Below are positions 1-64,000 of a stretch of DNA of 64,000 bases, piece after piece. Position 1 is the stretch's first letter. The number at the start of each line of letters is the position of its first letter. A program made the position numbers and the translations under genes. This stretch comes from Planctomycetota bacterium (lineage in GTDB: Bacteria > Planctomycetota > UBA1135 > UBA2386), in contig JBKAGP010000001.1 of the NCBI GenBank assembly GCA_046290465.1, positions 4,928,001 through 4,992,000 on the forward strand. The letters run 5' to 3'. The notes under the pieces are model-generated. The model saw only the letters and a list, made by a program, of their open reading frames with translations. It searched no databases and had not been told where the DNA came from.

Positions 1-1
1 G

Positions 2-1072
2 GCGGCCGGGGCGCCCGGTGAGGAGGTGCGCACGACGCTGCTGCGGGTCTCGCCAGGCGACCACGACCTCGGTCGGCTGGCGGCGCTCTACGGCATTCGC
101 GACCGCGTCGTCGGCGGCGAGATGTCGCCGGAGCAGGGCCTGGTCGAGGTGCGCGCGGTGCTGGCCGCGGCGGACACGCGGGTCTGGCCGGACATCGTCG
201 GACAGACGCTGGTGGGAGGCGGCGCGGCCACCCTGCTCGGCGGCGGTCCGAGCGAGGTCGCGTGCGCCTCGGCCGCCGGCCTGCTGGCGGCGCTGATCGG
301 TTGGCTGGCACGGCGTCGGCCGAGCCTCGGCGACGTGCAGGCGGCGCTGACCTGTGCCGCGGTCGCGTTCTTCGTGCGCAGCGTTGCGTCGCTGTGGCAG
401 CCGCTGAGCGTGCCGGTCACGACGCTGAGCGCGATCATCGTGCTGTTGCCGGGGCTGTCGTTCACGACGGCGCTGGCCGAACTGGCGATGCGGCACCTCG
501 CTGCCGGCAGCGCCCGGCTGATGGGGGCGCTGGCGGTGTTCGTCACGATGGCGATCGGCGTCGGCATCGGCGATCGCCTGGCGGTGGGCCTGTTCGGTGG
601 CGTCGACGTCGATGCCCCGGCGCCGCTCGGTCCGCTGGCGCTCGCCGCCGCCTTGATCGCCAACTGGATCGCGTTCGTGCTGCTGCTGCGCGGCACGCCG
701 CGGCAGTCGCCGTGGGTGCTGATGGCGGTCGTGGCCGGGTTCTTCGGCGCGCGGCTGGGCGGCGCGGTGCTCGAGGACGAACTCGGTGCGGTCGTCGGCG
801 CGATGGCGGTCGCGCTGCTCGGCAACCTCTACTCACGCTGGCTGCGCCAGCCCGCGGCGATCGTGCGAACGCCCGGTCTGCTGCTGCTGGTGCCGGGCAG
901 CCTCGGCTTCTCCGGACTGACCACGGCGATCTCCGGCGACTTCACGTCGAGCGCGCCGTTCGTGTTCCGCATGCTGCTGGTCGGCGGCTCGATCGTCGCG
1001 GGCCTGCTGTTCGCGGGTGTGCTGCTGCCGCCGCCGCTCGAGGTCGAGCCGGGCAGCCGCCGCGAGCCCTAA
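2..1072 (+). CDS. Threonine/serine exporter family (ThrE-like) membrane protein, 5' end lies outside the window
   Basis: About 10 hydrophobic helices with ThrE-type motifs (DLGRL, IIVLLPGLSFT, PGLLLLVPGSLG). The frame stays open to the window edge. Confidence 0.85.
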   Translation, partial: AAGAPGEEVRTTLLRVSPGDHDLGRLAALYGIRDRVVGGEMSPEQGLVEVRAVLAAADTRVWPDIVGQTLVGGGAATLLGGGPSEVACASAAGLLAALIGWLARRRPSLGDVQAALTCAAVAFFVRSVASLWQPLSVPVTTLSAIIVLLPGLSFTTALAELAMRHLAAGSARLMGALAVFVTMAIGVGIGDRLAVGLFGGVDVDAPAPLGPLALAAALIANWIAFVLLLRGTPRQSPWVLMAVVAGFFGARLGGAVLEDELGAVVGAMAVALLGNLYSRWLRQPAAIVRTPGLLLLVPGSLGFSGLTTAISGDFTSSAPFVFRMLLVGGSIVAGLLFAGVLLPPPLEVEPGSRREP

Positions 1073-1105
1073 TCGCCGCGAGCCCTGATCGCCGCGAGCC
1101 CTGAC
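1058..1105 (+). repeat. 16-bp tandem repeat x3 (CGCCGCGAGCCCTRAY) containing the ThrE stop codon
   Basis: cgccgcgagccctaat / cgccgcgagccctgat / cgccgcgagccctgac, read directly. Confidence 0.9.
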
Positions 1106-1152
1106 CGGACCGAACGGGTCGGTACGGCGCTTGCACTCGGGCGGCCCGTCCC

Positions 1153-3069
1153 ATGATTCTGTCCCCTCGCAGCGTCACCCTGTTCGCGCTGCTGTGCGCG
1201 CCCGTCGTGGCGCAGCAGCGCATCGAGCATTCGACCGACGTCTATCCCGGCGGCGACACCTACCCGGACTGGATCGTCTCGCGGGTGGTGGACGACCTGA
1301 CCGGCGCGCCGATCGCCGGCGCCGACGTCTACCTCGTCAAGGAGGCCGAGACGCCGATCGCCGGCGAGTTCTGGTACACGCGCAAGGTGCAGACCGACCG
1401 CGACGGCTGGCTGCGCGCGCCGGTCGGCGACATCGACGGCGAGTGGCACATGCAGGTGCTGCGGCATCCGCGCTACGGCGTCGCGGCGCGGCACGGCCGG
1501 GGTGATGCGATCTGGCGGGTCGGGCGGCCGTTCGACGTGCCGGTGCGCATCGTCGACTGGCGTGGCGCGCCGGTCGCGGGCGCCCGCATCGGGTTCTGCG
1601 GCGGCTGCGGCCACACGCCCGACCTCGCCAACGCGACCACCGCGGCCGACGGGGTCGCGGTGTTGCGGCAGATCGACCCGCACAGCGACATCGGCGACGT
1701 CTACGTGCAGCACGCCGGCCTCGGCCTCGGCTACGACAGCGTGCGATGGAACCCCGGCGAGGGCCCGGAGGTGGTGCGGTGCCGCTGGGCGCCGGCGATG
1801 ACCGGCACGGTCGTCGACCACCTCGGCCAGCCGATCGGCGGCGCGTTCGTCGCGGCGCTGGACGTGCATCGCGGGCCGTGGGCGCGCACCGCCGCGGACG
1901 GCACGTTCACGTTGCTCGGGGGGCCGCCGGAGCTCGGGCCGAGCCACGTGCGGTTCGCCAACGGCCGACAGGTGTGGTTCGACGAGGCGACGCGGTTCCC
2001 GGTGACGCTGCGCGTGCCCGACCCGAACGGCGGCGAGCCGACCCAGGGCGTGATGGTGCAGCCGGACGGTGCTGCGTCCGCGCCGGCGACGCGCAAGCTG
2101 CGCCTCCGGCTGACCGGCGACGATTCGCTGCTCGCCACCGCCGTCTGGCCGGGCGCACCGAAGCGGCGGTCGAGCGACGACGAGGTGCTGGAGGTGCCGG
2201 CGACCGGCCCGTTCGTGATCTCGGTGTACGCCACCGAAGGGGCGCGCGGGCGACCGTTCCGGCGCGACCACTTCTTCGCCGACGCGTCGCAGCTGCCGCC
2301 GGAGCCGGTGGAGCTGGCCTGGTTCGCGCCGCTCGAAGTGGTCGGTCGGGTCGTCGATGCGCGCGGCCTGCCGGTCGCGTCGCGGGTGTTCGTGCGCGAG
2401 AACTGGAGCGTCAGCGAACTGCGGGAGGCCGAGCCGGGCCATGCCCAGCCCGGGTTCCGGATCGCGACGCACGTGAGCGGTCGCACGCTGCTCGAGGTCG
2501 TGCCGGCCGACCGCGCGCTGCGGCCGCGGCTGATGTGGATCGTGCTGCCCGAGCGCGGCACCGCGCCGCGCCTCGACCTCGGCGACGTCGTGGTGCGCGA
2601 ACGTGCCCAGCTGCGCGTGCTCGCGGCCGACGGCCGGGCGCTCGCCGGTCGCGAGGTATCGTGGGCCCGCGCCGGTTGCCAGGAGGTCGCGCACATGCGG
2701 GCGTTCGCCCTCGACGAGGACGGCGGCTGGCTCGGCCCGGACCTGCTGGCCGGCGATGCGCTGGTGGTGCGCGCGTCGGACGACGCGGTGCCGTTCCGCA
2801 CGGTGCTCGCAGGCGTTGGGCCGTGGACGATCACCGCGCCGGACGGGCGGCTCGAACTCGACGTCGTCGACGACCAGGGCGCGCCGTGCAAGGTGACCTG
2901 CGTCGTCGGCGACCACGACCGGCTGGTGCGGCCGGGCAAGCCGCTGCTCGGCCTGCCGCGCGGTCGTTCGACGCTCTACCTCAGCGCCGAGGGGTTTCGG
3001 ACCGCGATCGTGGACGCGGTGGTCGGCGACGCGACCGTGCGGGTGCGCGTCGCGCTGCAGAAGCGCTGA
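1153..3069 (+). CDS. Secreted protein with repeated carboxypeptidase-regulatory-like (transthyretin-like) beta domains
   Basis: Signal peptide (…APVVAQQ). Repeated 'G(R/T)VVD..G.P(I/V)AGA' motifs. Contains a CGGCGH motif. Confidence 0.7.
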   Translation: MILSPRSVTLFALLCAPVVAQQRIEHSTDVYPGGDTYPDWIVSRVVDDLTGAPIAGADVYLVKEAETPIAGEFWYTRKVQTDRDGWLRAPVGDIDGEWHMQVLRHPRYGVAARHGRGDAIWRVGRPFDVPVRIVDWRGAPVAGARIGFCGGCGHTPDLANATTAADGVAVLRQIDPHSDIGDVYVQHAGLGLGYDSVRWNPGEGPEVVRCRWAPAMTGTVVDHLGQPIGGAFVAALDVHRGPWARTAADGTFTLLGGPPELGPSHVRFANGRQVWFDEATRFPVTLRVPDPNGGEPTQGVMVQPDGAASAPATRKLRLRLTGDDSLLATAVWPGAPKRRSSDDEVLEVPATGPFVISVYATEGARGRPFRRDHFFADASQLPPEPVELAWFAPLEVVGRVVDARGLPVASRVFVRENWSVSELREAEPGHAQPGFRIATHVSGRTLLEVVPADRALRPRLMWIVLPERGTAPRLDLGDVVVRERAQLRVLAADGRALAGREVSWARAGCQEVAHMRAFALDEDGGWLGPDLLAGDALVVRASDDAVPFRTVLAGVGPWTITAPDGRLELDVVDDQGAPCKVTCVVGDHDRLVRPGKPLLGLPRGRSTLYLSAEGFRTAIVDAVVGDATVRVRVALQKR

Positions 3070-6824
<3,755 letters not shown>

Positions 6825-6828
<4 letters not shown>

Positions 6829-7829
6829 GTGTGGGTTCCAGCCTTCCGGTCGGCGGAGGCGATGAAGGTCGTCGGCAGGTCGCGGTCCTCGGACGCGGCC
6901 TCGTGCAGCTCGACCTCGACGTTGCAGAGTCCGGCTTCGTGCAGCCACTCGCGGATGCGCGTGGTCGCGAAGCCCTGCCAGATCACGCCGAGGTCCTTCT
7001 GCAGCCACTCACGGTCGGGCTGCGGTCGGTCCTCGGGCGCGGTGAAGTCGACGAGCACCACGCGGCCGCCGGGGCGGACGACGCGGGCCAGTTCGCGGAT
7101 CGCGTCGCGCGGCGACGGCACGTAGTGCAGCACCATGTGCGCCAGCACGGCGTCGACCTCGCCGTCCGCGAGCGGCAGGTCGGTGGCGGTGCCCTGCCGC
7201 AGTTCGACGCGGCCCGGGTCCGGCAGCGTCGTGCGCTTGGCCTCGGCCGCCGCCAGCATCGCTTCGGACTGGTCGACGGCGACGATGTGCATGCCCAGCC
7301 GGGCCATCTCCATTGCGAGCACGCCGGTGCCGGTCCCGACGTCGGCGATCTTCAGGCCGCGCGGCACCAGCCGCCCGATCGCGCGGGCGCGCTGCAGGTC
7401 GTCTTGGAACACCTTGCGCAGCCGGTCCCACTCGGCGCCGAGCGAGTCGAAGAACTCGCGGCTGCCGAGCGTGCGCGCGCGCAGCAGCGCGTCGAGCGCC
7501 TCGGCATCGGCGGCGATCTGCGGGTCGTCGCGCAGCGACTCGCGCGCCAGCGACCACGCGCTGCACCACGCACCTTCGCCGGGCGGTTTGAAGCGCGAGT
7601 AGCAGAACGCGCCGTCGCGCCGTTCGGCGAGCAGTCCCTGATCCTTGAGGTGGGCGAGGTGCCGCGAGACCGTCGACTGCGGCAGGTCGAGCACCTTGAC
7701 GACGTCGGCGACGGACAGCTCCTGTCGCTCGAGCAGGGCGAGCAGCCGCAGGCGCGTGCTGTCGCCGAGGGTCTTCACGACCCGCTGGAAGGCGTCGACG
7801 GTCATCGGGAGGTCGGTGAGTGTATCCAT
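6825..7829 (-). CDS. ArsR-family regulator fused to class I SAM-binding domain (SahR-like)
   Basis: ArsR HTH ([10 protein letters not shown]…[11 protein letters not shown]) plus SAM motif ADVGTGTG. Translationally coupled to metH. Confidence 0.88.
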
Positions 7830-7847
7830 TCATCCGGATATGTGAAT
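7828..7847. promoter_or_regulatory. Candidate operator of the SahR-like regulator, ATTCA-N10-TGAAT
   Basis: AT-rich 20-bp dyad attcatccggatatgtgaat overlapping the regulator's start codon. Confidence 0.55.
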
Positions 7848-7961
7848 ACCCGTCCTGGGATCGGCTGCTGGCCCTTGGGATCTCGGGGAAGGAAGCTCGG
7901 CCGGCAAGATCGCCCGGGTCCGGCGGGGCGCAGGCCCGTTCCGCCGAGCGGAGCCGGGAGC

Positions 7962-8858
7962 TCAGTCGCCCAGTACCTCGTTCCCGTCGCGCTGCAGCAG
8001 CGTCTTCAGCAGCGGGGGTTCGAACCGACGCGGCACCGTGATCGCGTAGAAGGTCTCGAACAGGTCTGGTAACACACAGTACTGCTGGAGTTTACGTTCG
8101 CGGAGCTCGTCGCGCACGACGACCGTCGGGACCACCGCCAGCGCGTCGGTGTCGCGGGCGAGCAGGCGCAGCAGCGCCATGTCGTCGACCTCGGCCTGCA
8201 GCTGGTAGCGAACCCCCAGACGGCTGCAGAGCACGTCGAAGCTGGGGCGGATGTCGCTGGCGTGGCTGGGCAGCACCAGCGGCCGGCCGGCGAGGTCCTC
8301 GGGAAACCGGAACTTCCTTCGCCCCCGTCGCGGCTTGCCGACCAGGCTGACCGGCTGGCGCGCGATCCGTCGACAGCGCCACGGGTCGTCGGCCGTCGCC
8401 TGCACGCGCTGGTTGGAGAGCACCAGGTCGAGGCTGTGCACGCGCAGGCCCTGCAGCAGTTCGCGCAGGCTTCCCGACTGCAGCGACAATTGCACGTCGT
8501 CGCGCGGCAGCAGGGGGCGCAGCAGGTTCTCCTGGAAGTTGCGCGACAGCGTCGCGACGGCGCCGACGCGCAGGGTCTGGCGTTCGGGGTGCTGTTGGTC
8601 GCGGAGCACCGACAGCAGTTCGTCGCCGGTCGAGAAGATCGTCTCGGCGTAGCCGAGCGCCACCTGGCCGGCCTCGGTCAGCGTCATCGCGCGGCCGGCC
8701 CGCACGAACAGCGGTTGGCCGATCTGCGTCTCGAGCTTCTGGATCTGGGTCGAGAGTGCGCTCTGCGACACGTGCAGCCGGGTCGCCGCGCGCGTCAGGT
8801 TGCCCTCCTTCGCGACCGCCCAGAAGTAGTGGAGGTGGTGGTAGTTCAGGTTCGCCAC
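7962..8858 (-). CDS. LysR-family regulator, NhaR-like
   Basis: LNYHHLHYFWAVAKEGNLTRAA N-terminus typical of the NhaR subfamily. GTG start at 8858. Confidence 0.9.
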   Translation of the reverse strand: MANLNYHHLHYFWAVAKEGNLTRAATRLHVSQSALSTQIQKLETQIGQPLFVRAGRAMTLTEAGQVALGYAETIFSTGDELLSVLRDQQHPERQTLRVGAVATLSRNFQENLLRPLLPRDDVQLSLQSGSLRELLQGLRVHSLDLVLSNQRVQATADDPWRCRRIARQPVSLVGKPRRGRRKFRFPEDLAGRPLVLPSHASDIRPSFDVLCSRLGVRYQLQAEVDDMALLRLLARDTDALAVVPTVVVRDELRERKLQQYCVLPDLFETFYAITVPRRFEPPLLKTLLQRDGNEVLGD

Positions 8859-8892
8859 GGGTTCGCCTGGGTCGTCTTCGCCTGGGTTGTCG

Positions 8893-8915
8893 ATCGTTCT
8901 CTCAAACAGAACGAT
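8893..8915. promoter_or_regulatory. LysR recognition site ATCGTTCT-N7-AGAACGAT
   Basis: Perfect 8-7-8 inverted repeat containing T-N11-A, about 35 bp upstream of the LysR start in a divergent region. Confidence 0.75.
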
Positions 8916-9056
8916 ACGCGGCGAACTTGGAATTGGATAGATGGATCGCCAGCGCCGAGAACAGCCGCCGTGCAACAGGCTCGCCAACGTCGTCGACCGC
9001 CGGCTCGAGCGCCGCTCCACGGTCGCTCGCCGCTGGCGTCGCCACCGGCCCAATCC

Positions 9057-9656
9057 ATGACTCTCGACATGAACCGATCCCCTGACCTCACTCCGGCCAC
9101 GGCAACGCTCGTCGGCGACGCTCCGATCGACCTCCCCACCGACGCGGTGCGCCCCCGGCGCGAACACGCCGTGCTCGCGATCGTGCACGACACCGACCGC
9201 GTCGCCGAGATCTGCGAGCAGATCTCGGCCTACTTCGCATTCCAGTGCGAGGCCAACCCGCGCGGCTTCGACAGCCAGCTGGCCGCGGTCTGGATCGCGG
9301 ACGGGCCCGAACCGGAGCCGTCGGTGGCGGCCCGGTTCGCCCAAGGGGCGGAGCAGGTGCCGTGCCCGCTGGTCGAGGTTGCCGGCGTCTGGTCCCTGAT
9401 ACCGATCACCAGCCGCGAGCCATCCGGCGCGGGCTGGTCGCACGCAGGGTTGCTGCGCACGATCACCCAGCGGGCCTCGGGCGTCGGCGCGTCTGGCCGG
9501 TTGCTGCCGGTGTTCCGCGCGGGTTGCGAACGGGCAGACGTCGCCAACCGGCTGGCGGTCCTGCGACGCGAGTTCGGTGCCGAGATCCTCGGCGAGCCGA
9601 TGCAGCAGGACCGAGCGACGGGAGCGATCTCGGGGCTGTCGCTGTCGGGGCTCTAA
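9057..9656 (+). CDS. Hypothetical protein divergent from NhaR-like LysR
   Basis: 199-aa ORF with genome-like codon use and no recognised motif. Start may be 9069. Confidence 0.65.
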   Translation: MTLDMNRSPDLTPATATLVGDAPIDLPTDAVRPRREHAVLAIVHDTDRVAEICEQISAYFAFQCEANPRGFDSQLAAVWIADGPEPEPSVAARFAQGAEQVPCPLVEVAGVWSLIPITSREPSGAGWSHAGLLRTITQRASGVGASGRLLPVFRAGCERADVANRLAVLRREFGAEILGEPMQQDRATGAISGLSLSGL

Positions 9657-9858
9657 ACGCGGCGCACGGATTCTTGCATCGTCCGCGCCCGCTCCGGATG
9701 CGTGGAGTTGGGCGGTGGCAGCGGCGAGGCGGCCCAGGTGTCCCCGTGTGCGCGCTGGCGGGACAACTGCATGTGCACGCGGAGCACCTCCTGCGCCCGT
9801 CGATCCCTTGCTTCAGATCCCATCCCTGCATGAAGGACTTCATCGGGCGGCATGCGCG

Positions 9859-10077
9859 CTATCGCTTCTCGAGCTCCGCGATCCTCTGCTCGAGCCTTCG
9901 CACCGTGCTCTCGAGCCGATCGACGTCGCCCTGCGCCCGGCGCGCTGCGTCCCGCGCTTCGCGGGCCTTGCTGCGAGCCTGGTTGCCGGCTCCGAGTGCG
10001 AGGATCAGCGCGATGACGGCGATGGCGAGTGTGCCGCAGCCGCCGCTTCGTGAGGGAGGTGGGGGCGCGTCGGTCAT
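9859..10077 (-). CDS. Small single-TM protein with C-terminal coiled coil
   Basis: TM LAIAVIALILAL followed by a heptad-rich tail (VDRLESTVRRLEQRIAELE). Confidence 0.65.
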   Translation of the reverse strand: MTDAPPPPSRSGGCGTLAIAVIALILALGAGNQARSKAREARDAARRAQGDVDRLESTVRRLEQRIAELEKR

Positions 10078-10120
10078 CGACACAGCCTAGTTCGGCGCGG
10101 CGGGAAGCGGAACGCCCCGG

Positions 10121-10336
10121 TCAGTCCCGCTCGAGCTGGATCACCTCCACCGGGCAGTCGTCCGCAGCCTGCTCGATGTCCTCGGCCTGGCCCGAGAAGA
10201 ACTTCGCGGCCTCGGGGCGCACGATGCAGTCCTCGTCGTCCTCGACGAGGAACACATCGGGTGCGATGTCCTGGCAGAGCTTGCAGGAGATGCAGCCCTC
10301 TTCGATCCAGACCTTCTTGATGGGGGTGTCGCTCAC
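10121..10336 (-). CDS. Single-cluster [3Fe-4S]/[4Fe-4S] ferredoxin
   Basis: CISCKLC…APDVF…CPVEVI. Confidence 0.92.
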   Translation of the reverse strand: MSDTPIKKVWIEEGCISCKLCQDIAPDVFLVEDDEDCIVRPEAAKFFSGQAEDIEQAADDCPVEVIQLERD

Positions 10337-10537
10337 GGGTGTCGCGGATTTCGGCCGAGCATCGTGGGGTGCCTTCGCCGGTCGGGCAAGCCTGGATCAA
10401 CGGCCGCCGCCCGAAATCGCGCGGATCGCCCGCGGTGTGGGTTCGCGAATTGTCAGAGGCCGACCAGCAGCCTGTCTCCGGCGGGCAGCGCGAAGCGCAG
10501 CTGCCCATGGGGCCCCGTTCTGGAGGCGCGTTGGCGC

Positions 10538-11353
10538 TCAGCCGAGGTCGAACAGCAGCGCCTCGACCTTCTCGCTGGCGGCCAGCGTCATCGTGCCGGC
10601 GTCCTCGGTGCTGGCGCCGTCGCCGGGCTCGAGGGTCTGGCCGTCGATGTCGAGGCGGCCGCGGATCAGCTGCACCCAGGTGCCGCGGCCGGGCGCGACC
10701 TCGTGCCGGATCTCGTCACCGGGCTCCAGCAGCAGCCGGCGCACGATCGCGTCCTGGTGGATCACGGCGCTGTCGTCGCGGCCGTCGGGCGAGATCACTA
10801 CCACGTCCTTGCCGTTCTCGTTCGCGGGCGTCGGCTTCCACTCGGTGTAGCTCGGCGTCAGCCCCATCTCGGCCGGTTCGATCCAGATCTGCAGCAGGTG
10901 CAGCGGCACGTCGTCGTTGGGGTTGAACTCGCTGTGCGTGACGCCGGTGCCGGCGCTCATCAGCTGGATCTCGCCCGGCTTCAGCTCGCGGCCGTTGCCC
11001 ATGCTGTCCTTGTGGGCGATCGCGCCTTCGACGATGTAGCTGAAGATCTCCATGTCGCGGTGCGGGTGGGTCGAGAACCCCTTACCGGGATGCACGCGGT
11101 CCTGGTTGATCACGCGCAGCGACCGGAAGCCCATGTGGTTCGGGTCGTAGTAGTTGGCGAAGCTGAACGTGTGGTAGGTGTCGAGCCAGCCGTGGTCGGC
11201 GTGGCCCCGCTCGGCCGAGCGGCGGATCGTCAGGGTCATCGGTCGGTCTCCAGGTGGGAGGGAAGCGGGGGATGAGGCGGTCTGCCCCTCGGGGCGCACG
11301 CAGGCGGCGCCGAGGCTCAGAATGCCTCCCGCGAGGAACGTTCGTCGTTTCAT
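10538..11353 (-). CDS. Pirin-family protein (YhhW/YhaK-like) with possible Tat-lipoprotein extension; alternative start 11239
   Basis: RGHADHGWL, HTFSFA, GFSTHPHRDMEI, HKDSMG, HSE. Upstream in-frame MKRRTFL…GAAC. Confidence 0.9.
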   Translation of the reverse strand: MKRRTFLAGGILSLGAACVRPEGQTASSPASLPPGDRPMTLTIRRSAERGHADHGWLDTYHTFSFANYYDPNHMGFRSLRVINQDRVHPGKGFSTHPHRDMEIFSYIVEGAIAHKDSMGNGRELKPGEIQLMSAGTGVTHSEFNPNDDVPLHLLQIWIEPAEMGLTPSYTEWKPTPANENGKDVVVISPDGRDDSAVIHQDAIVRRLLLEPGDEIRHEVAPGRGTWVQLIRGRLDIDGQTLEPGDGASTEDAGTMTLAASEKVEALLFDLG

Positions 11354-11392
11354 GACGACAGGATCGTCCCGCGCGGCCGTTTCGACCAATGC

Positions 11393-11432
11393 CGACCGCT
11401 TCTCAAGGTCATGCCTCCAGGTTATGAAGTGC
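11393..11432 (+). repeat. 40-bp direct repeat copy 1 (contains TCAT-N11-ATGA LysR-type box)
   Basis: cgaccgcttctcaaggtcatgcctccaggttatgaagtgc; 38/40 identical to 12306-12345. Confidence 0.9.
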
Positions 11433-11990
11433 GCCCCGGATCGTTGGAGCCCGGATCGTTGGAGCCCGGATCGTTGGAGCCCTGATCGTTGGAGGTCGAA
11501 GAGCGGCGGACTGGTCCGTCTTCGGCGCGGCGTCGCTCCAACTCGGCGACGTCGAGAAGGTCCTTGTCGCGACCGGTCGACCGTTTGTAGCGCAGCAGGT
11601 CGTCGAGACCGAGGAAGCAGATCTCTCGCCCTTCCCATTCGACGACGACGCGATTGGGCCAGGCATCGTCGAATGCCAAGCCGCTGACGCCTGTCAGAAG
11701 GTCGATTCGACGGGGCGGGATGCCGATCTGCACGACGACGTCTGGGCGCTCGAAGTCCTGTTGCGTCACGCCGAGCGCGGCGGTTGGCGCGCCAAAGGAC
11801 GCCAGGGCGGCCATCACGCATGTTGCGTTGTCGTGCGTTGGGCGGACCCAGAGGTCATGTCGCCCGTGGTCCTGGCGTGGCCATGGAGGGATACCGCATA
11901 GGCGCCGACGATCAGGAACGCAGCGTTGGCGTCGTGCAAGGCGGCAACCATGTCGCGGAAGTCCGCGTTGAGGGCTTGGATGCCCGTCAT
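11422..11990 (-). pseudogene. DUF6036-like nucleotidyltransferase with a 1-nt frameshift near 11857
   Basis: N-part LNADFRDMVAAL…FLIVGAYAVSLHGHARTTGD continues in another frame as DLWVRPTHDNA…FGAP…RIDLLTGVSG…KRSTGRDKDLLDV. DNA reads GAC AT GAC, one base short. Confidence 0.8.
11435..11494 (+). repeat. 15-bp tandem repeat x4 (CCCGGATCGTTGGAG)
   Basis: Read directly. Encodes SND(Q/P)G x4 at the nucleotidyltransferase C-terminus. Confidence 0.92.
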
Positions 11991-12229
11991 GGCGATTCGC
12001 TGCCCCTGAGGATTCTGACGGGTGCCTCGGCGCGTTCGTAGTCGGGGATCGGGCGGCCGGCGATGGCCCACGACTGCACCACGAGTTCCCACATCATGGC
12101 CAGGCGCAGCTCCGGCGTCGTGGCGTCTGCAGCTGACGGTTCCTGCTCGCCAACCCTGCCACGAGCGACACGGACTGGCCAGTTGGCTCGCTGCTGGGCG
12201 CGGGTCTGTCGATCCGTCATCCGCATCAT
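11987..12229 (-). CDS. Small partner protein upstream of nucleotidyltransferase (putative TA-like pair)
   Basis: TTPELRLAMMWEL…AGRPIPDYER. ATGA overlap with the nucleotidyltransferase start. TACGAT -10-like hexamer just upstream. Confidence 0.7.
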   Translation of the reverse strand: MMRMTDRQTRAQQRANWPVRVARGRVGEQEPSAADATTPELRLAMMWELVVQSWAIAGRPIPDYERAEAPVRILRGSESP

Positions 12230-12305
12230 CTTAATCGTAGGGGTGGTGCGGTGCTATCGGGTCGGTTGATGGTGAGGTTGCATGAGTCCGTGCGTCATGG
12301 TGTTA

Positions 12306-12345
12306 CGACCGCTTCTCAAGGTCATGCCTTCAGGTTATGAGGTGC
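12306..12345 (+). repeat. 40-bp direct repeat copy 2
   Basis: cgaccgcttctcaaggtcatgccttcaggttatgaggtgc. Confidence 0.9.
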
Positions 12346-12347
12346 TC

Positions 12348-13121
12348 ATGCCGATCCCCCTGCGAGCCCTGGTCCTGTTCGTTGTCGCGATGCTGGCCGC
12401 CTGCGCTGCGCCGCCGCCGACACTGGAGCGGGTCGCGATCCCGCCGGCGACGCGGCAGGTCGTGCTCGTCACCAACGAGCACTGGGCCGCGACCGACGCG
12501 CGCCTGCAGCGCTTCGAGCGCGACGGCGGCGGCGGCTGGCGGCAAGTCGGCGGGCCGGTGGCGGTGACCGTCGGACGCAGCGGCTTCGGTTGGGGGCTCG
12601 GTCTGCATCGCGACGGCGAAGGGCCGATCAAGAACGAAGGCGACGGGCGGGCGCCTGCCGGTGTGTTCGAACTCGGCACCGCCTTCGGCTACGCCGCCGA
12701 CGCGCCCGCAGGCTGCCGCGTCGCCTACCGCGCCGCCGGCGAGCGGGACTACTTCGTCGACGATGCCGGCTCGACGGACTACAACCGCTGGCGCCGGATC
12801 CCGGACGGTGAGGCCAACGATCCGAAGGCTCGTTGGCAGAGCTGCGAACGGATGCGTCGCGACGACCATCAGTACGAGTTCGGCATGGTCGTCGAGCACA
12901 ACGACGCCTGCGTGCCCGGTCGCGGCAGCGCGATCTTCCTGCACGTCTGGCAGCAGCCGGGGGCGCCGACCAGCGGCTGCACCGCGATGGCGCGCTCGGA
13001 CCTGCTGGCGCTGCTGCGCTGGCTCGATCCGACCGCGCGACCGCTGTTGGTGCAGGCGCCGCGCGGCGTCGTTGCTGAGGTCGGGATCGCCGAGGTCGGG
13101 GTCGCTGGCGAGGGGCGCTGA
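12348..13121 (+). CDS. L,D-transpeptidase (YkuD)-family lipoprotein
   Basis: Lipobox LAAC, KNEGDGRAPAG and catalytic AIFLH…TSGC. Confidence 0.85.
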   Translation: MPIPLRALVLFVVAMLAACAAPPPTLERVAIPPATRQVVLVTNEHWAATDARLQRFERDGGGGWRQVGGPVAVTVGRSGFGWGLGLHRDGEGPIKNEGDGRAPAGVFELGTAFGYAADAPAGCRVAYRAAGERDYFVDDAGSTDYNRWRRIPDGEANDPKARWQSCERMRRDDHQYEFGMVVEHNDACVPGRGSAIFLHVWQQPGAPTSGCTAMARSDLLALLRWLDPTARPLLVQAPRGVVAEVGIAEVGVAGEGR

Positions 13122-13123
13122 CG

Positions 13124-14026
13124 TTGGAGTTCCATCAGCTGCGCTACTTCGTCGCGGCGGCGGAGACCGGCAGCATGTCGCGCGCCGCCGAACGCGAGCA
13201 CGTCAGCCAGCCGGCGCTGAGCCGGCAGGTGGCGCAGCTCGAGAAGCGCCTCGGCGTGCAGCTGTTCGACCGCGTCAAGCAGCGCATCCGGCTCAGTGAG
13301 GCCGGCCGCTACTTCCTGCCGCGCGCACGCCAGCTGCTGTGCGATGCACAGACCAGTGAGCAGCAGCTGCGCGAACGGTTCGGTGGCAGCCGGCGCACCC
13401 TGCGGGTCGGCTTCGTCGGGCCGTTCCTCGACGACCTGGTGGCGCCGACCGTGCGCGAGCTGCGCCGCGAGCAGCGCGGGCTCAAGGTCGCCCTGTTCGA
13501 CCTGCCGCCGCGCGCGCAGCTCGAACGGCTGGCCGCGCGCGAGCTCGATGCGGCGATCCTCGGCAACCTCGAAGCGGAGCATCGGCAGAGCTTCCAGGTG
13601 CGGGCGTTGAGCCGGCACCGGTTCGCGTTGGCGCTGCCGGAGTCGCATCCGCTGGCGAATACGCGCAGCGTCGAGCTGGCCGCGATGCGCGACGAGCCGT
13701 TCGTGTCGCTCGACGACGCGTGGTTCCCGGGGCGGCGGCGGTTCCTGCTCGACACCTGTGCGCAGGCCGGGTTCGAACCCGAGGTCGCCGTCGAGCTCGA
13801 CTCGGTCGCGATGATGCTCGGCGCGGTCGCTGCCGGCGACGGCGTCGCGCTGGTGCCGCGCCACAGCGAGAAGCTGCCGCACGACGGCGCGGTGTTCGTG
13901 CGCATCAAGCCGCCGGTGCCGGTCATCGAACTGGTGCTGGTGACGCGTCGGCGGGAGCCCAGCGATGCGCTCGACGCGCTGCACGCGGCGCTGCGGGTGC
14001 GGGCGCGGGAGCTCGCGGACGGCTGA
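13124..14026 (+). CDS. LysR-family regulator (BenM/AlsR-like)
   Basis: QLRYFVAAAETGSMSRAA…SQPALSRQ HTH plus PBP2 domain. TTG start. Confidence 0.93.
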   Translation: MEFHQLRYFVAAAETGSMSRAAEREHVSQPALSRQVAQLEKRLGVQLFDRVKQRIRLSEAGRYFLPRARQLLCDAQTSEQQLRERFGGSRRTLRVGFVGPFLDDLVAPTVRELRREQRGLKVALFDLPPRAQLERLAARELDAAILGNLEAEHRQSFQVRALSRHRFALALPESHPLANTRSVELAAMRDEPFVSLDDAWFPGRRRFLLDTCAQAGFEPEVAVELDSVAMMLGAVAAGDGVALVPRHSEKLPHDGAVFVRIKPPVPVIELVLVTRRREPSDALDALHAALRVRARELADG

Positions 14027-14037
14027 CGCGGTGCGGC

Positions 14038-15030
14038 TCAGATCCAGTCGATGTCGCCGAGGCTGAAGTGCCAGTTCTGCGCCAGGAACGGCTGGTTCGC
14101 GCGCGACGACCACGGCCGGAAGCCGATCCGGTGCTGGGTCGGGCGCACCTGGAAGCGGTGGTCGCCCTGGCAGCGCCGGAACGTCTCGCTCCACGTCGGC
14201 GCGGCCAGGGCCAGCGAGGTGTGGCCGTGCCGCCGCGCGCACTGCACGGCCGCATGCAGCAGCGCCCGTTGCGCGTCGCCGTCGTCGTCCGGCACGATCC
14301 ACTCGGCGATCGCGAGCGCATGGCCTTCGACCGGGGCCATCCGCAACACCGCCAGGCCGCGCAGTGCGCCGTCGGGGCCGCGCGCGGTCACGATCGCGTA
14401 GCGCTGCTCGGGGTTGGACCGGTAGCGCCAGTCGAGGTAGCGGCCGTCGCGCAGGATTCCGCTGGGCACGTCCCGGTGCCAGCGTTCGGCGAGCGCGTCG
14501 GCGTCCGGCGGGATTGCGTCGCCGGTCGAGGTCGCGAGGCTGGTGCCGGGATCGGGCTCCGCGAGGTCGCGCACCAGCACCAGCACGTCGGCGGTCACCT
14601 CGAACCGGCAGAAGCGCACCAGCGTGCGCAACAGCCCCGGCACGGGCAGGCCGAAGGCCGCGCACATCGAGCCGTCGCCGAACTCGGCGAAGAACGCCTG
14701 GCTGGTCCGGCGCAGGATGCTGGCCCCGGCCATGCCGCGTCGCAGATCGGGGTGCACGCTCGCGTCGCCGGCGCGCTGCACCACGGTCCGGCGGCCGTCG
14801 AGCAGGCACGGCAGCGGCACGCCCGAGAACGACGCCACGCAGCTTCCGTCGTTCGCGAACGCGCCGACCACCTGCGTGCGACGCAGCGGGTTGTCGACGA
14901 AGCGCCAACGCCACTGGTCGACGCTGCGGTGCCCGCCGAAGCCCAGTTCGTGCAGGTACAGCAGCGAACGCCGATCGGCGACGGTGGCGCGACGGATGGT
15001 CAGCTCTGCCGCGAGCAGCGGGCTGTGCAA
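14038..15030 (-). CDS. GNAT-family N-acetyltransferase (double GNAT type)
   Basis: IRRAT..D, QWRWRFVDNP, VHPDLRRG acetyl-CoA motif, RDGRYLDWRY. Confidence 0.8.
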   Translation of the reverse strand: MHSPLLAAELTIRRATVADRRSLLYLHELGFGGHRSVDQWRWRFVDNPLRRTQVVGAFANDGSCVASFSGVPLPCLLDGRRTVVQRAGDASVHPDLRRGMAGASILRRTSQAFFAEFGDGSMCAAFGLPVPGLLRTLVRFCRFEVTADVLVLVRDLAEPDPGTSLATSTGDAIPPDADALAERWHRDVPSGILRDGRYLDWRYRSNPEQRYAIVTARGPDGALRGLAVLRMAPVEGHALAIAEWIVPDDDGDAQRALLHAAVQCARRHGHTSLALAAPTWSETFRRCQGDHRFQVRPTQHRIGFRPWSSRANQPFLAQNWHFSLGDIDWI

Positions 15031-15168
15031 GACGAGGTTGGTTGTCCTTCTTCCGAGGGCCGCGCGGCGGAGTCGAAGGGCATGCCTCCGGGCGCGGGTG
15101 GTGCCTCGGGGCCTCCTAGGTCGCCCTGGGTTCGAGGTAACCGCGGCGCCTCGTCGGTTCGCGCCCGG

Positions 15169-16044
15169 CTACGGTTCGGGCGCGCACGAGATCATCTCGT
15201 CGAGCAGCGGGTGCTCGGGCGCGTCCTTGCGCCACGCCATCACGATCGGAAACGTAACGCGTGGCTTGCCCCAGGGATACGCGGCGAGTCGTCGGCCTTT
15301 CGGGCCGTCCGGGTCGAGGCTCGGGACCAGCGACCAGCCGAGCCCGGACTCGACGTAGCCGAGGATCGTGTCGGCGGTGTCGAGCGCGATCGTCGACGCC
15401 GGCACGATGCCGTGCATCGCGAGGGCCTGCAGCTGCAGCGCGTGGTGGCGCGTGCCGGGTGGGTAGCTCAAGAACGGGATCGGGCCGAGGTCGCGCAGCT
15501 GCGGCCGGCCGCGACGCGGCGCGTGTTCCTTCGGCACGACCAGGCACGCGTGCACGGTGGCGATCTCCTGCGCCGCGATGTCGTCGGGCACCTCGGGCAG
15601 GTGCGCGATCATCACGTCGGCGGCGCCGCTGCGCAGGACCTCGACGTTGACGTGCACCAGCTCCTGCAGCGACAGCTGCGCCTTGGGCCGGCGCTTGCGC
15701 AGCGTCATCAGCCAGCCGGGCAGCAGTTGCCGGATCAGCAGCGACTCGGCGTGGATCGTCAGCGAGCCGTCGTAGTCGCCGGTGCGCACGTTCTCGACGA
15801 CGCGCGGCAGGTCGCGGAAGAACGGCGCGATGAACTCGAGCAGGTGCTGGCCGGCCGGCGTCGGCTGCATCGTGTCCTTGCCGACCCGCATCAGCAGCTC
15901 GACGCCGACCTCGGCCTCGAGCTTCTTGACCTGCTGGTGCAGCGCCGGTTGCGTGATCGGATAGTCGGCGGCGCGCGCGGCCTTGGCGTAGCCGCCGCTG
16001 GTCGCGACGAGGTGGAAGCCGGCCAGACGGTGCAGGTCGATCAT
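15169..16044 (-). CDS. LysR-family regulator
   Basis: DLHRLAGFHLVA…TQPALHQQVKKLE HTH. Confidence 0.92.
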   Translation of the reverse strand: MIDLHRLAGFHLVATSGGYAKAARAADYPITQPALHQQVKKLEAEVGVELLMRVGKDTMQPTPAGQHLLEFIAPFFRDLPRVVENVRTGDYDGSLTIHAESLLIRQLLPGWLMTLRKRRPKAQLSLQELVHVNVEVLRSGAADVMIAHLPEVPDDIAAQEIATVHACLVVPKEHAPRRGRPQLRDLGPIPFLSYPPGTRHHALQLQALAMHGIVPASTIALDTADTILGYVESGLGWSLVPSLDPDGPKGRRLAAYPWGKPRVTFPIVMAWRKDAPEHPLLDEMISCAPEP

Positions 16045-16111
16045 GCAGACTAGCTTAACGAATCGGGCGCGATCGATCTCTCGGTTGCCGAGCGGATCCG
16101 GCCGGCGGCCG

Positions 16112-16888
16112 TCAGGGGATCCAGTGCGTCAGCACGTAGCCGGTCAAGAACGCGATCGACAGCATGAACACGATCCCGGCGATGCTGACCGACAGCAGGC
16201 CGGCGAGCACCGATCGCACGCTCCAGCCGAACGCGCCGCCCAGCGTCAGCACCGAGTAGGCGACGTAGATCCCGTAGCTGACGTAGCCGTGCAGCATCGG
16301 GTCGATGCGCACCAGCACCTGTCCGGTGACCGCGGTCAGCAGCATGACGTGCCCGACCACGTGCAGGGCGACGACGAGGCACTCGGCGAAGTTGATCCGC
16401 GTCCACAGCGCCAGCCGCACGATCGCCGCCATCAGCGGCACGAACGTCAGCAGGCCGAGCCACGTGTAGGCGTTCTGGATCAGGGCGATGTAGCGGTCGG
16501 CGGCCCAGCGGCGCGGCTCGGCCACGCCCTGCTGTTCGAGCCATGCGAAGTACTGCGCCGGCATCGGGTCGGTGACCACGGCCGTCATCCGGTCTCTGAC
16601 CAGCCACACGCCGAGCAACTGGACGCCCGCGCAGAGCACGTACCAGAGCACCGGGCTGACGTAGCGGGTCCGGCGCCCCTGCAGGTAGTCGCGCGTCGCC
16701 CGGCCGGGGTGCGCGGTCATCACCAGCAGCGTGCGCCACTTGCCGCGTTCGACGCTGAACAACCGCGAGGCCAGCTCGCCGGCCAGGCTGCGGAACGTCA
16801 GGCGGCCGAGCTGGCGCTGCCCGCAGGCGGGGCAGAACGCGGCGGGGGCCTCCGTGTCGCAGTTCGGGCACCGAGGTGGCGAGGGCAT
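16112..16888 (-). CDS. DUF3667-domain membrane protein
   Basis: CPNC…FCPACGQ zinc ribbon, PGRATRDYLQGRRTRYVSP, then TM helices. Confidence 0.85.
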   Translation of the reverse strand: MPSPPRCPNCDTEAPAAFCPACGQRQLGRLTFRSLAGELASRLFSVERGKWRTLLVMTAHPGRATRDYLQGRRTRYVSPVLWYVLCAGVQLLGVWLVRDRMTAVVTDPMPAQYFAWLEQQGVAEPRRWAADRYIALIQNAYTWLGLLTFVPLMAAIVRLALWTRINFAECLVVALHVVGHVMLLTAVTGQVLVRIDPMLHGYVSYGIYVAYSVLTLGGAFGWSVRSVLAGLLSVSIAGIVFMLSIAFLTGYVLTHWIP

Positions 16889-17056
16889 GGTGCCGGCAGC
16901 GTGGCGCATGGGCGGGCGCGGCGCAACGGCGGGAAGTCCCATGGCTGCGGTTGGTTGCGTGCGGCTCGAGGTGCCTTGCCAATCATGAAGCAAGGCTTTA
17001 CGTTGGGGTCATTGCAACTTGCGCACACAAAACGAATCGGCTGGCGATAGTTGCGC

Positions 17057-20000
17057 ATGTCCAGTTCGCAGGAGTCGCTCACGATGCCAGCCAGCCAACC
17101 CCGACCGTTCTCTCTCGCCTCGCTGCTGACCGCGCAGTTCTTCGGCGCGTTCAACGACAACGCCTTCAAGATGATCGTCGTGCTGCTGGGTCTGGCAGCG
17201 GTCGACGGCCAGGGTGAGGTCGAGAAGCAGGGGGTCACCACCCTCGCGATGATCGTGCTGACGGCGCCGCTGATGCTCGGCTCGCTGCCGGCGATGGTGG
17301 TCGGCGACCGCGTGTCCAAGCGCAGCCTGATCGTCTGGACCAAGCTCGCCGAACTGCTGCTGATGGCGTTCGGTACCTACGCGCTGTGGGCGCAGCCGCA
17401 GGGCTGGCTGCCCTACGTCGTGCTCGGCGGCATGGGGCTGCAGAGCGCGCTGTTCGCGCCGGGCAAGTACGGCCTGCTGCCCGAGGTTCTGCCGCACGAG
17501 CGCCTGACCGCGGCCAACGGCAAGCTCGAGGCGGCGAGCTTCCTCGCCATCATCCTCGGCACCGTCGCCGGCGGCCTGCTGCTCGAGAACGTCGGCGACT
17601 ACGTCTGGGTCGCCGGCCTGATCCTGACGACGCTGTCGTCGATCGGCTTCGCCGCGTCGCTGCGGCTGCCGCGGGTGCCGGCGTCGGGTGGCGACGAGCA
17701 GCCGACGGTGGCGCTGCGGGGCGCCTGGCGGGCGGTGCGCGGCGACCGCACGCTGTGGCTCGCGACGCTCGGCACGGTCGCGTTCTGGAGCATCGCGAGC
17801 CTGCTCGGCCAGGACGTGCTGGTCTACGGCAAGGAGGTGCTGGCGTTCCCCGACGACCTCGCCGCGGTGCCCTACGCGCTGTTCGCGATCGGCGTCGGCG
17901 GCGGTTCGCTGCTGGCCGGCAGGATCGCGAAGGGCAAGGTCGAGACCGGCCTGATCCCGCTCGGCGCGATCGGTCTGGCGGTGACCACGGCCGCGATGGG
18001 CGTGTTCGTGCCGGGGCGCGTGATGACGTTCGTGCTGATGACGCTGCTCGGCGTCGCCAGCGGCTTCGTGGTCGTGCCGCTCAACTCGCTGATCCAGTGG
18101 CGCGCGCCGGCCAACCGCCGCGGTGCGATCATCGCGCTGGTCAACATGCTGTCGTTCGCCGGCATGATGCTGGGCAACTTCGGCTGCCTGGGCCTCGCGC
18201 AGCTCGGCTGTGACTGCGCGACGATCCTGCTGGCCGCGGCCATCGCGACCGCGGCGGCGACCGCGTGGGCGATCTGGCTGTTGCCCGAGGCGCTGCTGCG
18301 TCTGGTCGTCGTGCTCGCCGCGCACACCCTCTACCGGGTGCGCGTGCTCGGCCAGCAGCGCGTGCCCGAACGGGGCGGTGCGCTGCTGGTGCCCAACCAC
18401 GTGTCGTTCCTCGACGGCCTGTTCCTGCTGGCGGCGACCGACCGGCCGATCCGCTTCGTCGTCGACCAGTACTGGTACGAACGGCCGTGGCTGAAGCCGT
18501 TCTTGCAGGCGCTCGGCGCGATCCCGATCAGCGCCACCGGCGGTCCGCGCATCGTGCTGCGGGCGCTGCGCGACGCCGGCCAGGCGCTCGACGACGGCGA
18601 GGTCGTCTGCCTGTTCGCCGAGGGCGAGATCAGCCGCATGGGCAGCACGCTGCCGTTCCGTCGCGGCCTCAAGCGCATCGTCAAGAACCGCAACGCGCCG
18701 ATCGTGCCGGTGCACCTCGACCGCGTCTACGGCTCGCTCGGCAGCTCGCAACAGGGCCGGCTGCAGTGGCTGCCGACGCGCATCCCGTGCCCGGTCACGG
18801 TGTCGTTCGGCGAGCCGATGCCCAACGACGCGCGCCCCGAGGACGTGCGCGCCGCGGTCGAGTCGCTGGCAGAAGGTGCCGCGCAGCTGCGCACAGGAGA
18901 ACTGCAGCCGCTGCACGTCGCGTTCGTGCAGCGCGTGCGCCGCGCGCCGTGGCGCCAGTGCCTCGGCGACACCGAGGGCAAGCGGCTGTCGCGCGGCGCG
19001 TCGCTGGCCGGGGCCGTGGTGCTGGCCCGCCGCCTGCGCGGACCGTGGGCCGACCAGCAGCGTGTCGGCGTGATGCTGCCGCCGTCGATCGCCGGGGCGT
19101 TGGTCGCGTTCGCCGCCAGCCTCGCCGGTCGCACCGCGGTCGCGCTCAACTTCACGGTCGGCCGGGCGGCGATGGCGTCTGCCGTGCGCCAGTCGCAGCT
19201 GCGAACGGTCGTGACGTCGCGCCGATTCGTCGAACGTCTCGACCCGGACGTGCTGGCGGCGCTGGACGGCATCACGCTGGTCTACCTCGAGGACCTGACC
19301 GAGGGCATCGGCGCGTTCGAGCGGCTCGCCGGCCTGCTGCGCGGCCTGCTGCTGCCGATGGGCATGCTCGAGCGCGCCTGCGGTGCGGTGCGGCGGGTGC
19401 GCCGCGACGACGTCGCGACGATCCTGTTCAGCAGCGGCAGCACCGGCGAGCCGAAGGGCATCGAACTGACGCACACCAACGTGCAGGCCAACTGCGACGC
19501 GATCGCGCAGGTCGTGCCGTTCGACCACCGCGACAAGCTGGTCGGCGTGCTGCCGATGTTCCACTCGTTCGGCAACATGGCGCTGTGGTACGCGGTCGGC
19601 CAGGGGGCGGGCATCGTGTTCCACCCCAACCCGCTCGAGGCCGCGGCGGTCGGCCACCTGGTCGCGACGCACGGCGCGACCGTGCTGATCGCGACGCCGA
19701 CGTTCCTGCAGCTCTACCACCGACGGGTCGAACCCGGCCAGTTCGGCTCGCTGCGCATGGTGCTGACCGGCGCCGAGAAGCTGACCGACCAGCTCGCCGA
19801 CGCGTTCGCCGACCGCTTCGGCCTGCGCCCGGTGCAGGGCTACGGCGCGACCGAGTGTTCGCCGGCGATCGCGGTCAGCGCGCCGGGCTACCGCGCGCCG
19901 GGCTTCTACCAGGCCGGTTCGCGCCGCGGGTCGGTCGGCCGGCCGCTGCCGGGCGTGACCGTCAAGGTCGTCGATCCCGACACGTTCGAACCGGTGGTGA

Positions 20001-20497
20001 CCGGGGAGCCGGGCATGTTGCTCGTGCGCGGCGCCAACGTCATGAAGGGCTACCTCGGCCGCGACGACCTGGCCGGCAAGGCGCTGCGCGACGGCTACTA
20101 CGTCACCGGCGACATCGGCCGGCTCGACGCCGACGGGTTCCTGTTCCTGACCGATCGGCTGTCGCGCTTCAGCAAGATCGGCGGCGAGATGGTCCCGCAC
20201 GGCACGGTCGAGGAGCACCTGCAGGTCTGCAGCGGCAAGCGCGAGCGCGCGTTCGCGGTCTGCGGCGTGCCCGATCCGCGCAAGGGCGAACGGCTGGCCG
20301 TGCTGACGACGGTCTCGCCACAGGCGCTGGCGGACGTGCTCGAGCAGCTCGGCGGCCGCGGGCTGCCGGCGCTGTTCGTGCCGCGGCGCAACCAGTTCGT
20401 GCACGTCGACGAGCTGCCGGTGCTGGGCACCGGCAAGCTCGACCTGCGCAAGGTCAAGGAGCTGGCGCAGGCGGGGGCCGCGGCGGACGCGCGCTGA
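17057..20497 (+). CDS. aas: MFS (LplT-like)-PlsC acyltransferase-acyl-ACP synthetase fusion (2-acylglycerophosphoethanolamine acyltransferase)
   Basis: QFFGAFNDNAFK, NHVSFLD (HxxxxD), FAEG, FSSGSTGEPKG, YGATE, TGD, RFSKIGGEMV. Start is uncertain (17057 or 17084). Confidence 0.93.
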   Translation: MSSSQESLTMPASQPRPFSLASLLTAQFFGAFNDNAFKMIVVLLGLAAVDGQGEVEKQGVTTLAMIVLTAPLMLGSLPAMVVGDRVSKRSLIVWTKLAELLLMAFGTYALWAQPQGWLPYVVLGGMGLQSALFAPGKYGLLPEVLPHERLTAANGKLEAASFLAIILGTVAGGLLLENVGDYVWVAGLILTTLSSIGFAASLRLPRVPASGGDEQPTVALRGAWRAVRGDRTLWLATLGTVAFWSIASLLGQDVLVYGKEVLAFPDDLAAVPYALFAIGVGGGSLLAGRIAKGKVETGLIPLGAIGLAVTTAAMGVFVPGRVMTFVLMTLLGVASGFVVVPLNSLIQWRAPANRRGAIIALVNMLSFAGMMLGNFGCLGLAQLGCDCATILLAAAIATAAATAWAIWLLPEALLRLVVVLAAHTLYRVRVLGQQRVPERGGALLVPNHVSFLDGLFLLAATDRPIRFVVDQYWYERPWLKPFLQALGAIPISATGGPRIVLRALRDAGQALDDGEVVCLFAEGEISRMGSTLPFRRGLKRIVKNRNAPIVPVHLDRVYGSLGSSQQGRLQWLPTRIPCPVTVSFGEPMPNDARPEDVRAAVESLAEGAAQLRTGELQPLHVAFVQRVRRAPWRQCLGDTEGKRLSRGASLAGAVVLARRLRGPWADQQRVGVMLPPSIAGALVAFAASLAGRTAVALNFTVGRAAMASAVRQSQLRTVVTSRRFVERLDPDVLAALDGITLVYLEDLTEGIGAFERLAGLLRGLLLPMGMLERACGAVRRVRRDDVATILFSSGSTGEPKGIELTHTNVQANCDAIAQVVPFDHRDKLVGVLPMFHSFGNMALWYAVGQGAGIVFHPNPLEAAAVGHLVATHGATVLIATPTFLQLYHRRVEPGQFGSLRMVLTGAEKLTDQLADAFADRFGLRPVQGYGATECSPAIAVSAPGYRAPGFYQAGSRRGSVGRPLPGVTVKVVDPDTFEPVVTGEPGMLLVRGANVMKGYLGRDDLAGKALRDGYYVTGDIGRLDADGFLFLTDRLSRFSKIGGEMVPHGTVEEHLQVCSGKRERAFAVCGVPDPRKGERLAVLTTVSPQALADVLEQLGGRGLPALFVPRRNQFVHVDELPVLGTGKLDLRKVKELAQAGAAADAR

Positions 20498-20938
20498 CCG
20501 TCGCGGCGGCCGCGCAGCCGATGGCAGCGGGATCGTCGCGAATGGTGTCCGTGCGGCCGTAACGTGCGTCGCGGGAATGCGTCCCTGCAGCTGGCCGCTG
20601 GCGAGGCGGCCCCTGCGTCTGTCCGCATGGGGGTGTGGCCGTTCTGGATGGAGCCGTCGCCGCCCGCCGCACGAAGGGCAGCTCGGCCGTGAGGGTCCGA
20701 ATGGCGTGGGCTCGGAGGCGTGTTTCGTCACGCGCATCCCGAACGTGTCCAATGCGGATGCGGGTGGGGTGCCGCCTCCAGGCCACGTCGAGGCTCGCAC
20801 GGCCGCGCTTCTGCGGCACCCTTTCCACCTAAAGCATTCCGAGGTAGTGGTTTGGGTGGATGGCGCCGGAGGGGCGTGACGCGCGCTGCGGTTTTTCCTG
20901 TAACGTGCGCCGTGCACTCTCGCCCGACCCCTGCGCAT

Positions 20939-22105
20939 ATGGACACGAACTCGCCTACGTCTTCTGCCTCGACCGGCCAGAAGTCCCTCCCCCTCGCCCT
21001 GGTGCTCGGCCTCTCCTTCGCGGCGCCGCTCACGGCCCAGAACGAACTGCGCCTGCAGATCACCGACGGGGTCTCGCCGCTGACCCAGAACCTCAACCCG
21101 CAGAACGGCTGGGTCGCGCTCTGGATGGAGTGCCTGCCGGCCTACCAGGGTGGTTGGTACGGGGTCGTGCCGTACGCCTACAAGCCGGGCACGACCGGGC
21201 TCTGGGAGTATGATCCGACGCCGCTCGACGACCACACGCTGAGCTACAGCTACGGCAACCAGACGACCACCGGCCTGCTCGTGGACTGCGAGCCGCAGGC
21301 GTTGTCCGACTTCTTCACCCGCAGCCTGCGCGACCACACGGGTGCGCATGCCGAGAACGCGGTGTTCCGCGCGCTCGACCCGATCTTCGAGCCGGCCGCC
21401 AACTTCGATCCGAACGGGCCGTCGTACCAGTTCTTCGGCTGGAGCCCCTACACCCCGTGGGAGCGCGACCAGGACAACGCGTTCAACATCAGCTCGTTCG
21501 CGGAGGAGGCCGTCTGGCACCGCGTGCGCCATACGCTGCCGTCGCAGGACCAGGCGGCGCGCGAGGCCTACTTCAGTGGTGAGGACTACCACCTGCTCTG
21601 GCAGCAGGGCTTCACGGTGGCGCTGTCGCTGATCGGCGTGCGCGGCATCAACGTCACGGGCGGTGATCCGTTCGGCTACCCGTCGACCGGTCTCTCGGGC
21701 TACCCGGGCCAGGCACCGGTGTTCCGGGTCAGCGCGCCGGCGCTGATCTCGTACGGCGGCACGGGCTCGGCGAACCTGTTCTTCTTCTTCAGCGGCACGT
21801 CGACGCCGGTGCGCCCGGTGCACACCGCCGCCCCGGGTGGGGTGTTCGTGCACCCCGCGTGCAACTGGCAGCGCGGCATGCAGATCCGCCTGCACCAGAA
21901 CACCCAGGGCGGCGCGGTCTACATCTGTGACCTCGACTGGGCCGACTTCGGCAAGGTCAAGATCACGGTGCCGGCCAACGCCAGCTCGGGCATGCACTCG
22001 ATCCGCAAGTTCCGCTACTACGTCGGCGAGTCGGGCGGCCAGCCGGTCTATGGCCCGTGGTTCGACATCCAGCCCTCGCACCGTCCGCTGATCGGGGTGC
22101 AATGA
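20939..22105 (+). CDS. Hypothetical secreted aromatic-rich protein heading the ECF-STK operon
   Basis: Signal peptide …AAPLTAQ. Strong coding bias. Stop overlaps the ECF start (ATGA). Confidence 0.75.
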   Translation: MDTNSPTSSASTGQKSLPLALVLGLSFAAPLTAQNELRLQITDGVSPLTQNLNPQNGWVALWMECLPAYQGGWYGVVPYAYKPGTTGLWEYDPTPLDDHTLSYSYGNQTTTGLLVDCEPQALSDFFTRSLRDHTGAHAENAVFRALDPIFEPAANFDPNGPSYQFFGWSPYTPWERDQDNAFNISSFAEEAVWHRVRHTLPSQDQAAREAYFSGEDYHLLWQQGFTVALSLIGVRGINVTGGDPFGYPSTGLSGYPGQAPVFRVSAPALISYGGTGSANLFFFFSGTSTPVRPVHTAAPGGVFVHPACNWQRGMQIRLHQNTQGGAVYICDLDWADFGKVKITVPANASSGMHSIRKFRYYVGESGGQPVYGPWFDIQPSHRPLIGVQ

Positions 22106-22678
22106 GCGACGAAGTCGACATGCACAACGCTGACGCTCCGAGCGACCTCGAGCTGTCCAAGCTGGTCGCCTCGGCGACGCCGGTGTTGAAGCGGATGGCG
22201 CCGCGGCTGATGGGCGCGGTGCTGCGCCAGCGCTGCCGCACGTCGGACCTGGTGCAGTCGGCGCTGGTCGAGGCGATCGCCTCGATCCCCAACTTCCGCG
22301 GCAAGAACGAGAGCGAGTTCGTCGGCTGGACGCTGCGGATCATGGAGCGCAACGCGCTCGATCGGCAGCGTCGGCTGACGGCGCGCAAGCGCGCGGTCGA
22401 ACGCGAGAAGCCCGAGGGCGAGCTCGGGCTGCACAACCTGGCGGGCGACCAACACTCGCCGAGCCAGATGGCGATCGACCGCGAGGAGCTGCTGCGCATC
22501 GCCAAGGCGATGCGCTACCTGCCGGCCGACCAGCGTCGCGTGCTGCAGATCGTCGCCTTGCGCGGCGGCACGCACGCCGATGCGGCCAAGAAGCTTGGCC
22601 GCAGCGAAGGCGCCTGCCGGGTCCTGCTGGCGCGGGCGCGCGCCGGCCTGCTGGTCGCGATGGCAAAGGCCGAACGCG

Positions 22679-22686
<8 letters not shown>
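22102..22686 (+). CDS. ECF sigma-70 factor (STK-associated type)
   Basis: SDLVQSAL…FRG…FVGW region 2, HSPSQ linker, region 4 LGRSEGACRVLLARAR. Confidence 0.88.
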
Positions 22687-25393
<2,707 letters not shown>

Positions 25394-25437
25394 AACCCTC
25401 CTTTATCGCCGCCGTCCGACGTCCTAGCTTGGCCGCC

Positions 25438-26013
25438 ATGACGACGCGCCTCCTCGTGATCCCCGGCTCGACCCGCACCGCGGCCTTCTCCAAGCAACTC
25501 GCCAAGGCGGCCGCGATGTCGCTGCCCGACGGCGTCGAAGCCACGGTCGTCGACCTGCGCGAGTTCGAGATGCCGCTCTACGACGGCGACCTCGAAGAGC
25601 GCGACGGCCTGCCGGAGGGCGCCGTGCGGTTGCGCGATCAGGTCAAGGCGCACGACGCCGTGCTGTTCGTGTCGCCCGAGTACAACGCCTCGATCCCGGC
25701 CGTGCTGAAGAACGCGATCGACTGGGTCTCGCGGCCGCACGCCGCCGAGCCGGGCGTCGCTGCCTGGGCCGGCAAGGTCGCCGGCCTGATGGCCAGTTCG
25801 CCGGGGGCGCTGGGTGGCCTGCGCGGCCTGGCACACCTGCGGCAGATCCTGATGAACGTCGGCATGCAGGTCGTGACCGAGCAGTTTGCGCTCGGTGGGG
25901 CCCACGAGGCGTTCGGCGAGGACGGTTCGTTGGCAGGGGAGCGTCAGCAGGCGGGCGTCGACAAAGTCGTGGCCAGCGTCGTGCGGATGTCCCGGGCCCT
26001 CGCTGGTTCGTAG
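25438..26013 (+). CDS. NADPH-dependent FMN reductase (ChrR/YieF-like)
   Basis: GSTR, SPEYNASIPAVLKNAIDWVSR, SPGALGG. Confidence 0.93.
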   Translation: MTTRLLVIPGSTRTAAFSKQLAKAAAMSLPDGVEATVVDLREFEMPLYDGDLEERDGLPEGAVRLRDQVKAHDAVLFVSPEYNASIPAVLKNAIDWVSRPHAAEPGVAAWAGKVAGLMASSPGALGGLRGLAHLRQILMNVGMQVVTEQFALGGAHEAFGEDGSLAGERQQAGVDKVVASVVRMSRALAGS

Positions 26014-26046
26014 CGTGCCGGGCTGGTGGTCCGGCCGGATCGTGGC

Positions 26047-26075
26047 TTGACGAACCACAGATTTAGAACTAGTCT
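26047..26075 (+). promoter_or_regulatory. Sigma70-type promoter TTGACG-N17-TAGTCT, probably leaderless transcript of the Fur/PerR gene
   Basis: Hexamers with 17-bp spacing. ATG lies 6 nt after the -10. Confidence 0.7.
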
Positions 26076-26077
26076 AA
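26063..26077. promoter_or_regulatory. PerR/FurA-type box TTAGA-N5-TCTAA (1)
   Basis: ttagaactagtctaa, overlapping the -10. Confidence 0.8.
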
Positions 26078-26081
26078 CAGC

Positions 26082-26498
26082 ATGAGCGATCGCATTCCGC
26101 ACGCCGAGCTGGTGGACCGCTTGGTCCGCAACGACATCCGCCCCTCCGCGCAGCGGCTGGCGATCGCGGAATACGTTCTCGACACGACGGAGCACCCGAC
26201 CGCTGACCAGGTCTTCCGCACCGTGACCGAGCGACACCCGGCGGTCTCGCGCGCGACCGTCTACAACACCCTGCAGACCTTCGTCGAGAAGGGGCTGCTG
26301 CGCGCGCTGGTGCTCGCCGAAGGCAGCGTCGCCTACGACCCGAACAACGAGCGGCACCACCACTTCGTCGACGACGAGACCGGTGTCATCGAAGACATTC
26401 CGTGGTCGGCCATCAAGGTCGGCCGCGTCGACCACCTCGACGACTTCGACGTGCGCGAGTTCTCGGTCGTCGTGCGCGGCACCCGCAAGAGCGGCTGA
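26082..26498 (+). CDS. Fur-family regulator, PerR/Irr-like, cysteine-free
   Basis: HPTADQV, SRATVYNTL, HHHFVD. Adjacent to dps. Confidence 0.9.
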   Translation: MSDRIPHAELVDRLVRNDIRPSAQRLAIAEYVLDTTEHPTADQVFRTVTERHPAVSRATVYNTLQTFVEKGLLRALVLAEGSVAYDPNNERHHHFVDDETGVIEDIPWSAIKVGRVDHLDDFDVREFSVVVRGTRKSG

Positions 26499-26543
26499 GT
26501 CGAACCCCTCCCGATCATCACCTTCCATCGCGACCTACCCTGA

Positions 26544-26562
26544 AATTAGACTCTGTCTAATT
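26544..26562. promoter_or_regulatory. PerR/FurA-type box AATTAGAC-TCT-GTCTAATT (2), upstream of dps
   Basis: Perfect 8-3-8 dyad sharing the TTAGA-N5-TCTAA core with box 1. Confidence 0.82.
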
Positions 26563-26578
26563 CGTTGAAGAGGACATC

Positions 26579-27049
26579 ATGAAGAGCCCGAGCAACCTTC
26601 CCCCGGAGACCCGCAACCAGATCAGCCAGGCCCTGCTGCCCGTGCTGGTCGACGGCCTCGACCTGCATTCGCAGATCAAGGTCGCGCACTGGAACATCAA
26701 GGGCCCGCAGTTCGCAGCGCTGCACCCGCTGTTCGACCAGTTCGCCACCGACCTGGCGCTGCAGAACGACGAACTCGCCGAGCGCATCCTGACGCTCGGC
26801 AGCCAGGCCGTCGGCACCGCCCGGCACGTCGCCGCGAACTCGCGTCTGTCGGACTACCCGCAGGACGTCACCCGCGACATGGAGCACGTGTCGCTGCTCG
26901 CCGACCGCATCGGTGCCTACCTCGACGGCGCGCGCGCCGCGCGCAAGACGGCCGAAGAGCACGGCGACGACGAGTCGGTCGACGCGCTGACCGCGATCAT
27001 CACCCAGTTCGAGAAGCACGCGTGGTTCCTGCACGCGTCGCTGGGCTAA
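26579..27049 (+). CDS. dps: DNA starvation/stationary phase protection protein (mini-ferritin)
   Basis: AHWNIKGPQFAALHPLFD…DELAERI…EKHAWFL. Confidence 0.96.
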   Translation: MKSPSNLPPETRNQISQALLPVLVDGLDLHSQIKVAHWNIKGPQFAALHPLFDQFATDLALQNDELAERILTLGSQAVGTARHVAANSRLSDYPQDVTRDMEHVSLLADRIGAYLDGARAARKTAEEHGDDESVDALTAIITQFEKHAWFLHASLG

Positions 27050-27116
27050 CGGCCAGATTCCGGGGCGGCGGCGGCTTCTGGCTTCCGTCTGCTGCGGCGC
27101 GCGGCAGCATGGCCGG

Positions 27117-29435
27117 ATGAACCGCATCGTCTGCATGTTGCTGGTCGCGTCGATCGCGGCCCCGATCGCCGCGCAGGGTTCGGCCGCCGACTACCGGCGC
27201 GCCACCGGCAACCTGCGTCGGTGGGCCGGCGCGGCCAGGCGCTTCGATCCGGCGGTGCGCTGGCTGTCCGACGGCGGCGTGCTGTGGTTCGAGACCGGGC
27301 GCGGCGAGGCGCGGCGGTTCGTGCGGGTCGAGCCCGACGGCACCGTTCGCCGTTCGCGCTCGGCGGCCGATCTCGGCATCGGCGACGAGGAACGCACGCT
27401 GCAGCCGAAGGCGGACTGGTCGCGCAGCGCACGCTCCGACCGCGCAGCCACCGTGACGTTCGAGAACCGGCTGCGGCGCAAGGTCCGGTTGTTCTGGATC
27501 GACGGCCGCGGCGCTCCGCGGCAGTACGGCGAGATCGCGCCCGGCAAGCGGGTCACGCAGTCGACCTTCGTCGGGCACGCCTGGATCGCCGACTACGGGC
27601 GTGACGACGTGGTCGGGTCGTTCGTGGTCGAGCCCGGCAGGTGCCTGGCCGTGTTCGACGAGGCATCGCGCGCGCGCGTGAACGGGACGCGCGAGGCACC
27701 GCGGAACGGTCGCTCCAACAACGCGCGCCTGTCGATCCGTGCGCACGATGTCTGGTGGACGCCGCGCGGCGGCGAGCCGCGGCGGCTGACCGACGACGGC
27801 AGCGCCGAGGACGGCTACCGGCGGCCGCGGCACCGGTCGCCAGACGGCCGGCGGGCGCTGGGATTCCGGGTCGCGCCGGGCGAGGAGCACCTGGTGCACT
27901 TCGTCGAGTCGTCGCCGCGCGACCGCGTGCAGCCGAAGCTGCACGCGCGCAACTACCAGAAACCCGGTGACCGCATCGATCGACCGCGGCCGGTGCTGTT
28001 CGACATCGAGAACGGCGCGCGCATTCCGGTCGACGAGGCGCCGTTCGCCGACGCGTGGCGGATCGATCGCGTGCACTGGGCCGCCGACAGCAGCGAGGTG
28101 TTCGTGCTCTACAACCGGCGCGGCCACCAGCAGCTCAGCGTCTACGGCATCGACGCCGCCACCGGCGCCGTCCGCGTCGTCGTCGACGAGCGGAGCAAGA
28201 CGTTCGTCGACTACTCGCAGAAGACCTGGATGCACTGGCTCGCCGGCGACGAGCAGCTGCTCTGGGCCAGCGAACGCGACGGCTGGAACCACCTCTACCT
28301 GGTCGACGTCGCGAGCGGCGCTGCCCGGCAGGTCACCAAGGGCGAGTGGCTGGTGCGTCGGGTCGAGCGCGTCGACGAACCGGCGCGGCAGATCTGGTTC
28401 ACCGCCTACGGCATCCACGCGGGCCAGGATCCCTACCACGCACACCTCGCCCGCATCGACTTCGACGGCTCCAACCTGACGGTGTTGACGCAGTCGGACG
28501 GCGACCACCGCTGGCAGTTGTCGCCCGACCGTCGCTGGTTCGTCGCGCGGTGGTCGCGCGTCGACCATCCGTGGGTCACCGAACTGCGCCGCAGCAGCGA
28601 CGGCAAACTGGTCGCCGAGCTGGGGCGCGACGACGTGCAGCCGCTGCTCGACCTCGGCTTCCGCCCGCCCGAGCGCTTCGTCGCCAAGGGGCGGGACGGC
28701 GAGACCGACATCCACGGCGTGCTGATCCTGCCGTCGAACTTCGACCCGAAGCGGCGCTATCCGGTGCTCGAGGACATCTACGCGGGGCCCCACGACCACT
28801 TCGTGCCCAAGCGCTGGGGGCTCGGCGCGCGGCAGCGAAAGCTCGCCGAGCTGGGCTTCGTGGTGGTGCGCATCGACGGCATGGGGACCAACTGGCGCAG
28901 CCGCGCGTTCCACGACGTCTGCTGGCGCAACCTCAAGGACAGCGGCTTTCCGGATCGCATCCTGTGGCTGCGTGAGGCGGCCAGCACCCGGCCCTACCTC
29001 GACCTCGATCGCGTCGGCATCTTCGGCGGCAGCGCCGGCGGCCAGAGCACGCTCGCCGGGCTGCTGCACCACGGCGACTTCTACCGCGCCGGCGTCTCCG
29101 ACTGCGGCTGCCACGACAACCGCATGGACAAGATCTGGTGGAACGAGGCGTGGATGGGGTGGCCGGTGGGGCCCTGGTACGCCGACAGCTCCAACGTCAC
29201 CCACGCCGGCAAGCTGCGTGGAAAGCTGATGCTGACGGTCGGCGAGATGGACCGCAACGTCGACCCGGCGTCGACCATGCAGGTCGTCGACGCGCTGATC
29301 CGGGCCGACAAGGACTTCGATCTGGTCGTCGTGCCCGGCGGCGGCCATGGCGTCGGCGAGTCGTCGTATCTCGTGCGTCGTCGGCAGGACTTCTTCGTGC
29401 GGCACCTGATGGGGGTCGAACCTCGCCATCGATGA
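27117..29435 (+). CDS. Secreted S9 (DPP-IV-like) peptidase with inserted VHL beta-like domain
   Basis: Signal peptide, IYAGP, nucleophile GGSAGG, D(RNV), GGGH. VTFEN…LFWID…QYGEI…STFVGHAW insert. Confidence 0.9.
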   Translation: MNRIVCMLLVASIAAPIAAQGSAADYRRATGNLRRWAGAARRFDPAVRWLSDGGVLWFETGRGEARRFVRVEPDGTVRRSRSAADLGIGDEERTLQPKADWSRSARSDRAATVTFENRLRRKVRLFWIDGRGAPRQYGEIAPGKRVTQSTFVGHAWIADYGRDDVVGSFVVEPGRCLAVFDEASRARVNGTREAPRNGRSNNARLSIRAHDVWWTPRGGEPRRLTDDGSAEDGYRRPRHRSPDGRRALGFRVAPGEEHLVHFVESSPRDRVQPKLHARNYQKPGDRIDRPRPVLFDIENGARIPVDEAPFADAWRIDRVHWAADSSEVFVLYNRRGHQQLSVYGIDAATGAVRVVVDERSKTFVDYSQKTWMHWLAGDEQLLWASERDGWNHLYLVDVASGAARQVTKGEWLVRRVERVDEPARQIWFTAYGIHAGQDPYHAHLARIDFDGSNLTVLTQSDGDHRWQLSPDRRWFVARWSRVDHPWVTELRRSSDGKLVAELGRDDVQPLLDLGFRPPERFVAKGRDGETDIHGVLILPSNFDPKRRYPVLEDIYAGPHDHFVPKRWGLGARQRKLAELGFVVVRIDGMGTNWRSRAFHDVCWRNLKDSGFPDRILWLREAASTRPYLDLDRVGIFGGSAGGQSTLAGLLHHGDFYRAGVSDCGCHDNRMDKIWWNEAWMGWPVGPWYADSSNVTHAGKLRGKLMLTVGEMDRNVDPASTMQVVDALIRADKDFDLVVVPGGGHGVGESSYLVRRRQDFFVRHLMGVEPRHR

Positions 29436-29463
29436 GCGGATGGCCGCCTGCTATGCTGCGCCG

Positions 29464-31965
29464 ATGCGGCGCACTCGCCATGCGCTCGCGAGCATGCTCG
29501 TCCTCACCCAGCTCGCGGCCGCCCAACAGTCCCCGTCCACGCCCCCGTGGATCGATGTGCTCGAACGGCGCCTGGCCGAGACGCCGGCAGGGTCGGTCGG
29601 CTGGTACCGGCTGTCGCTCGCGCGGATCGCCGCCATCGCCGACCGCGACCTCGCCGACGCGACGCGCGCGGCCGAACGGCTGTGGCAGCAGGCTGGTAAA
29701 GGCGGGCCGGTCGGGGTGCGGGAGGCCGCCGCGGCCTGGGCGGCACTGACGTCGACCATCGTCGAGGGGCCGGTCGCCGCCAGCCGATGGCGCGAACGTG
29801 CGAGCGAGCCGCCGCCCGAGGCGGATCCGTGGCTGCAGGCGGACTACTACCTGACCCGTTCGCGGACCTGCGGCGCGCTCTGGGAGGAGGGCGAGGCGTT
29901 GCGGCACGCGGTGCGCGGCCAGGAGTTCGCGGAGCGTAGCGACGACTGGCTGATCCGCGGGCGCGCGGCGCTGCTGACCCTGCACACGACGCCGTCGCGC
30001 CGGATCGAGGACGTGCGCGCGCTGTTCGCGCGCGCGCGCGCGGCGGGCGCCGACGCCGAGGTCGACGCCTTGGCGCCGCTGCTGCTGCTGGCCGAGGCCG
30101 ACTACCACGAACTGCAGGGCGACTACGCCGGCGCCCGCCGCCTGCTCGCCGAAGCCGCACCGCTCGCGGCCGCGCAGGGCAACATGCGGGTGTCCGCCCG
30201 GATCGCCGCGTCGCTGGCGGCGTTCGCCATCCACGACCCCGACGCGGCCGAGGGCGAGCAGGCACGCGAGCTGATGGCGGCGGCGCAGCAGCGGTTCGAG
30301 GACTACGGCAACCGCCTCGGGGTGCTGTTCGCGATCGACCAGCAGGCCGAGCTGGCGATCGTCGGCGACGACCTCGAAGGCGCGCGTGCGCTGATCGAAC
30401 AGCAGGTGCAGCTGCTCGAAGGCCGCGGTTGGCGGATGGCGGAGCGCGACGCGCTGATCACGCAGTTCAACCTGGCGATCAAGGAGCACGACGGCCCGCG
30501 CGCCGACGACCTGTCGCGGCAACTCGACGAGTTCCTGCCCGAGGAGGCCCGCATCGAGTCCGGGTTGCTCAGCGTGCAGGAGCGGGTAGCCAAGGCCGAA
30601 CGCGCCCGCGGCGACATGCAGCGCAAGCTCGAACGGCAGCAGCTGGCGTTGGCCGAGCAGGCCAACTCGGTCTGGATGTGGGGGGCGATCGCCGGCGTGT
30701 TCGGTCTCGGCGCGGTCCTGGCGGTCTCGTGGCTCGGTCGACGCCGCCTGCTGCGCGCCAACCTGCAGCTCGGCGAGAAGATCGTGCAGCTCGAGGAGAC
30801 GCGCAGCGCCAAGGGCAAGCTCGAGGAACGCATGCGGCAGATGGAGCGGACCGAGGGACTCGGGACGCTCGCCGCCGGTGTCGCCCACGACTTCAACAAC
30901 CTGCTGACCAGCATGATCGGCGGCGCCGAGATGCTGCGCGCGCGGCACGTCGACGTCGAGAGCCAGGAGCTTGCCGAGATGATCCTGTCGGCCGGCCAGC
31001 AGGGGTCGCGGCTCTGCCGCCAGCTGCAGTCGTATTCGGGCGGCGTCGCGCTCGAGCGAGCGCCGCTCGACGTCAAGGCGGTCATCGAGGAGATGCTGCC
31101 GACGCTGGCTGCGTCGACCCGAGGCCGGGTCGCGGTGCGGGTTGCGCCGCGTGCGCCGTCGTTGGTGGTGCAGCTGGACCGGGCGCAGTTCGAGCAGATC
31201 CTGCTGAACCTGGTGCAGAACTCGGCGGAGGCCGGGGCGCGCAACGTGACGGTGGCGATCGAGGACGCCGAGGCCGCCAGCTGCCCGAGCGAGACGTTGT
31301 CGGGACGCGTCGCTCGCCTGCGCGTCGTCGACGACGGTCGCGGCATGACCAAGGAGGTCGTGACCCGCATCTTCGATCCGTTCTTCACGACCAAGTTCCC
31401 GGGCCGCGGGCTCGGGCTCGCGGTGGTGTTCGGCGGCATCAAGCGGCACGGCGGCAGCGTGCAGGTGGTGTCGTCGGTCGACGGTGGCACCCGCTTCACG
31501 ATCGAACTGCCGCTGGTCGAGGGCGACGTCGTCGCGGCGGTGGCTGGCGAGGCTTCGACCCCGCGCGGCGACCAGCCGATCGCTAAAACGGTGATCGTCG
31601 TCGACGACGAGGCGATCGTGCGCAAGGCGATGGCGAGCATGCTGGCCAGCCTCGACTGCGCCGCGCACGCGTTCGAAGGCGGCGACGCGGCGTTGGCGTT
31701 CGTCGCGTCGATGGCCGATCGGCGCGGGGTCGTCGCGATCGTCGACCTGACGATGCCGGGCATGGACGGCGAGGAGGTCGTGCGGCGCCTGCGCGAACTC
31801 GACGGCTCGCTGCCGATCGTGTTGATGAGCGGCCACGACGACGAGTACGTCGAGGAGCAGGCGCGCACGCTGTCGGTCGACCACGTGCTGATCAAGCCGT
31901 TCCTGGTCGGTGAGGTTCGCGACGTGCTGCAGCGCGTCGCGGATCGGGTGCAGCTGCCGCGCTGA
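29464..31965 (+). CDS. Hybrid sensor histidine kinase with receiver domain
   Basis: AHDFNNLL H-box, LNLVQNS, DDGRGM, FDPFFTTK, GLGL. Receiver VVDDE…DLTMPGMDG…KPF. Confidence 0.93.
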   Translation: MRRTRHALASMLVLTQLAAAQQSPSTPPWIDVLERRLAETPAGSVGWYRLSLARIAAIADRDLADATRAAERLWQQAGKGGPVGVREAAAAWAALTSTIVEGPVAASRWRERASEPPPEADPWLQADYYLTRSRTCGALWEEGEALRHAVRGQEFAERSDDWLIRGRAALLTLHTTPSRRIEDVRALFARARAAGADAEVDALAPLLLLAEADYHELQGDYAGARRLLAEAAPLAAAQGNMRVSARIAASLAAFAIHDPDAAEGEQARELMAAAQQRFEDYGNRLGVLFAIDQQAELAIVGDDLEGARALIEQQVQLLEGRGWRMAERDALITQFNLAIKEHDGPRADDLSRQLDEFLPEEARIESGLLSVQERVAKAERARGDMQRKLERQQLALAEQANSVWMWGAIAGVFGLGAVLAVSWLGRRRLLRANLQLGEKIVQLEETRSAKGKLEERMRQMERTEGLGTLAAGVAHDFNNLLTSMIGGAEMLRARHVDVESQELAEMILSAGQQGSRLCRQLQSYSGGVALERAPLDVKAVIEEMLPTLAASTRGRVAVRVAPRAPSLVVQLDRAQFEQILLNLVQNSAEAGARNVTVAIEDAEAASCPSETLSGRVARLRVVDDGRGMTKEVVTRIFDPFFTTKFPGRGLGLAVVFGGIKRHGGSVQVVSSVDGGTRFTIELPLVEGDVVAAVAGEASTPRGDQPIAKTVIVVDDEAIVRKAMASMLASLDCAAHAFEGGDAALAFVASMADRRGVVAIVDLTMPGMDGEEVVRRLRELDGSLPIVLMSGHDDEYVEEQARTLSVDHVLIKPFLVGEVRDVLQRVADRVQLPR

Positions 31966-31984
31966 CGGGCGCTACGCTGCGCGC

Positions 31985-33022
31985 ATGGCAAGCATGCGCT
32001 GCGTGGTCGTGCGGGAGCACGGCGGCTTCGACCGGCTGCTCCACGAAGAACGTGACGTGCCCGAGCCGCAGGCGGGGCAGGTCCGCGTGCGGATGCGCGC
32101 GATCGGGCTCAACCACCTCGACACGTGGGTGCGTCGCGGCGTGCCGGGCCACACGTTTCCGCTGCCTCTGGTCTGCAGCAGCGACGGCAGCGGCGTGGTC
32201 GACGCGGTCGGGCGCGGCGTGGCCCAGGTGCGGGAAGGCGACGAGGTCGTGGTGCTGCCGGGCGTCTCGTGCGGCGCGTGCGAACCGTGCCAGACGGGCG
32301 TCGACCAGCTCTGCCGCCACTACGACATCCTCGGCGAGAGCTGTGACGGCACCGCGATGGAGTTCGTCTGCCTGCCGGTCGCCAACGTCGCGCCGAAGCC
32401 CCGCGGGCTCGACATGGCCGAGGCCGCGTCGGTCGGTCTGGTGTTCCAGACCGCCTGGAACATGCTCGTCCGGCGCGCCGAGCTGCGCGCCGGCGAGACG
32501 GTGCTGGTGCATGCCGGCCTGTCCGGGGTCGGTTCGGCGGCGGTGCAGATCGCCGCGGCGCTCGGTGCGCAGGTGATCGCGACGGCCGGCGGAGCCGCCA
32601 AGTGCCAGCGCGTCGCCGCGCTCGGCGCCCACCACGTGATCGACTACCAGGCGACCGACTTCGCGACCGAGGTGCGCCAACTGACCGGCAAGGCCGGGGT
32701 GCAGGTCGTGTTCGAGCACGTCGGCGAGGCGACGTGGTCCGGGTCGATGAAGTGCCTCGCGCGCGGCGGGCGGGTCGTCACCTGCGGTGCGACCACCGGC
32801 GGCAACGTGCCGATGTCGCTGCACCAGGTGTTCTTCAAGAGCCTGTCGATCCTCGGCTCGACGATGGGCAGCAAGGGCGACCTGCGGCAGATCCTGCGCA
32901 TGTTCGATCAGGGCCGCTTCCGCGCGGTGCTCGACCGTTCGCTGCCGATGGCGGAGGTCGCCGAGGCGCACCGGCTGCTCGAAGCGCGCGAGGCGATGGG
33001 CAAGGTCGTGCTGACGGTCTGA
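31985..33022 (+). CDS. Zinc-binding (MDR) dehydrogenase / quinone oxidoreductase
   Basis: NHLD, CGACEPC…C structural Zn, AGLSGVG, GSTMG. Confidence 0.9.
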   Translation: MASMRCVVVREHGGFDRLLHEERDVPEPQAGQVRVRMRAIGLNHLDTWVRRGVPGHTFPLPLVCSSDGSGVVDAVGRGVAQVREGDEVVVLPGVSCGACEPCQTGVDQLCRHYDILGESCDGTAMEFVCLPVANVAPKPRGLDMAEAASVGLVFQTAWNMLVRRAELRAGETVLVHAGLSGVGSAAVQIAAALGAQVIATAGGAAKCQRVAALGAHHVIDYQATDFATEVRQLTGKAGVQVVFEHVGEATWSGSMKCLARGGRVVTCGATTGGNVPMSLHQVFFKSLSILGSTMGSKGDLRQILRMFDQGRFRAVLDRSLPMAEVAEAHRLLEAREAMGKVVLTV

Positions 33023-33025
33023 GGG

Positions 33026-34645
33026 TCAGCGCGGTGGCACCGTGACGCGTGCGCCCTTGGGCAGCCGCACCGCACATCCCCGCCAGGCCGTGGCGATGCC
33101 GCGCACGTCAGCGTCGGTCGCGCCGATGCCGTACAGGTCGACGTGCGTGAGCGGCAGCGGCTGCAGGGCCTTCAGCACCGCGGAGTCGACCGACTTGCAC
33201 CATACGAGCCGCAGTTCGTGCAGGTTCGGAAGCTGCGCCAGCCGGCGAGCGGCGTCGCGATCGAGCCACTCGGAGGCTTTGAGGTCGAGTTCTTCGAGGA
33301 ACGGCTGCAGCGCGATCGTCGCCACGCAGCGGGCGGTCACGGCGGGCAGGTAGTGGCCGCGCGCGCCGATCGCATCGCGCGAACGGGGGGTGCCGCCGAG
33401 TTTCAGCGTTGTCAGCCGTTTGCCGGCGAGAATCCGGGCGAAGCGCGCGTCGTCGATCGCGGTCAGGCCGCTGATGTCGAGCGACGTCAGCTCTCCGAAT
33501 CGCTGCAGCGCGTCGAGGCCGGCGGCGTCGTAGTGATGGTTGGCGTGCAGCGACAGGCCTTTCAGGTTCGTGGGTAGCGCCTTCAGTATCGCGGTGCTGG
33601 TTCTGGGCAGGTTGCCGAGGTCCACCTTGCGAAGCCGCTTCATCGCAGCCAGCGAGCCCGCCACGTCATCCGTCAGTGAACGGCATCCATGCAGCAGGAG
33701 CGTCTCGATGGGGAGGTCGCGTAGTGCGGCGACGGCTGCGTCGGTGACGCCGACACCGTCCTGAACCGGCTGCTTCTCCTTCGGTTCCTGCCGGCCGCCG
33801 ACGAACAGGTCGTCGAACCCGGCGGCCGTCTGGCCGAGGAAGGCGCCCATGCAACCGCTCAGATCGAGGTGGCGCAGTTCGCTCAGGTTGCGCAGCAGCT
33901 TGACGTCGTCTGCGGACAGCGAGATGCAGGAAGCGAGCTCGAGGCGGCGCAGTCCAGGAAGCCGGGCGACTTCGGCGATGGCGCTGCCGTGGAACTCGCG
34001 GCAGCCCGACAGCACCAGCTCACGCAGCGACGGCAGCGTGCCGAGGCTTTCGACGGCGCTGGTCCTGATGCCGGTGTAGGAAAGGTCGAGATGCTCGAGC
34101 TGCGGGATGGCGCGCAGCTGCCCGAGGGTCTTGCCTCGAACCTGTGAACAGCCGGCCAGCGACAGCCAGCGCAGGTTGCTCAGGTTGCCGAGCTGCGAGA
34201 CGCCGGCGTCGCCGATGCGTACGCTGCGCGTGACCCCTCGCGCGTCCGGCATGCTCTTGCTCAGGTCCAGGTGGGTCAACGTGGTGAACCGGACGAGTCT
34301 GGCTACCGCGTCGTCGTCAAAGTCATAGCCACGAAGGTACTCGACGTCGGCGGGAACCGCGTCCAGCTCTGCGGGGGACTTGCACTCGTGCCACTCGATT
34401 GGCGGGGCTGGATCTGGTGCCGGATCCTGTACCGGGGTCGGGCCGCTGCGACGCGCCTCGTCGTCGTGCAGTGCGACGCCGACGGCGGCGCCGATCGCCA
34501 GCACGACCAGCGCTGCTGCCAGCCAGCGCGGCACGGCGCCGCGTGCCTCGCGGCGAACGACGTGGGGGTGTCGGTCACAGAGCACTTCGTCGAGCAGCCA
34601 GTCCAGCTGGCGTTCGCGGGCGATGTCGAGAGCAGTCGCGGTCAT
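33026..34645 (-). CDS. Membrane-anchored leucine-rich-repeat protein (putative anti-sigma)
   Basis: Short N-terminus, TM WLAAALVVLAIG, then more than 10 LxxLxLxxCxx repeats. Coupled to an ECF gene. Confidence 0.85.
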   Translation of the reverse strand: MTATALDIARERQLDWLLDEVLCDRHPHVVRREARGAVPRWLAAALVVLAIGAAVGVALHDDEARRSGPTPVQDPAPDPAPPIEWHECKSPAELDAVPADVEYLRGYDFDDDAVARLVRFTTLTHLDLSKSMPDARGVTRSVRIGDAGVSQLGNLSNLRWLSLAGCSQVRGKTLGQLRAIPQLEHLDLSYTGIRTSAVESLGTLPSLRELVLSGCREFHGSAIAEVARLPGLRRLELASCISLSADDVKLLRNLSELRHLDLSGCMGAFLGQTAAGFDDLFVGGRQEPKEKQPVQDGVGVTDAAVAALRDLPIETLLLHGCRSLTDDVAGSLAAMKRLRKVDLGNLPRTSTAILKALPTNLKGLSLHANHHYDAAGLDALQRFGELTSLDISGLTAIDDARFARILAGKRLTTLKLGGTPRSRDAIGARGHYLPAVTARCVATIALQPFLEELDLKASEWLDRDAARRLAQLPNLHELRLVWCKSVDSAVLKALQPLPLTHVDLYGIGATDADVRGIATAWRGCAVRLPKGARVTVPPR

Positions 34646-35157
34646 CGGTTCCTCCGTTCGATGCAGTCGCGCAGCGCACGGCGGGCGCGCTGCGCCAGGG
34701 TCTTGACCCCGTTGGGTTTCAGGCCGACGCGATCGGCGACGGCGTGCCAGTCGAGCCCGTCCCGGTAGTGCAGGTCGAGCGCCTGGCGCGAGCGCGGCTG
34801 CAGCTGTTCGAGGCAGCCGCGCAGCCGGTCGACGAGTTCGTCGCCGCCGTCGCGGTCGGCGGTCTCGGCCCACAGCTGGTCGACGGCGGCCGCGACCTCA
34901 CGTTCGCGGCGACGCCGCCACCAGCGCCGCGAACGCAGCCACTGGTTGCGCGCGATGCCGAGCGCGAACGCGCGCACGTCGGCGACGTCCCGCTGTGCGT
35001 CGTGGTGCGCGGCCAGCATGGTCTCCTGCGCCAGGTCGTCCGCCTCGTGGGCGGACGCGCCGAGCGCGCGCAGGTAGCGCCATACGGTCGTGTGCAGATC
35101 CACGGCGGTGCAGGAGGCTTCCGTCGGTTCGATCGCGAGGCTCGTGCCAGGGTTCAC
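34642..35157 (-). CDS. ECF sigma-70 factor
   Basis: VWRYLRALG…ADDLAQET…GIARN, LRGCLEQL…LHYRDGL…VKTLAQRARRALRDC. Confidence 0.88.
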   Translation of the reverse strand: MNPGTSLAIEPTEASCTAVDLHTTVWRYLRALGASAHEADDLAQETMLAAHHDAQRDVADVRAFALGIARNQWLRSRRWWRRRREREVAAAVDQLWAETADRDGGDELVDRLRGCLEQLQPRSRQALDLHYRDGLDWHAVADRVGLKPNGVKTLAQRARRALRDCIERRNR

Positions 35158-35244
35158 GCGGGGAGGTCGCCGCGGCCGCGCGATGCTATTCGAAAAAGAA
35201 CGGATTCCTGCACGGCGGGGCGGCCCCGCCGACATCAGCCCTGC

Positions 35245-35505
35245 ATGACTGCGATGATGCAATCGTTCCTTCCCTGGATCTTCTGCCTGTTCCTGACGCC
35301 GACGACGGCCGACAGCAACGGCTGTTGCCCGCCCGGCTGCTGCCCGGAACCCTGCTGCGAGGTCTGCGAGCCGGCCTGCTGCGACGAAGGCTGCTGCGAT
35401 GAGGGCTGCTGCGACGCAGGCAGCCGTGACGAAGGCAGCGCCGAGGCCCAGGCCTCGTCGTGCTGCGAGACGGCGACGCCGTGCTGCGGCACGTCGCGCG
35501 ACTGA
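35245..35505 (+). CDS. Small secreted Cys-rich metallothionein-like protein
   Basis: Hydrophobic leader followed by 8 CC pairs (18 Cys in 86 aa). Fits the gap between divergent ECF genes and ends 16 bp before the next ATG. Confidence 0.75.
   Translation: MTAMMQSFLPWIFCLFLTPTTADSNGCCPPGCCPEPCCEVCEPACCDEGCCDEGCCDAGSRDEGSAEAQASSCCETATPCCGTSRD
35376..35435 (+). repeat. 15-bp coding tandem repeat x4 (CCDEG units)
   Basis: ctgctgcgacgaagg / ctgctgcgatgaggg / ctgctgcgacgcagg / cagccgtgacgaagg. Confidence 0.85.
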
Positions 35506-35521
35506 GGCGTAGACTGCGCCG

Positions 35522-36043
35522 ATGCGCACCGCGCTCGACCCGGACACGTTCACCCAGGCGTTCGCCCGCAACGGGCGTGCACTGTGGGTGATCGCGTCCG
35601 CGTGGGTCGGGCGCGCCGAGGCCGAGGACCTGGTGCAGGAGGTCGCGCGGGTCGCGTGGGAGCGACGCGCGCAGTTCTGTGACGGGGACGATCCTGGGCC
35701 GTGGTTCGCGACCATTGCGCGGCAGCTCGGCGCCAACTGGCGTCGTCGCCGTCGCCCCGAGGTGCGCGACAACGAGGCCTTGCCCGAAGTGGTCGCGTCG
35801 ACGATCGCGGCCGCGGACTGGCCGTTCGACGCCGATCGCGCGGGACTCTCCGACGAGCTTGCGGCCGCACTGTCGCGGCTGCCGGAGGTCGCGCGCGCGG
35901 CGCTGCTGCTGCACGTCGTGCTCGGCCACGGCTTCGCCGAGATCGCACGCATGCTCGGGACCAACGAGAACACCGCGGCGAGCCACGCCCGCCGCGCACG
36001 ACTGGCGCTGCGAGAGGCGCTGACCCCAGCGAGGGAACGATGA
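35522..36043 (+). CDS. ECF sigma-70 factor
   Basis: AEAEDLVQEV…WFATIAR, LSRLPE…EIARMLG…HARRAR. Confidence 0.9.
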   Translation: MRTALDPDTFTQAFARNGRALWVIASAWVGRAEAEDLVQEVARVAWERRAQFCDGDDPGPWFATIARQLGANWRRRRRPEVRDNEALPEVVASTIAAADWPFDADRAGLSDELAAALSRLPEVARAALLLHVVLGHGFAEIARMLGTNENTAASHARRARLALREALTPARER

Positions 36044-36657
36044 GCGAACCAGACGACGACCGGATCGACGACCTGCTGCGCGCCGCGTTCGTGCCGCCGC
36101 CCGACGAGGCGTTCGCCGCGATGGCCGAGTCCGCGCGGCAGGATGCACCCGCGCCGGGCGCGGCGCCGCGGCCGCTGTGGCCGTGGCTGCTGGCGGCCGC
36201 CGCCGTGATGCTGGTCGGCGTGCTGGTGTTCGATGCGCTGCAGCGCCCGGATCGTCCGGACGCCTACCGTCCTGCCGAACTCGGCGCGATGTGGGCCGCG
36301 GCCTACGACCACGCGATCGACACCGGCTTCGGCGGTGGGGGCTGCTGCGAGGCGCCCACCGACCTGGCCCAGCGCTGCCGGGAGGTCTGCGGCCAGGCGC
36401 TGTCGTTCGGCGGCCGTGGCGACGTGCAGCTGCTCGGTTGCTACTGCGGCCTTTCGACGGGCGGTTGCCTCGGGCTGATGCTGCAGGTGGACGGCGCGCC
36501 GATCAGCGTGTTCGTGCTGCGCGCCGACCAGGATCCGCGGCCGGTGCTCGAAGGCCGCGACGAACTGGTGCTGCAGCGGCGCGCGCTCGGCGAACTGGTG
36601 CTCTACTCGATCGGCTACGAACGGCGCGAACAAGCGCTCGCCGGCTTCTCACTGTAG
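36040..36657 (+). CDS. Putative anti-sigma factor with Cys-rich extracytoplasmic domain
   Basis: IDDLLRAAF N-terminus, TM WLLAAAAVMLVGVLV, then CC-x9-C-x3-C…CYC…C. ATGA-coupled to the ECF gene. Confidence 0.78.
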   Translation: MSEPDDDRIDDLLRAAFVPPPDEAFAAMAESARQDAPAPGAAPRPLWPWLLAAAAVMLVGVLVFDALQRPDRPDAYRPAELGAMWAAAYDHAIDTGFGGGGCCEAPTDLAQRCREVCGQALSFGGRGDVQLLGCYCGLSTGGCLGLMLQVDGAPISVFVLRADQDPRPVLEGRDELVLQRRALGELVLYSIGYERREQALAGFSL

Positions 36658-37272
36658 GTCGGCGAGCAGCAGGTCGTCGATCTGCTGGCTGATGTGCAGG
36701 TAGGCGCGCACCTCGGCGTCGAAGTGCGCGTCCTTGGACCGGGTATCGTCGATGGCCTCGGTGTCGCGTCGTTCGAGCATGCCGTCGGCGTAGAGCGCGA
36801 ACACGGCGCGGGCGCGCCTGGTCGAGTGGCGGCGCATGGCCTCGATCGTGCCCGAGATGAACGACATGATCGCGCCGAGCTGGATCAGTCCGTAGCAGGC
36901 CCGCCAGAGGTTGAACGTGGCCGCGACCGACAGCGCCAGCACCAGCACGACCACCGCCGGCCAGAACGCGCGACGGTAGATCGGGTGCGGCTCGTCGTTC
37001 TGCACCTGGTGCAGGTAGACGGTCGCCGGCAGGCGGCGATACCAGTCGCGCAGCGTGCCGAACAGGCCGCCGGCGCCGCCGATGATGCAGCCGAGGGCGC
37101 CGCCGATCGAGCCGCTGACCTCGCCTGCGCCCTGCGCCCAACCGATCGCGTAGACGACCATGCCGAGGCCGGCGGCGATACAGCCGCCGCTGAGCACGAC
37201 GCCGCCGACCATCAGCCAGCGGGGCATGCAGACGATGCTGCGGAGCGGGATCGGGTTCTCGTTCTTCTTCAC
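36649..37272 (-). CDS. Membrane protein coupled to ECF (putative anti-sigma)
   Basis: About 4 TM segments. GTGA overlap with the ECF stop. Confidence 0.7.
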   Translation of the reverse strand: MKKNENPIPLRSIVCMPRWLMVGGVVLSGGCIAAGLGMVVYAIGWAQGAGEVSGSIGGALGCIIGGAGGLFGTLRDWYRRLPATVYLHQVQNDEPHPIYRRAFWPAVVVLVLALSVAATFNLWRACYGLIQLGAIMSFISGTIEAMRRHSTRRARAVFALYADGMLERRDTEAIDDTRSKDAHFDAEVRAYLHISQQIDDLLLADLQ

Positions 37273-37712
37273 GGGGTGAGCCTCTTCTTGAGTTTCTGGA
37301 TGGCGGCGCAGCGGCGCGCGGCAACGGTGCCGAGCGAGCAGCCGAGCACGTTGGCGACCTCGCGGTAGCCGAGGCCCTCGACGGCGGTCAGCAGCAGCGT
37401 CTCGCGTTCGTCGTCGGGCAGCGCGCCGAGCGCGTGCAGCAGATCGCTGTGGTCGCTCGGCTCGGCGGCCGCAGGTTCCGGGTCGACGTTGCTGCGCGGT
37501 GCGCGGCGTCGATGGCGGTCGATGCAGCGGTTGCGCACCAGTCGGAACAGCAGCACCTCGGGGCCGGTCGCGAGGTCGAAGCGGTCCGGTTCGGCCAGCA
37601 GCCTGGCGAACACGTCCTGCACGATCTCCTCGGCATCGTGGCGGTTCTGCAGCAGCTGGGCGGCGAACCGCAACAGCCTGCTGCGCCAGGTGGTGAAGGT
37701 CTCGTCGATCAC
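37269..37712 (-). CDS. ECF sigma-70 factor
   Basis: DAEEIVQDVF…LFRLVRNRCID, EGLGYREVA..LGCSLGTV. Confidence 0.92.
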   Translation of the reverse strand: MIDETFTTWRSRLLRFAAQLLQNRHDAEEIVQDVFARLLAEPDRFDLATGPEVLLFRLVRNRCIDRHRRRAPRSNVDPEPAAAEPSDHSDLLHALGALPDDERETLLLTAVEGLGYREVANVLGCSLGTVAARRCAAIQKLKKRLTP

Positions 37713-37721
37713 GGCAACGGC

Positions 37722-37748
37722 AACACGACCGGGTCCCGTGCCTGTTCA
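37722..37748 (-). promoter_or_regulatory. Candidate autoregulatory ECF promoter TGAAC-N16-CGTGTT
   Basis: Matches the general ECF -35 AAC / -10 CGT pattern, 9 nt before the GTG start. Confidence 0.55.
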
Positions 37749-37841
37749 GAAAATCCGTGGCACGAATCTGCGACCGGGCAGGGGACGCGGGCTAGTAGGG
37801 GATGGTCGCAGACCGCGACCGAGACCCCAAGGAGACGTCCG

Positions 37842-38246
37842 ATGCCTGCCCACTCGTTGCTCACCGGGGCGCTGTGCGCCCTGACCCTGTTGCCGTTCGG
37901 CGAGACCACCTCGCCGCAGCTCGACATCCAGCGGCTCGGCGCCGAGGTCCGGCTGACCGTCGGCGGCCACGACGAGATCTTCGTCGGTGCCTTCCTCGGC
38001 TCGCTCGAGCCGACGCTGCAGCACTACCTGACCGGGTTGCCGCCGCTGCTCGGCGACGCCGTCTACCTCGGCGGCGGCATCGGCTATCCCGACGGCGGTT
38101 TCGTGCTGCCGCTGCAGCCGAGCGCGCTGCCGCCCGACGTGTCGATCTACGTGCAGGGCGTCACGCTGACCGAGGCGGGGATCCAGGCGACCGACGTCGG
38201 CAAGTTCTCGGTGTCCGAGCAGCAGATCGAGCCCGTGGGCAACTGA
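37842..38246 (+). CDS. Hypothetical secreted protein
   Basis: AGGAGA RBS, hydrophobic leader, C-terminal IYVQGV-type beta segment. Confidence 0.7.
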   Translation: MPAHSLLTGALCALTLLPFGETTSPQLDIQRLGAEVRLTVGGHDEIFVGAFLGSLEPTLQHYLTGLPPLLGDAVYLGGGIGYPDGGFVLPLQPSALPPDVSIYVQGVTLTEAGIQATDVGKFSVSEQQIEPVGN

Positions 38247-38331
38247 GCTGCGGCTCGGTGGCCGGGCGATCGAAGGGTTGCCGCGGATACCGGTGGCGTC
38301 GCGCCGCCGAATCCGCAAGATGCTTCGCCCG

Positions 38332-39099
38332 ATGACCTCCCGAGTGCTGTCCGAGCGGCGCGGCGATGCCGTGCTCGTCACCCTCAACGCGCCCGAACGG
38401 CGCAACGCGATCGACCAGGAGATGGTCGACGGCCTGCACGCCGTGCTGGACGAACTCCAGCACGACGAGACCGTCGCCGCGATCGTGATCACGGGCGCGG
38501 GCGACAAGGCGTTTGCTGCCGGCGCGGACATCGCGCAGCTGCGCGATCGCACCTCGGCCGATGCGATGAAGGCGATCAACAGCGGCATCTTCAACCGCAT
38601 CGAGGAGTTCGCGACGCCGGTGATCGCGGCGGTCAAGGGCTACGCGCTCGGCGGCGGCTGTGAGCTGGCGATCGCGTGCGACCTGCGGGTGATCGGCGAG
38701 TCGGCCAAGATGGGCCAGCCCGAGGTCAAGCTCGGCATCATCCCGGCCGCCGGCGGCACCTACCGCCTGCCGCGCCTGATCGGGCTCGGCCGCGCGCGCG
38801 AGCTGGTCTACACCGGGCGCATGGTCGACGCCGACGAGGCGCTGCGCATCGGCCTCGCCAACCGGGTCGTGGCCGATGCCGAGGTCGTCGACGCGGCGCT
38901 GGCGATGGCCGACGAGATCGCCAAGAACGGCCGGCTGGCCGTGCGCGGCGCCAAGCGCTCACTCAACGCGCTGTCGCGCCCGGGCCACGAGAACGCGGTG
39001 GTGTTCGAGAGCTCGACGCAGGCGGTGCTGTTCGACAGCGACGACAAGAAGGCGCGCATGACCGCGTTCCTCGACAAGCAGAACCAGAAGAAGGGCTGA
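38332..39099 (+). CDS. Enoyl-CoA hydratase/isomerase
   Basis: AFAAGADI, ALGGGCELA, QPEVKLGIIP. Confidence 0.95.
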   Translation: MTSRVLSERRGDAVLVTLNAPERRNAIDQEMVDGLHAVLDELQHDETVAAIVITGAGDKAFAAGADIAQLRDRTSADAMKAINSGIFNRIEEFATPVIAAVKGYALGGGCELAIACDLRVIGESAKMGQPEVKLGIIPAAGGTYRLPRLIGLGRARELVYTGRMVDADEALRIGLANRVVADAEVVDAALAMADEIAKNGRLAVRGAKRSLNALSRPGHENAVVFESSTQAVLFDSDDKKARMTAFLDKQNQKKG

Positions 39100-39105
39100 T
39101 CCAAG

Positions 39106-39966
39106 ATGGCTGACACCAGGTTCCAGAAGGTCGCCGTGCTCGGCGCGGGCACGATGGGCGCGGGCATCGCGCAGGTCTGCGCGCAGGCCGGCTCGACGGT
39201 CGTGCTGTGCGACATCTCCGACGAGTTCGTCACCAAGGGCATGGAGCGCATCCGGGCGTTCCTGCAGAAGGGCGTCGACAAGGGCAAGACCACCGAGGAG
39301 CAGCGCGACCAGACGCTGACGCGGATCTCGACCAGCACCGACCGCGCCGCGGCGTGCCGGGACGTCGACCTCGTCGTCGAGGCGGTGCCCGAGAAGCTCG
39401 ACCTCAAGAACGGCATCTTCCGCGAGCTCGGCGAGGTCGTGTCGGCGGACTGCGTGCTCGCCAGCAACACCTCGTCGCTGTCGCTCGCCAAGGTCTTCGA
39501 CGGCGTGACGGGCCCGGAGCGCTGCATCGGCTGGCACTTCTTCAACCCGGTGCCGATCATGAAGCTGCTCGAGCTGGTGCGCACCGATGCGACTGGCGAA
39601 GACACGATCGCCGCGTCGCAGGACTACGGCCGGCTGCTGGGCAAGGAGCCGATCCTGGTCAAGGACAGCCCCGGCTTCGCCAGCTCGCGCCTCGGCGTGT
39701 GCCTCGGGCTCGAGGCGATCCGCATGCTCGAGGGCGGCGTGGCATCGGCCGAGGACATCGACAAGGCGATGGTGCTCGGCTACGGCCACCCGATGGGGCC
39801 GCTCAAGCTGACCGACCTGGTCGGCCTCGACGTGCGCCTGGCGATCGCCGACTACCTGCGCGACGAGCTCGGTCTCGAGGGCTTCGCCGCGCCGGAGCTG
39901 ATGCGCAGGATGGTCGCCGAGGGCAAGCTCGGCAAGAAGAGCGGCCAGGGCTTCTACACCTGGTAG
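39106..39966 (+). CDS. 3-hydroxybutyryl/3-hydroxyacyl-CoA dehydrogenase
   Basis: GAGTMG, EAVPE, SNTSS, HFFNP, GKKSGQGFY. Confidence 0.95.
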   Translation: MADTRFQKVAVLGAGTMGAGIAQVCAQAGSTVVLCDISDEFVTKGMERIRAFLQKGVDKGKTTEEQRDQTLTRISTSTDRAAACRDVDLVVEAVPEKLDLKNGIFRELGEVVSADCVLASNTSSLSLAKVFDGVTGPERCIGWHFFNPVPIMKLLELVRTDATGEDTIAASQDYGRLLGKEPILVKDSPGFASSRLGVCLGLEAIRMLEGGVASAEDIDKAMVLGYGHPMGPLKLTDLVGLDVRLAIADYLRDELGLEGFAAPELMRRMVAEGKLGKKSGQGFYTW

Positions 39967-39978
39967 CGCCCCGCTGCG

Positions 39979-41703
39979 CTACCAGCGAAAGCGCGACACC
40001 ATCTTGTCGTCGTCGCAATAGGTGGCGCTGGCCATGCCGCTGATGCCGAGCTGCTTCATCTCGGCGGTCAGCGCCTTGGCCATCTGCGCGAACATCTCGC
40101 CCTGCTCGCCGAGTTCGCCGCTCGCGGCGAAGATGCCCACCATCGCCTCCAGGCTCTCGCCGACCGGCGTCACGGCGACGCTGTTCCATCCCTTGGGGAA
40201 CGCGGCGAAGCGCTGCTGCAGGCCGGCGGGCAGTCCCTGGCGGCCGGCGGCGCGGGTGTCGAGCACGCTGCGCAGCGTGGCGCGCGCGCCCGGCTCGACG
40301 CCGATCAGCAGCAGGTCGTCGAGCACCGCGTATTCGACCTCGACCAGGCCGGCGAGCTTCATGCGGTAGACCTTGGTGCCGGCGTGCTCCTCGGACTTGC
40401 GCCCGACGTGCAGGCCGCGCGAGCGCAGTGCGGTGTCCAGCGACGCGCCGAACGCCTTGCCGTCCAGCAGCGACAGCCCGAACACGGTGCCGTTCAGCAT
40501 CGCCGCCGGGTTGTCCTCGAGGTCGTCGAAGTCGGCGTCCTCGAGCACGTTCGGCTGCTGCACCATCAGCATCTCCTTGCCGACCATGGCGAGCAGGTCA
40601 TCCTTGAGGTGGACCTTGGTCGCGTTCTGGAAGCCGTCGAGCATGTCGTCGAAGGTGAGCGGCGTGAAGTCCTCCATCGAGGTCCAGACGTCGGCGACGG
40701 TGTTGTAGAGCGCCATCAGGTCGAACGACGAGACCGAGAACGACTCGGACGCTGCCGGCACCGCGCCGAGCAGCCGCGGCCGTGCGCTGCTGCGCGGATA
40801 CATGTCGAGCATGCCGCGGCCGGTCTTGCCCATGCCGAACTCCATCACGCCGGCGATGGCCGTGCCGTCGGGCTGCAGCGTCAGCGTCAGGTCGCGCAGG
40901 GCGCCGATGCCGATCATGTCCATCAGGTCGCCGGGATCGACCGGGCCGCCGCCGTTGTCGGCGGCCATCATGGCCTTCATCGCCTTGCCGAGGTCGGCGT
41001 GCAGGTACAGCGGCGCGGCGCCCATCGCGCCGGCGAAGCGGTCGGTGCGCGCGAGCAGCTGCTTCGCGTCCTTGGCGAGCGAAGTGCCGCCGATCATGAC
41101 CAGGCTGCCGTCGATCATCGTCGGCAGCGCCGCATCCGGCTCGTCGCCGCCGTTGTCGGTGCGTCGCAGGGTCAGGTCGCCGACGACCAGGTCGACCAGC
41201 TGCTGGTCGGCCGGCTTGGTCTTGTCGACCATGCTGGCGAACTCCTTGGCGACGGCGGCGAGGTCGAACGAGCCGTCGGAGGTCAGCGCGATCACGAACG
41301 ACAGCGGCGGCACTTCGCCGTAGTCCATCGCGTCGACGAAGTGGTCCCAGTCCATCTGCAGCGAGACGATCAGGTCGCCGCGCCACTCGTTGAGCAGGCC
41401 GTCGACGAGCTTGGCGTCGAACACGCCCTGGTCGCGCAGCTGCTGCAGGCCGAGGTCGAGGCGCTGGGTCGCCATCTGCATCAGCGGCGCCAGCGTCGCG
41501 CCGTTCATCAGCTTGCTGGCCTGGGTCTTGGCGAACCGTTCGCGCCACTTGGTGGGCGAAGCGACCCGCAGCACGACGGCCGAGTCGCGCGGGACGAATC
41601 GGTTGGACGGCTGGGTCGCCTGGGTAGTCGATTGGGCCGGAAGGACGGAGAGGGTGGCCAGCGCGGCGAGCGCGGCGGCCGGGAGGATGCGATGGTTGGA
41701 CAT
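39979..41703 (-). CDS. Secreted protein, DUF3352-like
   Basis: Signal peptide (…LPAQ), 'FVPRDS' and 'AVPAAS' internal duplication, LKDDLLAMVGKE. Confidence 0.6.
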   Translation of the reverse strand: MSNHRILPAAALAALATLSVLPAQSTTQATQPSNRFVPRDSAVVLRVASPTKWRERFAKTQASKLMNGATLAPLMQMATQRLDLGLQQLRDQGVFDAKLVDGLLNEWRGDLIVSLQMDWDHFVDAMDYGEVPPLSFVIALTSDGSFDLAAVAKEFASMVDKTKPADQQLVDLVVGDLTLRRTDNGGDEPDAALPTMIDGSLVMIGGTSLAKDAKQLLARTDRFAGAMGAAPLYLHADLGKAMKAMMAADNGGGPVDPGDLMDMIGIGALRDLTLTLQPDGTAIAGVMEFGMGKTGRGMLDMYPRSSARPRLLGAVPAASESFSVSSFDLMALYNTVADVWTSMEDFTPLTFDDMLDGFQNATKVHLKDDLLAMVGKEMLMVQQPNVLEDADFDDLEDNPAAMLNGTVFGLSLLDGKAFGASLDTALRSRGLHVGRKSEEHAGTKVYRMKLAGLVEVEYAVLDDLLLIGVEPGARATLRSVLDTRAAGRQGLPAGLQQRFAAFPKGWNSVAVTPVGESLEAMVGIFAASGELGEQGEMFAQMAKALTAEMKQLGISGMASATYCDDDKMVSRFRW

Positions 41704-41854
41704 GGTGGTGGCCCCGGATGGCGGGTGCGGGCCGCCGGTGGCCGAGCCGGGCGGGATCCTGTCGCGAATCCTCGGTGGCAGGGTGGCGAGGTCCGTCAGG
41801 AGGTCTCCACAAAACGTCGGAACCGGTCGGTTCCGGGCACGTTCGCCGCCCGCC

Positions 41855-42928
41855 ATGAAGATGCTCGCCGCGCTGGTCGCCCTCTCGTCCGCCCTGGTGC
41901 CCGCTGCGGCGCAGGCCCCGCAGCTGACGTCGGTCGATCGCTACGCCGACGGATCCTGCGGGGGCGTGCTCGTCGACGCCGCCGCCAGCACCGCGTTCTG
42001 CATCGAGGTCACCCGGCACCGCGCGGAGCTGTGGCTCGACGCGCGGCACGAAGGGGCCGACGGGGCGCGGCGGGTCGCGCCCGGCAGCGACGAGGAGCAG
42101 GCGTTCTTGCGGCGCCTGCAGCAGTGGGGCAAGGCCGCGTTCGACGACGAGCTGCGCGCCCGCATCGAAGCGGCCGACGACGTGCACCATCGCGGCCAGG
42201 GCTGGTCGTTCGCGTCGTTCGACCGCTACAAGGAGGCGGCGGTGCTCAACCGCCTCGCGCTCTATCGCCGCATCCACGCGGCGACGATCACCGACGTGAT
42301 CCGGGGGCGCGGCACGGTGCGGTTGTCGCTCAAGGTGCGTGACGGGCTGGGTGCTGCGCGGTTGGTGACGTTCCGTCGCCTGGAGCAGACCACGCTGCGC
42401 ATGCACTTCGGGGACGCGCAGCAGCCGGTCGCCTACGACTCGGTCGACGAACGGTTCGTGCTGCAGGCGATGCGGGCCTACACCGAGAAGAACATCCCGG
42501 CGCGCGGGCTCGAGTTGCTGTGGCAGGGGGCCAAGCTGTGGCCGATGGGGGCCTCGCGCGACGCGATGGCGGTGTTCGCGGTGCTGAAGGAGTACTGCTG
42601 GCAGAGCTCGCCGCGGCTGGCCAACGCGTTCTACGTCAAGGACGGCGGCTCGACGATCTACGCGCTCGTCGACATGCGCAGCCGCGCCTACGAGGTCAAG
42701 TTCGACAAGGCGATCGGATCGACGACGATCGGTCGGATGTACGAACGTCAGGGCAAGGACGAGTGGCAGCTGGTGGCGTTGGGCAGCGATCGCGAGGCCG
42801 AACTGCTGGCGGGCTTCCGCTCGCTGCTCGCGCGCATCGGCGAGCGCGACCGGCCGATGCTGGCCGGCTGGCTCGAGCGCTACGCGAAGCTGCAGGCCGA
42901 GGCCAAGATCAAGGGGAAGCGGAGCTGA
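41855..42928 (+). CDS. Hypothetical secreted protein with three internal repeats
   Basis: Signal peptide …PAAAQ. VAPGSDEE / VAYDSVDE / VALGSDRE repeats. Confidence 0.72.
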   Translation: MKMLAALVALSSALVPAAAQAPQLTSVDRYADGSCGGVLVDAAASTAFCIEVTRHRAELWLDARHEGADGARRVAPGSDEEQAFLRRLQQWGKAAFDDELRARIEAADDVHHRGQGWSFASFDRYKEAAVLNRLALYRRIHAATITDVIRGRGTVRLSLKVRDGLGAARLVTFRRLEQTTLRMHFGDAQQPVAYDSVDERFVLQAMRAYTEKNIPARGLELLWQGAKLWPMGASRDAMAVFAVLKEYCWQSSPRLANAFYVKDGGSTIYALVDMRSRAYEVKFDKAIGSTTIGRMYERQGKDEWQLVALGSDREAELLAGFRSLLARIGERDRPMLAGWLERYAKLQAEAKIKGKRS

Positions 42929-44111
42929 TCCGTTGTAGCGCGTCGGCGACGTCGCTGCGCCGGCGGCGCGCATCGCGGTCGACGTGCAGCACGAACTCGA
43001 CGTTGCGCGGCTGCGGCGACGGTCGTGTCGGGCTGGTCCGGTAGCGCTTGTAGCTGCGCTGGAACGTGCGCACGGCGCCGTGCTCGCCGGCGATCGCGAC
43101 CAGCCGTTCGAGCGGCACCATGCCGTCGGTGCTGTAGCTGATCAGCAGGTGGCGGGCCGGCATCGTCGCGACCGCCTGCGCAAACGCGTCGGCCGCCAGG
43201 CGGCGGTCGTTGAACGCGCTGCGGCGCTGCTTCCAGTCGGGTCGGATCGCCGCCTTGAAGCCGCGTTCGGTCGGCGGCGGCAGCTCGGGGCGATCCCACA
43301 GCACCAACGAGTTGAGCACGTGGTAGTTGCTCGCGTAGGGGTGCTGGTTGTAGGGCGGGTCGAGGTAGGCGACGTCGGCCGGCGCGTCGAGCACGTCGCC
43401 GACCGTCGCCGCGTCGACGTCGAGCACGCGGTGCCGACGGCCGTTGTCGAGGAACTGCAGCGGTTGCAGTTCGAGGTCGGCCAGGATCCGGTGCAGCGCG
43501 GTGCCGTTGGCGCCGCCCCAGCCGGCGTGGAAGCCCTTGAACACGCCGCTGGTGTTGGCGAGCCAGCACGCCTGGTAGAGCAGCGGGGTCAGCAGGCACG
43601 CTGCCGCCGGGCCGTCGCAGCTGCCGTCCTCGGTCCACCGCTGGATCTGCGCGCGGATCGCGTCGATGCGGCGGCCGGTCGCGCGCCGGTAGAACATGCG
43701 TTCGCGCGCGGGGTCGGGCGCGTCGTCGTCGGCGGGGCACAGCGTGCGCGTGACCCAGTCGTCGATGCCGTCGAGCGCCGCCAGCGTTGCCAGCGCCTGC
43801 CGGTAGCCGCCGAGGCGCGGCAGCGGCGGCGGCTCCGGGCACGCGATCGCCGCCGTGTTGACGACCCGCGCGTACGGTTCCCAGTCGTTGCTGACGACCG
43901 CGAAGCCGCGCTGCTTGGCGAACCGCGACACCACCCCGCTGCCGGCGAACGCGTCGACGAACGTCGCGCGAGTCGGCGCGACGCCGGTCGCATCGAGCGC
44001 CGCGCCGATCAGGTCGAGCAGGTTCCGCTTGTTGCCGAGGTACGGCAACAGCTGGTGGAACACGAACTCGTCGGTCGAGCGCGCGGCGTGCTGTCCGTGG
44101 CGGTAGCGCAA
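42909..44111 (-). CDS. DNA adenine methyltransferase (D12/M.FokI-like), orphan
   Basis: YLGNK, motif I DAFAGSGVVS, NTSGVFKGFH, motif IV YLDPPYN, ISYS. Confidence 0.9.
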   Translation of the reverse strand: MRYRHGQHAARSTDEFVFHQLLPYLGNKRNLLDLIGAALDATGVAPTRATFVDAFAGSGVVSRFAKQRGFAVVSNDWEPYARVVNTAAIACPEPPPLPRLGGYRQALATLAALDGIDDWVTRTLCPADDDAPDPARERMFYRRATGRRIDAIRAQIQRWTEDGSCDGPAAACLLTPLLYQACWLANTSGVFKGFHAGWGGANGTALHRILADLELQPLQFLDNGRRHRVLDVDAATVGDVLDAPADVAYLDPPYNQHPYASNYHVLNSLVLWDRPELPPPTERGFKAAIRPDWKQRRSAFNDRRLAADAFAQAVATMPARHLLISYSTDGMVPLERLVAIAGEHGAVRTFQRSYKRYRTSPTRPSPQPRNVEFVLHVDRDARRRRSDVADALQRISSASP

Positions 44112-44121
44112 GGAGGCGCGG

Positions 44122-44661
44122 CTACTGCGGCCAGTTCAGGCCGTCCGGGAGCTCCGGCCGTTCGACCTGCCACAGGCCGTCGGCGACCAGCACCAGGCTG
44201 CCGTGTTCGTTCTTGGTCATCTTGCCGCGCACCTTCATCAGGTCGAGCAGCCGCGTGTCGGGCAGGCCGGCGGTCTCGACTGGCGTGCCGTCGGGGCCGC
44301 GGAACTCGACCAGCAGTTCGTGCTCACGATGCGCCTCGGCCGTGTCGCAGCAGTAGTCCCACGGCGTCTTGCAGCCCTCGGCGTGCACCTCGCCGCAGTA
44401 CTTCAGCTCCGTGTCCATCAGCTTGACGATGGCGAAGCCCTTGGTGATGTCCTGGATGCGTCCCTGCACGACCAGCGTCGCGTCGCCGGGGCCCTTGTCC
44501 TTGGCTTCGAGCACGGTGATCGCAGCGCCGGGGTCGGCCGCCAGCGCGAACGCGGCGCCTGCGTCGGCTGTGGGGGTCGGTTGCGGCTCGGTCGGCGCGT
44601 CGCCACCGCACGCGGCCAGCAGGGACAGGACGGAAAGGAACAGGAATCGCTTCGGGATCAT
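44122..44661 (-). CDS. Lipoprotein with C-x8-CxTPWDYCC motif, last gene of exporter operon
   Basis: Lipobox LAAC, YCGEVHAEGCKTPWDYCCD, beta-rich OB-like pattern. Confidence 0.85.
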   Translation of the reverse strand: MIPKRFLFLSVLSLLAACGGDAPTEPQPTPTADAGAAFALAADPGAAITVLEAKDKGPGDATLVVQGRIQDITKGFAIVKLMDTELKYCGEVHAEGCKTPWDYCCDTAEAHREHELLVEFRGPDGTPVETAGLPDTRLLDLMKVRGKMTKNEHGSLVLVADGLWQVERPELPDGLNWPQ

Positions 44662-45809
44662 GTGCGGCCTCCGATGGCCTCTACCAGGGGGATGCGAACG
44701 GCCCGGACGGCTGGCACGATGCCGCCGAGCAGGCCGGATGCCAAGGCCGCGCCCAATCCGGCGGCGCGGCTGTAGATGTCTGCCTCGAGCAGCAGCGCTC
44801 CCATCGGGTAGCGCAGCGAGACGGCGCCGATGCCGAGCGCGACCAGCGTGCCGATGGCACCGCCGAGGAACGCGACCAGCAGCGACTCCTGCACCAGGCC
44901 GATCGCGACCCGCGCCGGCGAGTAGCCGAGCGCACGCAGCGTCGCTAGTTCGCGCGTTCGTGCGAGCACGGCGGCGAACATGGTGTTGGCGCACGCGAAC
45001 GCACCGGCGACCACGGCCATGATCGCCATCCAGCGCGCCAGCGCCGCGATCGGAGTCAGGCTGCTGGCGAGCTCGCGCATCAGCACCGGTTCGGGCACGG
45101 CGTCGACCTCGAGGTCGACGCGGCGCGCGGCGAACAGGCGCACGCCCTTCTCGAGTTCGCGGGCGCGGTCGCGGTCGGCCAGCTTGAGCACGACGCACGA
45201 CACGTCCTCGCGTTTGGTCGCGAGCATGATGTCGGCCAGCCGGCCCCAGATCTCGGCCTCGTAGACGGTGCCGGGCGCGGCGAAGTGGCCGACGATGGTG
45301 AACGGCTGGCGCTCGACCGGGAACGTGCGGCCGATCGCGACGTCGTCGGCGGTCAGGCCCATGCGCGCCGCGGCCAGCGCGCCGACCATGATCTCGTTGG
45401 GGCCGCGCGGCTCGCGGCCGGCGACGACGGTGACCTGGTCGTGCACCAGGTAGGCGGCTTCGGTGACGCCGCGCAGCAGCCCGACCTGGTTGCCGTTGCG
45501 GGTAGCGATGTGCAGTTCGACCGACGCGGCGCGGCGGCCGTCGACCTCGAGCACGCCCGGTGCCGAGGCGGCGGCGACCTCGGCGTGGCCACGGCCGACG
45601 ACCGAGCGGACCAGGTCGACCTCGGCGGACGAGCCGAGCAGGTAGACGACGTCGTGCCGTTCGTTGCCGATCGCGGCCTGGTGCATGCCGTCGGCGAACG
45701 CGCTCATCGCGACGACCAGCAGCGTCGTCGCCGCGATGCCGCCGACGGTCACGACGGTGCGCACGCGTCGACGCAGCAGGTTGCGCAGCAGGTATCCGAG
45801 CGGCAGCAT
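44658..45809 (-). CDS. ABC transporter permease (MacB/FtsX family)
   Basis: LRNLLRRRVRT, NTMFAAVLARTRELATLRALG. Confidence 0.93.
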   Translation of the reverse strand: MLPLGYLLRNLLRRRVRTVVTVGGIAATTLLVVAMSAFADGMHQAAIGNERHDVVYLLGSSAEVDLVRSVVGRGHAEVAAASAPGVLEVDGRRAASVELHIATRNGNQVGLLRGVTEAAYLVHDQVTVVAGREPRGPNEIMVGALAAARMGLTADDVAIGRTFPVERQPFTIVGHFAAPGTVYEAEIWGRLADIMLATKREDVSCVVLKLADRDRARELEKGVRLFAARRVDLEVDAVPEPVLMRELASSLTPIAALARWMAIMAVVAGAFACANTMFAAVLARTRELATLRALGYSPARVAIGLVQESLLVAFLGGAIGTLVALGIGAVSLRYPMGALLLEADIYSRAAGLGAALASGLLGGIVPAVRAVRIPLVEAIGGRT

Positions 45810-46951
45810 CAGTCGGCCTTCACGCTGAGGGACAGGGGCCGGCGGGCGACGGCGAATGCCGGCGGGATCGACGCGACGATGCCGACGACCAGGGCGGCCA
45901 GCAGCGACTGCGCCACCATGCGCCCGCTCGGAGCGAGGTCGATGCCGTGGCCTTCGACGCCGAGCGTGATCGGCCAGATGGTCAGCAGCAGCCAGACGAT
46001 GCCGGTGCCGAGCACGCCGCCGACCAGGCCGAGGCCGATGCCTTCGCCGGCGATCAGCGCCATCAGCATGCGCTTCTGCATGCCGACGGTCTCGAGTACG
46101 CCCATCTCGCCGATGCGCGACTCCGCGCTGATGAACACCGTGTTGGCGACGACCAGCGCGACGACCAGCACGCCGAGGTAGCCGAGCCAGCGCGCGAAGT
46201 CGACGACCTCGGTGATCTCGGCGATCGCCGCGGCGACGAACGCCTGCATGCCCTTGGTGTCGGTGCGGGCCTCGTCGGTGCGGAAGTGCTCGTCGATCCG
46301 GGCAGCGATCTCCTCCGGGTCGGCGTCGGGGGCGACCTTGACCAGGAACTGCGTCGCCGCGCCCTGGCGCTTGCGGGCCAGGCTCAGCTGGTCCAACGGG
46401 ATGAACGCGAGGTTGCCGACCGCGGCGGTATCGCTGCGCACGATGCCGCTGACGTACACGTCGACCTCGCCGAGCTGCACGCGTTCGCCGACCCGGATCT
46501 GGCGGCGCTCGGCCAGCCGTTCGCCGACCAGGGCGCCGTCGCTGCGACCCTTCCAGTCGGCGATGCTGCCTGCGATCTCCTCGAGGTCGTAGAGCGCTTC
46601 GAGCTGGTCGTGGGGCACGCCGTGCAGCGTCACCAGGTCGAGGTTCGACCGGCACGAGTTGATGAACACCAACGTCGTCAGCACGTCCTGCACGCCGTCG
46701 ATCTTGCGGATGTCGCGCTCGTAGCGGACCGGCAGCTCGCTGGTCAACGGGCAGAAGCGGCTGTCCTGGAACACCACCAGCACCGGCCGCGAAGTGCGCT
46801 CGGCGAGGTCCTGCACGCCGCCGTCGACGGTGCGCACGAACGCGAACAGCATCATCGCCAAGGTGCCGCCGAGCACGGTCAGCAGGCTGCGCATGCGCGC
46901 GCGGAACGCGGTGCGCACCACGTAGGGGAAGAACGCGAGCAGTTCACGCAT
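45809..46951 (-). CDS. ABC transporter permease (MacB/FtsX family)
   Basis: [30 protein letters not shown]. Periplasmic RFCP…NSC Cys pair. Confidence 0.93.
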
Positions 46952-47630
46952 GGGCGGCCTCCGTGACGATCTTGCCCTTGTCGAGGTGCACGATGCGGTC
47001 GGCCTTCCTGGCCGCCAGCGGGTCGTGCGTCACCATCACCAGCGTCTTGCCGAACTCGTCGACCAGCCGCCGCAGCAGCGTCATCGTCGCGGTCGCGGAC
47101 TCGCGATCGAGGTTGCCGGTCGGCTCGTCGGCGAACATCACCACCGGGTCGGTCACGATGGCGCGCGCGATCGCGACGCGCTGCTGCTGGCCGCCCGACA
47201 TCTGACGCGGCAGGTGGTGGGCGCGCTCGGTCAGGCCGACCGCGGCGAGCGCGGTCGCGATGCGCTTGCTGCGCTCGGCCTTGCTCATCTTGAGCAGCAG
47301 CAGCGGCACTTCGACGTTCTCGAACGCGGTCAGCACCGGGATCAGGTTGTACTGCTGGAACACGTAGCCGACGGCGCGCGTGCGCCAGCGCGCGAGCTGG
47401 CTCGGCGCCATCTCGTGCACCCGTTCACCGTCGACGACGACGGTGCCGTCGGTCGGTCGATCGATGCCGGCCAGCATGTGCAGCAGCGTGGTCTTGCCGC
47501 TGCCGGACGGTCCCATCAGGCAGACGAACTCGCCCCGCTCGACGTCGAAGTCGAGGTCGGCGACCGGGGTGACCGACTCGGCGCCGGACGAGAACGTCTT
47601 GGTGACGTTGCGCAGTTCGATCAGGCTCAT
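46944..47630 (-). CDS. ABC transporter ATP-binding protein (MacB/LolD-like)
   Basis: [31 protein letters not shown]. Confidence 0.96.
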
Positions 47631-49111
47631 CGTCGGGCCTCCTGGACGGCCTCGCCGTCGGTCACGTCGTCGAGCACGACGCGTTGGGTGGGGGACAGCG
47701 GGCCGCGCACGATCGCGTCGTCGCCGCGTTCGCCGGCGGCCTGCACGGCGACCGCGCGCACGCGCTTCGTCGCGGGGTCGTAGACGAACACCTGGCCGCC
47801 GCGGACCGCCGCCTTCGGCACGCGGAATGCCGCGATCGTGCGACCGGCGGCCTGCTCGGTGCCGCCCTCGGGCGCCAAGAAGCGGGCCCGGCAGAGGGTC
47901 TCGGGGCGCAGCAGCGCCGGCGGGTCCTCGAGGCCGATCTTGACCTGCAGCGTGTTCTTCAACATGTCGGTCTCGTGTTGCAGCCGCTGCACGACGCCGT
48001 GCACGACCGTGTCGCCGGTCGCCTCCGAGGTGACCTCGACACGTTGGCCCGCGTGGATGCCGGCGAGCGAGTCGAGCGGCACGTCGATGCGGGCACGCAG
48101 CTTCTTCGGGTCGTAGATCGCGACGACGCCGGTTGCGCCGTGGCCGACCATGTCGCCCGGCTCGGCCTCGAGGCGCATGACGATGCCCCCGACCGGAGAA
48201 CGCACCGTGGCCCAGTCGAGTTCGCGCTCGGCGATCGTGTGCTCGGTGCGCGCCTTGGCGAGCATCGCCTCGGCCTTCTGCACGTCGGCCGTGGCCTGCG
48301 CGACGCCACCGCGAAGGTCGACCGGGTCGGCGGCGAGCTGCTTGCACAGCTCGAGCGCGTCGCGCTGCGTAGAGAGCTCGGTGCGCAGGCCGTCGAGCTG
48401 GCGTTGCTTGGACTGCACCCGCGCGGTGGCGGCGTCGGCGTCGGCGCGCGCGCGCTCGAGGGCGACCGGGTAGCTCTGGCCGGCCTCGGCCAGCCGGAGC
48501 TGTGCCTTGACCGTGGCGGCGGCGCTGGCCGCTTCGGCGCTGGCCTGCCGCAGCTCCTCCTCGACGGTCGCTTCGCGAGTGGCGACGGCGGCGATGCGGT
48601 TGTGGGCCTCGACGACGCGCAGCTCGTTGTCGGCGTTCTGTCGCAAGCGTTCCTGTGCGAGCCGCAGGTCGGCGTTGGCGCGGGCCAGCCCGGCCTCGGC
48701 CTCGCGCACCGTCGCGACGGCGCGGTCGCGGGCGGCCTGCAGGTCGGCGCTCGCCAGCTGCGCGATGACGGTCTCGTCGGCGATGATCTCGGCTCCCTCG
48801 AGCACCGCGAGCGTCTCGATGTGGCCGCTGACGAGCGGCCGCACGATGTACGGGAACGGATCGGCCTCGACCCAGCCGACGGCTTCGGTCGTCGCCCGCG
48901 AGGACGCGACCTGCACCCCGTCGGTGACCGCGGTGATGCCGGCCATGCGCACGGCGCGCGGCGGCAGCAGCAGCGGCACGACGAACGTCGCGGCGACGGC
49001 GAGCGCCAGCACGAGGACGCCGCCGACGAACAGCCGCGGGCCGAGCGGTCGCTTCGGCACGGCGGCCTGCGACTCGTCGATGCGCAGGGCAGACAGGTCG
49101 ACGTTGCTCAT
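47627..49111 (-). CDS. Periplasmic adaptor (membrane fusion protein) with long coiled coil
   Basis: N-terminal TM, GWVEADP, lipoyl half-motifs, TVRSPVGG, DMLKNTLQVKI. Confidence 0.9.
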   Translation of the reverse strand: MSNVDLSALRIDESQAAVPKRPLGPRLFVGGVLVLALAVAATFVVPLLLPPRAVRMAGITAVTDGVQVASSRATTEAVGWVEADPFPYIVRPLVSGHIETLAVLEGAEIIADETVIAQLASADLQAARDRAVATVREAEAGLARANADLRLAQERLRQNADNELRVVEAHNRIAAVATREATVEEELRQASAEAASAAATVKAQLRLAEAGQSYPVALERARADADAATARVQSKQRQLDGLRTELSTQRDALELCKQLAADPVDLRGGVAQATADVQKAEAMLAKARTEHTIAERELDWATVRSPVGGIVMRLEAEPGDMVGHGATGVVAIYDPKKLRARIDVPLDSLAGIHAGQRVEVTSEATGDTVVHGVVQRLQHETDMLKNTLQVKIGLEDPPALLRPETLCRARFLAPEGGTEQAAGRTIAAFRVPKAAVRGGQVFVYDPATKRVRAVAVQAAGERGDDAIVRGPLSPTQRVVLDDVTDGEAVQEARR

Positions 49112-50316
49112 CGGGCTTGCTCCTCGGTCTCGGGCACGCGCGGCCAGCCGTGTGCGGTGGCGAAGCGCACCGTTGCGACGGCGTGGGCGGACGAAGCGCG
49201 GCGGTGCTCGGCGATCGCCTGCAGGTATTCGGACGCGGCCCGCGCGAACGGCTGGAACGCATCTGGCTCGACCTCGAGCGCGGCGCGCGCCGCGTCGAAC
49301 GCGGTCTGCCTGGCGGTCAGCGCGCTGCGCGCGGCGTCCCGGTTGGCGGCGGCCGTCTGCAGCTCGTCGCGCGCGACGCTCGCCTCGCGGCGCGCCTCGA
49401 GCAGCGCGTCCTCGACGTCGTGGCGGGCGGCTTCGCGGCGGTCGCGCGCAGCGGCCGCCAGGCCGTGCATCGCGAACGGGATGTTGAGCATGCCCATGGC
49501 GCGCAGCGGGTCGCCGCGCAGCGAGACGTTGGGGCCGATCTGGAACGACGGATACTGGTCGGTGACCGCCTTGCGGAAGTCGCGATCGGCGACCTCGAAG
49601 CGGGCCACGGCGAGCGCCAGGTCGGGGCGTGCCAGCAGCTCGCGATCGTCGCCGCGGACCTCCACGCTGGGCTCGTCGGTCTGCACGTCGAGTGCCGCGG
49701 TGGCGGGCAGGCCGAGCAGGTGCCGCAGTCGCGCGAGCTGGTCGCGGCCAAGGCGCGCCAGCTCCAGCCGTTCGCTGCGGGCGCGGGCCGTGGCGGCGCG
49801 CAGCATGGCGGCCGCGACCGGACTCGCCAGGCCGCTGCGCTCGAACGCGGCGACGTCGAGGTCCAGCTCGGGTGTCGGCAGCGTGGTCGCGACGTGGTGC
49901 AGGGCGAACGCCTCGGCGAGCTCGCCGAGCGCGCGCCACCGGGCGACGGCGAGCTGCGTGGCGGCTTCGACGGCGCGCGCTTCGGCGGCTTCGATCGCGG
50001 CGCCGCGCGGGCCGAACCCGAGCAGCGCGATCGGGTCGAGCATCACGCCGACGGCCTCGTTGCGGCCGCGCCATTCCCCCGTCGCGGGCAGCGGCACGGT
50101 GCGCGCGGCGCCGGCCGCGCGAGCGCGCGCCTCGGCCGCGCGCAGCTCGGGGTGCTGGCGCAGGGTCCGCAGCACGGCGGCGTCGAACGTGAAGCTGCCG
50201 CCTTCGCGCGCCGCGACCTCGGCGGCGATGGTGGCGACGTCGGCGGCGTCGCTCTGGTAGGCGACGCAGCCGAGTGGCAGCAGGAAAACCAGGATGGAGA
50301 ACGGGCGTGCCGACAT
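49108..50316 (-). CDS. TolC-family outer membrane efflux lipoprotein
   Basis: LPLGC lipobox, HPELRAA, RPDLALA, QYPSFQIGP. Confidence 0.85.
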   Translation of the reverse strand: MSARPFSILVFLLPLGCVAYQSDAADVATIAAEVAAREGGSFTFDAAVLRTLRQHPELRAAEARARAAGAARTVPLPATGEWRGRNEAVGVMLDPIALLGFGPRGAAIEAAEARAVEAATQLAVARWRALGELAEAFALHHVATTLPTPELDLDVAAFERSGLASPVAAAMLRAATARARSERLELARLGRDQLARLRHLLGLPATAALDVQTDEPSVEVRGDDRELLARPDLALAVARFEVADRDFRKAVTDQYPSFQIGPNVSLRGDPLRAMGMLNIPFAMHGLAAAARDRREAARHDVEDALLEARREASVARDELQTAAANRDAARSALTARQTAFDAARAALEVEPDAFQPFARAASEYLQAIAEHRRASSAHAVATVRFATAHGWPRVPETEEQAR

Positions 50317-50341
50317 GGCGGTGCGGGATCGGGCGAACGGA

Positions 50342-50395
50342 GCGGTCCGTCGACGGTCCGGCACGCGAGCGCGTCCGGTCGTCGACTCGGATCGC
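50342..50395 (-). promoter_or_regulatory. Stem-loop between the leader ORF and tolC (candidate attenuator)
   Basis: Nested pairing gtcgacg/cgtcgac, ccgg/ccgg and acgcg/cgcgt, extended by gcggtccg/cggatcgc. Confidence 0.55.
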
Positions 50396-50401
50396 GGCTC
50401 G

Positions 50402-50932
50402 CTAGATCAGCAGCACCTGGGTGGCGCGCAGCGCCGTCGTGCGGTCGATCCGTGGGGGGCCACGATCGAAGCAGAACGGACGTGCCGCCTCGATCACGCG
50501 CACGACCGGCTGCGGCAGCGGGGCGATCCAGCAGATCACGGCCGGCATCGGCGACAGCTTGGCGACGTCGACGTTGGGCGCCATCTCGACGTCGAACGCG
50601 ATCGTCACGCAGCAGCCACCGTCACAGTCCGAGCCAGCATCGCCGTCGGAGCCAGCATCGCCGTCCGAGCCAGCATCGCCGTCATCGTCGCGGCCGTCAT
50701 CGTCACCGGCAGCGATGCCGCCATCGTGCGTGCCCGACGGCTCGCAGCAGCCGCAGCAGTCGTCGTCGGCGGGCTGCGCTTCGGACGCGCAGCAGGCGTG
50801 CGCCGTCACCTCGCTGCACGCCCCGATGCACGTGCGCACCGTGACCCTGCTCGTCAGCGCGACGAGCATCAGCGCGATCATCGTGACCCACAGGATGGGT
50901 CGAGCGGCGCTGGTTGTGGTCGGGTTGGCCAT
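50402..50932 (-). CDS. Secreted Cys/Asp-rich leader protein with C-terminal RGPP motif (DUF2946/HYC_CC_PP-like architecture)
   Basis: Hydrophobic N-terminus, CxxxC, CC, CCGCC, acidic linker, CxxxCC, then …FDRGPPRIDRTTALRATQVLLI. Confidence 0.75.
   Translation of the reverse strand: MANPTTTSAARPILWVTMIALMLVALTSRVTVRTCIGACSEVTAHACCASEAQPADDDCCGCCEPSGTHDGGIAAGDDDGRDDDGDAGSDGDAGSDGDAGSDCDGGCCVTIAFDVEMAPNVDVAKLSPMPAVICWIAPLPQPVVRVIEAARPFCFDRGPPRIDRTTALRATQVLLI
50627..50680 (-). repeat. 18-bp coding tandem repeat x3 (GDAGSD)
   Basis: gtc(c/g)gagccagcatcgcc x3. Confidence 0.9.
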
Positions 50933-50948
50933 GCGGTTGCGGTCGCGC

Positions 50949-50977
50949 AGGGTGACTGGATCTCCATCGGCTGTCAA
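50949..50977 (-). promoter_or_regulatory. Candidate sigma70 promoter TTGACA-N17-CACCCT for the leader/exporter operon
   Basis: Perfect -35 with a 17-bp spacer, 16 nt upstream of the leader ATG. The -10 is weak. Confidence 0.55.
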
Positions 50978-51000
50978 GCCCGGGGAATCCACCCGGTAGC

Positions 51001-51285
51001 TCATACCTTCTGTTTGCGGGCCCACTGGGCGTGCCGCTGCAGCTCGGGCGAGGCCCGCAGCGCCGCCAGCGACGCGAACCTGCGGGCCAGCGTCATCTCG
51101 TCGTAGAAGCGGTGCACCGCCCGGTGGCAGAGGCGGCACAGGTGCACCCCCTGCTGCAGGTGATCGCGATCGTAGGTGCGGCGGAAGAACGTGCGCCGGT
51201 GCACCTTCTTGGGGATCAGGTGGTGGAACGTCAACTCCCGCTCCGCGGAGCACAGTTCGCAGCGATCGGGGGCGTGGCGGGGCAT
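51001..51285 (-). CDS. Small HNH-like Zn-finger protein (YisB-like)
   Basis: CELC…TFHHLIP…LCRLCHRAVH. Confidence 0.85.
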   Translation of the reverse strand: MPRHAPDRCELCSAERELTFHHLIPKKVHRRTFFRRTYDRDHLQQGVHLCRLCHRAVHRFYDEMTLARRFASLAALRASPELQRHAQWARKQKV

Positions 51286-51386
51286 TTTGGGAGCCTCCTA
51301 GGGTACCCGGGGCCATGTCACCAAGCTGTCATCCCGCCGACCGGGTCCTGCCGACGCGGCCGCCGGCGGCGTAGCATCGCCGCCTC

Positions 51387-54056
51387 ATGCCCTCCATCCG
51401 TGCCGTCGTCACGTCCCTCTGTGCCGCGCTGCTGCCGCTGCCGGCCGCACTCGCCCAGGTGCCCGATCCGGTCGACTTCTTCGGCCACGAGGTCGGCGCC
51501 GACTACAAGCTGATCAACTACACCGACATGGTGGCCTACTTCCGCAAGGTCGAGGCTGCCAGCGACCGCATCAAGCTGGTCGACATCGGGCCGACCAGCT
51601 ACGGCCAGCGGATGTGGATGTCGGTGATCACGTCGCCGCAGAACCACGCGCGCCTCGATCGCCTGCGCGAGATCAGCCACACGATGGCGCACCCCGAAGG
51701 CGTGTCCCGCGAGCAGGCCGAAGCGCTGGCCCGGGAAGGCTGCGCGGTGATCTGGATCGACGGCGGCCTGCACGCGACCGAGACGATCGCCGGGCAGAAC
51801 ATCATCGAACTGGTCTGGCGCATGACCTCGCGCGACGACGCCGAGGTGCGCCGCATCCTCGACAACGTGGTGCTGCTGGTGACGCCGGTCAATCCCGACG
51901 GCTACGAGCTGGTGGCCAACGCCTACCGCGCGACGCGCAGCACGCAGACGCCGGTGCTCTACCAGCGCTACGTCGGCCACGACAACAACCGCGACTTCTA
52001 CGCGTTGAATCAGCTCGAGGCGCGCAACATCAGCCGCGTCTTCTATCGCGGCTGGTGTCCGCAGGTGATGTACAACCACCACCAGACCGCGCCGCGCAAC
52101 ACGATCATCTACACGCCGCCGTTCCGCGATCCGTTCAACTACCAGATCGATCCGCTGGTGGTGCGCGGCATCGAGATCGTCAGCGCGCACATGAACCACC
52201 GGTTCGCGCTCGAGGACAAGCCGGGCGTGATCTCGCGCAGCGGCGCTTCGTACTCGGCGTGGTGGAACGGCGGGCTGCGCTCGACGACCTACTTCCACAA
52301 CATGATCGGGATCCTGACCGAGTCGTTCGGTCGGCCCGAGCCGACCCGGATCACGCAGACGCTGTCGCGGCGGCTGCCGTACCACGACTACCCGCAGCCG
52401 GTCGGCTCGCAGCTGTGGCACGCGCGCCAGACGGTCGAGTACCTGCAGACCGCCAACTTCGCGATGCTCGACTACGGCGCGCGCTTCGGCGACGACCTGC
52501 TGCTCGGCATGTACACGATGGCGTCGCGCGCAATCGCCAAGGGGCGGCGCGATCACTGGACCGTCACGCCCAGGCTGGTCGAGGAGGCGAAGCGGCGCGA
52601 CGACGACACGGTGTTCTCGGACCGCAGCTGGCGCGACCCACGCGCCTACGTGCTGCCGGCGGACCAGCCGGACTGGTCGGCGGCGACGCGGCTGGCGCGA
52701 ACGCTGTGGCGCGGCGGGATCGACCTGCACGTCGCCGAGGAGGCGTTCCCGCTCAACGGCAAGGTGATGCCGAGCGGCTCGCTGGTGATCCGCTGCGACC
52801 AGCCGTACCGGGCGCACCTGCTCGACATGATGGAGCCGCAGTGGCACCCCGACGACATGCGCAACGGCAAGCCGATCCCGCCGTACGACGCCGCGGGCTG
52901 GACCCTGTCGATGCAGATGGACGTGCGCGTCGAGCGCACCTACGAAGCGCTGGACGGACCGTTCGAGCCGCTGGCCGAGCTGCCCGCGTTCGCGCGGCGG
53001 GACCTGCCGGTGGCGGGCAGCCACTGGCGGCTCGACGCGCGCGACCTGCACACGATCGTCGCCGTCAACCGGCTGCTGGCCAAGGGCTGCGACGTGCGCA
53101 TCGGCGAGGATGGCCATTACCGCGTGACGGTCACTCCGACGGCGAGCGCGGTGCTCGGCAAGGCGGCGCGCGAGCTCGGCGTGCGCGCCGTGGCCAGCAA
53201 CGGCGAACTCGACGGCAGCCGGGTGCGGCCGGTGCGCGTCGGCCTGTTCGACGTGTTCGGTGGGCACATGGCGACCGGTTGGGATCGCTGGCTGCTGGAG
53301 CAGATGGAGTTCCCGGTGGCGACGGTCTGGGGCGAGCGCATCCAGCGGGGCAACCTGCGCCAGGACTACGACGTGCTGGTGTTCCACACCGGCCTGCCCG
53401 GGCCGCGCGACCTCGATCGCGCGCGTCGTCGCCGCAACCCGCCGGACCTCGACAAGCTGCGCGCCGCGCTGCCGCCGTTCGAGGACTGGAGCGACCTCGA
53501 GCAGCGCGTCGTGCAGCTGACCGGGGACAAGGCGCTGCCGGCGATCCGCGAGTTCGTGCGGCAGGGCGGCACGCTGCTGGCGCTGGGCCGTGAGGTCGAG
53601 AAGGTGGTGCGCCACTTCGACCTGCCGGTCGAGGTCGGCACCCACGTCGGCGATCCGGACGCCGAGGGCGGCCGTCGTCGCACGACCCGTGAGGAATACT
53701 ACGTGCCGGGATCGCTGCTGGGCATCGACGTCGACACGTCGCACCCGCTGGCGCGCGGCGCGAGCGCGGAGATGGCGGCGATGCTCTACCGCACCGCGAC
53801 GATCCTCGATGTTCCCGATCCGAAGCCGACGATCGACGTGGTCGCGTCCTACCGCGCGCAGGACCCGTTGCTCAGCGGTTGGGCGATCGGCACCGAGCAC
53901 CTGCTCGGCAAGGCGGGGGTCCTCGAAGCCCGGGTGGGTGCGGGGCGGATCGTGCTCTACGGCATCGACGCGACCTATCGGGGGCAGCCGCTCGGCACGG
54001 CCAAGATGTTCTTCCAGGGCATCTTGACCGCCCAGGAACAGGCCGCGCGCCGCTGA
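51387..54056 (+). CDS. Secreted M14 zinc carboxypeptidase with C-terminal GATase-like domain
   Basis: Signal peptide, GLHATE (HxxE), NPDG, DNNRD, YNHHQ. Confidence 0.9.
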   Translation: MPSIRAVVTSLCAALLPLPAALAQVPDPVDFFGHEVGADYKLINYTDMVAYFRKVEAASDRIKLVDIGPTSYGQRMWMSVITSPQNHARLDRLREISHTMAHPEGVSREQAEALAREGCAVIWIDGGLHATETIAGQNIIELVWRMTSRDDAEVRRILDNVVLLVTPVNPDGYELVANAYRATRSTQTPVLYQRYVGHDNNRDFYALNQLEARNISRVFYRGWCPQVMYNHHQTAPRNTIIYTPPFRDPFNYQIDPLVVRGIEIVSAHMNHRFALEDKPGVISRSGASYSAWWNGGLRSTTYFHNMIGILTESFGRPEPTRITQTLSRRLPYHDYPQPVGSQLWHARQTVEYLQTANFAMLDYGARFGDDLLLGMYTMASRAIAKGRRDHWTVTPRLVEEAKRRDDDTVFSDRSWRDPRAYVLPADQPDWSAATRLARTLWRGGIDLHVAEEAFPLNGKVMPSGSLVIRCDQPYRAHLLDMMEPQWHPDDMRNGKPIPPYDAAGWTLSMQMDVRVERTYEALDGPFEPLAELPAFARRDLPVAGSHWRLDARDLHTIVAVNRLLAKGCDVRIGEDGHYRVTVTPTASAVLGKAARELGVRAVASNGELDGSRVRPVRVGLFDVFGGHMATGWDRWLLEQMEFPVATVWGERIQRGNLRQDYDVLVFHTGLPGPRDLDRARRRRNPPDLDKLRAALPPFEDWSDLEQRVVQLTGDKALPAIREFVRQGGTLLALGREVEKVVRHFDLPVEVGTHVGDPDAEGGRRRTTREEYYVPGSLLGIDVDTSHPLARGASAEMAAMLYRTATILDVPDPKPTIDVVASYRAQDPLLSGWAIGTEHLLGKAGVLEARVGAGRIVLYGIDATYRGQPLGTAKMFFQGILTAQEQAARR

Positions 54057-54146
54057 GTGCGGCGGCGAGAGAATCGCGGAGCATCGGACGCGGCGCCTCG
54101 TCGGTGCGCGCCTCGCCTGAACCCCACAGATCTCTCCACCCGCCAC

Positions 54147-55106
54147 ATGCTTCGCATCGTCAGCTCGTTCGCCGTTTGTTCGGCGCTCGCTCTCGCCCAG
54201 GAAACTCCGGATACCACCGAGGCCGCGCCGCCGGCGCTGCCGCAGGCCAACAGCGACGAGGCGCGCGCGCTCGTCGACAAGGCGATCGACAAGCTGATCG
54301 CGTATGGGCGCGGTCGGTTCGCCAGCAGCGAAGGCCAGGACCAGGCGATGCTGCGCCAGGCCGGGTTGCCGTTCGGTCCCGAGGACACCGAGGTCGACGG
54401 TGGCTGGCATCGCGACGTCGTCTGGGGCGATGCCGACGGCCGCGAGTTCGTGCGTGCCAACGGCCGCATGCTGGCCAAGGTCGACGGCGACTGGCGGCTG
54501 CGTCGCGACAAGCTGTCGGGCGGCGTCAAGGTGCCGTTCACGGCCGATCCGGGCTACCTGCTGACGGTGCTGAAGCGCCTGCCGAAGGCGGCGCGCGCCG
54601 TCGAGCACGTCGAGGCCGGCAAGCTCAAGGGCAAGCAGTGTGCGATCCTGACCTGCAAGCTGACCGGGGACGCGGCGCTGGAGTTCGCCGATTCGGGCGC
54701 GATCCCGGACGTCGGCGGCGGCTTCGGCGGCATGATCGTGATGGGTGGCATGGGCGCTCTGGGCGGCGAACCGCCGCGCCCCGACTTCGAGACCTGGCTG
54801 GCGTTCTTCGTCGATCGGGACAGCGGCGATCTGCTGCGCTTCGCGGTCAAGTCGTTCCAGACCGACGAGATGATGGGCAACATCGCCGTCCAGGTCGCCG
54901 GCGCCGGCGGCGTCGTCGAAGAGGTCGAGGAAGAAGAGGAAGAGGAGGCCGAGAACGCCCCGGTCAAGTGGAAGCGCGGCTTCCCCAACATCAAGCCGAA
55001 GAAGGACCAGTCGGTGCTCGACTACCGCCTCGACTTCAAGGACCTCGGCCTCGCCGAGCCGCCGACCCTGGCCGACGACCTCAAGGCGCTGCTGCGGCTG
55101 CGTTAG
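54147..55106 (+). CDS. Hypothetical secreted protein
   Basis: Signal peptide …ALALAQ, Gly/Met-rich and poly-Glu inserts. Confidence 0.75.
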   Translation: MLRIVSSFAVCSALALAQETPDTTEAAPPALPQANSDEARALVDKAIDKLIAYGRGRFASSEGQDQAMLRQAGLPFGPEDTEVDGGWHRDVVWGDADGREFVRANGRMLAKVDGDWRLRRDKLSGGVKVPFTADPGYLLTVLKRLPKAARAVEHVEAGKLKGKQCAILTCKLTGDAALEFADSGAIPDVGGGFGGMIVMGGMGALGGEPPRPDFETWLAFFVDRDSGDLLRFAVKSFQTDEMMGNIAVQVAGAGGVVEEVEEEEEEEAENAPVKWKRGFPNIKPKKDQSVLDYRLDFKDLGLAEPPTLADDLKALLRLR

Positions 55107-55213
55107 GAGCGCGTCCATGTAGTGGACGCGCTGCCAACCGTGATCGCGGAAGCGGCGTGTACGCTTGCGGACGGGGCTTTGCCCGCTAGGCGCCACCGCG
55201 CAGCGCGAGAGCG

Positions 55214-55288
55214 CAAACACCGCATGCCGAACCTGGTTCATCCTGCGCCACGTGGCGCAGGCGAACCAGGTTCGGTATGCGGTGTTTG
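55214..55288. repeat. 75-bp near-perfect palindrome between convergent genes
   Basis: 26-bp arms (caaacaccgcatgccgaacctggttc / gaaccaggttcggtatgcggtgtttg) around the perfect 20-bp palindrome cctgcgccacgtggcgcagg. Confidence 0.9.
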
Positions 55289-55301
55289 GTTCGGGGTGGT
55301 G

Positions 55302-55997
55302 TCAGTGGACGATGGAGGCGAGGTCTTCGGGGTAGTGGCGGATCAGGCAGGCGGGGCAGATGCCGTGCGTGAACTTGGTGCCGTTCAGGTCGTGGAAGTA
55401 CTGTTCGATGCGCTGCCACTGGTCGGCGTCGTTGCGAACGGCGTGGCAGTGGCCGCACATCGGGACCAGGGTCGCGATCTCCTCGACGCGCTTCAGACAG
55501 CGAGCCAGTTGCCGGTTGCTGCGACGCAGCTCCATCAGGTGCACGACCTGGTCGGCCAGGCGCTGCAGCGTCCGCCGCGCGACTTCGTCGAACGTGCGGG
55601 TGCGGTTGTCGATCAGGCACAGCGTGCCGAGCGCGTAGCCGTCGGAGTCGACCAGCGGATGTCCTGCGTAGAAGCGGATGCCATCGGCGGCGGTGACCTG
55701 CGGGTTGTCGCGGAAGCGCGGGTCGGCGGTCGCGTCGGTGACGATCAGCGCCTCGTCCGACTCGATCGCGTGCGTGCAGAACGACAGCTCGCGCGCGACC
55801 TCGCCACGCGGGCAGCCGTGCGCGGCCTTCGACCACTGTCGACGTTCGTCGATCAGGCTGACGACCGCGACCGGCGTGTCGCAGACCTCCGCCGCCATCG
55901 CGGCGAGTTCGTCGAAGGCCAGCTCGCTCTTGGTGTCGAGCAGTTCGTAGCTGCGGAGGGCGGCGACGCGTGCCGGTTCGTCGGTGGTGGTGGACAC
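55302..55997 (-). CDS. GAF-domain protein with C-terminal CxxC…HGICxxC domain
   Basis: EPARVAALRSYELLDT, SFCTHAI, DPRF.DNP, IRFYAG, GTLC. C-terminal PMCGHC…FTHGICPAC. Confidence 0.9.
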   Translation of the reverse strand: MSTTTDEPARVAALRSYELLDTKSELAFDELAAMAAEVCDTPVAVVSLIDERRQWSKAAHGCPRGEVARELSFCTHAIESDEALIVTDATADPRFRDNPQVTAADGIRFYAGHPLVDSDGYALGTLCLIDNRTRTFDEVARRTLQRLADQVVHLMELRRSNRQLARCLKRVEEIATLVPMCGHCHAVRNDADQWQRIEQYFHDLNGTKFTHGICPACLIRHYPEDLASIVH

Positions 55998-56040
55998 GGT
56001 GGCAGGTGCAAGTAGGGGAATGGCGAGGGATGATGGCGAG

Positions 56041-56985
56041 ATGACGACACGCATCTGGTTGGCGGCGATGCTCACGACCTTCTGCGCAACCTGGACTTCG
56101 GCACAAACTACGCCCAGTTCCGATGGTGGCCTTCCCCATGTGAAGACCCCTAGTCCGTGGCAGCAGGGTCGATGGGTGCCGTTCGTGTTGGTCTGGCCGA
56201 CAGGTGATGCGGATGGCGACGCTGCGCGCCTGCAGGCGCTGGCCGACGCCGGCTTCGCTGCTGCCTTGCTGGACGAACGTGCTGACTCGCAACAGCTGGG
56301 AAAATCCCTGTTCGCGATCCGCCAGCGCTACCGCATCGACCAGGGGGCGCTGCATGCGCTGGTCGGCGCCGATGCCGACACGGCGCTCGCGACCCTGCTG
56401 GCGCAGCGGCACGAGTTCCAGACGGTGACCGTGTTCGGCGCCGCGGCCGATGCCGACCTGAAGGCCGTGCGGCGCCTGCGCACCCGGCGCGTGCACGCCG
56501 TGCAGGGTGCGGATGCCGAAGCGCTGGCGCAGCATCTGCGCCGACTCCACGACGCCCGCACGCCGAAGGGCGCCGCCGCCAAGGTCGCGCGCACGCTCGA
56601 CTCGTTCCACGACGCCGCCGCGGTCGGGGACGAGGACCGCTACTTCGCGATCATCCCCGACGATGCCGTGTTCCTCGGCACCGACGCGACCGAGCGCTGG
56701 ACCGGCAAGCAGTTCCGCGACTTCGCGATGCGCTACTTCGAGCGGCCGTCGGCGTGGACCTACGTGCCGCTCGAGCGCCACATCACGTTCTCGGACGATC
56801 GCAAGCTGTGCTGGTTCAGCGAGGCGCTCGACAACGCCGGCTACGGCGAATGCCGCGGCAGCGGCGTGATGGTGCTGCGTGACGGCAGCTGGGTGCTGCG
56901 CCAGTACAACCTGACCGTGCCGGTGCCCAACGACCTGATGGCGGACGTCGCCAGGCAGATCCGTCGGCACACCGACGGCAAGTGA
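56041..56985 (+). CDS. Secreted protein with C-terminal SnoaL/NTF2-like domain
   Basis: LDSFHDAAA…FLGTDATERW…WFSEALD…CRGSGV…QYNLT. Confidence 0.82.
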   Translation: MTTRIWLAAMLTTFCATWTSAQTTPSSDGGLPHVKTPSPWQQGRWVPFVLVWPTGDADGDAARLQALADAGFAAALLDERADSQQLGKSLFAIRQRYRIDQGALHALVGADADTALATLLAQRHEFQTVTVFGAAADADLKAVRRLRTRRVHAVQGADAEALAQHLRRLHDARTPKGAAAKVARTLDSFHDAAAVGDEDRYFAIIPDDAVFLGTDATERWTGKQFRDFAMRYFERPSAWTYVPLERHITFSDDRKLCWFSEALDNAGYGECRGSGVMVLRDGSWVLRQYNLTVPVPNDLMADVARQIRRHTDGK

Positions 56986-56994
56986 GCGCCGCCG

Positions 56995-58569
56995 CTACGA
57001 GCTGCAGGACAGCGCCGAGCAGCCGGGCTTGTGCCGCGCCCACTCCGGCCGCTTCGCCGCCAGGTCGTCGTGCTCCGGCTGCTCGTCGAACGGTCGCTGC
57101 ATGACGTCGAAGAGCCGCTGCAGCACGCTCGCGTCGCCCTTCTCGGCGGCCTCGATCGCCGTCTGCGACAGCCAGTTGCGCAGCACGAACCTGGGGTTGG
57201 TCGCGCGCAGCAGGGCGGCGATCTGCTCCGGCGCGATCGTCTCGAGCCGCGTGCGCTGCCACCAGCGGCGCAGCCAGGCGACGCCGCCGTCGAGGTGCCG
57301 CTGCGACGGCTTGCCGTAGAACGCCTCGGCCGTGCTCGCCGGCATCGTCGTCGGTTCGGCGTCGGCCGTGACGACGTCGCAGAGCGAACGGAAGAAGATC
57401 GTCATGTCGGTCTCTTCCTTGCCGAGCCAGTCGAACAGGTCCTGCAGCAGCTGGCCGTCCTCGGCGTGGCCGCCGTGCGTGATGCCGAGCTTCTGGGCGA
57501 ACCGTCGCCCCGCCTCCGCGCCGTAGACGTCGCGATAGTGGTCGAGTGCGTCCTCGGCTGGCTTCTCGTCGCCGTCGAGCAACGGCAGCACCGCCTCGCA
57601 CAGGCGCGCGACGTTCCACAGGCCGATGCCGGGCTGGTTGCCGAACGCGTAGCGGCGCTGGCGGGCGTCGGTGGTGTTGGGCGTCCAGCCGAGCTGGAAG
57701 TCGTCGGTCCAGCCGTACGGGCCGTAGTCGATCGTCAGGCCGAGGATCGACATGTTGTCGGTGTTGAGCACGCCGTGCACGAAGCCGACCGCCTGCCAGT
57801 GCGCGACCAGCTTCGCGGTGCGCGCGGCGACCTCGCGCAGCCAGCCTGTGTAGCCGTCGACACCTTGCCCGGCCGCCTCCGGAAACCAGTGCGCGAGCGT
57901 GAAGTCGACGAGCTTCCGCAGCAGCGGCACGTCGCCGCGCGACATCGGCAGCTGGTAGTTGCCGAACCGGAGGAACGTCGGCGCGACCCGGCAGACGATC
58001 GCACCCGGTTCGCGCTGCGGGTTGCCGTCGTAGAACATGTCACGCACGACGTCGTCGCCGGTGCGCACCAGCGACAGCGCCCGGGTCGTCGGCACGCCGA
58101 GCGCGTGCATCGCCTCGCTGCACAGGTATTCGCGGATCGACGAGCGCAGCACCGCGCGGCCGTCGGCGGCGCGCGAGTAGGCGGTCGGTCCGGCGCCCTT
58201 GAGCTGCAGTTCGACCCGTTCGCCGTCGGGGCGCAGCAGTTCGCCGAGCACGATCGCGCGGCCGTCGCCGAGCTGGCCAGCCCAGTGGCCGAACTGGTGG
58301 CCGCCGTAGTTGGCCGCGTACGGGTCCATCCCCGGCCACAGCGCGTTGCCGGCCAAGACCCGGGCCGCGTCGTCGCCGTCGAGCAGTTCTGCGGACAGCC
58401 CGAGTTCGGCGGCCAGCGGCGGCGACCAGTGCAGCATCTGCGGCGCGGCCACCGGCGTCGGCTGCACCCGCGACCAGAGCGCGCCGAGCACTTCGCGCGC
58501 GCGCGGTTCGGTGTCGGGGTCCCCGGGCAGCGAGTCGAGCAGCTGGCGTTGGAAGGTCGGCGGCGCCAT
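56995..58569 (-). CDS. selO: Protein adenylyltransferase SelO/YdiU
   Basis: YGGHQFG.WAGQLGDGR, QLKGAG.T.YSR..DGRAVLRS, HGVLNTDN, DYGPY, C-terminal CSS. Confidence 0.96.
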   Translation of the reverse strand: MAPPTFQRQLLDSLPGDPDTEPRAREVLGALWSRVQPTPVAAPQMLHWSPPLAAELGLSAELLDGDDAARVLAGNALWPGMDPYAANYGGHQFGHWAGQLGDGRAIVLGELLRPDGERVELQLKGAGPTAYSRAADGRAVLRSSIREYLCSEAMHALGVPTTRALSLVRTGDDVVRDMFYDGNPQREPGAIVCRVAPTFLRFGNYQLPMSRGDVPLLRKLVDFTLAHWFPEAAGQGVDGYTGWLREVAARTAKLVAHWQAVGFVHGVLNTDNMSILGLTIDYGPYGWTDDFQLGWTPNTTDARQRRYAFGNQPGIGLWNVARLCEAVLPLLDGDEKPAEDALDHYRDVYGAEAGRRFAQKLGITHGGHAEDGQLLQDLFDWLGKEETDMTIFFRSLCDVVTADAEPTTMPASTAEAFYGKPSQRHLDGGVAWLRRWWQRTRLETIAPEQIAALLRATNPRFVLRNWLSQTAIEAAEKGDASVLQRLFDVMQRPFDEQPEHDDLAAKRPEWARHKPGCSALSCSS

Positions 58570-58610
58570 GCGTCCTTCCTACCACAACCCGGCGCGCATA
58601 GATTGCCCGC

Positions 58611-59126
58611 GTGGCCTCCGTCTCGAGCTTTCCGCCGGTCGCTTCGCGCGACGCGCGCGTGCTGGTCCTCGGCAGCATGCCGGGCGTCGCCTCGCTCGAG
58701 GCGCAGCGCTACTACGCGCACCCGCGCAACGCGTTCTGGCCGATCATGGGGGACGTGCTCGGGTTCGACGCCGAACTGCCCTACGACCGACGGCTGGCCG
58801 CGCTGCGCTGTGCGGGCATCGCGCTGTGGGACGTGCTGGCGCGCTGCGTGCGCGAGGGCAGCCTCGACAGCGACATCGAACGCGACTCGGTCGAGGTGCA
58901 CGACTTCGCCGGGTTCCTGCAGCGACACCGCGAGGTCCAGGCGGTGCTGTGCAACGGCGGCGCGGCCTTCCAGCTGTTCCGTCGGCACGTGGCGGGGGCA
59001 TTGCCAGCGCCGTTCGCGGGGTTGCCCGTCCGTCAGATGCCGTCGACGAGCCCGGCCAACGCCGGCATGCCACGAGAACGCAAGCTCGAGCTCTGGCGCG
59101 CGGCGCTCGAGCCGTGGTTGCGGTGA
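58611..59126 (+). CDS. DNA-deoxyinosine glycosylase (UDG/Mug family)
   Basis: LGSMPG, YYAHPRNAFW, LWDV, GSLDSDI, PSTSPAN. Confidence 0.9.
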   Translation: MASVSSFPPVASRDARVLVLGSMPGVASLEAQRYYAHPRNAFWPIMGDVLGFDAELPYDRRLAALRCAGIALWDVLARCVREGSLDSDIERDSVEVHDFAGFLQRHREVQAVLCNGGAAFQLFRRHVAGALPAPFAGLPVRQMPSTSPANAGMPRERKLELWRAALEPWLR

Positions 59127-59240
59127 GTCGCAACGTCGCTGCGACCGTCGTCGCGCGGATCGGGCCGACGTGACGGCGAATCGTCGGGGCGCTGCGGATA
59201 CCCTGCTCGCGCTCGCACCCACCAATCCCCGCTACCCACG

Positions 59241-60941
59241 ATGCTTCGCACCACCCTCGCCGCATCTGGACTGCTCTGCGCCTCGCTCGCCGCACAGGGC
59301 TTCCAGTACCCCAACTTCAACCAGGCCACCCAGCTCAATCTGCTCGGCAGCGCGGCCGTCACCGGCAACTCGCTGCGGCTGACGGCCAACGTCAGCAACC
59401 AGAGCGGCTGGGCCTGGCGCCAGGAATCGTGGCCGGTCGTCAACGGCTTCGAGACGACGTTCTCGTTCCGCGTCACGCCGCCGCAGTTCGGCACCAAGGC
59501 CGAAGGCCTCGCGTTCGTCATCCACGACGGACCGGCCGGCAACACCACGACGGCCGGCACCGTGTGGGGCATGGGCTACGGCGTCGGCGCCAACAACTCG
59601 AGCGGCATCCCGCGTTCGATCGCGATCGAGCTGGACACCTACCTCGACCCGTTCCTCAACGACACCAGCGCCAACGAGCTGACCGTGCACACGCGGGGCA
59701 CCACCGGCAACAACGAGAACGAGGTCTACTCGATCGGCCGCACCACGCTGCCGGGCAACTTCTCGGACGGCCAGCCGCACATGCTGCGCGTCGTCTACGT
59801 GCCGGGCACGCTCGAGATCTTCTTCGACGGCGGCGCCACGCCGTCGCTGTCGATCGCCTACGACCTGATCAACGGCGGCAACTTCCTCAACGGCGGCGCG
59901 GTGTCCGGCATCGGCAGCGCCAACGGCACCGCCTACCTCGGCTTCTGCGCGACCACCGGCGCCGGCTCGCTGACCGAGCTGGCCGAGATCCTGTCGTGGG
60001 ACTGGAGCTCGACGCCGCTGACCGATCCCTGCTACCAGGGCACGCTCGGCCAGGACACGCTGACCATCAACGGCAGCACCGGCGGCTTCTTCCGCAGGGT
60101 CGAGGTGGCGACGCACCAGGCGTTCGACATCGGTCTGCTCGACCCGCCGGGCTTCGGCGCCGGTGCGCCGTACGTGCTGTTCGGCTCGCTGCTGCCGCAA
60201 CCGAGTGCGCCCGGCTCGGTGCTGCCGTTCGGCAACGCCTGCTTCCCGATGCTGCCGCAGGGCGCGACGGAGCTGGTCCTGGCCGACTCGTTCGGCTTCG
60301 GGCTCGGCCTGGTGCCCGCCGGCGTGACCCCCTACACGATCGCCGTGCCGCAGGGGGCGCTGACGTTCCCGATCGACCTGACGCTGCAGGCGGTGACGCT
60401 GGCGTCGCCGGCGTCGCTGGGGCTCAGCAACGCCGTCGAGCTCGGCATCGCCGTGGCTCCGGCGCCGACCATCAGCACGATCACGCCGCTCAGCGCGGGC
60501 GTCGGCAACGCGATCACCGTCAACGGCAGCGGCTTCGTGCCGGGTGCCAGCCTGACCGTCGGCGGCGTCGCGGTGACGCCGTCGCTGTTCGAGTCGGACC
60601 GCATCGTGTTCCCGTATCCGGCCAACCTCGGCTGCGATGCGCCGCTTGCGATCACCAACCCGGACGGCAAGAACGTCGGCGCGACGCTCAACCCGACGCC
60701 GGTGGTCACCGGCACGGTGCTCGGCTCGGGGCCGGCGACGGGCGGCGCGGTGTTCGTCGTGCAGGGGCAGGGCTTCGCGCCCGGTTCGACGGTGACGATC
60801 GGCGGTGCGCCGGCCAACGTGATCGGGGCCAGCGGCCTCGCGGTCACGATGAACACGCCGCCGGGCACGCCCGGTGTGGCGACGGTGATCATCACCACGC
60901 CGGGTGGCTGCACCGCGCAGACGACCTACACCTACCAGTAG
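59241..60941 (+). CDS. Secreted legume(L-type)-lectin-domain protein with two IPT/TIG domains
   Basis: LRLT…GWAW…FETTFSF…EGLAFVI…AIELDT…AYLGF lectin motifs. PTISTITP…ITVNGSGF TIG repeats. Confidence 0.85.
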   Translation: MLRTTLAASGLLCASLAAQGFQYPNFNQATQLNLLGSAAVTGNSLRLTANVSNQSGWAWRQESWPVVNGFETTFSFRVTPPQFGTKAEGLAFVIHDGPAGNTTTAGTVWGMGYGVGANNSSGIPRSIAIELDTYLDPFLNDTSANELTVHTRGTTGNNENEVYSIGRTTLPGNFSDGQPHMLRVVYVPGTLEIFFDGGATPSLSIAYDLINGGNFLNGGAVSGIGSANGTAYLGFCATTGAGSLTELAEILSWDWSSTPLTDPCYQGTLGQDTLTINGSTGGFFRRVEVATHQAFDIGLLDPPGFGAGAPYVLFGSLLPQPSAPGSVLPFGNACFPMLPQGATELVLADSFGFGLGLVPAGVTPYTIAVPQGALTFPIDLTLQAVTLASPASLGLSNAVELGIAVAPAPTISTITPLSAGVGNAITVNGSGFVPGASLTVGGVAVTPSLFESDRIVFPYPANLGCDAPLAITNPDGKNVGATLNPTPVVTGTVLGSGPATGGAVFVVQGQGFAPGSTVTIGGAPANVIGASGLAVTMNTPPGTPGVATVIITTPGGCTAQTTYTYQ

Positions 60942-60982
60942 GTTCGAGAGCCAGTAGGTTCGAGAGCCAGTAGGTTCGAGAG
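60935..60982 (+). repeat. 16-bp tandem repeat x3 (CCAGTAGGTTCGAGAG) containing the lectin gene stop codon
   Basis: Three identical copies, read directly. Confidence 0.95.
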
Positions 60983-61021
60983 AGAGGGGGGGGCGCCTCC
61001 CGGGTCCCCCTGCCTGGGCCG

Positions 61022-61672
61022 CTACCGCCGCTCGATGACCTCGTCGAGCGGGTAGCGCACCTTCGGCGCGGCGGCGTACTTGTCGTCCGCCGAGCGGTAG
61101 CCGACCGCACACGCGCACAGGGTCGCATAGCGCGTGTCCTTGAGCCCGAGCAGTTCGTCGTAGCCAACCATGTCGATGCCTTCCATCGGGCAGGTGTCGA
61201 CCCCCAGCGCCGCCGCCGAGGTCATCAGCTGGCCGAGCGCGATGTAGGCCTGGCGCGCGTTCCAGCCGAACAGGTCCTTGGCCGCCCAGCCCTTGACCAG
61301 GAAGCCGGCGATGACGTCGCGGTAGCCCTTCATCGCGTCGACCTCGGTGCCGCGCACCTCGCACTGGCGCGCGATGAAGCGGTCGACGTCGTCGTCGGTG
61401 GTCGTGCGCAGCGCGGTCAGCACGACGTAGCGGTCGGCGTCGACGACCTGCGACTGGTTCCACGATGCCGCGCGCAGCTGCTCGCGCAGGTTCTTGTCGT
61501 CGATGACCAGGAACTTCCACGGCTGCAGGCCGAACGACGACGGCGCCAGCACCAGCGACTGCTCGAGCGCGGCCCAGACGTCGTCGGGGATCTTCTTGTC
61601 CGGGTCGAACGCCTTGGCGGCGTAGCGCCAGTTGAGCCGCTCGAGGAGCTGTTCGGGGGTTAGTTGCGTCAT
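61022..61672 (-). CDS. NAD(P)H nitroreductase (NfsB-like)
   Basis: WRYAAKAFD, APSSFGLQPW, DTCPMEG, AVGYR, KVR. Confidence 0.93.
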   Translation of the reverse strand: MTQLTPEQLLERLNWRYAAKAFDPDKKIPDDVWAALEQSLVLAPSSFGLQPWKFLVIDDKNLREQLRAASWNQSQVVDADRYVVLTALRTTTDDDVDRFIARQCEVRGTEVDAMKGYRDVIAGFLVKGWAAKDLFGWNARQAYIALGQLMTSAAALGVDTCPMEGIDMVGYDELLGLKDTRYATLCACAVGYRSADDKYAAAPKVRYPLDEVIERR

Positions 61673-61674
61673 GA

Positions 61675-63588
<1,914 letters not shown>

Positions 63589-63672
63589 TTCCGGTGGGGT
63601 TCGAGGTTGGCTTCGAGTTTCTGGGGGTAGCAGGATTGCGACCTGCCCGGCAAGGTTCAAGGGGGCCGGGGC

Positions 63673-63707
63673 CAGCGGGGGTGACAGCGGGGGTCACAGC
63701 GGGGTCG
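63673..63707 (+). repeat. 12-bp imperfect tandem repeat x3 (CAGCGGGGGTSA) in the divergent htpG intergenic region
   Basis: cagcgggggtga / cagcgggggtca / cagcggggtcg. Confidence 0.75.
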
Positions 63708-63789
63708 CCGCCGTGCCGGTCGCCCGCTGCCGGTGGCCCGAATGTGACTTTGTGCTTGCGGCGCCGACGGCAGGCGCGAGCTTGGGGCG

Positions 63790-64000
63790 ATGCCCGGCGA
63801 GCAGGCCCTCGGTGCCGGCCGCCGCGAGCGGCTCGACGCGATCCAGTATCTGCGCGCCGTCGCGGCGCTGATGGTCGTCGTGCACCACGCCAGGAACGCG
63901 GACCCGGGCGGCTGGCTGTTCAACCCGCTCGAGGACTACCAGCTGCTGGCGCGCGGCGTCGACGTGTTCTTCGTGATCAGCGGCTTCATCATGTACTTCG
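63790..64000 (+). CDS. Acyltransferase-3 (OafA-like) family, truncated by the window end
   Basis: RLDAIQYLRAVAALMVVVHH…GVDVFFVISGFIM; not in the ORF track because it runs off the end. Confidence 0.9.
   Translation, partial: MPGEQALGAGRRERLDAIQYLRAVAALMVVVHHARNADPGGWLFNPLEDYQLLARGVDVFFVISGFIMYF

Follow-up and report, generated by a model that had tools for sequence, protein, structure and literature searches.

A Cys-rich leader family of Planctomycetota with a conserved C-terminal tail and a predicted RNA helix across its stop codon

Introduction

Metal-sensing leaders encoded ahead of OEP/TolC genes are an already published general class. In a Planctomycetota genome, a small Cys-rich open reading frame (ORF) carrying an RGPP motif close to its end lies directly before tolC, and a preliminary description of the locus read it as a metal-controlled arrest peptide in which a ribosome stalled at RGPP melts a hairpin and frees tolC. 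The locus raises the question of where on the leader a ribosome would have to sit for tolC to be translated. Here we describe the leader, its family and the RNA around its stop codon, and weigh the explanations for how it may act. Unless marked C1, coordinates are those of the window, the whole stretch of 64,000 nucleotides that was analysed.

A Cys-rich leader precedes a predicted MacB-type export operon

The leader and its parts are the following.

50402..50932, (-): leader ORF, 176 aa, 13 Cys, of an unnamed Planctomycetota family
50972..50977, (-): likely promoter -35 TTGACA, with a 17-nt spacer to a weak -10, CACCCT, at 50949-50954
50852..50905, (-): hydrophobic helix, residues 10-27, candidate signal anchor or signal peptide (sequence and predicted helix)
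50597..50842, (-): Cys-rich putative sensor region, residues 31-112, with CC/CCGCC clusters and an Asp-rich repeat linker (about 50624-50707)
50453..50464, (-): RGPP, residues 157-160, 16 residues before the end VLLI-stop; family consensus (T/R)GPP
50402..50464, (-): fixed-length tail (T/R)GPPRxDxRTxLxATTVL(L/R)(I/L)-stop, a candidate tunnel-filling arrest or pause element (family conservation; predicted helix 164-175)

The Cys residues stand at positions 35, 39, 47, 48, 59, 60, 62, 63, 103, 107, 108, 134 and 154. The 176-aa ORF, its 13 Cys, RGPP, TTGACA and the hairpin are all present in the sequence as first described. The leader is nested within a 304-aa ORF (50402-51316) whose 5' extension has a third-position GC of 0.52, compared with 0.88 in the leader and 0.93 in tolC. 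The extension is therefore not coding in its frame, which bears out the earlier view that a longer spurious ORF hides the leader. TTGACA is rare in the genome (157 sites in 6.6 Mb), and TTGAC(A/G), once CTGACA, occurs 41-83 nt 5' of the leader start at 15 of 16 homologous loci, missing only in L009. A consensus promoter/terminator scan returned neither a full promoter at the leader nor an intrinsic terminator. Reads from RNA run X1 cover 236 nt of tolC and give no informative coverage of the leader. A genome-wide search for an R[AG]PP plus Cys pattern gave 68 stop-to-stop frames, among which ORF 50932-50402 is the sole credible leader.

In the structure model of the leader, residues 11-20 are helical with a pLDDT of about 90. 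Two short strands, 31-35 (with C35) and 108-112 (with C108), are predicted to flank the CC/CCGCC clusters and the Asp-rich linker, and residues 164-175 are predicted to form a helix, both in a low-confidence model (pTM 0.30). C35, C60 and C108 are each kept in at least 90% of 120 aligned family members. One related contig lacks an 18-nt repeat unit of the linker.

Downstream of the leader lie six genes.

49108..50316, (-): TolC-like outer-membrane efflux lipoprotein (PF02321, E 7e-07)
47627..49111, (-): periplasmic adaptor, MFP (TIGR01730 105.9 bits, over cut-off; PF16576)
46944..47630, (-): ABC ATPase of LolD/MacB type (family profile matches)
45809..46951, (-): MacB/FtsX-type permease 1, with C67 and C100 in its MacB_PCD domain
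44658..45809, (-): MacB/FtsX-type permease 2 (Pfam match)
44122..44661, (-): unnamed lipoprotein, predicted OB fold, with a C-x7-10-CKTPWDYCC insert (no Pfam family)

An export operon had been placed after the leader, and this was borne out by OEP, MFP, ABC ATPase and two MacB/FtsX permeases, to which the unnamed lipoprotein is added; stop and start codons overlap from tolC onward. With its ABC ATPase, FtsX/MacB_PCD permeases, MFP and OEP, the operon has the make-up of a MacB-type ABC exporter and resembles MacAB-TolC and LolCDE-type systems, but differs from them in its two split permeases with invariant periplasmic Cys and in its Cys-loop OB-fold lipoprotein. Near-invariant Cys occur in permease 1 (C67 in 62/63, C100 in 63/63) and in the lipoprotein at two sites outside the search seed (C89 in 73/74, C105 in 74/74); the CKTPWDYC core was itself the search seed and its invariance is partly circular. 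The lipoprotein model has a pLDDT of 88.7 and a best OB-fold match of Z 10.4 (rmsd 2.9, 100 aligned), while the match to YgiW (Z 8.1) is tied with nucleic-acid-binding OB folds. Foldseek returned generic OB folds and no specific relative, CusF is absent among the best 50 structural matches listed, and atlas leads for the lipoprotein score under 0.9. An ESM atlas search gave unnamed clusters only, with DUF8199 at rank 12 as a lead, not a match. The lipoprotein is a candidate periplasmic metal chaperone; the conserved Cys of permease 1 and the lipoprotein could possibly form disulphides instead of metal sites.

The leader family is fixed in position and linked to metal genes

Searching from tolC through 61 genomes, we obtained 21 tolC matches including the query locus, and in 17 of them a Cys-rich ORF with an aliphatic-triplet end lies directly 5' of tolC. 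Searching from the lipoprotein gave 80 loci, nearly all titled Planctomycetota, in which the operon was mapped. A leader detector that requires a hydrophobic stretch, six Cys and a CC, and is blind to PP and to the C-terminus, found a leader at 38 of 53 operon heads with enough upstream DNA (calls at L088, L114 and L115 are doubtful) compared with 12 of 679 other genes, 10 of these 12 being the operon's own lipoprotein. The 15 heads without a call comprise five with a leader by eye (L101, L104, L105, L111 and, with an in-frame stop, L070), two with none (L059, L098) and eight with metal genes, identified in a scan of 100 hand-chosen neighbours. Of these eight, L075 and L085 have ArsR/SmtB genes at the head, L118 has a MerR-family gene and L049 a CzcA-like pump; the other four, L060, L067, L068 and, judged by size and place only, L062, have P1B ATPases. 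The head ATPase of L060 exceeds the cadmium-family cut-off; the four ATPase-headed loci are closely related and should be taken as a single event.

A family profile built from 16 leaders matched 169 representatives at E <= 0.001, and the family counts below use the best 150 of 169. An OEP gene is next after the leader in all 37 family loci examined. A MacB-type operon follows in 18, of which 12 were found by the tolC-first search, and RND or CzcC-like genes follow in the other 19; some of the 37 loci lie on contigs that end early. Leaders before the MacB-type operon have a median of 12 Cys and 3 His, with more Cys than His in 17/18, whereas those before RND or CzcC-like genes have 7 Cys and 10 His, with more Cys than His in 3/19, a comparison that includes kin and is not between independent loci. 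The genome itself holds a second (C1:2323463-2323978) and a third (C1:3009338-3009835) leader paralog, each before CzcC-like and CzcA-like genes, the third having no terminal PP. These sister leaders, heading CzcCBA-like RND pumps, are the point of resemblance to CzcCBA.

The family is linked to metals because an ArsR, MerR, P1B ATPase or CzcA-like gene occupies 8 of the 15 uncalled heads, and because its His-rich members precede CzcCBA-like pumps. The Cd/Zn-type ATPases and the ArsR/SmtB and MerR heads suggest that the sensed metal would be a soft divalent ion; copper is also possible. As for the idea of a metal-sensing leader, comparison supports a conserved ORF of fixed position that has a hydrophobic N-terminal helix, carries Cys/His clusters, stands ahead of export operons with a metal link and is exchangeable with ArsR/MerR heads; it does not support conservation of RGPP.

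Conservation lies in the tail up to the stop rather than in RGPP

As a small exported protein with RGPP close to its C-terminus, the leader resembles the RAPP/RGPP peptides ApdA and ApdP treated in Fujiwara et al. (2025). In the accessible part of that work, Arg is described as irreplaceable for arrest in ApcA, ApdA and ApdP (PMC12992588). The leader family departs from this requirement. Among the matches listed, PP stands exactly 16 residues before the end in 130 of the 140 representatives of at least 110 aa, and the residue before GPP in these 130 is Thr in 89 and Arg in 30. RGPP is kept in the closest relatives of the leader. Since Thr replaces Arg, the earlier reading of RGPP as a conserved arrest motif of ApdA/ApdP type fails for the family. 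In the same paper, as far as it was available, 530 RAPP uORFs before TolC genes are tabulated (PMC12992588); two of them belong to the leader family, and in one of these the RAPP given in the table stands upstream of the conserved TGPP. Neither the leader tail nor the helix is treated in that part of the paper.

A profile search selects for the tail from which the profile was built, so independent leader sets were used. Among the 38 leaders found by position, PP occurs within the last 26 residues in 33 (96/817 ordinary genes) and an aliphatic-triplet end in 25 (18/817). The signal, CC and R(A/G)PP expected together in upstream ORFs did not travel together: a hydrophobic stretch and a CC mark 38 of 53 heads, but R[AG]PP is found in only 5 of the 38. 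The held-out set of 18 weak matches, reduced to 15 by dropping three that are not leaders of this type, gave PP in 11, R[AG]PP in 2 and, by a looser pattern, an aliphatic-type end in all 15. PP is absent from the last 26 residues of the other four, one of which is the third paralog.

The block from -23 to -1 is conserved among the matches listed (of 130: G-19 116, R-16 118, D-14 104, T-11 85, L-9 98, T-5 113, L-3 130), and positions -24 to -55 of the same 130 members hold about 1 bit each. Synonymous sites in 39 loci mostly vary about as much as in tolC from -20 to -4 (less so at -10 and -8), and the final three leader codons show constraint. Because most residues after PP vary freely at synonymous sites, they are kept as peptide; the pattern indicates that selection acts on the peptide after PP and on the RNA at the leader's very end. 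The alignments indicate that the conserved unit is the 20-residue tail up to the stop, not RGPP.

Conservation that runs up to the stop at a fixed length, here partly selected by the profile, is also a feature of stop-codon arrest peptides (the NSP-stop and NAP-stop uORFs and CliM). CliM forms helices in the tunnel, and leader residues 164-175 are predicted to be helical. These peptides monitor Sec/YidC and none monitors a metal. Stop-codon usage gave no ground for a claim of release-factor specificity: TAG ends 18 of 37 family leaders, but 11 of 38 position-found leaders against a background of 159/817.

Complementarity to the tolC start is centred on the leader stop

Three RNA elements lie between the end of the leader and tolC.

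50342..50395, (-): inner GC hairpin that joins the two arms (fold -30.7 kcal/mol)
50397..50417, (-): 5' arm, made of the last four codons, the stop and 5 nt beyond (duplex -22.1 kcal/mol; MFE fold)
50317..50338, (-): 3' arm, 22 nt immediately 5' of the tolC ATG, an initiation region without a Shine-Dalgarno sequence

The GC stem-loop first described before tolC is present, and the wider region around it has a folding z of -3.3. It proved to be only the inner part of a longer helix, since by itself it ends 25 nt before the ATG and leaves the start uncovered. In the longer helix, GGUGCUGCUGAUCUAGCGAGC (50417-50397) is the predicted partner of the 22 nt that precede the tolC AUG, and none of 100 shuffles gave a duplex as strong. 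The predicted energy needed to open the tolC start at the locus is 20.3 kcal/mol in free RNA; a ribosome at PP brings it to 18.7 and one at the stop to 8.8, which does not support the proposal that a stall at RGPP opens the start. Across 13 loci, a ribosome at PP shifts the mean only from 14.95 to 14.32 kcal/mol; across 42 loci the means are 15.4 with the ribosome at PP and 9.5 at the stop, the latter being lower by more than 1 kcal/mol in 37/42. The ribosome footprint was taken as +15 nt, with general values for tunnel and translocon lengths.

Removing RNA by itself lowers the opening cost, and we therefore tested the specificity of pairing, taking the window from -24 to +12 around each stop against its own downstream start in 42 loci. 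Downstream starts were set by a fixed rule; those of L152 and L182 look wrong, and both are counted among the 42. Cognate partners had a mean duplex energy of -17.3 kcal/mol; swapping the partners gave -12.7 and dinucleotide shuffling -12.9. Cognate duplexes were stronger than swapped ones in 37/42 and than shuffles in 36/42, with p <= 0.05 in 19/42, p-values that overstate because the loci are kin. Ordinary gene pairs (n=101) gave a pairing excess of 0.03. In a sliding scan the excess peaked at -12 to +14 nt around the stop (-3.5), whereas around the PP codons it lay between -1.1 and +0.2. The paired sequences differ widely among loci, and at one shared pair both sides are different between L155 and L158. 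Only 3 of the 42 downstream targets have a Shine-Dalgarno sequence.

Stop-start pairing is also predicted in both paralogs of the genome; in the paralog that lacks PP, the stretch immediately following the stop has as its predicted partner an AGGAGG that precedes an in-frame TTG. In the held-out set, 12/15 beat the shuffle mean and 6/15 reached p <= 0.05. Support weakens with distance, leaders of other, more distant Planctomycetota types showing a weak pairing excess, in 14/23 (p = 0.13). Controls by codon shuffle, synonymous recoding and swap confined to the last 11 codons of 13 loci, which leave the nucleotides after the stop unchanged, were positive in 7, 8 and 6 of 13, and RNAalifold did not recover the long helix from a plain alignment of 11 close loci. 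The comparisons of cognate with swapped and shuffled partners show a predicted, sequence-specific complementarity to the tolC start that is centred on the leader stop. By its geometry, a ribosome at or adjacent to the stop is predicted to be needed to free the tolC start.

These results bear directly on the first proposal, in which metal-controlled RAPP-type arrest at RGPP itself melts the hairpin. The motif is present and kept in close relatives, and small secreted RAPP/RGPP ORFs are described as enriched before TolC and MFP genes in the portion of the literature account available (PMC12992588). The RNA that covers the start, however, straddles the leader stop and is out of reach from GPP: the pairing arm begins about 25 nt past the footprint of a ribosome at PP. 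Together with the poor conservation of an Arg that is irreplaceable in ApcA, ApdA and ApdP, this makes direct melting of the hairpin by arrest at RGPP the least probable of the explanations weighed here.

A terminating ribosome would suffice to open the helix, and plain translational coupling might then be at work with no sensing at all. The leader product would be an exported metal-binding or redox buffer, since its 13 Cys and acidic linker are what a metal sink might have, and its hydrophobic end would be a degradation tag. Nonpolar C-termini have been proposed as a degradation signal in CruR (Roy et al., as far as the source was available). Against plain coupling, the fixed spacings between Cys, PP and stop are left unexplained, as is the replacement of the leader by ArsR or MerR genes at the same place. 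For a nonpolar C-terminal degron, a polar or charged end or an Arg at -2 is unfavourable, and among the matches listed the last residue is polar or charged in 18/130 and Arg stands at -2 in 45. We consider plain coupling improbable.

Relation to CutF, CruR and other metal leaders

CutF of Rhodobacter capsulatus, which precedes cutO, shares with the leader an export signal, a Cys/His motif, a C-terminal diproline and a stem-loop over the downstream start, the last being predicted here. In the available parts of two reports, CutF-like genes have OEP genes as their most frequent neighbours (10.1101/2022.11.11.516240; 10.1101/2025.02.05.636593), and an OEP gene is likewise close downstream of the leader. 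The CutF-like filter of Ozturk et al., as given in those parts, takes proteins shorter than 150 aa whose PP falls in the final 15 residues (10.1101/2025.02.05.636593; 10.1101/2022.11.11.516240); the leader, at 176 aa and with PP at -18/-17, falls outside it. CutF, on the same partial accounts, has PPP 2 residues from its end, whereas here 16 conserved residues follow PP. A further difference from CutF is that the arm pairs around the stop and that its target mostly has no Shine-Dalgarno sequence.

CruR of Bordetella pertussis, a DUF2946 protein, is likewise the first gene of its operon and, in the sections of the report available (PMC9426467), has a fixed spacing between Cys site and proline motif and a nonpolar C-terminus. 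A CruR-style N-terminal export signal or membrane segment in a promoter-proximal first gene is found here too, as the hydrophobic helix 10-27. In those sections, CruR has a CXXC, about 45 residues and a RAPP three residues from the C-terminus, whereas the leader has a CC anchor, 50-52 residues to PP and 16 after it; CruR controls uptake through Rho termination, whereas the operon here would serve export, the output looks translational and Arg is unconserved. The likeness does not extend to profiles. A relationship to DUF2946 and HYC_CC_PP had been put forward for checking, and neither profile matched a leader. The leader has no Pfam family at E <= 1, PF11162 (DUF2946) is found in none of 49 leaders at E <= 0.05, and its matches in the genome lie elsewhere, all under cut-off. 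HYC_CC_PP (NF047658) has no genome match at E <= 1 and none in 130 + 39 leaders, and CopL (NF033807) none over cut-off, one distant leader (L086) scoring 19.1 bits with CopL_fam against a cut-off of 40.

If sensing were of CruR type but its output reversed, the leader would be a release-to-activate gate. Without metal the ribosome would wait at GPP with tolC closed; folding of the Cys clasp on metal, once its last strand, some 50 residues from the peptidyl-transferase centre, has emerged from the translocon, would pull the chain free, and the freed ribosome would run to the stop, where the tail may add a pause. A stall at PP fits in that PP is nearly fixed (130/140 listed) and the ruler of 50-52 residues from anchor Cys to PP, found in 91/119 members among the matches listed and running through poorly conserved sequence, resembles that of CruR, whose stall copper relieves according to the part of the report available (PMC9426467). 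RGPP is, moreover, a strong arrest motif that is avoided in Planctomycetota proteomes; a ribosome at PP does not reach the helix, and the predicted strands 31-35 and 108-112 around the acidic loop could close only once residue 112 is out. The Cys-to-stop distance is just as fixed as the Cys-to-PP distance, however, so the ruler does not single out PP. Thr in place of Arg in 89/130 members listed, little conservation in the 30 tunnel-filling residues before GPP, two EF-P genes over cut-off in the genome, and leaders that keep the tail without a terminal PP (the third paralog also keeping the helix) all speak against a gate at GPP. We regard it as unlikely on balance, while giving it appreciable weight.

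Control might also be by transcriptional attenuation, as in CruR, with ribosome position controlling Rho loading on C-rich intergenic RNA. The genome has a rho-like gene that scores 441 bits, below its cut-off of 509, the 85-nt spacer is C-rich in its 3' half, and the consensus scan found no intrinsic terminator. The spacer is almost wholly paired in the predicted fold, however, and the complementarity is specific to the start region. Attenuation seems quite improbable as the main control; it could act downstream of translational closure.

A proposed model of a terminal hold at the stop

We tentatively favour, at slightly less than even confidence, the explanation that the leader is a cis-acting metal sensor and that the tolC operon is translated mainly while a ribosome sits at the leader stop. 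The N-terminal helix would carry the nascent chain to the translocon, and the Cys clusters, once outside the cytoplasm, would bind a thiophilic metal (Zn/Cd/Pb/Hg or Cu). While the stop occupies the A site, the 20-residue tail would fill the exit tunnel and slow termination. Bound metal would hinder export of the chain, the pull on it would drop and the ribosome would stay; held at the stop, it would keep the helix open while TolC, MFP, ABC ATPase, permeases and lipoprotein are made. In the available parts of the CutF reports, metal is likewise proposed to cause a stall that turns the downstream gene on (10.1101/2022.11.11.516240; 10.1101/2025.02.05.636593). Our model would keep this logic and shift the stall from the diproline to the stop, a site of arrest for which the NSP-stop and NAP-stop uORFs and CliM are precedents.

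This terminal hold is preferred over the gate at GPP because Arg is dispensable, because the residues before GPP are unconserved and those after it conserved, and because a leader can lose PP and still keep its tail and helix. In the present lineage, ribosomes may stop first at RGPP, the strongest known arrest tetrapeptide.

Discussion

In a literature search with most subscription papers outside its reach, no description was found of the leader family, its 20-residue tail, a helix across the stop of a metal leader, or a MacB-type heavy-metal operon in Planctomycetes. Motif screens assume that RAPP/RGPP or a diproline marks the stall, and the leader family suggests that the motif can mislead: here the regulatory RNA lies across the stop, Arg is dispensable and a longer tail is conserved. 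Whether the stall site is GPP or the stop bears on how a metal signal from outside reaches the ribosome.

It is possible, though we hold this still more tentatively than the model for the single locus, that Planctomycetota at large use metal-gated termination-arrest peptides, in which metal bound by an exported Cys or His cluster would let the 20-residue tail keep the ribosome at the stop and so melt the helix across it, with Cys-rich leaders running an undescribed MacB-type heavy-metal system that includes a Cys-loop OB-fold chaperone, His-rich ones running CzcCBA-like pumps, and the leader interchangeable with ArsR or MerR repressors. The leader family also suggests a link between the MacB-type operon, which is uncharacterised and widespread in Planctomycetota, and the handling of heavy metals. 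Three paralogous leaders that differ in Cys/His content within one genome would allow metal specificities to be compared.

Other leaders and EF-P-like genes of the genome

Besides the Cys-rich leader that precedes tolC, the same genome (G000) encodes two paralogous leaders.

G000:C1:2323463-2323978 (L123:964-1479), + strand: His-rich leader paralogue with a TGPP tail
G000:C1:3009338-3009835 (locus L205), - strand: third leader of the genome

Downstream of the His-rich paralogue lie TolC-MFP-CzcA-like genes, and a predicted 10-bp helix would join its stop region to the following start. The third leader lacks the terminal PP yet retains the LRRSVVLLI end; it is followed by CzcC-like and RND genes, and in the folding model its post-stop nucleotides pair with AGGAGG upstream of an in-frame TTG. 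Three EF-P-like genes are present (G000:C1:4457540, 2780307 and 4766775), two of which exceed the TIGR00038 cut-off; the history of EF-P in Planctomycetota has been reported to be unusual.

Genes within and around the operon

Window 44122-44661, - strand: lipoprotein of an unnamed Planctomycetota family, predicted OB fold with a four-Cys loop
Window 51001-51285, - strand: small HNH-like gene (NF058586 HlpB, 51 bits, below the cut-off of 130)
Window 42909-44111, - strand: D12-class adenine methyltransferase, immediately 3' of the operon

Members of the lipoprotein family are found almost always together with MacB-type permeases. The HNH-like gene, which stops 23 nt upstream of the leader's -35, is also present at the related locus L003 and absent from most relatives. 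Locus L043 likewise carries a D12-class methyltransferase.

Leader variants at other loci

A second leader type, ending in (I/V)F(H/R)PPR-x-stop, heads the same MacB-type operon but without tolC at Phycisphaerae-like loci (L084, L086, L091, L094, L099, L101, L102 and L109). Its PP, 2-4 residues from the end, recalls that of CutF, which is likewise close to the C-terminus. The L070 leader (about 2700-3160, + strand) has an in-frame TGA immediately 3' of a Cys codon, where CC is frequent in relatives; candidate readings are a pseudogene, a sequence error or selenocysteine. At L059, a tRNA-like sequence, as read by eye, occupies the leader's expected place (about 3140-3215, + strand). Finally, at L171 (G208:C2, another genome) a Cys-rich leader of the family lies upstream of a P-type ATPase and a divergent RND pump, 34% identical to a CzcA-like protein of G000; this locus is possibly a Cu/Ag system.
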